A stretch of 29,625 nucleotides of DNA from Halalkalibacterium halodurans (GTDB taxonomy: Bacteria; Bacillota; Bacilli; Bacillales; Bacillaceae_D). Under the pieces are notes generated by a model. It ran no database searches. It had not been told where the DNA came from and worked only from the letters and a program-made list of their open reading frames with translations. Of this stretch, positions 1 to 29,625 are shown piece by piece. Position 1 is the first letter of the stretch, and the number at the start of each line of letters is the position of its first letter. The translations under genes were made by a program, and so were the position numbers. The stretch is taken from assembly GCF_004376175.1 (NCBI RefSeq), contig NZ_SNUY01000056.1, positions 1-29,625 of the forward strand, in the 5' to 3' direction.

Positions 1-8157: not shown

Positions 8158-8329
8158 CTACTCAATTACCAAACTATACCAGTTTGGACGTTAGGATGGA
8201 TTATCCCCTGTAAGAAATTTTAATTCGTTCTACTTCTATCCAGTAGTACTGGTGAGATTACTATTTGGTGTTAGTGAAATTTGGAGAATACATGAGTATT
8301 AGCGAGAAAATTAAACTTTATTGAGGGAG

Positions 8330-8881
8330 GTATTGGATCAAATCCCCTGCCTTCTTCCCCATGTGATCTTAATGGACATTCAAATGCCTATAATGAATGG
8401 GATTGAATGTTTAAAGGTAGTTAAGAGAATTTATCCCCACATTAACGTATTGATGTTAACAACGTTTGAAGATGATGATTACATTATTGAAAGTTTGGTC
8501 GGTGGAGCCAATGGTTTTTTGTTGAAAGATTTAAATTATGACCAACTGATCTATTCCATACGTCAATCGGTTGATGGACAGATGTTAATCCCTAACTCCA
8601 TTGCCGTTAAGCTAGCCAAACAGCTCTCTAAATATAATGAGCTGACTGAAGTGGATTTACAAATTGAAAAGTTAAAAAAAGAAGGGTTGCATTTTTCTGA
8701 ACGGGAACGACAAATTGCCTCCCTTTTAGCCCAAGGATTGACGAATAAAAAAATTGCCGAGAAACTTTATATTACGGAAGGTACTGTGAAAAATTACATA
8801 AGTGAAATTTATAGCAAGATCGGGATCCGTGATCGGATGCAAGCTTCCACCTATTTGCGAGATTTAGGAATCAATGACTAG
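8330..8881 (+). pseudogene. NarL/LuxR-family response regulator, C-terminal fragment
   Basis: Remainder of the receiver domain (PHVILMDIQMPIMNGIE..., LMLTTFEDDDYI) plus a LuxR-type HTH (ERERQIASLLAQGLTNKKIAEKLYITEGTVKNYISEIYSKIGIRDRMQA). Confidence 0.8.
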
Positions 8882-9034
8882 AGAGCTAGCCAGAAAGTGC
8901 AAGTTTAAGCTATCTGTCTTGTAACAGCTTCACACGAATTGACTACCTCTTTTCATTTGAAGATACATATAGGGGAGATATGATCTCATAACAGAATAAC
9001 CAAGGATACTACACCTATAGATTCTTCTTGATTA

Positions 9035-9084
9035 CAGAAAAACGCTTATCTAGTCTTTTAGAACACTAGATAAGCGTTTTTCTG
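9035..9084. terminator. Bidirectional rho-independent terminator
   Basis: Perfect 20-bp inverted repeat cagaaaaacgcttatctagt (9035-9054) / actagataagcgtttttctg (9065-9084), with an A-run on the 5' arm and a T-run on the 3' arm. Confidence 0.7.
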
Positions 9085-9291
9085 GCTAAAACTTATAAAA
9101 AAAGTTATGCATTTAATTGTATAGTTTCATCATTTTTACTCACTTTTTAGTTGAATATTATGGAAATAATAAGCAAGCTACCTAGAATTAATACGCCCTT
9201 AATGACCGTTCCCTCTTTAAATTACAACTTCCTCAATATGTTATATAAATTACCTTTGTTTTTATTAATTTGTACTTAGTATAGCAAGTTT

Positions 9292-9307
9292 GTTCTTTAT
9301 AAAGAAA
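9292..9307. promoter_or_regulatory. SinR-type operator (palindrome, 1 mismatch)
   Basis: gttctttataaagaaa. The left half, GTTCTTT, matches the SinR consensus GTTCTYT. It lies just upstream of the -35 box at 9315. Confidence 0.55.
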
Positions 9308-9314
9308 TGAAAAG

Positions 9315-9343
9315 TTGATAAACCTTCTCGCTTCCTTTATAAT
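9315..9343 (+). promoter_or_regulatory. Sigma-A promoter of the PilZ-like gene
   Basis: TTGATA (9315-9320), 17-nt spacer, TATAAT (9338-9343). Confidence 0.65.
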
Positions 9344-9359
9344 GTTCTTTATAAAGAAC
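9344..9359. promoter_or_regulatory. SinR-type operator (perfect 16-bp palindrome)
   Basis: GTTCTTTATAAAGAAC abuts the -10 box and so covers the expected transcription start. Its centre is 52 bp from the centre of the 9292-9307 site. Confidence 0.6.
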
Positions 9360-9383
9360 AATTTCAGTAAGGAGAGGTTGACG

Positions 9384-9779
9384 TTGAGGTCCATCCCCTG
9401 TTTAACCGAACCATTTTATGCTAAGTTAAAAATTATACAGGTTCATAGGCGACAGATCTCCTCTAAGGATTCGCTTGTTCAAGTTATTGAATTAGATATG
9501 AGAAAGCTTCGGTTTCGATCCGATTTAAAATTTCCTGTCTCTTCTAATGTTGTTTATGCTTTGTATGCCGAATTACTCGACTGTGAGTTTGAATTTGTTG
9601 GAACGATCGTTAAATCGATTTTCTTACAAAAACGAGCGGGCTTTGAATATCAACTGAACTACCTTGAAGGCGTACGTACAAAAAAGCCTTCAGCCGGTGC
9701 ACTGCTTTCTGCCATCGCCTTTCTCGAAGCACTAGGTCATGAAGAAGGCCAACTAAACGCAAAAGCCAACAATCTCTAA
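9384..9779 (+). CDS. Hypothetical protein, PilZ-like beta-barrel with degenerate c-di-GMP motifs
   Basis: TTG 9384 lies 6 nt after RBS aaggagagg. The longer track ORF starts inside the -35 box and is rejected. The pattern VQVIELDMRKLRFRSDLKFPVSSNVVYALYAELLDCEFEFVGTIVK...FEYQLNY follows the PilZ strand layout. However RxxxR is not intact (HRRQISS) and DxSxxG is replaced by DMRKLR. The functional call is tentative. Confidence 0.5.
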   Translation: MRSIPCLTEPFYAKLKIIQVHRRQISSKDSLVQVIELDMRKLRFRSDLKFPVSSNVVYALYAELLDCEFEFVGTIVKSIFLQKRAGFEYQLNYLEGVRTKKPSAGALLSAIAFLEALGHEEGQLNAKANNL

Positions 9780-9799
9780 CGTTCTGATTGTTGGCTTTT
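9761..9799. terminator. Bidirectional terminator spanning the overlapping stop codons of the PilZ-like gene and sinR
   Basis: 13-bp perfect arms aaaagccaacaat (9761-9773) / attgttggctttt (9787-9799). Both stop codons (taa 9777-9779 on plus, tag 9776-9778 on minus) sit in the loop. Confidence 0.7.
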
Positions 9800-10111
9800 C
9801 CATTTTTGGAATTCAAGATATTCCTTAAATTGGTCTTTGCTTATCCCTGATTCCATTGCTTCCTTGACTAGTTTCTTCCAATCTTCATCAAGCTCTTCTC
9901 TGCTAGTAGTGTCTTGTGTTGATTGTAATAAAGATTCGACAGAAACGTCCAGCACTTGGGAAATTTTTTCTAAGAAGTGAATGGATGGATTGGTTTGAAT
10001 GTTCCGCTCAATTGAACTAAGATACGATTTGGCCACTCCTGCCCGCTCTGCTAACTCGGAAAGAGAAAGCTCTTTTTCCAATCGGTACTTCTTTACACGT
10101 TCTCCAATCAT
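9776..10111 (-). CDS. sinR: SinR, master repressor of biofilm matrix genes (Xre-type HTH plus SinI/SinR oligomerisation helix)
   Basis: MIGERVKKYRLEKELSLSELAERAGVAKSYLSSIERNIQTNPSIHFLEKISQVLDVSVESLL ... KDQFKEYLEFQKWK is nearly collinear with B. subtilis SinR. Start taken at ATG 10111 (MIG...), as in B. subtilis. Confidence 0.9.
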   Translation of the reverse strand: MIGERVKKYRLEKELSLSELAERAGVAKSYLSSIERNIQTNPSIHFLEKISQVLDVSVESLLQSTQDTTSREELDEDWKKLVKEAMESGISKDQFKEYLEFQKWKSQQSER

Positions 10112-10152
10112 CAAGACCGTTCCTCTCTTTGCTTACCGAATTCGTTGTCATC

Positions 10153-10182
10153 ATTATAACAACGAATTGAATGTTCTGTAAA
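10153..10182 (-). promoter_or_regulatory. Candidate internal sigma-A promoter for sinR, in the sinI-sinR spacer
   Basis: On the minus strand: TTTACA (10182-10177), 18-nt spacer, TGtTATAAT extended -10 (TATAAT = 10158-10153). Confidence 0.5.
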
Positions 10183-10188
10183 TAGAAC
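10173..10188. promoter_or_regulatory. Variant SinR-type operator GTTCT-N6-AGAAC overlapping the -35 box of the internal sinR promoter
   Basis: gttctgtaaatagaac has the same GTTCT/AGAAC arms and 6-nt spacing as the GTTCTTTATAAAGAAC sites, with a divergent centre. Confidence 0.4.
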
Positions 10189-10191
10189 CTA

Positions 10192-10323
10192 TTAGATGAT
10201 CTTGATTTTCTCTTTTTGTGAAACAGTTAAAAAGGAGCGGACTTCTTCAATAGTTAATCCTATTCTTTTTGCCTCCACGATTAATGCATACCATTCTTGA
10301 TCAAGAACTTTTTCTCCATTCAT
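10192..10323 (-). CDS. sinI: SinI, SinR antagonist
   Basis: 43-aa ORF absent from the supplied track: MNGEKVLDQEWYALIVEAKRIGLTIEEVRSFLTVSQKEKIKII, with RBS ggaggg 6 nt upstream. The core LDQEWxxLxVEAKxxxxxxEExRxxL matches B. subtilis SinI (LDQEWVELMVEAKEANISPEEIRKYL). It lies directly upstream of sinR. Confidence 0.8.
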   Translation of the reverse strand: MNGEKVLDQEWYALIVEAKRIGLTIEEVRSFLTVSQKEKIKII

Positions 10324-10513
10324 CCTTGTCCCTCCACAAAAGATTTGATCCAATTACACATAGCCGTTCCCATAACGTCTCAGAAATCTTTGTGACTACG
10401 AATCCCTTACCTATTTTAAATAACATTACGTCATAAGTTTAGTTACTTCGGTCATACTTCCAGTCATAATTTATTTGTGCTTTCTGAAAATTTTTGACTA
10501 ATTTGTCGGTTCA

Positions 10514-11098
10514 TTAGTATAGGGCCTCGGTCATCTCGGCTTGTACAATTAGGCGATGGGTCGGATCTTTCACAGGATCACACGTAATGAGCGTAAGTAC
10601 TGGAGCTGTTCCGTCATGTTGTAAAATGTCGATATTCGTAGGTTCAACAACTGTTATACTGTAAACCGTATATCGATACATGTGATTATTCGTTGTGACG
10701 GTAATGACATCCCCTACTTCGACTTCATCGAGCCGATTAAATTGCCTACCGTATGTTCGACTTCGGTGAGCGGCGATCGCTGCGTTCCCTTTTTCTCCGA
10801 TTGGTGATGACTCAATCATATGGCCGGCCCCAACTTTTAACGTCTCTTGATCAACACCTTGTAAGACTGGGAGCTTTAAAGAAATTTTCTCGATCTCTAA
10901 TACACCGATCGCATGTGGTTCTTCGCTAGAAAGGAGGTGTGGTTCTTCATTTGAAAAGGCTTCAAGCTCCCTATTTATTTTTTCATATGAATCAATCAAT
11001 CGGGTTTCGTAGAACGAATAATACTCGGTCTGTAATCTTGGAAAAAACATAAAAAGTAAGCCGAAACTAATGAACAAAACAGCTGTAATCGTTCTCAT
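10514..11098 (-). CDS. Sortase (membrane-anchored cysteine transpeptidase), probably dedicated to the adjacent LPQTG protein
   Basis: N-terminal TM segment. Catalytic His (NAAIAAHRS), TLITC cysteine motif and conserved Arg (THRLIVQAE). The start ATG overlaps the stop of the upstream gene (ATGA). Confidence 0.9.
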   Translation of the reverse strand: MRTITAVLFISFGLLFMFFPRLQTEYYSFYETRLIDSYEKINRELEAFSNEEPHLLSSEEPHAIGVLEIEKISLKLPVLQGVDQETLKVGAGHMIESSPIGEKGNAAIAAHRSRTYGRQFNRLDEVEVGDVITVTTNNHMYRYTVYSITVVEPTNIDILQHDGTAPVLTLITCDPVKDPTHRLIVQAEMTEALY

Positions 11099-11760
11099 GA
11101 TCCTCCTTCTAGCGACTCCTTACGATTTTTTCGGATGAGAAAGACGATACCGATTGAAAGAAGAAGAATCCCGATCAAATACATCCATGTCTGCACGGCT
11201 TCACCTGTTTGTGGTAATATCCCGCCCGGTCCACTCATCGAACCATCTGCTGGAAAATCAATTGGAGGCTGGAGCGTGCTTAACCGACCTTCCGAACGAA
11301 TCTGAAAGACAATGTCAGTCTGCAATCCTTGATATTCATTACCTGCCTCTTCTGGGAAAGTGACTGTAATAAATAACACATCGTCTTCACCTGAGGATAG
11401 AGCTCTTGAATCTAGCTTACGAAAATCTTTTAATTTTCCTGAGTGCAACGTCTGCCATTCATCTTTAATCGTTACATCCATGATGTTGTATAGCGCTTTC
11501 GAGCCTGAAACAAAAGAAGCTGACAAGACATAAGTACGATCATCCCCCTGGTTTACTATTATTAGTTCACGCGGAATCCAATCCCCTGGCTTTAAATGGT
11601 CCACGGAGAATAAAACATCTGCTGGGAACGTTTCAATATCGATCGTTGGCATCCGATCTGATGTAGCATATCCTGTCGTTGGAAATAAGAGCAACAAGAA
11701 GCTTATCATCAGTATCATTATCCTCAATATAATCACCACCCCACGAAAAAGAAAATCCAT
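11095..11760 (-). CDS. TasA/CalY-family (Peptidase_M73-like) protein with a C-terminal LPXTG cell-wall sorting signal
   Basis: It has the TasA-family hallmarks LKPGDWIPRELIIVNQGD and GNEYQGLQTDIVFQIRSE (compare LKPGD...NNG and NKYQG...F.F in TasA). The C-terminus is LPQTGEAVQTWMYLIGILLLSIGIVFLIRKNRKE, that is LPXTG plus a hydrophobic span plus a basic tail. The true start is probably internal (TTG 11727, ATG 11718 or ATG 11709), giving a signal peptide ending in TTGYA. Confidence 0.75.
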   Translation of the reverse strand: MDFLFRGVVIILRIMILMISFLLLLFPTTGYATSDRMPTIDIETFPADVLFSVDHLKPGDWIPRELIIVNQGDDRTYVLSASFVSGSKALYNIMDVTIKDEWQTLHSGKLKDFRKLDSRALSSGEDDVLFITVTFPEEAGNEYQGLQTDIVFQIRSEGRLSTLQPPIDFPADGSMSGPGGILPQTGEAVQTWMYLIGILLLSIGIVFLIRKNRKESLEGGS

Positions 11761-11861
11761 CCATTTTATGAGAGATTTCAGCGACTGTTGGTTTTAGCTT
11801 TACTTCTACTTACCTACCCTCAACGCGCTTCACTACTAAATTTTTGTATGAATCATCACGT

Positions 11862-11902
11862 TGAAGAAAAAGTCAAGGCAATGGACGTACATCACCTTGA
11901 CT
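11862..11902 (-). terminator. Probable partial terminator/attenuator after tasA
   Basis: On the minus strand, 8-bp stem agtcaagg / ccttgact (11902-11895 and 11878-11871) followed by ttttctt. Confidence 0.5.
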
Positions 11903-11923
11903 CCTATCGGGTTTTCGTTGTAT

Positions 11924-12556
11924 TTAACGCGCTTGACCTGGTTTTTGTGTTGCTTCAAGTTCATGAGTAACTTTAAGTGTCAAGCCTTGATATTTATTTT
12001 GAACGAATTCTCTTGAACCTTCTTTCCGTTCATCAGTCGGAACGAAAGTAATTTTCATTTTTAATCGATCGGTATGACCGACTGGTAAGTCTTTTTTACC
12101 TGATTCCCAGATTAGCCACCTGCGATAGTTATCCGCGATATTTCCAGATTGACTTTCGAGTTCAGCTAATGTTTTTCCAGAGATTTCTGGAATAATTTTT
12201 CCTTCATTGCTTAGGAAATCGACTCTTAATTGGGTAGCAAAGTCAGCTCCCTCATCAGAGGATTTTAATTTCTTACCATTTTTATACACTTCTGTTTGTG
12301 TGAACATAAGTACTTCATGAATATCAAGTGTTCCATTATTTGTAATTGTAAACTTGCGCGTCATGTGGTCTCCGGGCTTCAAATTATTTACATCAAAGAC
12401 GATTGTTGGATCAACACCTAGATCGATTGTACCGGCAGCAAAGGAACTCTCAATCGTTTCCACATCGTTAAACCACGCATACGTTCCTCCACCTAAAAGT
12501 GAAACCCCTACCGCTGCGGTAATAACCGCCATCCCTACTTTTCTTTTAATTGTCAT
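11924..12556 (-). CDS. tasA: TasA/CalY-family biofilm matrix fibre protein
   Basis: SipW-type signal and mature N-terminus VSLLGGGTYAWFNDVETIESSFAAGTIDL, then NLKPGDHMTRKFTITNNGTLDI and VQNKYQGLTLKVTHELEATQ. Collinear with B. subtilis TasA. RBS aaggagga. Confidence 0.9.
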   Translation of the reverse strand: MTIKRKVGMAVITAAVGVSLLGGGTYAWFNDVETIESSFAAGTIDLGVDPTIVFDVNNLKPGDHMTRKFTITNNGTLDIHEVLMFTQTEVYKNGKKLKSSDEGADFATQLRVDFLSNEGKIIPEISGKTLAELESQSGNIADNYRRWLIWESGKKDLPVGHTDRLKMKITFVPTDERKEGSREFVQNKYQGLTLKVTHELEATQKPGQAR

Positions 12557-12637
12557 AAAGAGTCCTCCTTAAATATTCCCCCAAATGTTAGGTTGAAGGG
12601 GTTTTTTATCTATGAAAACCGCCAAATGCGGATTTCA

Positions 12638-13207
12638 TCATGAGGTTTGATCCACTTGCTTTTGCTCCTGACGTTTTTCAAGCGTCCCAATCGCTCGCCA
12701 AAGCGTAATGATGGAATACAAGATAAGTAAAACCCCAGGAACAATCATTAAGAGTGCCGTTCCTTCTTTCGTCGTTGCAAATGTGAGAATGTATCCTAGG
12801 TACGGGACAGTAAATCCTGTGTATTCACCAACGACATTGGCTGCCAGTACAGGCTCAAGATCAGCCGCGTCATTGTTATCCCCTTTTGTTACATATTGAA
12901 CATGGTCTCCGTTTTGCAGCACCTCTACAATTCGGTGCGTGACAAGTGTATTGTCTTCTTTTAAAAAGGTAATGACATCTCCGGCCTGAAAACCAGTTCC
13001 ATTGCCTTCTACTTGTTTCACAGCTATAATCGAGCCTGTATGGAATGCAGGCTCCATTGAGCCGGAGAGAACCACATTTAATTGATGACCAAACACGGTT
13101 GGTTTTCCGCCAGAGGCATGAGAAATAATCGAGAGCATCGCGACGGAGATCATTAATAGAAAAAGAAGAAACGTCATTGATTTACTAATGATTTTCAGTA
13201 TCTTCAT
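12638..13207 (-). CDS. sipW: Signal peptidase I, SipW (ER/archaeal) type
   Basis: SGSMEP catalytic box, HRIV and GDNN motifs, plus a C-terminal TM segment. Start set at ATG 13207; GTG 13213 and TTG 13234 are alternatives. It overlaps the 3' end of the TapA-like gene by at least 23 nt. Confidence 0.88.
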   Translation of the reverse strand: MKILKIISKSMTFLLFLLMISVAMLSIISHASGGKPTVFGHQLNVVLSGSMEPAFHTGSIIAVKQVEGNGTGFQAGDVITFLKEDNTLVTHRIVEVLQNGDHVQYVTKGDNNDAADLEPVLAANVVGEYTGFTVPYLGYILTFATTKEGTALLMIVPGVLLILYSIITLWRAIGTLEKRQEQKQVDQTS

Positions 13208-13958
13208 CGGCACCTTGCTCCCCTCCAGTTTCAAGATGGTTCTGTTTCGTGCGGCCTTCTTGCTCCTCTATGTCAGAATGCTCCTTTTCTTCGTTTTTCG
13301 GCGAAGGAAAATCGCTAGACTCGTCTTCTTCCAGGGTTGTGTCTTCCTCAAATGTCTCTTTATCTTCCTCCATTGAGCTTCTTTCTGCTTCGTCTATCTT
13401 TTCTTCAGGCTGTTTACAATCTTTCAAAACAAATGCATCCCCATCTTGCCAAACTTCGCCTTCTTCAGGGTGCCCCTCTTCTTGATAGACTTTAAACTTA
13501 TAGCGACCTGGTTCTGTTGGTTCGTATGTCAATTCCAATGTTTCTCCTGCTTTGAGAGGATCAATGGTACCTTCATAAAGGATTGTTTCATCCGTAAACG
13601 TTGGCTTGCCTTTCAAGTTTGGATCAAAGTACACAACATATGTAATGCTTTTTTTCATGTCACCGTCGCCAGCATTTTTAATCGTTACTGATAGTTCTTC
13701 ACAAGAACCTTTTTGCTCCCCTTGTAGGAACGTGAGAGAACTACCCCTCCATTCTTCTTTTACGTCATCTTTTCCATCGTCCCACTCACCTGCGTTCGTC
13801 GAATGTTCAATGGTGACAACTGCATTGAAGGAAGCAGTCGTAGGCTGTGTGATGGAAGCGAGCGAAAAACATAACAAATAGATAAGAATAAATGTTTTTA
13901 CAAAAATAGAGAAAGCTACTTTCTTTTTTTGTCGAGCAGTTAAGCGATCTTTGCGCAA
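13185..13958 (-). CDS. TapA-like secreted protein (TasA-type signal, CARDB-like beta-sandwich, acidic tail)
   Basis: Start proposed at TTG 13958, with RBS gggggtga 7 nt upstream, giving MRKDRLTARQKKKVAFSIFVKTFILIYLLCFSLASITQPTTASFNAVVTIE. This resembles the TapA/TasA signal and the T.A.F.D.E junction. The middle part (IKNAGDGDM ... PLKAGETLELTY ... GRYKF) resembles a CARDB-type Ig-like domain. The C-terminal ~70 aa are very rich in D and E. The position, first in the sipW-tasA operon, matches tapA. Confidence 0.55.
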   Translation of the reverse strand: MRKDRLTARQKKKVAFSIFVKTFILIYLLCFSLASITQPTTASFNAVVTIEHSTNAGEWDDGKDDVKEEWRGSSLTFLQGEQKGSCEELSVTIKNAGDGDMKKSITYVVYFDPNLKGKPTFTDETILYEGTIDPLKAGETLELTYEPTEPGRYKFKVYQEEGHPEEGEVWQDGDAFVLKDCKQPEEKIDEAERSSMEEDKETFEEDTTLEEDESSDFPSPKNEEKEHSDIEEQEGRTKQNHLETGGEQGADEDTENH

Positions 13959-13987
13959 AACTCCATCACCCCCAGCAGCTTCGTTTT

Positions 13988-14003
13988 GTTCTTTATAAAG
14001 AAC
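13988..14003. promoter_or_regulatory. SinR-type operator (perfect 16-bp palindrome)
   Basis: GTTCTTTATAAAGAAC, 30 nt upstream of the proposed TapA-like start codon. Confidence 0.6.
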
Positions 14004-14048
14004 TAACACTGTCAGTATAGATCTATACATTAAGAAAAGAAACCTCTG

Positions 14049-14077
14049 TAAAGAACGATAAGGACGATATAACGAAC
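14049..14077. promoter_or_regulatory. Two additional SinR-type half-sites
   Basis: taaagaac (14049-14056, the reverse complement of GTTCTTTA) and aacgaac (14071-14077, the reverse complement of GTTCGTT). Confidence 0.35.
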
Positions 14078-14124
14078 ATTTTTCACACATTCTCTTTGAA
14101 TAACTCATGATTTCTCACGTTTTT

Positions 14125-14140
14125 GTTTTTTATAAAGAAC
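14125..14140. promoter_or_regulatory. SinR-type operator (palindrome, 1 mismatch)
   Basis: gttttttataaagaac has one mismatch to GTTCTTTATAAAGAAC. Its centre is 137 bp from the centre of the 13988-14003 site. Confidence 0.5.
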
Positions 14141-14261
14141 AAAAAATGACATGAATCAAGTTCCTTAATGGATTTAGTTATCCTTTCGGTTATGTTGTCG
14201 TTAAACAGATGACGACTAAGGTTCGTTCGAAAAAGCCCTCATCCTCTTACTATATAAAGTG

Positions 14262-14290
14262 AAAAAGCTCACCTTAACGGCGAGCTTTTT
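14262..14290. terminator. Bidirectional terminator separating the glc/permease unit from the matrix operon
   Basis: aaaaagctcacc / ggcgagcttttt stem (one mismatch), flanked by an A-run and a T-run. Confidence 0.6.
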
Positions 14291-14329
14291 CATTATTATA
14301 AAAGTAGGCATTCGTTAAAACATTATATT

Positions 14330-14560
14330 CTATTTAAAGAACGAATTAGTGTGGTTCACGTGAACGAAGGTAATCAATCCGTTGATCGATGCAGCCGTAG
14401 CTTGCTTGACAGGGACTTGCCAAATAAACAACGAAAGTCCTGCAGCCACAAGAAATGAAATTGGCATCGCTTTACTTGCAGGCATCCGCATCCCAACTAA
14501 TAAGACCCCCACAACAATAATGGGTAACAACGACATAAAGGCTAACCAGCCGGTGGTCAA
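14330..14560 (-). pseudogene. L-lactate/glycolate permease (LctP/GlcA family), N-terminal ~64 codons only
   Basis: TTG start with RBS ggggagagg. LSLLPIIVVGVLLVGMRMPASKAMPISFLVAAGLSLFIWQVPVKQATAASINGL matches the first two TM helices of LctP-family permeases, which are about 550 aa. The frame then ends after 12 unrelated codons. Confidence 0.6.
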
Positions 14561-14711
14561 TCCGCCTCTCCCCTTTCAATAGATTTAGACTATCTATATG
14601 AAAGCGACCATCTTCGCAACGTTCGTTAGGAGCTGTGATGGATCTGTTCGTATGTGTCGATAGACGAACATAGTCGCAAGCTTGAGATGCGATGAAAACT
14701 ATTATGTAAGG

Positions 14712-14743
14712 AAGCACTTCCACCTAAGGTGATGGAAGTGCTT
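14712..14743 (-). other. Hairpin immediately after the glcB stop codon (weak terminator or mRNA stabiliser)
   Basis: 11-bp stem aagcacttcca (14712-14722) / tggaagtgctt (14733-14743). No clear U-tract follows on the minus strand. Confidence 0.35.
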
Positions 14744-14749
14744 ATTCAT

Positions 14750-16936
14750 TTACACGAGTTCTTTTGCGATTTTTTGTTTAAACTCTAGGCGCCGACGATG
14801 CAAGATCGGTTCTGTATAACCACTCGGCTGTTCTGTCCCTTTTAACACGAGCTCTAATGCTGCTTGGAAGGCGACAGACTGCTCAAGATTATCAGCCATT
14901 GGACGGTAAGCGGGATCCCCGGCATTTTGTTCATCCACTACTTTTGCCATGCGTTCCATCGTTCGAATCACTTGCTCCTTACTTACGATGCCGTGACGAA
15001 GCCAATTGGCCATATGTTGACTCGAAATGCGCAAAGTGGCGCGATCTTCCATTAATGCTGTGTTATGAATATCAGGCACCTTAGAGCAGCCGATCCCTTG
15101 TTCCACCCAACGCACGACATAACCGAGAATCCCTTGGGCATTATTATCAAGCTCTGCTTGAATGTCCTCATTCGTCCAGTCGGTAGAGCCAGCTAGAGGG
15201 ATTTCAAGAATCTCCTTGCGATAGCACGTTTGATCATCTGCAAGTGTCTTTTGAATGGCAGGTACATGGTGGCGATGATAATGAATGGCGTGAAGCGTCG
15301 CTGCTGTTGGCGATGGCACCCATGCTGTATTTGCTCCAGCTTCAAGTTGACTTCCTTTCTGTTCCATCATCTCGTTCATATGATCCGGCATTGCCCACAT
15401 TCCTTTTCCGATTTGAGCTCGGCCTCGGAAACCACAAGTTAGGCCCGTGGCTACATTGGATCGCTCATAGGCTGAGAGCCAGCTAGACGACTTCATATCC
15501 CCTTTGCGAATCATCGGGCCCGCTTCCATCGATGTATGAATCTCATCCCCAGTTCGATCCAAAAATCCCGTATTGATAAAGACGACCCGTTCCTTTACTT
15601 TCTCAATGCATGCTTTTAAATTTAGGGACGTGCGCCGCTCTTCATCCATGACGCCGATTTTCAACGTATGACGTTCCAAACCGAGAATGTCTTCAATTCG
15701 ATTAAACAATCGATTGGCAAAAGCCACTTCCTCCGAACCATGCATTTTTGGCTTTACGATGTAAACCGATCCTTTTTTTGAGTTTCGGAATGTGCCATTT
15801 TGCAACAAATCATGCTTAGCAATTAGGCTCGTAACGATTCCATCTAGAATGCCTTCTGGCACTTCCTCGCCTGATTGCGTTCGAATAACAGGCGTGGTCA
15901 TTAAGTGTCCAACATTCCGGATAAACATGAGCGAACGCCCTGGTAGCGAGAACGTTTCTCCATTTGGTGCCGTGTAGCTTCGATCCTCGTTTAACTTTCG
16001 CTTTTTTGTTTTTCCTTCTTTCGTAAACGTTGCTTCAAGTGTTCCTTTCATAAGACCAAGCCAGTTTTGATAGACAGCTACTTTGTCTTCAGCATCAACA
16101 GCTGCGACGGAATCTTCACAATCCATAATTGTGGTTAGCGCGGACTCAAGGACAATGTCCTTCACCTTTGCCCGATCACTTTTTCCAATTGGGTGTCTTG
16201 CATCGATTTGAATTTCTACGTGAAGTCCATGATGAAGAAGAAGAATGACAGATGGGTCTCCTTGTGAACCTTGGTAACCGACAAACTGTGTCTCGTCCTT
16301 TAATCGTGTCATCTTTCCAGATTCAAGTGTAACGACTAGTTGCTTATCCATGATGGCATAGTTGATAGCCTCATGATGAGAGCCGCTTGTAAGCGGGAAC
16401 GTATGATCTAAGAAGTCTTTGGCAAACTGAATAACTTTGGCTCCTCGTTTCGGGTTGTATGTCCCCGTTTTTTCGCATCCGTCCTCTTCTGAAATGACAT
16501 TCGATCCGTAAAGGGCATCATACAAACTTCCCCAGCGAGCATTCGCTGCATTAATCGCATATCGTGCATTGTTGACTGGAACCACTAGCTGTGGTCCTGC
16601 TTGCGCCGCGATTTCATCATCCACATTTTCCGTTGTAATGGTTACATGTTCAGGGATTGGCTCTAAATAGCCGATTTCTTCTAAAAACGAGTGATATGCT
16701 GAAAAATCAATGGGTCCTTTGTTTTTTTGATGCCACGCATCGATCGTTGCTTGAATTTCTTCACGTTTAGCGAGAAGCATCTTGTTTTCTGGCATCAATT
16801 CAGTGATGATTTGCTGGACACCAGACCAAAAATCGTCCTTCTTAATCCCCGTTCCAGGAAGAGCCCTCTGCTCAATAAATGTTATTAGTTTGGTCGCCAC
16901 CTGCAAATTTCCCACATGTTCGTATGTTTCCATCAT
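14750..16936 (-). CDS. glcB: Malate synthase G
   Basis: 728 aa, the length expected for malate synthase G and collinear with it by eye over the whole ORF. RBS aaaggaggag; the second ATG (16933) is the better-spaced start. Confidence 0.93.
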
Positions 16937-16946
16937 AACTCCTCCT

Positions 16947-18392
16947 TTATTTATTTAATGATTGTTTGATCTCAACACAACGGCTAGGGGAAGGGAAAAG
17001 CTTCCCGCCGTTTAGGAGATTGCGCGGATTAAACACTTGGCGTATTTCGAGTTGGGCATTGATTTCCTCTTCTGTAAAGACGAAGCGCATCTCTTCTTTC
17101 TTTTCAATTCCGATCCCATGCTCACCTGTGATGGTTCCACCAACGGCTGCACACGCCCGGAGACATTCACTCCCTGCTTGTAGCGCTCGTTCGGTCTCTC
17201 CTTCTACCGTCGCATCAAACAGAACAAGGGGGTGAAGGTTACCATCACCGGCGTGAAAAATATTTGCGATTCGTAGCCCGTATGTTTCGCTGATTTTTTG
17301 AATCGTTGAAAGCACGACCGGAAGCTTTGTCCGCGGGATCACTCCATCTTGTACGAGGTAATCAGGTGAGATGGCACCCATGGCACCAAAGCCTGTTTTT
17401 CGGTTCGCCCACCATTTCATCCGTTCTTCTTCAGATGTAGCTACTTTCACCTCGCGAACATGATGCTTTCGGCAAACGGTTAAAATACGTTCAATTTGTT
17501 GATCCATTCCGGCAGAAATGCCGTCCACTTCGATTAGCAAAACCGCTTCCGCATCAAGTAGGTGCCCGATAGGGAAAGCGGCGGCCTCCACGCCTTCCAT
17601 CGCTATGCGATCCATCATTTCAAGCGCTGCTGGGACAATCCCTTCTGAAATGATGTCAGACACCGTGTGACTTGCATCGCTCACTTTGTCAAAGTAAGCT
17701 AAAACCGTCTGTTTCGCCTCTGGATGTTTCAAAATGCGAACGGTAATTTTTGTAACAATTCCAAGTGTTCCTTCTGATCCCGTCATCAGTCCAAGCAAAT
17801 CATACCCAGGTTCATCCAATATTCCAGCTTTTCCGATTTCCACAATGTCCCCATTCGGGAGTACCACTTCCATTCCTAAGATATGGTTCGTGGTAACTCC
17901 GTATTTAAGACAGTGGGCGCCGCCAGCATTTTCTGCCACATTACCACCGATCGTGCAGCAATATTGGCTGGATGGATCTGGCGCATAGTAATACCCTTTG
18001 TCCTCAATGAATTGAGTAAGCTTTATATTGACATAACCAGGTTCAACGATCGCGCGGCGGTTTTTCAGATCGACTTCAAGTAAGCGCTTCATCCGTACGA
18101 GGCTAATAATGACCTCCCCATTGATCGGGATCGCCCCACCACTTAGTCCTGTTCCGGCTCCTCTGGCGAGAAAGGGAAGGTTATGATCGTGACAGTAACG
18201 GACAATGCTTGCCACTTCCTTTGTATTTTCCGGAAACACAACCGCCTTTGGCAAATGTTTATGAATCGTAAACCCATCGCAATCATAGGCTAGCAAATCT
18301 TCTTTCTTATATAGAACCGGATTGTGTCCGCTTAACAGCTCGTGAAAAGATCGGATGTGAGGATCTTCATGCTCGCGCTTCCTTCCAATCAT
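16947..18392 (-). CDS. glcD: Glycolate oxidase subunit GlcD (FAD-linked oxidase)
   Basis: FAD-binding PCMH domain ([14 protein letters not shown]) plus an FAD-oxidase C-terminal domain. ATGA overlap with the upstream glcF. Confidence 0.9.
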
Positions 18393-19744
18393 AGTCCATC
18401 CCCTCCTTCCGTCTTCAACTCTTCCTGCTGGTAAGCCAAGTCAAGCAATTGAACCGTATGAATGATTCTCTGATTATCTCCGTATTTTTTGACGCCCATA
18501 GCCATTTGCAGCATACAGCCAGGGTTCCCCATAGACACCATCTCTACATCACTTGGGACGCACTCCATTTTTTTCTCTAGTACTCTACTAGCCATCTCCG
18601 GATGCGTAAGATTATAAATGCCGGCACTGCCACAGCACCGATCAGCGTTCTCCATCGGAATTAACTCAACGCCAGGAATTTTCAGCAATAAGTCTCGTGG
18701 CTCCTGACGCACGTTTTGTCCGTGTGCGAAGTGACAGGCGTCATGGTAGGCAACTTTTGCACGGACTTCCCCTTTTGGCTTCTCATAGCCTGTATCATAC
18801 AAGTGCTTGGAAACATCCTTCACCTTCTCGGCAAATGCTTCCGCCCGTTCATACCATTCCCGATCGACTTCGCGAAACAATTCAGGATATTCTTGGAGCA
18901 TGGAACCACAGCCTGCTGCATTGACAATAATCGTCTCTTCGTTTTCAAAAGCTTTCATGTTCTGCTTTGCAAGTCTTCTTCCCATCTCTCGATCACCTGC
19001 ATGAACATGCAGAGCCCCGCAGCACGTCTGATCTTTTGGGAGCGAAACGTCGTTTCCGTTTCGCGTTAACACGCGTATCGTCGCTTCATTTACTTCACTG
19101 AACATGACATCCATCACACAACCTGCCAATAACGCAACTCTCTGCTTGGACTGCCCCTTAGCTTTTATGAACGATTTCTTGCGATAACGCTTCTGAACAG
19201 GCGTTGATACTTCAGGTATGACGGCCTCCATGTCTGCGAAATGCTCAGGAAAAAGGTGAAGCAATCCTGTTTTTCGCACTGCTTTTCGTATACCTACCTT
19301 TTGATACACTTTCACCAATGAACCGAGAGCGTGTAGACGATGAGGGTAAGGGAAAAGCCCACGGAGAAATAAATGGCTTACAACCTTTTTCCACCCAGAT
19401 AACGGAAGAGCTTGGCGGATTTGTCCTCTGGCTTCTTCAATTAAGCCACCAACCTCTACATCTGCAGGACAAGCTGTTTCACAGGCACGGCAGTCAAGGC
19501 ACGTAAACACCGGATCGGCAAATGCTTCATTCACTTCGAGCTTTCCTTCTGCTACCGACTTGATTAAATGAACGCGCCCCCTCGGCGATTGCTGTTCATG
19601 GCCAGTCAGCTCGTATGTAGGACAGGCCTCTAAACACATGCCGCAATGGACACAGTCCGCCCACTTGTTTGGATCGGGGTGATCGGACCAGTGATAGTTA
19701 GTCAATGATGGAGGCGAACAAGGTAGCTGCTTTGTGCTACTCAT
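18389..19744 (-). CDS. glcF: Glycolate oxidase iron-sulfur subunit GlcF
   Basis: Two CxxCxxCxxxCP ferredoxin motifs (CVHCGMCLEACP, CLDCRACETACP) followed by two CCG-type cysteine-rich domains. Confidence 0.9.
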   Translation of the reverse strand: MSSTKQLPCSPPSLTNYHWSDHPDPNKWADCVHCGMCLEACPTYELTGHEQQSPRGRVHLIKSVAEGKLEVNEAFADPVFTCLDCRACETACPADVEVGGLIEEARGQIRQALPLSGWKKVVSHLFLRGLFPYPHRLHALGSLVKVYQKVGIRKAVRKTGLLHLFPEHFADMEAVIPEVSTPVQKRYRKKSFIKAKGQSKQRVALLAGCVMDVMFSEVNEATIRVLTRNGNDVSLPKDQTCCGALHVHAGDREMGRRLAKQNMKAFENEETIIVNAAGCGSMLQEYPELFREVDREWYERAEAFAEKVKDVSKHLYDTGYEKPKGEVRAKVAYHDACHFAHGQNVRQEPRDLLLKIPGVELIPMENADRCCGSAGIYNLTHPEMASRVLEKKMECVPSDVEMVSMGNPGCMLQMAMGVKKYGDNQRIIHTVQLLDLAYQQEELKTEGGDGL

Positions 19745-19746
19745 GA

Positions 19747-21072
19747 TTAAATCCCCCCTACAAAGCGAGTTTGATTGAGTATTCGCTGTGGATCGATAGC
19801 CTGTTTAATCCCTTGTAACAGTTCCATGTAAGCAGGTGGTTCTCCCCATACATCGACAGTTTGTCGAATCGTAAGAGGAGCATGTGTGAGAACGAGATGT
19901 CCAGAGGCACCTGCAATAACTTGACGCAAATCCGCGATCGCTAGACAAATGTCTTGTTCGTCTCCTGTTAAGATGATCACACCGAGACCATGCCCCACAC
20001 CGCCATGAAAAGAGGTAGAAACATGATATTGGACTGTTAATCGCTTACATTCTTGCAGCACCGAAAAAAGATCGAAATTTTTGACTGCTACTTTGAGCTT
20101 AACTGCTGTCTGTTGGTTGGATTGATCCAATGTTTGAATTGACTCCCTTTTTCGCCATTGATCCCAGAATCTATTGGCATCTTCTCGCTGAAAGATGGCA
20201 GCGTTCGTTCCCTTTGGCAATTGTGATAAGACGTATTGTTCTTGATAGTGAACCGAGGACGGTATATCTTCAAAGCTAATCAGAAGGCCTAACGCCACCT
20301 CCCCTGTGACTGCTTCCGTCCATGTCGAATTCATGATTTCAAGTGCAACCGGCTCCATATAGGAATCAAGTAAACTGGCGACAACATCTTCGATCAGTGT
20401 CAGTTGGTTTTCGTTGAAAAAGGCAATGATTACTCGCTCATCCTTTGGAAGCGGGCGTAGCTTTAAGGTCACCTCTGTCATGACGCCCAATGTTCCCATC
20501 GAACCAATAAACAACTTATTCATATCGTAGCCAGCCACATTTTTGACAACTTTTCCACCAGTACGAATGATGCGACCATCAGGATAGACGACCCGTAAGC
20601 CGATGACATGATCCCTAGCTGCTCCATGACGGAGGCGTTTAGGTCCGCTTTCATTTGTGGCAATCATGCCCCCAATCGTTGCAGCTTCATCACAGGGCAT
20701 GTCGAATGGGAGCGCCTGCTTAAAAATGGCAAGCTCTTTTTGAAGTTTTCGTAGAGGCGTTCCAGCTTTCACAGTCACCGTCATGTCTCCTATCGAGTGG
20801 TCTACGATGCCTGTAAACTGTTGAAGTGATACGACCCATTCCGTTTCTAATAATGTCCCAGCAAACCCCCGTTTCGTTCCAGCTCCTTCAACTGTTACAA
20901 GATGCTCCTCTTCACTTGCAAGTGTCAGAACATCGGCTAGCTCTCGCTCCGTTGTTGGGACAACTTCTAGTAAACCTGTATTTCCATAGGGATCGTTCAT
21001 TCGGTCACGTTGTACAACTTGGCTATTATTTAATTGTTTGACAAGTTTGGCGTGCGCATTAGAGACGATCAT
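19747..21072 (-). CDS. glcE: Glycolate oxidase FAD-binding subunit, GlcE-like
   Basis: PCMH-type FAD-binding domain (VEGAGTKRGF, GGMIATNESGPKRLRHGAARDHVIGLRVV, NVAGYDMNKLFIGSMGTLG). It is the first gene of the glcE-F-D-B row. At 441 aa it is longer than typical GlcE (~350 aa). Confidence 0.75.
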   Translation of the reverse strand: MIVSNAHAKLVKQLNNSQVVQRDRMNDPYGNTGLLEVVPTTERELADVLTLASEEEHLVTVEGAGTKRGFAGTLLETEWVVSLQQFTGIVDHSIGDMTVTVKAGTPLRKLQKELAIFKQALPFDMPCDEAATIGGMIATNESGPKRLRHGAARDHVIGLRVVYPDGRIIRTGGKVVKNVAGYDMNKLFIGSMGTLGVMTEVTLKLRPLPKDERVIIAFFNENQLTLIEDVVASLLDSYMEPVALEIMNSTWTEAVTGEVALGLLISFEDIPSSVHYQEQYVLSQLPKGTNAAIFQREDANRFWDQWRKRESIQTLDQSNQQTAVKLKVAVKNFDLFSVLQECKRLTVQYHVSTSFHGGVGHGLGVIILTGDEQDICLAIADLRQVIAGASGHLVLTHAPLTIRQTVDVWGEPPAYMELLQGIKQAIDPQRILNQTRFVGGI

Positions 21073-21085
21073 CTCATCCTCCCCT

Positions 21086-21114
21086 AACTAAGTTTCTTAA
21101 TAAGAAACTTAGTT
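21086..21114. promoter_or_regulatory. 29-bp perfect palindrome just upstream of the glcE RBS (candidate operator or leader hairpin)
   Basis: aactaagtttctta-a-taagaaacttagtt has 14-nt arms around one central base and ends about 6 nt before the RBS ggggagga. The IclR-family regulator gene lies immediately upstream. Confidence 0.5.
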
Positions 21115-21134
21115 TCCTGTAATGAGTGAAAAGT

Positions 21135-21154
21135 AAACGCTTTTTCAAGCGTTT
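21135..21154 (-). terminator. Probable terminator after the IclR gene
   Basis: 8-bp stem aaacgctt / aagcgttt with a tttc loop and T-runs on both sides. Confidence 0.45.
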
Positions 21155-21250
21155 TTTCTTTGATGCAGATCTTATCTCGTTAGTTCCATTAAACCATCTG
21201 TTTTCCTGTTTTTCAATAGAATTGTGAGATTTTTTCGAAAACATCTCTAT

Positions 21251-22006
21251 TTAAATGTCTTGATAGCCTAAACGCCGGGATATCTTCTTACCAATAGCTA
21301 TGATCAATGGTCGTAACTCATGCAAGCGCTCTTTCGATAGGCGCATAGATGGGCCAGAAATACTAACAGCAGCCGTTATAGCCCCTTGATAGTCGAAAAT
21401 TGGAGCTGCAATGCACGTAATTCCTGGCTCGTTTTCTTCCATTTCATACCCGTAGCCTTCTAAGCGTATTTTCTCTAATTCCTTCATAAACGTTTCTTTA
21501 TCGGTGATCGTCCGCTCCGTATGAGGTGGCAACCCATAGCGTTCAATTAAACTAATTTGCACCTTTTCTGGTAAATAAGCCATAATTACTTTGCCGACAC
21601 TCGTGCAATGAATCGGTGCTCTCCGGCCAATTTTTGAATGGGTTCGAAGTGTCTTTGTCCCTTCCAGTTTGTCAATGTAAATCATCTCCCCTTGATCATA
21701 TAAAACGAGATGGACGACCTCATTTGTTGTTGCCTCAAGCTGTTCTAAAAATGGCCGCGCTTGTCGGCGAATGTCGATCGATTCTAACAAGGTTGCGCTT
21801 AACTCTAAATATCGGTAACCTAGACGGTATTTTTTTGTTTCTTCATCTTGCTCAATAAATCCGTGTTCCACAAGTGTAGCCAAAAGCTTATAGGCTGAGC
21901 TTTTTGTGAGTGATAGCTTGGCTGCCACATCGGTAACCCCTAGTCCTTGTTTATGTTCGCTCACAAGCGAAATGATCGTTAATGCTCGATCGACGGATTT
22001 AACCAT
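21251..22006 (-). CDS. IclR-family transcriptional regulator
   Basis: N-terminal wHTH (SVDRALTIISLVSEHKQGLGVTDVAAKLSLTKSSAYKLLATLVEHGFIEQD) and a C-terminal IclR effector domain. RBS gggggaagg. Confidence 0.9.
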   Translation of the reverse strand: MVKSVDRALTIISLVSEHKQGLGVTDVAAKLSLTKSSAYKLLATLVEHGFIEQDEETKKYRLGYRYLELSATLLESIDIRRQARPFLEQLEATTNEVVHLVLYDQGEMIYIDKLEGTKTLRTHSKIGRRAPIHCTSVGKVIMAYLPEKVQISLIERYGLPPHTERTITDKETFMKELEKIRLEGYGYEMEENEPGITCIAAPIFDYQGAITAAVSISGPSMRLSKERLHELRPLIIAIGKKISRRLGYQDI

Positions 22007-22058
22007 ATAACCTTCCCCCTTATGGCGCTAGCCCCATTATAGCACAATAAAAAAGCAC

Positions 22059-22538
22059 TTAACCGAACGTAAAAAAATAAACCATCGCACCGATCAGCAT
22101 GAACGCGACGAACCGCTCGCCTAATAATGAACCTGTTTTTGTAGTAAAAGGAAAGCGAACCCTCGTTTTTAAAGGATAAAATAAACGAATCCCCTGAGAT
22201 GTCATCGCATCGAGAATAAAATGGCTAACGACCCCACTTAATAGTCCGAGTGTGATGTCGGTTGAATAGACTGGTAGCCAGTTCAATAGCCAGTAGATTC
22301 CTAGTAAAAAGAGGAGACTGTGGGTGAACGAACGGTGACCAAATGTTCGTAAAAGCACTGTTGAAACAACTGGTAATGCGCGGCCAACCATCGATCTCGG
22401 GTGACAAATGTCAGGAATAAGCGCGCCAAAAAGAGCCGCGCTATAATAAATGATCGGTTGCTCTACACTTAAAGCATTAAAATAGGCCATCGCTGCAGCA
22501 GCTGTAAATCCGCCGATAATATGTGTTGGTCCTGTCAT
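22059..22538 (-). CDS. YdjM-family (DUF457) membrane-bound metal-dependent hydrolase
   Basis: MTGPTHIIGG..., IPDICHP and HRSFTHS histidine motifs, and 4-5 hydrophobic spans. Start moved to ATG 22538, 9 nt after the GGAG of the RBS taggag. Confidence 0.8.
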   Translation of the reverse strand: MTGPTHIIGGFTAAAAMAYFNALSVEQPIIYYSAALFGALIPDICHPRSMVGRALPVVSTVLLRTFGHRSFTHSLLFLLGIYWLLNWLPVYSTDITLGLLSGVVSHFILDAMTSQGIRLFYPLKTRVRFPFTTKTGSLLGERFVAFMLIGAMVYFFTFG

Positions 22539-22682
22539 GATGTTCAACTCCTACTGTAGAGAGAAGCTACATGTCACCATAACCCTTCTCCCTTTTATCC
22601 GCCTCACCGTGTCATCATTTAAAAGTCAATAGTCGGAACCTCTAGGGCCTTGCCTTATGACCGTTTCTCAATGATGAAACAT

Positions 22683-22713
22683 GAAAAAACGAGGGCGGTT
22701 ATGATTCGCCCTC
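22683..22713 (-). terminator. Rho-independent terminator overlapping the end of parC
   Basis: On the minus strand: gagggcg-aatcataac-cgccctc followed by gtttttt. The parC stop codon lies in the loop. Confidence 0.7.

Positions 22714-29625: not shown

What the first reader, a model, noticed from the sequence alone, without database searches (positions are those of the whole stretch)
9292..9779. Near-consensus promoter sandwiched between two SinR-type operators drives a degenerate PilZ-like gene
Seen in the sequence:
- TTGATA-17-TATAAT (9315-9343) is flanked by the palindromes at 9292-9307 and 9344-9359. Their centres are 52 bp apart, about five helical turns.
- The downstream ORF (TTG 9384, strong RBS) has a PilZ-like strand pattern.
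- The c-di-GMP-binding signatures are not intact: RRQISS instead of RxxxR, and DMRKLR instead of DxSxxG.

Inference: this small protein is a new candidate member of the SinR matrix regulon. It may be a c-di-GMP-independent PilZ-fold adaptor, for example a motility brake or matrix-synthesis partner expressed only when SinR is antagonised. B. subtilis has no equivalent gene at this position.
Basis: partly seen in the sequence, partly recalled or inferred. Interest (0 to 1): 0.65.

Follow-up and report, generated by a model that had tools for sequence, protein, structure and literature searches.

The report
SinR-controlled degenerate PilZ gene beside sinR
Next to the biofilm master-repressor gene sinR of Halalkalibacterium halodurans lies a small conserved gene (BH2124) for a PilZ-fold protein that has lost its c-di-GMP-binding motifs and whose promoter is clamped by two textbook SinR operators, making it a plausible but untested new component of the biofilm switch.

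Summary
The DNA observation holds. TTGATA-17-TATAAT (9315-9343) is bracketed by GTTCTTTATAAAGAAA (9292-9307, 15/16) and the perfect palindrome GTTCTTTATAAAGAAC (9344-9359), with centres 52 bp apart. The 16-mer has the 7-2-7 geometry of the published high-affinity SinR operator. It recurs at the head of the sipW/tasA matrix operon (8 near-matches in the window against 0.29 expected).

The ORF (9384-9779, 131 aa) is BH2124 of H. halodurans, annotated hypothetical and never studied. Pfam and NCBIfam find nothing. Exhaustive HMMER, profile-profile comparison (98.8 %, E 1e-16) and an AlphaFold model (pLDDT 82; best PDB matches mostly PilZ) show a PilZ-fold domain lacking both RxxxR and D/NxSxxG.

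All seven Bacillaceae genomes examined keep the gene converging on sinR-sinI, with a SinR-type palindrome starting right after the -10 box. Five also have a coupled 71-72-aa SinR/SlrR-like HTH gene. Five Paenibacillus homologues lie 3-5 kb from sinR/sinI, and two of them head EPS operons.

Best reading: a SinR-repressed, c-di-GMP-blind PilZ adaptor of the matrix switch. Its target is unknown and a YcgR/MotI-type brake is disfavoured. This is a new variant of known kinds, of moderate interest.

The parts
9035..9084 (+). 20-bp-stem hairpin after the upstream response-regulator gene. It is a probable terminator that makes the PilZ-like gene its own transcription unit.
   Evidence: RNA fold dG -28.9 kcal/mol, z -9.4, 0 of 200 shuffles as stable
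9292..9307 (.). Operator O1, GTTCTTTATAAAGAAA (15/16 palindrome, 7-2-7 SinR type), upstream of the -35 box
   Evidence: An equivalent O1 lies at 52-53 bp spacing in L046, L047, L048 and L055.
9315..9320 (+). -35 hexamer TTGATA
   Evidence: Relatives have TTTACC or TTTACT at the same place.
9338..9343 (+). -10 hexamer TATAAT
   Evidence: It is TATAAT in the window, L046, L047, L048, L055 and L056, and TAAGAT in L054.
9344..9359 (.). Operator O2, the perfect palindrome GTTCTTTATAAAGAAC. It starts at the base after the -10 box and so should cover the transcription start.
   Evidence: An O2 abuts the -10 box in 7 of 7 genomes. It has the same geometry as the published SinR operator GTTCTCTAAAGAGAAC.
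9369..9377 (+). Shine-Dalgarno sequence AAGGAGAGG
   Evidence: An SD is aligned in the orthologues.
9384..9779 (+). CDS of a 131-aa degenerate PilZ-fold protein (orthologue of BH2124) with a TTG start
   Evidence: (BAB05843.1, 131 aa). dN/dS among orthologues is 0.11-0.23.
9762..9798 (.). 13-bp-stem hairpin with the stop codons of both convergent genes in its 11-nt loop. It is a probable shared bidirectional terminator.
   Evidence: dG -21.9 kcal/mol and z -5.8 on the + strand; -17.0 kcal/mol and z -2.5 on the - strand
9776..10111 (-). sinR (111 aa; HTH_3 plus a SinI-type C-terminal domain)
   Evidence: Pfam. E 4.6e-42 to B. subtilis SinR 1B0N/3ZKC.
10173..10188 (.). Operator-like GTTCTGTAAATAGAAC overlapping the -35 box of the sinR promoter (TTTACA-18-TATAAT, 10182..10153)
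   Evidence: The 16-mer is identical in L046, L047, L048 and L055.
10192..10323 (-). sinI (SinI domain; 43 aa as called in L044)
13988..14003 (.). Exact second copy of the O2 16-mer at the head of the tapA-like/sipW/tasA(calY) operon
14125..14140 (.). A 15/16 copy (GTTTTTTATAAAGAAC), 137 bp from the copy at 13988

Best explanation
The gene (BH2124 orthologue, 9384-9779) encodes a single-domain PilZ-fold protein: a six-stranded beta-barrel plus a C-terminal helix. It descends from c-di-GMP-binding PilZ proteins but has lost the N-terminal RxxxR arm and the D/NxSxxG loop, so it should no longer sense c-di-GMP in the canonical way.

It is transcribed from its own sigma-A promoter. O2 starts at the base after the -10 box and should cover the transcription start. 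O1 lies five helical turns upstream.

Inferred mechanism: the SinR tetramer encoded next door binds both 7-2-7 operators, probably looping the 52 bp between them, and shuts the promoter. When SinI titrates SinR, the gene switches on together with the tapA-like/sipW/tasA operon, which carries the same operators. The protein then acts by protein-protein contact as a nucleotide-blind adaptor within the matrix/biofilm switch. The most likely partner is a SinR/SlrR-family regulator or the exopolysaccharide machinery.

Shown here: the sequence features, their conservation, the homology and the fold.
Inferred: SinR binding, looping, co-derepression with the matrix genes and the adaptor role.
For: Operators:
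- Exact fit to GTTCTYT in 7-2-7 inverted orientation, the arrangement SinR binds best (Kd about 300 nM). SinR is a tetramer, and occupying more than two motifs would need looping (PMC3163267).
- The 16-mer is over-represented, 8 matches against 0.29 expected, and sits at the matrix operon and at the sinR promoter.
- The local SinR has an HTH identical to B. subtilis SinR apart from one L-to-I change.

Conservation:
- In 7 of 7 Bacillaceae genomes the homologue converges on sinR-sinI, even where the flanking genes differ.
- In every one a SinR-type palindrome begins right after the -10 box. An O1 lies 52-53 bp upstream in five of them, while the intervening sequence diverges.
- Between H. halodurans strains, 5 substitutions fall in the upstream region and none in O1, -35, -10, O2 or the SD.

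Protein:
- The exhaustive phmmer search reaches canonical PilZ proteins at E 5.5e-7 to 5.7e-4, two of which (P0006, P0011) Pfam scores as PF07238 above its cut-off.
- hhalign of the degenerate subfamily against the canonical relatives gives probability 98.8 % and E 1e-16 over 91 columns.
- The AF2 model has pLDDT 82.4 and pTM 0.73.
- The best PDB matches are mostly PilZ domains: MrkH, BcsA, VCA0042, MotI, Alg44, PlzA and MapZ.
- Both motifs are missing in the alignments.
- dN/dS among orthologues is 0.11-0.23.

Pathway link:
- Paenibacillus homologues lie 3-5 kb from sinR/sinI, and two of them head EPS operons.
- The canonical PilZ cousins are not near sinR.
Against: - There is no expression, binding or phenotype data of any kind.
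- The promoter scan is not enriched over shuffles.
- O1 is imperfect.
- Foldseek E-values are weak (best 3.6e-3, none at or below 1e-3).
- The AF2 alignment included canonical PilZ sequences, so the model is not independent of the homology call.
- Pfam itself does not recognise the protein.
- In five relatives a 71-72-aa SinR/SlrR-like HTH gene is co-transcribed and may be the protein that binds these operators.
- The Paenibacillus homologues lack the palindrome pair.
- The partner of the protein is unknown. The adaptor idea rests only on gene neighbourhood and on the precedent of non-binding PilZ proteins.
Confidence: 0.6

Rival explanations
1. The operators are recognised mainly by a SinR paralogue, not by SinR itself. 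Candidates are an SlrR-like protein or the 71-72-aa DNA-binding-domain-only HTH seen in relatives, or a SinR heteromer with one of them. The PilZ-like gene would then belong to that paralogue's autoregulated operon.
For: - Five of seven Bacillaceae loci couple the PilZ-like gene to a 71-72-aa HTH gene. That protein is 41 % identical to the SinR DNA-binding domain, and its best NCBIfam hit is SlrR.
- In those five genomes O2 deviates from the perfect SinR consensus. It reads GTTCTTATT[GA]GAGAAC in four and GTTCTTTAATAAGAAC in L055. O2 is a perfect consensus only in the two genomes that lack the small HTH, the window and L054.
Against: - The window has no copy of the small HTH gene. tblastn finds only sinR.
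- The window's O2 is the exact SinR consensus and is identical to the site at the tasA-type operon.
- A 71-aa protein without the C-terminal hook cannot tetramerise in the way described for SinR (PMC3163267).
Confidence: 0.15
2. The protein is a flagellar brake or clutch of the YcgR/MotI type that stops motility when matrix genes switch on. It would work without c-di-GMP because SinR supplies the timing.
For: - B. subtilis MotI/DgrA (5vx6) is among the structural matches, with the highest query-normalised TM-score of the top hits (0.56).
- SinR-controlled coupling of matrix production to motility arrest has a precedent in the EpsE clutch (own knowledge, not tested here).
Against: - The protein has one domain of 131 aa, with no YcgR-N/PilZN-like N-terminal domain. 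Pfam finds nothing, and the model shows one barrel plus one helix.
- MotI matches no better than MrkH, BcsA or Alg44 by E-value.
- No flagellar genes lie nearby, apart from one 77-aa CheC-domain ORF in L054.
Confidence: 0.12
3. The protein still binds c-di-GMP or another nucleotide through a non-canonical site and is a genuine second-messenger receptor.
For: - The PilZ barrel is retained and under purifying selection.
- A GGDEF-EAL gene lies 2-5 kb beyond sinI in four relatives: L046, L047, L048 and L055.
Against: - RxxxR is absent because the protein starts at that position. D/NxSxxG is replaced by E-L-D-M-R-K in the window and by a non-Gly [ST]-x-x-S pattern in the subfamily.
- Pfam's PilZ model scores none of the four degenerate members checked individually: the window protein, P0003, P0004 and P0005. 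In the 41-member alignment it matches 16 members.
- The window has no c-di-GMP enzymes or riboswitch.
Confidence: 0.08
4. The ORF is not a functional protein gene. The promoter instead makes a transcript whose job is to interfere with the convergent sinR gene by antisense or collision.
For: - The two genes converge and their stop codons overlap.
- The promoter is strong and its operators are SinR-type, which would create a feedback loop.
Against: - The ORF is conserved across genera with dN/dS 0.11-0.23.
- It has a strong SD and folds confidently.
- A stable hairpin followed by a U-rich tract sits exactly at the gene junction and should stop most read-through.
- In five relatives another gene and an intergenic gap separate it from sinR.
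Confidence: 0.04

Closest known systems
PilZ domain c-di-GMP receptors (Pfam PF07238; e.g. Alg44, BcsA, VCA0042/PlzD, MrkH, MapZ)
   Same: - Same fold: a six-stranded beta-barrel plus a C-terminal helix.
- Demonstrable homology to PF07238-positive proteins of Bacillota.
   Different: - It lacks the RxxxR arm and the D/NxSxxG loop that define c-di-GMP binding.
- It is not recognised by the Pfam model.
- It is a single small protein with no output domain.
Non-c-di-GMP-binding PilZ adaptors (type IV pilus PilZ of Pseudomonas/Xanthomonas acting through FimX-PilB; tetrameric PilZ of xanthomonads)
   Same: Both keep the PilZ fold with binding motifs lost or degenerate and act through protein partners. 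The abstracts of PMC3131395 and PMC8389850 describe such proteins.
   Different: - Different phylum and no detectable close sequence relation.
- No pilus genes nearby.
- Here the link is to the SinI/SinR module and EPS loci, and control is transcriptional, through SinR-type operators.
B. subtilis MotI/DgrA (YpfA), PDB 5vx6
   Same: It is a Bacillota PilZ protein and a structural match (TMq 0.56). It also belongs to the motility/biofilm decision (own knowledge).
   Different: MotI has two domains (209 aa) and is described as c-di-GMP-dependent. This protein has one domain and no binding motifs. Identity in the structural alignment is 10 %.
SinR operators of B. subtilis tapA(yqxM)-sipW-tasA and epsA-O promoters
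   Same: - GTTCTYT motifs, with the inverted 7-2-7 pair as the high-affinity form.
- Multiple sites per promoter, a tetrameric repressor, and looping proposed in the literature (PMC3163267).
   Different: - Here there is a compact, symmetric layout of two palindromes bracketing a near-consensus promoter at a 52-53 bp spacing.
- The layout is conserved in alkaliphilic Bacillaceae and controls a gene that was not found in B. subtilis.
SinI / SlrA antirepressors and SlrR (partners of SinR)
   Same: They are encoded in or near the sinIR locus. SlrR is known to be SinR-repressed (own knowledge). All are small proteins that tune the same switch.
   Different: The PilZ-like protein has no SinI-type helical-hook domain (PF08671 does not hit it). 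Its fold is completely different, and any interaction with SinR is hypothetical.

Membership tests
PilZ domain (PF07238) | Six-stranded beta-barrel with a C-terminal helix | tested here: met
   The AF2 model has pLDDT 82.4, strands at 11-20, 30-37, 41-46, 56-64, 67-81 and 86-93, and a helix at 104-127. The best PDB matches are mostly PilZ domains, most with probability 0.99-1.00 and TM 0.5-0.6 against single-domain targets, but E is never below 3.6e-3.
PilZ domain (PF07238) | Sequence match to the family model or homology to members | tested here: inconclusive
   Pfam hmmscan gives no hit at E up to 1. However, phmmer reaches PF07238-positive proteins at E 5.5e-7 to 5.7e-4, and hhalign against them gives 98.8 % and E 1e-16. 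The protein is homologous to the family but falls outside the curated model.
PilZ domain (PF07238) | RxxxR motif in the N-terminal arm | tested here: not met
   The protein starts where the motif lies in canonical relatives. An RxxxR-like R-L-T-L-R exists only in the untranslated in-frame codons that form the RBS.
PilZ domain (PF07238) | D/NxSxxG motif | tested here: not met
   The aligned residues are E37-L-D-M-R-K42. The subfamily consensus is E-[IL]-[ST]-x-[KR]-S.
PilZ domain (PF07238) | Binds c-di-GMP | not testable with these tools
   Needs DRaCALA or ITC with purified protein.
SinR regulon / SinR operator | GTTCTYT motifs, preferably as a 7-2-7 inverted repeat, at the promoter | tested here: met
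   O2 has 0 mismatches and O1 has 1. The published operator is GTTCTCT-AA-AGAGAAC (PMC3163267).
SinR regulon / SinR operator | A cognate SinR with conserved DNA-reading residues is present in the genome | tested here: met
   sinR lies at 9776-10111. It matches 1B0N/3ZKC at E 4.6e-42, and the stretch AGVAKSYLSSIERN-QTNPSI is identical apart from one L-to-I change.
SinR regulon / SinR operator | The same operator occurs at canonical SinR targets (tasA-type matrix operon) | tested here: met
   An exact 16-mer at 13988 and a 15/16 copy at 14125 lie upstream of the tapA-like/sipW/calY operon.
SinR regulon / SinR operator | SinR binds the DNA, and the gene is derepressed in a sinR mutant or by SinI | not testable with these tools
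   Needs EMSA or footprinting and reporter fusions.
YcgR/MotI-type flagellar brake | N-terminal YcgR-N/PilZN domain preceding the PilZ domain | tested here: not met
   The protein is 131 aa with one barrel, and nothing precedes strand 1 except 10 residues.
YcgR/MotI-type flagellar brake | Interaction with MotA, FliG or FliM | not testable with these tools
   Needs interaction assays.
SinI-type antirepressor (PF08671) | Two-helix hook homologous to the SinR C-terminal domain | tested here: not met
   PF08671 hits SinR and SinI in the window but not this protein.

The most novel reading that the evidence does not exclude
The degenerate PilZ protein is a third kind of direct modulator of SinR-family repressors, alongside the SinI/SlrA hooks and SlrR. 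It would bind SinR, or the small SinR/SlrR-like HTH it is co-transcribed with in relatives, and so close a feedback loop in the biofilm bistable switch. A fold that normally reads c-di-GMP would have been rewired to be read out transcriptionally by SinR instead.
Probability: 0.15. Interest if true: 0.75.

Novelty: new variant of a known kind. Interest (0 to 1): 0.5.

Why it matters
The SinI/SinR switch is one of the best-studied bacterial cell-fate circuits, yet almost all of what is known comes from B. subtilis, where this gene was not found.

A conserved gene that travels with sinR-sinI and carries SinR-type operators points to an unrecognised component or output of the switch. It is present in alkaliphilic Bacillaceae, and relatives lie near sinR and EPS loci in Paenibacillus.

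It also gives a clear example in Bacillota of a PilZ domain that has shed c-di-GMP binding. It defines a small family (at least 35 sequences found here) that Pfam and NCBIfam do not recognise.

The compact O1-promoter-O2 layout is a simple natural test case for the DNA-looping model proposed for tetrameric SinR.

Tried and rejected
- **Pfam and NCBIfam scans** of the protein found nothing.
- **Sequence-profile search of the PDB** found nothing at E up to 1.
- **Single-sequence AlphaFold** was unusable, with pLDDT 36.
- **Word-indexed protein search with the single sequence** returned only a 98 % identical Logan entry.
- **tblastn of the protein against 43 sinR loci** from species-representative genomes gave only two weak Paenibacillus hits. 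H. halodurans itself was not among the loci returned.
- **Rfam scan of the window** found no family and no c-di-GMP riboswitch.
- **A remnant of the 71-aa HTH gene** is absent from the window. Only sinR matches.
- **A SinR palindrome pair upstream of the Paenibacillus homologues** was not found, only isolated half-sites.
- **An upstream ATG 9342 start** (the 145-aa Logan gene call, which would include an RxxxR-like RLTLR) was rejected for four reasons. It overlaps the -10 box and O2. It has no SD. All degenerate relatives start at the position of TTG 9384. The deposited BH2124 is 131 aa.
- **Antisense interference with sinR as the main function** was rejected because of the junction hairpin and the purifying selection on the ORF.
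- **The literature** holds no paper mentioning BH2124, and none linking a PilZ protein to SinR control.
Full report
**1. What is in the sequence**

- The -35 box TTGATA (9315-9320), a 17-nt spacer and the -10 box TATAAT (9338-9343) give an 11/12 match to consensus.
- Immediately after the -10 box lies the perfect 16-bp palindrome GTTCTTTATAAAGAAC (O2, 9344-9359).
- Upstream lies GTTCTTTATAAAGAAA (O1, 9292-9307, 15/16).
- The operator centres are 52 bp apart.
- AAGGAGAGG (9369-9377) precedes TTG 9384, which opens a 131-codon frame ending at 9779.
- That stop codon overlaps the stop of the convergent sinR gene (9776-10111, minus strand).
- A 20-bp-stem hairpin at 9035-9084 (dG -28.9 kcal/mol, z -9.4) follows the upstream response-regulator gene, so the ORF probably has its own transcription unit.
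- A 13-bp-stem hairpin at 9762-9798 holds both stop codons in its loop (dG -21.9 kcal/mol, z -5.8) and is followed by a U-rich tract. It is a likely shared bidirectional terminator.

**2. Is it more than chance?**

- The bare 7-mer GTTCTYT is not significantly enriched (18 against 12.25 expected). Promoter-like hits are not enriched either (5 against 4.5).
- The 16-mer is enriched. With up to 3 mismatches there are 8 matches against 0.29 expected, and 0 of 100 shuffles reach 8.
- The matches are not scattered. Two lie at this promoter. One overlaps the -35 box of the sinR promoter (10173-10188). Three lie in front of the tapA-like/sipW/calY(tasA) matrix operon (13988 exact, 14125 at 15/16, and 14327).

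**3. Identity of the operators**

- The published SinR consensus is GTTCTYT. Of the arrangements tested, SinR bound tightest (Kd about 300 nM) to the duplex with the inverted repeat GTTCTCT-AA-AGAGAAC.
- SinR is a tetramer (a dimer of dimers), and occupying more than two motifs would require DNA looping (PMC3163267).
- O2 has the same 7-2-7 geometry and fits the consensus exactly.
- The SinR encoded 17 bp... more precisely, the SinR whose gene ends at the ORF's stop codon is a full-length match to B. subtilis SinR (1B0N/3ZKC, E 4.6e-42). Its helix-turn-helix stretch is identical apart from one L-to-I change.
- The 52-bp spacing is 4.95 turns of B-DNA, so both palindromes face the same side.

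**4. Source and annotation**

- The window comes from Halalkalibacterium (Bacillus) halodurans.
- The ORF is BH2124 of strain C-125 (BAB05843.1), deposited as a 131-aa hypothetical protein. This agrees with the TTG 9384 start.
- No paper in the library mentions BH2124.

**5. The protein**

- Pfam and NCBIfam give no hit, and a profile search of PDB sequences gives none.
- The exhaustive phmmer search of 1.84 billion representatives gives 12 hits. Seven are small degenerate relatives. Three are canonical PilZ-type proteins with RxxxR and D/NxSxxG, two of which Pfam scores as PF07238 above its cut-off.
- Profile searches add Alkalihalobacillus, Halalkalibacter and about 20 Paenibacillus proteins, all annotated hypothetical. 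They also add Aneurinibacillus proteins named as PilZ domain-containing.
- Profile-profile comparison of the degenerate subfamily alone against the canonical set alone gives probability 98.8 % and E 1e-16 over 91 columns.
- With a 41-sequence alignment AlphaFold gives pLDDT 82.4 and pTM 0.73, showing six strands and a C-terminal helix.
- The best PDB matches are mostly PilZ domains: MrkH, BcsA, VCA0042, MotI, Alg44, PlzA and MapZ. The E-values are modest (3.6e-3 at best), and the alignment contained canonical PilZ sequences, so the model is not independent of the homology call.
- In the alignments RxxxR falls at the very N-terminus, where this protein and its subfamily simply begin. D/NxSxxG aligns with E37-L-D-M-R-K42.
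- Orthologues show dN/dS of 0.11-0.23 where dS is not saturated.
- Between H. halodurans strains the ORF has 2 substitutions in 396 nt, both non-synonymous. The upstream 154 nt has 5 substitutions, none of them in O1, -35, -10, O2 or the SD.

**6. Comparative genomics**

- In seven Bacillaceae genomes the homologue converges on sinR-sinI: the window with L044 and L045, plus L046, L047, L048, L054, L055 and L056.
- This holds even where the flanking genes are unrelated (L054, L056).
- In all seven a SinR-type palindrome begins at the base after the -10 hexamer.
- In five of them an O1 lies 52-53 bp upstream. In L054 and L056 an O1-like site overlaps the -35 box at 30 bp, and L056 has a further site at 61 bp.
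- Five genomes have a translationally coupled or closely following 71-72-aa gene for a SinR/SlrR-like DNA-binding domain without the C-terminal hook. It is 41 % identical to the SinR DNA-binding domain, and its best NCBIfam hit is SlrR.
- The window and L054 lack this gene, and they are also the only two with a perfect-consensus O2. The sample is small, but the correlation is worth noting.
- In five Paenibacillus genomes the homologue lies 3-5 kb from sinR/sinI, divergent from an XRE-type HTH gene. In L035 and L050 it heads an EPS operon (CpsB in L035, then Wzz, a tyrosine-kinase-like ATPase and glycosyltransferases). No palindrome pair is seen there.
- Two canonical PilZ cousins are not near sinR or EPS genes.

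**7. Mechanism proposed**

- Shown: the operator, promoter, SD and ORF anatomy; its conservation; the PilZ homology and fold; the loss of both motifs; and the linkage to sinIR.
- Inferred: tetrameric SinR binds O1 and O2 and loops the promoter. O2 should cover the start site if transcription begins 6-8 nt after the -10 box, as is usual for sigma-A promoters. SinI relieves repression, so the gene is co-expressed with the matrix operon.
- Also inferred: the protein acts as a c-di-GMP-blind adaptor by protein-protein contact. Its partner is unknown.
- Gene neighbourhood points first to SinR/SlrR-type HTH proteins, which are always adjacent, and second to EPS machinery (Paenibacillus).
- A YcgR/MotI-like brake is less likely because the N-terminal domain those proteins need is missing.

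**8. Comparison with what is known, and novelty**

- The parts are of known kinds: SinR operators, a PilZ fold, and non-binding PilZ adaptors (abstracts).
- New here are a degenerate PilZ subfamily that the curated family libraries do not detect, its conserved attachment to the sinI-sinR module, and the compact operator-promoter-operator design.
- I rate it a new variant of a known kind, with interest 0.5.

**Correction to section 3.** The phrase about the distance between the ORF and sinR should read simply: the two genes converge and their stop codons overlap (9776-9779).

Noticed in passing
window 6472-7812 (+), with 6290-6433 and 8321-8881: An IS110-family transposase gene splits a NarL/LuxR-type response-regulator gene into an N-terminal and a C-terminal piece. 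The regulator is intact (240 aa) in another H. halodurans contig (L044). A homologous regulator sits just upstream of the PilZ-like gene in L046 and L047 and is decayed in L048. A second IS110 copy lies at 23-1306.
   Followed up: partly
window 10514-11760 (-): The matrix operon carries a sortase gene (10514-11098). It also carries a gene for an LPXTG-anchored protein with a weak camelysin/TasA-like N-terminus (11095-11760), placed between calY/tasA and sinI. This hints at sortase-anchored TasA-type fibres, unlike B. subtilis.
   Followed up: no
window 10173-10188: GTTCTGTAAATAGAAC overlaps the -35 box of the sinR promoter (TTTACA-18-TATAAT, 10182..10153). The 16-mer is identical in L046, L047, L048 and L055, which suggests conserved autoregulation of sinR. 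Perfect or near-perfect palindromes also lie upstream of sinI in those genomes and in L054.
   Followed up: partly
window 9762-9798: A 13-bp-stem hairpin has the stop codons of both convergent genes (the PilZ-like gene and sinR) in its 11-nt loop. Its arms encode the last residues of both proteins, so it is probably a shared bidirectional terminator embedded in coding sequence.
   Followed up: partly
L046 8384-8599, L047 6115-6330, L048 8384-8599, L055 6381-6596, L056 5393-5611: A 71-72-aa gene for a SinR/SlrR-like DNA-binding domain with no oligomerisation hook is coupled to the PilZ-like gene and converges on sinR. It is absent from H. halodurans and from L054.
   Followed up: partly
window about 14330-14560 (-): Only a 5' fragment of about 76 codons of a lactate permease gene remains between the matrix operon and the malate synthase gene. 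The gene is 595 aa in L044 and is split in two in L045.
   Followed up: no
window 9369-9389: The in-frame codons just upstream of and across TTG 9384 read K-E-R-L-T-L-R, an RxxxR-like string at roughly the position of the lost PilZ motif. These bases are also the Shine-Dalgarno sequence. This may be a relic of a longer ancestral N-terminus or a coincidence.
   Followed up: partly
window 13957-14108 (-): The 307-aa ORF at the head of the matrix operon, as listed mechanically, contains the 13988 operator inside its 5' end. L045 calls a shorter product of 274 aa. The true start is probably further downstream, which would put the operator in the promoter or leader.
   Followed up: no
L035 15444-20090; L050 8001-16441: In Paenibacillus pectinilyticus and P. 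oryzisoli the PilZ-like gene is the first gene of a capsule/EPS-type operon (CpsB in L035, then Wzz, a tyrosine-kinase-like ATPase, a nucleotidyl transferase and a priming sugar transferase). A LytR-CpsA-Psr gene lies upstream.
   Followed up: partly

Follow-up and report, generated by a model that had tools for sequence, protein, structure and literature searches.

A TasA-like LPXTG protein lacking the donor strand as a candidate wall anchor of TasA fibres in Halalkalibacterium halodurans

The tapA-sipW-tasA locus of Halalkalibacterium halodurans contains two further genes, one for a TasA-family protein with a C-terminal sorting signal, here called X, and one for a sortase. X belongs to a large and unstudied family of the Bacillaceae that uniformly lacks the donor strand of TasA. 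On balance, we think it probable, by a little, that X, linked to the wall and able only to accept a strand, is the terminal subunit that caps TasA fibres and anchors them covalently. A sequence-only reading of the same DNA had suggested this anchoring or capping role, and our sequence comparisons and structural models lend it support.

Genes and putative control elements of the locus

We identified the genes of the window, a 29,625-nucleotide stretch of H. halodurans DNA, by profile searches (Table 1). On the minus strand they follow the order tapA, sipW, tasA, X, sortase, sinI and sinR, and the first three encode true orthologues of the B. subtilis proteins. The five co-directional genes of the sequence-only reading were thus all recovered with their identities, as was the overlap between the stop codon of X and the start codon of the sortase (ATGA). 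The tapA gene starts at a TTG codon with GGGGGTGATGGAG just before it; the open reading frame itself reaches 14108. TapA has a signal peptide of the SipW type, and the mature protein begins with a segment (ASFNAVVTIEHS) similar to the donor strand of TasA, SFNAVVTIEHS mimicking WFNDVETIESS. Judged by this mimicry, TapA would be a donor-only initiator, which fits its published role.

Table 1. Features of the locus, with positions counted from the first nucleotide of the window
Feature	Position	Strand	Evidence or remark
SinR-box-like cluster, four GTTCTTT heptamers	13988-14140	minus	pattern search
Inverted GTTCTTT pair	13988-13994, 13997-14003		upstream of the tapA TTG start
tapA	13185-13958	minus	TIGR04087 3e-60, 203 bits vs cut-off 80; TIGR04088 match
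sipW, dedicated signal peptidase	12638-13234	minus	NF046067 2.4e-76, 255.5 bits vs 190
tasA, major fibre subunit	11924-12556	minus	PF12389 1.8e-78, 263 bits
TasA donor strand	12431-12475		WFNDVETIESSFAAG
TasA LKPGD	12368-12382
TasA NKYQG	11984-11998
TasA EATQ	11945-11956		Q232 equivalent
Terminator-like hairpin between tasA and X	11863-11904	minus	13-bp stem, -18.4 kcal/mol
X, TasA-like LPXTG protein	11095-11760	minus	profile searches, family comparison, model
X M15, probable start	11718		NCBI start
X signal peptide end, GYA	11665-11673
X LKPGD	11581-11595
X NQGD	11542-11553
X TFPEE	11347-11361
X NEYQG	11326-11340
X LPQTG	11203-11217
X hydrophobic membrane span	11134-11199		22 residues
X RKNRK	11119-11133
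X stop and sortase start, ATGA	11095-11098
Sortase	10514-11098	minus	PF04203 7e-35, 119.9 bits vs 26.6; TIGR01076 100 bits vs 39
Sortase N-terminal membrane anchor	11042-11083
Sortase His motif AAHRS	10760-10774
Sortase Cys motif TLITC	10580-10594
Sortase Arg motif THRLIV	10544-10561
sinI, anti-repressor	10192-10353	minus	PF08671 6e-14
sinR, biofilm master repressor	9776-10114	minus	HTH, PF01381 2e-16; SinI-type dimerisation helix, PF08671 9e-14

Four SinR-box-like heptamers, including an inverted pair, lie upstream of tapA and likely mark a SinR-controlled promoter region. The pattern matched the window 18 times against 12 expected, and only the clustering is suggestive. The same search found no such motif upstream of X. 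Between tasA and X lies a hairpin followed by the U-tract UUUUUCUU, which is probably an intrinsic terminator or attenuator. In most of the 23 loci with X close behind tasA, a GC-rich hairpin (≤-10 kcal/mol) also precedes a U-rich tail. Given the hairpin, X and the sortase may form a transcription unit apart from tasA; the description of the five genes as an operon holds for their common direction and is uncertain at this junction.

TasA homology and selective losses in the X family

Taken alone, X scores 21.5-21.8 bits on the TasA model PF12389, just under the gathering score of 22.5, and BLASTP aligns just 34 residues with the TasA of the window. Because these single-sequence scores are weak, we established homology at the family and profile level. 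PF12389 is matched at E≤1e-3 by 45 of 61 X-family members (best 4.6e-11), so the proposed profile check fell just short for X itself and succeeded for its family. Aligned with hhalign, the X and TasA families give a probability of 98.7% (E 2e-16, 127 columns), and the alignment begins directly after the TasA donor strand.

AlphaFold2 models of X proteins show a compact core of about 125 residues with pLDDT of about 90-98. When we searched with a model in the 94-98 range, the TasA fibre protomer 8AUR_A ranked first, followed by FimA, PapA and the subunits of cannulae, bundling pili and 0406 threads, while monomeric TasA (5OF2) came only 33rd. The structure prediction proposed by the sequence-only reading therefore yields TasA in its fibre form and then donor-strand-exchanged pilins. 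An X-family profile search likewise returned 8AUR_A as its best PDB sequence, and 5OF2 was the top PDB match in a further structural search with an AlphaFold2 model. In Foldseek the matches score modestly (E about 5e-5), with TM-scores of just 0.41-0.52 because X lacks the TasA insertions. From profiles and models together, we consider it solid at the family level that X is a TasA homologue with a predicted jellyroll/beta-sandwich fold.

What X has in common with TasA, and what it lacks, can be read against the B. subtilis fibre, in which P62 of subunit n+2 is boxed by F29 of subunit n, Q232 of n+1 and F200 of n+2 (PMC10151520). The last subunit of a fibre requires just P62, F200 and the groove. 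LKPGD, NQGD and NEYQG are all present in X, as the sequence-only reading had noted, and it was also right that the TasA-type mature N-terminus (GGGTYA then WFNDVETIESS in TasA) has no counterpart there. This absence is general: the donor-strand motif (GGGT-x-A, then x-F-x-D) occurs in 0 of 72 X proteins versus 65 of 66 neighbouring TasAs. The counts are identical for the Gln at G(YQG)+13 that corresponds to Q232 of B. subtilis, a position where the X of the window has Gly. In a second sample of 162 X proteins, taken from a far wider library of metagenomes and genomes and seeded with some proteins of the first, the donor motif was again found in none, and 155 have sorting signals.

Other positions are kept. 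The P, G, N and Q of KPGD and N-x-[YF]-Q-G are invariant in alignments of 61 and 112 family members, and the F200 equivalent is F in 49 of 71 proteins and V, M, I or L in 15 more. As judged from these alignments, the family has lost precisely the features required of a donor or mid-fibre subunit, namely Q232 and the beta0 strand that carries F29. Those required of a terminal acceptor remain: the KPGD proline P62, the residue equivalent to F200, and the NEYQG strand. This pattern strengthens the acceptor idea.

At least 104 species genomes encode a member of the family, whose proteins form 227 clusters at E≤1e-30. X has sipW within 4 kb and tasA within 5 kb at 63 of 79 loci; in 24 it lies close behind sipW, with an estimated gap of <60 nt in 15 and a somewhat larger one in 9. 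The suggested census of sipW/tasA loci in the Bacillaceae thus finds X to be a regular part of them. The tie is not absolute, however, because 16 Paenibacillus loci hold X and a class D sortase with no sipW or tasA within 8 kb, among unrelated neighbours that vary by species. The sequence-only reading had named such unlinked pairs as evidence that would refute it. These stand-alone X proteins still have KPGD and NEYQG, so the motifs may serve folding and not a TasA interface, unless the Paenibacillus genomes encode TasA elsewhere.

The Paenibacillus loci are what would be expected if X were a surface protein in its own right, anchored to the wall and acting perhaps as an adhesin or matrix binder. 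Such a protein would share the TasA fold, work outside the fibres and lie near sipW and tasA only through biofilm co-regulation. The hairpin that parts X from tasA in the window fits this explanation too, as does the signal peptide, since none of 61 family members matches the SipW-type model TIGR04088. We nevertheless judge it unlikely, if the most serious competitor: against it stand the 63 of 79 loci with adjoining sipW and tasA, the 24 in which X lies close behind sipW, and best structural matches that are donor-strand-exchanged fibre subunits. A further point against it is that the family keeps motifs assigned to the protomer interface (PMC10151520) and uniformly loses only the donor strand and Q232.

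Sorting signals and their sortases

X is 207-221 residues long, depending on the start chosen, with an ordinary signal peptide. Its C-terminus reads as the canonical sorting signal that had been claimed for it, LPQTG, hydrophobic span and RKNRK, and passes both PF00746 (25 bits vs 20) and TIGR01167 (35 bits vs 15.9). The stalk from the core to LPQTG is only about 22 residues long; the X domain may therefore be buried inside the cell wall, which counts against the proposed capping role.

The neighbouring gene is a sortase, as proposed, with a PF04203 match and the His, Cys and Arg catalytic motifs. In the profile search, none of the sortase class models reaches its cut-off, a further point against the proposed role of X. 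The best partial match is to the pilus-polymerising class C model (NF033745, 121 bits vs 160; 124-135 for orthologues from related loci), and class D, which is specific for LPxTATN, scores lower (88 bits vs 140 and 77 vs 165 for NF058671 and NF033746), the substrate here being LPQTGE. Across the family, the type of sorting signal and the type of adjoining sortase co-vary. The LPxTATN model is matched by 37 of 61 members, and members with LPxTA(T/N) adjoin class D sortases (162-242 bits vs cut-off 140). Those with LPQTG or LPITG have a sortase of the window type downstream in 12 of 12 cases, overlapping or within 7 nt in 9, so that LPQTGE goes with a distinct, unclassified sortase.

Class D sortases are tied to sporulation in Bacillus, BasH and BasI of B. 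anthracis are their substrates, and TasA was originally described as a spore-associated protein. With LPxTATN signals and adjoining class D sortases in most of its relatives, X might be a similar substrate, attached to forespore or mother-cell peptidoglycan and unrelated to biofilm fibres. This seems very improbable to us, given that the sortase of the window is not class D, that the locus has sinI and sinR at its flank and SinR-box-like motifs ahead of tapA, and that such a role would not explain why the donor strand was lost selectively. We hold it more improbable still that X is a pilin polymerised by the sortase into a covalent pilus. The class C model gives the best partial match, but its cut-off is missed, X has no YPK pilin motif, and the cluster contains a single LPXTG gene.

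A proposed acceptor-only subunit and its precedents

In B. subtilis, fibre anchoring is attributed to the non-covalent protein TapA, and we know of neither an X nor a locus-linked sortase there. The two species share TapA, SipW and TasA orthologues and the adjoining sinI and sinR, and the donor-strand motif and interface residues of B. subtilis TasA (8AUR) are also conserved in the TasAs that flank X. H. halodurans adds an acceptor-only fourth subunit with a sorting signal, as we read it, and a sortase as the fifth gene. Canonical Bacillus TasA loci have been described with SipW and TapA only (bioRxiv 10.64898/2026.01.04.697558).

The sequence-only reading knew of no characterised module of this kind. 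The concept does have precedent, having been floated for Clostridium BsaB (PMC11580942) and for AbpX (bioRxiv 10.64898/2026.01.04.697558). The C. perfringens bsa operon comprises sipW-bsaA and, in most strains, a bsaB-like LPXTG gene, with srtB adjacent (PMC11580942, PMC7395162); as in the window, an LPXTG paralogue of the TasA superfamily adjoins a sortase and SipW. Peptidoglycan anchoring of BsaA oligomers by BsaB was proposed speculatively (PMC11580942). Unlike X, BsaA and BsaB belong to a different subfamily and form isopeptide cross-links, and the sortase gene is divergent. Strain 13 has lost the LPXTG motif and its srtB deletion has no phenotype; an analysis of donor-strand loss was not reported (PMC11580942, PMC7395162).

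At clostridial AbpX loci, a donor-strand fibril gene of the TasA superfamily again has sortases and an LPXTG anchor protein as neighbours. The anchors there are LPXTG or SLH proteins, and in AlphaFold3 predictions they pair with the fibril subunit in donor-strand complexes (bioRxiv 10.64898/2026.01.04.697558). AbpX differs from the window in forming its own clade, in being calcium-dependent, in its clostridial hosts and in a signal peptidase that crosses the membrane ten times. In B. cereus, CapP (BC1280) is, as X would be, an accessory wall-associated protein of a sipW-tasA locus, and it controls fibre assembly in a system with TasA and CalY; it is anchored by a disordered C-domain, explicitly independently of sortase (PMC13082335). 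CapP is not TasA-like, unlike X, and some species of the B. cereus group have both, in the order sipW-tasA-capP-X(LPRTG)-calY.

Each half of the proposed role also has a parallel among pili. FimH and PapG of chaperone-usher pili are acceptor-only adhesins without a donor strand, and the basal pilins of sortase pili are joined to the wall by sortase. Like both, X would be a minor subunit at one end of a polar fibre, strand-less as in FimH and PapG and sortase-linked as in basal pilins. Chaperone-usher pilins are among the structural matches of X, whereas sortase pilins have no homology to it. The strand-less chaperone-usher subunit forms the distal tip, whereas X would form the proximal base.

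From these comparisons we infer the following course of assembly. X would be exported via its ordinary signal peptide, and the downstream sortase, translationally coupled to it, would cut at LPQTG and join X covalently to peptidoglycan. Because it has no N-terminal donor strand, X could not extend a fibre. The retained TasA core, KPGD proline and NEYQG strand, which belong to the fibre interface, would let it take up the N-terminal strand left free by the final TasA subunit. TapA, the initiator of TasA fibres (PMC9674648, PMC10151520), would act at the distal end, and TasA would make up the shaft. Wall-fixed X, as the terminator, would end elongation as well as tether the fibre, and the hairpin 3' of tasA would keep it sub-stoichiometric.

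The same acceptor-only signature is equally expected, and the geometry again has X at the fibre's donor end, if X is a wall-fixed nucleator that takes the strand of the first TasA, with the fibre growing outward by strand insertion into the exposed groove and TapA serving as chaperone or distal cap. We regard this as improbable. TasA releases its own strand only once its groove is complemented, and TapA gives the first strand (PMC9674648, PMC10151520). These findings speak for a fibre that grows at its strand end and meets X last. Reduced expression of X through the hairpin would also suit a terminator better than a nucleator. If X is indeed the terminal acceptor, the locus would encode a complete donor-strand-exchange set, with TapA as donor, TasA as both donor and acceptor, and X as acceptor.

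The TasA locus and its LPXTG-bearing gene

The sequence-only reading described five co-directional genes, tapA, sipW, tasA, X and a sortase gene. All five are present, and curated models confirm their identities. Here X denotes the gene for a TasA-like protein with an LPXTG sorting signal, and also the family to which that protein belongs. The window X shares 100% identity with a protein assigned by name to Halalkalibacterium (Bacillus) halodurans. The motifs quoted in that reading were found in the places it gave, the stop codon of X overlaps the sortase ATG, and the start it assigned to tapA is a TTG codon preceded by a good ribosome-binding site. A pattern search found four GTTCTTT heptamers resembling SinR boxes clustered directly upstream of this TTG.

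Features of the window, with profile matches where available
Feature	Positions	Strand	Match or content
tapA	13185-13958	-	TIGR04087, 203 bits (cut-off 80)
sipW	12638-13234	-	NF046067, 255 bits (cut-off 190)
tasA	11924-12556	-	PF12389, 263 bits
X	11095-11760	-	207-221 aa; C-terminal LPQTG, sorting signal over cut-off in PF00746 and TIGR01167
sortase	10514-11098	-	PF04203, 120 bits
sinI	10192-10353	-
sinR	9776-10114	-
154-aa ORF	9315-9779	+
SinR-box-like heptamers	9292-9359		inverted pair at 9344-9350 and 9353-9359
Metabolic gene pair	14750-18392	-	malate synthase G (14750-16936), FAD-linked oxidase (16947-18392)
Interrupted LuxR-type regulator	6197-8881	+	remainder at 8321-8881
IS110 transposase gene, within regulator	6472-7812
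Second IS110 transposase gene	23-1306

The region upstream of X (11761-11923) contains no GTTCTYT SinR box in a pattern search, and a simple sigma-70 scan for an X promoter performed at chance level. We therefore rejected a SinR-regulated promoter for X. Given the hairpin that follows tasA, X and the sortase gene could form a separate transcription unit; our simple terminator scan did not pick this hairpin up, its loop and stem being too large for the limits set.

Three further GTTCTTT heptamers follow sinR closely on its downstream side and fall where a 154-aa ORF with no Pfam match begins; judged from sequence, this cluster may mark a further promoter under SinR control. The genes for malate synthase G and an FAD-linked oxidase, located upstream of the biofilm locus, are probably a glycolate-utilisation cluster, unrelated to the X finding. 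Elsewhere in the window, an IS110-family element interrupts a LuxR-type response-regulator gene. The receiver N-terminus stops near 6433, and the remainder, with in-frame stop codons upstream, holds receiver profile positions 33-110 and a GerE domain.

Relationship of X to TasA

Pairwise comparison by BLASTP aligned X with the window TasA over 34 residues and aligned nothing between X and TapA. Because such comparisons are too weak alone to settle the homology of X, we used profile methods instead. On its own, the window X is borderline against PF12389 (21.5 bits, cut-off 22.5), and 45 of 61 relatives match this model at E<=1e-3 (lowest E 4.6e-11). When the X family profile was searched against all PDB sequences, the best match was chain 8AUR_A of the TasA fibre. 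A profile-profile alignment of the family to 31 TasAs encoded at the X loci gave a probability of 98.7% (E 2e-16, 127 columns). The TasA relationship of X is thus clear at the level of the family. Membership in the EF0750/EF2685 family was rejected, as that match is confined to the sorting signal.

An AlphaFold2 model of X, built with 112 homologues, has a core pLDDT of 94-98. In a structural search the fibre-form TasA protomer ranks first, followed by subunits of type 1 and P pili, Pyrodictium cannulae, the bundling pili of Pyrobaculum and the 0406 thread of Sulfolobus. Each of these is a donor-strand-exchanged fibre, and the self-complemented, monomeric TasA appears only at rank 33. The Foldseek scores are modest (E ~5e-5, TM 0.41-0.52), which we attribute to X being a trimmed core that lacks the insertions of TasA.

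Two features separate X from TasA at the residue level. The donor strand, the N-terminal strand with which TasA polymerises, was scored as the motif [AGSTV]x[FYW][NSTDK]D after GGGTxA; it occurs in 65 of 66 TasAs of these loci and in 0 of 72 X proteins. The same counts hold for a glutamine 13 residues past the YQG glycine, a position that aligns with Q232 of B. subtilis TasA and is mostly Gly (40), Ala (13), Glu (10) or Asp (6) in X. In another sample, made up of 162 proteins from a far wider representative library of metagenomes and genomes and seeded partly with the same proteins, the donor motif is found in none and a sorting signal in 155. X retains KPGD and NEYQG, and at the position matching F200, 49 of 71 members have Phe and another 15 have V, M, I or L.

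In published models of the TasA fibre, each subunit (n) lends its N-terminal strand to complete the next (n+1), and F29(n), Q232(n+1) and F200(n+2) box P62(n+2); conservation within the family is highest at these residues (PMC9674648, PMC10151520). A subunit confined to the last place would require P62, F200 and the groove that receives a strand, and its own strand and Q232 would be dispensable. X keeps and loses exactly what such a subunit would need and not need.

Gene order and sorting signals in the X family

Scanning one genome per species with a degenerate pattern, we found X relatives in at least 104 species and retained 80 loci. Among 1.84 billion representative proteins, a profile search yielded 227 clusters at a threshold of E<=1e-30 and 881 clusters at E<=1e-10. 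Members are at present annotated only as "LPXTG cell wall anchor domain-containing protein". With the window proteins as probes, X has sipW no more than 4 kb away and tasA no more than 5 kb away in 63 of 79 loci. Two arrangements dominate. In 24 loci the order is tasA-tapA-sipW-X, with X close behind sipW (estimated gap <60 nt in 15). In 23 loci the order is that of the window, (tapA)-sipW-tasA-hairpin-X, and in most of these a GC-rich hairpin and then a U-rich tail follow tasA.

In the sequence-only reading, an LPXTG-sortase pair apart from sipW and tasA was to count against the proposed link to the TasA fibre, and such pairs do occur. Paenibacillus has 16 loci at which X and a class D sortase gene stand as a module of two amid unrelated genes. 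Here X carries a long Pro-rich stalk. The stalk of the window X is short, at ~22 residues. Either these genomes encode the partner of X elsewhere or X is able to act alone.

The sortases track the sorting signals. The NCBIfam LPxTATN model is matched by 37 of 61 X members, and the sortases adjoining members of this type are class D, LPxTATN-specific enzymes (162-242 bits, cut-off 140). Where the signal is LPQTG or LPITG with Glu next, the downstream sortase is of the window type in 12 of 12 cases, and in nine of them its gene overlaps X or lies no more than 7 nt away; the LPQTGE loci come from Pseudalkalibacillus, Thalassobacillus, Fictibacillus, Rossellomorea, Piscibacillus, Halalkalibacillus and Pontibacillus. 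The window-type sortase falls below every NCBIfam class cut-off, coming closest to class C (121-135 bits, cut-off 160), and the PDB sequence matches of the window enzyme scatter across classes A, C, D and E. We regard it as an unclassified lineage paired with LPQTGE signals. That two sortase lineages follow the signal type of one substrate family argues for true enzyme-substrate pairs. A sortase-polymerised pilus of X was rejected, since the YPK pilin motif is absent and the class C cut-off is missed.

Several loci depart from these patterns. X proteins of the B. cereus group carry LPRTG or LPHTG and have no local sortase, and part of this group has the order sipW-tasA-capP-X(LPRTG)-calY. A CapP-like gene and X occur together in at least one member, at the locus L020 (7010-7768), which shows this order; L023, L024, L030, L034 and L038-L040 have the same ~1 kb gap between tasA and X, the capP-like ORF having been read only in L020. 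L051, recorded as Bacillus subtilis strain DE0224, carries tapA-sipW-tasA (196 aa)-X(LPNTA); the short TasA together with X points to a genome other than B. subtilis sensu stricto. In Cytobacillus firmus DS1 (L069, 7962-8820), X is split into two ORFs (70 and 209 aa) and is probably frameshifted or a pseudogene. The X-like proteins that follow sipW-tasA in Brevibacillus and Aneurinibacillus (L057, 7902-8693; L065, 2832-3698) lack both donor strand and sorting signal and have an extra C-terminal domain (...YKAEFSGSYPAGEYAAVIYDGDRVLGKKTFRV); they may be acceptor-only subunits with a different anchor or with an adhesin module. In Rossellomorea aquimaris (L005, 671-3668, minus strand), a 765-aa TapA-like protein with a C-terminal LPKTS sorting signal is encoded directly beside a second sortase gene. 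It is the one such case among 37 TapA matches, and its sequence suggests that sortases can act on TapA-like proteins as well.

A proposed model for fibre anchoring

The N-terminus of the window TapA, SFNAVVTIEHS, resembles the TasA donor strand, WFNDVETIESS. By this resemblance the locus would encode a donor-only TapA, a TasA that is both donor and acceptor, and an acceptor-only X. In the most economical model, TapA would initiate the fibre and TasA subunits would join at the membrane-proximal strand end. X would then receive the last free TasA strand, stopping growth and fixing the fibre, with the sortase linking X to peptidoglycan before or after strand capture. The hairpin after tasA would hold X scarce relative to TasA. 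Wall linkage, strand acceptance, polarity and attenuation are all inferred in this scheme. Counting against it are the Paenibacillus pairs, the hairpin, which could give X and the sortase gene a transcription unit of their own, the missing SinR-like box ahead of X, and the short stalk of the window X. The proposal of the sequence-only reading, a wall-linked acceptor that caps or anchors the TasA fibre, is supported within the reach of sequence and predicted structure.

That reading knew of no characterised module of this kind. For the Bacillaceae this stands: our literature search found nothing linking TasA, sortase and halodurans, nor anything on LPXTG-TasA paralogues. The idea itself, however, is already out for Clostridium. 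A C. perfringens preprint reports that BsaA/TasA relatives often lie beside LPxTG proteins and sortases, and speculates that an LPXTG-bearing BsaB homologue and SrtB anchor BsaA (PMC11580942). A 2026 preprint presents AlphaFold3 donor-strand complexes of AbpX fibrils with an LPXTG anchor in a Clostridium, and describes Bacillus TasA loci as having SipW and TapA only (bioRxiv 10.64898/2026.01.04.697558). For B. cereus, the CapP system has recently been described as independent of sortase (PMC13082335). The present work adds the family-wide, residue-level signature and the unclassified sortase lineage paired with LPQTGE.

We also entertain a bolder reading, to which we give somewhat less than even credence: X is the long-sought covalent wall anchor and length-setter of TasA fibres, and TapA, TasA and X form a tip-shaft-base donor-strand-exchange machine completed by sortase, ancestral and widespread in Bacillaceae and lost in the two model clades, B. 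subtilis and B. cereus sensu stricto. Such a loss, if true, would explain why the machine was never seen and why anchoring in those models looks non-covalent or "sortase-independent".

These results bear on how TasA fibres stay on the cell and on what ends their growth. TapA has been called an anchor, yet its N-terminal strand alone suffices, and structural work doubts that TapA remains in the fibre. A conserved, strand-less TasA paralogue that is a predicted sortase substrate and lies within the locus offers a concrete, testable answer for most other Bacillaceae. X would join donor-strand exchange and sortase anchoring, which have so far been treated separately in Gram-positive bacteria.

Follow-up and report, generated by a model that had tools for sequence, protein, structure and literature searches.

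The closest described counterparts of the sites reported here are the operators of the Bacillus subtilis repressor SinR, whose half-site consensus GTTCTYT was derived experimentally (PMC3163267, PMC5733473) from footprints at eps, yqxM (tapA) and aprE (PMC3163267). SinR binds an inverted pair of these half-sites with an affinity about 10-fold above that for a single half-site or two in tandem, and promoters as a rule carry more than two SinR motifs (PMC3163267). An inverted pair with 7-2-7 spacing makes up the SinR-1 site of kinB (PMC5733473), and the inverted repeat of PepsA, the native eps promoter, is GTTCTCTAAAGAGAAC (PMC12010548). Structural considerations have led to the proposal that one tetramer of B. 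subtilis SinR loops the DNA between two sites, and the N-terminal domain of SinR superimposes on 434 Cro (PMC3163267).

We analysed a stretch of 29,625 bases from Halalkalibacterium halodurans, referred to here as the window, which shows at the level of sequence how the biofilm matrix may be controlled in an alkaliphile with industrial uses. Its sin locus and matrix operon are accompanied by copies of the 16-bp palindrome GTTCTTTATAAAGAAC (Table 1). This 16-mer is a 7-2-7 inverted pair of GTTCTYT half-sites with T at the Y position, and its geometry is that of the eps operator GTTCTCTAAAGAGAAC. Pooling 24 sites yields the half-site G-T-T-C-T-(T>G,A,C)-T, in which position 6 is the most variable, as it is in GTTCTYT. 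The features by which SinR boxes are recognised, namely half-site and geometry, a SinR orthologue, location at matrix-gene promoters and the presence of SinI, are all found in the window. The earlier note had read the palindromes as SinR operators, a reading that is supported by the consensus match, the presence of both SinR and SinI, the overlap with promoters and conservation across species. Judged on these grounds, the palindromes are very probably operators of SinR, the repressor whose gene lies at 9776-10111, and repression at them may be very tight. Sites of this kind are well known; those of H. halodurans are newly described within the literature searched, in which we found no description of SinR operators for this species.

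The likeness to B. subtilis extends beyond the motif. The H. halodurans sites share with the eps, tapA and kinB operators of B. subtilis SinR (crystal structure 3zkc) the half-site, the 7-2-7 geometry and the occurrence of several sites per promoter, and the two SinR systems share the tapA-sipW-tasA target, an identical recognition helix and a SinI encoded just upstream. The H. halodurans 16-mer differs in having T as Y in both halves and AT at its centre, which makes it fully symmetric, and in this symmetric form it recurs exactly at two H. halodurans promoters and in many other Bacillales. The arrangement of genes differs as well. In B. subtilis, sinI-sinR is convergent with the matrix operon, whereas in H. 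halodurans the pair is co-directional with this operon and lies downstream of it (minus-strand order tapA, sipW, tasA/camelysin, LPXTG, sortase, sinI, sinR), and the operon carries LPXTG and sortase genes in addition.

Table 1. Genes and predicted control elements in the window; mismatches of 16-bp sites are counted against the perfect palindrome.
Feature	Position	Strand	Details
orf131 distal putative operator, GTTCTTTATAAAGAAA	9292-9307		1 mismatch; ends 7 bp upstream of the -35
orf131 predicted sigma-A promoter	9315-9343	+	TTGATA, 17 nt, TATAAT; 11/12 positions (consensus scan)
orf131 proximal putative operator, perfect palindrome GTTCTTTATAAAGAAC	9344-9359		0 mismatches; starts at the base right after the -10
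orf131	9384-9779	+	131 residues; TTG start; convergent with sinR
Hairpin over the overlapping orf131 and sinR stop codons	9761-9800		A and T runs on the flanks
sinR	9776-10111	-	111 residues; ATG at 10111; HTH_3 and SinI domain
sinR-proximal promoter, predicted	10153-10182	-	TTTACA, 18 nt, TATAAT; TG before the -10 (consensus scan)
Weaker putative operator, GTTCTGTAAATAGAAC	10173-10188		GTTCT-N6-AGAAC variant; 3 mismatches; overlaps the sinR promoter -35; each half-site off only at position 6
sinI	10192-10323	-	43 residues as called in other strains; longest ORF to 10353
Palindrome match ATTCTTGATCAAGAAC	10293-10308		3 mismatches; within sinI
Matrix operon tapA-sipW-tasA-LPXTG-sortase	10514-13958	-	
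Sortase gene	10514-11098	-	
LPXTG protein gene	11095-11760	-	
tasA/camelysin-family gene	11924-12556	-	
sipW	12638-13234	-	Extent as longest ORF; NF046067, above cutoff
tapA	13185-13958	-	TIGR04087, E 3e-60
tapA proximal putative operator, perfect palindrome GTTCTTTATAAAGAAC	13988-14003		0 mismatches; 29 nt ahead of the TTG and just 5' of the Shine-Dalgarno sequence
Perfect half-site GTTCTTT	14050-14056	-	Overlaps a possible -35, TTTACA 14052-14047
Degenerate half-site GTTCGTT	14071-14077	-	1 mismatch
tapA distal putative operator, GTTTTTTATAAAGAAC	14125-14140		1 mismatch
Palindrome match ATTCTATTTAAAGAAC	14327-14342		3 mismatches; where a lactate-permease remnant has its 3' end; the terminator 14260-14292 lies downstream
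Palindrome match GTTCTTGATAGTGAAC	20238-20253		3 mismatches; within a coding ORF

A search of the 29,625-base window for GTTCTTTATAAAGAAC with up to three mismatches returned eight matches, four of them with at most one mismatch, while 100 dinucleotide-preserving shuffles gave a mean of 0.29 (largest 2). Pattern searching re-found the five copies that had been named before, which are the two exact palindromes (9344-9359 and 13988-14003), the one-mismatch copies (9292-9307 and 14125-14140) and the GTTCT-N6-AGAAC variant at 10173-10188, which reads GTTCTGTAAATAGAAC. The two half-sites called alongside them needed some correction: the one claimed at 14049-14056 exists and is perfect, but its true span is 14050-14056 (AAAGAAC, the minus-strand GTTCTTT), and the one at 14071-14077 is present but degenerate (AACGAAC, that is GTTCGTT, with one mismatch to GTTCTYT). 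The statement that all copies are non-coding holds for the five named ones, provided that tapA starts at TTG 13958, but not for the three-mismatch copies inside sinI and the ORF at 20238; the right-hand 15 kb, in which no copy had been noticed, contains this last, weak match at 20238-20253. The window has 18 perfect isolated GTTCTYT half-sites, of which ten fall in the control regions of orf131 and tapA (9292-9359 and 13988-14342) and the other eight are scattered, close to the expectation from composition (roughly 9 for the whole window, by a hand estimate).

Three copies with three mismatches, at 10293-10308, 14327-14342 and 20238-20253, were missing from the earlier list. The one within sinI may be a product of chance. 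The one at 14327-14342 is found in ten of ten same-species loci, and may be a third, weak site or likewise a chance match.

All seven sites of the sin-tapA region are kept in ten same-species loci with identical SinR, an invariance that is uninformative on constraint since these loci are about 99% identical overall. We further compared five loci that carry homologues of orf131, namely L131 (Halalkalibacter akibai), L133 (Alkalihalobacterium bogoriense), L134, L135 (Alkalihalobacillus sp. MEB130) and L136. The homologue, termed PilZ-like after its predicted fold (see below), is convergent with sinR-sinI in all five, and in four it is followed by a gene for a protein of 71-87 residues that consists of a helix-turn-helix (HTH) only. 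An operator-like site lies right after the -10 of the PilZ-like gene in all six species (TATAAT; TAAGAT in L136), and in the five relatives it conforms to GTTCTT-N5-AGAAC, with L131 one base off. The -35/-10 arrangement of the orf131 promoter recurs in all five relatives. A second, upstream site is present 53-63 bp away in four of them (L131, L133, L134 and L135), and the spacings at the PilZ-like gene, with that of the window included 52, 53, 61 and 63 bp, are near-integral numbers of helical turns. The intergenic DNA around these sites has diverged and is not alignable by eye. At the sinR promoter, about 50-55 bp before the sinR start, the window shares GTTCTGTAAATAGAAC with L131, L133, L134 and L135 without a difference at any of the 16 positions. 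Its conservation could be explained in part by its being the sinR -35.

SinR from the window matches B. subtilis SinR (PDB 1b0n/3zkc) over residues 2-111 with an E value of 4.7e-42, and VAKSYLSSIERN, the stretch with the recognition helix, is identical in the two proteins. The adjoining SinI matches PF08671 (E 6e-14) and NF046031. The sites might nonetheless serve another regulator of the Xre family, a SlrR-like paralogue of SinR that is encoded at another place in the genome and acts alone or as a heteromer with SinR, in place of SinR homotetramers. Such a protein is suggested by the HTH-only product encoded beside the PilZ-like gene of the relatives, whose recognition helix, VSKSYISYIERG, resembles the SinR one, and by the SlrR consensus, which is related but altered (PMC3163267). 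However, no SlrR-like gene is present in the window, where a tblastn search with the HTH protein of the relatives matches sinR alone. The half-site matrix equals the SinR consensus, and SinR is the sole HTH protein with a SinI domain at the locus. We therefore regard a SlrR-like binder as improbable, although the palindromes could also be targets of a close SinR paralogue whose recognition helix is similar.

The distribution of the 16-mer across genomes is consistent with SinR as the binder. Scanning a genome collection for exact copies returned at least 120 stretches, H. halodurans itself not being among the matches listed, and 65 of the 120 listed belong to Bacillales (Bacillaceae, Paenibacillaceae and allied families). 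Among the matches listed, 66 of 71 sites in Bacillales lie outside ORFs of at least 90 codons, against 30 of 55 in other taxa (Fisher p = 5e-7). A SinR homologue is encoded within 8 kb at 12 of the loci listed, TasA, SipW or TapA is found at five, and extra near-perfect copies accompany the exact one at distances of about 60-95 or 140 bp. A tally was made of the 60 ORFs that start no more than 400 bp downstream of a listed Bacillales site. It includes Wzz chain-length determinants (EpsA-like, 12/60), Polysacc_synt_2 proteins (EpsC-like, 11/60), TasA (2/60), HTH proteins (3/60, two of them with a SinI domain and hence SinR) and subtilases (2/60). The genes behind the Bacillales 16-mers are an outline of the B. 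subtilis SinR regulon; the window itself contains no eps operon. As GTTCTTTATAAAGAAC is a mark of eps, tasA and sinR promoters in Bacillaceae and Paenibacillaceae, it can serve as a probe for SinR regulons in these families.

These observations also bear on whether the palindromes need a dedicated binder at all, or are chance AT-rich or generic promoter DNA of the UP-element or -35-like kind. The motif is indeed AT-rich, the 10173 copy holds a TTTACA -35 and TTTACTATAAAGAAC stands at the -35 in some relatives. We nevertheless consider this explanation highly improbable, given the excess over the dinucleotide-preserving shuffles (8 against 0.29), two exact 16-mers at unrelated promoters, site positions conserved in six species and, in many genera, eps, tasA and sinR genes preceded by the same 16-mer. 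It is scarcely credible that the palindromes act as RNA or DNA structures (terminators, attenuators or repetitive extragenic elements), even though they are perfect inverted repeats and the 13988 copy is probably in the tapA leader, since the best RNA fold is a 7-bp A/U-rich stem with a 4-nt loop and only -5.5 kcal/mol, no T-run follows the palindromes, copies lie both upstream and downstream of promoters, and the actual terminators nearby are other hairpins, richer in G+C.

Taking the palindromes as SinR operators, we infer SinR binding, looping, autoregulation and a SinI switch in H. halodurans along the following lines. One SinR dimer would occupy each 16-bp site, placing its Cro/434-type helix-turn-helix domains on two inverted GTTCTTT half-sites separated by a 2-bp gap. 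A tetramer would then bridge two operators set whole helical turns apart, with the intervening DNA looped (52 bp at orf131, 137 bp at tapA). Such looping fits the near-integral helical spacings (52, 53, 61 and 63 bp; 137 bp), the centres of the two orf131 operators being 4.95 turns apart and the tapA operators 13.05. At orf131, where the 9344 operator covers the expected transcription start because it begins immediately after the -10, SinR on this proximal operator and on the distal one upstream of the -35 would exclude RNA polymerase. At the tapA operon, SinR would engage the operator in the leader, the half-site at a possible -35 and the second operator 137 bp upstream. The weaker operator on the sinR -35 would confer negative autoregulation. 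Once SinI is made, SinR would be tied up with it in an inactive heterodimer, which would release the promoters.

The known principle of SinR action is left unaltered by this scheme. An analogous design is found in phage 434, whose Cro and cI are likewise five-helix Xre/Cro-type dimers on a short palindrome that overlaps promoter elements; indeed, 434 repressor is among the sequence matches of SinR. SinR differs from these phage proteins in being a chromosomal tetramer with protein antagonists instead of cleavage, and its operators are spread over several operons. The position of the 10173-10188 site suggests a candidate for negative autoregulation of sinR. In H. halodurans a putative operator thus also overlaps the sinR promoter, in contrast to the constitutive transcription described for B. 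subtilis sinR (PMC10134886).

The strongest operator pair in the window stands beside sinR, ahead of orf131, a gene with a good ribosome-binding site (AGGAGAGG) 6 nt ahead of its TTG start. Its product has no match in Pfam, PilZ (PF07238) included, and none in NCBIfam. A HMMER search with orf131 found 11 remote homologues at 24-41% identity, and the PF07238 cutoff is passed by only three of these (P0006, P0011 and P0012). An AlphaFold (AF2) model from the single sequence was unusable (pLDDT 35.7); the model taken, built from a ten-sequence alignment, reaches a pLDDT of 84.9 and consists of a six-stranded barrel with a C-terminal helix. Nearly all of its top 23 fold matches are PilZ domains, at moderate scores (E from 1.4e-3, TM 0.4-0.57), and the best in the PDB are BcsA, B. 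subtilis MotI (5vx6), MrkH, Alg44 and YcgR. MotI (DgrA/YpfA) likewise combines a six-stranded barrel with a C-terminal helix, and its match to the model is moderate (TM about 0.5, E about 1e-3). Unlike PilZ proteins, orf131 is without the c-di-GMP motifs RxxxR and D/NxSxxG, which the alignment shows to be absent from most of the family as well; ELDMRKL of orf131 is aligned where P0006 has DIGGGGL. We thus predict from the model a PilZ-like fold with degenerate motifs, and the missing RxxxR and D/NxSxxG make c-di-GMP binding doubtful.

A PilZ protein linked to sinIR was not found in the literature searched. The nearest described parallel is B. subtilis slrR, which SinR represses in a double-negative SinR/SlrR loop: orf131 is likewise a regulatory-type gene under predicted SinR operators and linked to the switch. 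The likeness is closer in the relatives, where the putatively SinR-controlled operon beside sinR includes a SlrR-like HTH gene, whereas the controlled gene of H. halodurans encodes only the protein with the predicted PilZ-like fold, with neither an HTH nor a SinI-like domain. This protein might modulate SinR as its partner or, like MotI or EpsE, act as a motility brake independent of c-di-GMP, and its role in the motility/matrix switch is offered as a lead only. It is conceivable, but in our view rather doubtful, that the switch of the alkaliphile clade (Halalkalibacterium, Halalkalibacter, Alkalihalobacterium and relatives) has two features which the textbook circuit of B. subtilis lacks: SinR represses itself through an operator conserved base for base, and its most tightly operated target is, instead of a matrix gene, a degenerate PilZ-fold output or feedback arm. 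We hold as tentatively the accompanying proposal that the PilZ-fold gene is co-transcribed with the SlrR-like HTH-only gene in most relatives. Negative autoregulation of sinR and an undescribed PilZ-like gene at the strongest operator pair are accordingly given as two clade-specific leads.

The hairpin between orf131 and sinR is probably a bidirectional terminator. The segment 9740-9820 folds with an energy of about -26 kcal/mol, and a hairpin is also found in the gap between the convergent genes of relatives. The idea that the orf131 promoter drives an antisense RNA across sinR was rejected in view of this strong hairpin at 9761-9800 and its counterparts between the genes of relatives.

At the matrix operon, the promoter scan found no consensus promoter for tapA. 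A candidate TTTACA-17-TGTATA, read by eye and outside the scan results, is a weak one, and as the tapA promoter is not recognisable by consensus, it is uncertain where the operators lie with respect to the transcription start. A word-index search found no TapA homologue outside H. halodurans, so that the tapA footprint rests on other genera with the exact 16-mer (L044, L093 and L121).

The perfect palindrome ahead of tapA also bears on where this gene begins. Gene callers give tapA in other strains 307, 281 or 274 residues, and all of these versions span the operator. The earlier note had argued for a start at TTG 13958, which is borne out by the protein itself: in the ORF of 307 residues the TIGR04087 match sets in at residue 52, and the signal peptide of SipW type (residues 76-109) takes up its normal position only with this start. 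A Shine-Dalgarno sequence, GGGGGTGAT, precedes TTG 13958. The annotation of tapA is corrected by this start, the called ones lying 17 to 50 codons too far upstream.

The promoters of a small family of putative PilZ-fold genes in alkaliphilic Bacillaceae, represented in the window by orf131, bear predicted operators of the SinR type. The family has degenerate c-di-GMP motifs, and its convergent orientation to sinR-sinI is constant across the window and the homologous loci L131 (Halalkalibacter akibai), L133 (Alkalihalobacterium bogoriense), L134, L135 (Alkalihalobacillus sp. MEB130) and L136 (Table). No report of a connection between PilZ and sinIR was found in the literature searched. In L131, L133, L134 and L135, the PilZ-like gene is directly followed by a gene, absent from the window, for an HTH-only protein of 71-87 residues. 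This protein lacks a SinI-type domain, and its recognition helix (VSKSYISYIERG) is near those of SinR and SlrR. Between the response-regulator gene and orf131 lies a hairpin, probably a bidirectional terminator, that was missed by the consensus scan because of its 10-nt loop.

Table. Coordinates of features in the window and in homologous loci
Feature	Locus	Coordinates	Strand	Remark
IS110-family transposase gene	window	23-1306
IS110-family element	window	~6410-8325		transposase 6472-7812
Split LuxR-type response-regulator gene, C-terminal part	window	8326-8881
Long perfect hairpin	window	9035-9085		AAAAACGCTTATCTAGT-N10-ACTAGATAAGCGTTTTT, ~ -29 kcal/mol
PilZ-fold gene (orf131)	window	9384-9779	+	convergent with sinR-sinI
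LPXTG-anchored protein and dedicated sortase genes	window	10514-11760	-	extend tapA-sipW-tasA operon
Lactate permease remnant, 76 residues	window	14330-14560	-	deletion junction 14370/14371
Malate synthase G, glycolate-oxidase-type FAD/Fe-S subunits, IclR regulator	window	14750-21072	-
A- and B-subunit genes of topoisomerase IV or gyrase	window	22699-27137	-
PilZ-fold gene	L131	5001-5384		convergent with sinR-sinI
PilZ-fold gene	L133	4001-4381		convergent with sinR-sinI
PilZ-fold gene	L134	4001-4375		convergent with sinR-sinI
PilZ-fold gene	L135	4001-4381		convergent with sinR-sinI
PilZ-fold gene	L136	4001-4306		convergent with sinR-sinI
HTH-only gene	L131	5381-5596		directly 3' of PilZ-like gene
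HTH-only gene	L133	4350-4613		directly 3' of PilZ-like gene
HTH-only gene	L134	4393-4611		directly 3' of PilZ-like gene
HTH-only gene	L135	4384-4599		directly 3' of PilZ-like gene

The LPXTG-anchored protein of the matrix operon is faintly similar to camelysin and has a homologue after tasA in Ectobacillus antri (L093). Together with the dedicated sortase, it hints at a TasA-like matrix component covalently anchored to the wall.

The exact 16-mer read as the SinR operator (two inverted GTTCTTT half-sites around a 2-bp centre) also occurs, among the matches listed, in Litorimonas, Algimonas and Caulobacterales (L011, L045, L049 and L080) and in Microvirga (L069, L099 and L125). Its recurrence in several related Alphaproteobacteria, with intergenic copies in six of these seven loci, suggests that it serves some unrelated regulator there.

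Comparison with other strains shows that, of the two IS110-family transposase genes, the one at ~6410-8325 interrupts the LuxR-type response-regulator gene adjoining orf131, which is uninterrupted in L001 (223 residues). At the junction at 4931, ~3.4 kb is absent relative to other strains (L001 13261-16647), a region of a GH10 xylanase, a GyrI-like protein and a LuxR-type regulator. A ~1.56 kb deletion has left only the remnant of lactate permease, which is complete (595 residues) in some other strains, such as L001 and L005, and shortened or split in yet others; the adjoining tapA control region is unaltered. The right-hand DNA, described earlier as 'housekeeping', is only partly so, comprising topoisomerase IV/gyrase subunits along with malate synthase G, glycolate-oxidase-type subunits and an IclR regulator.
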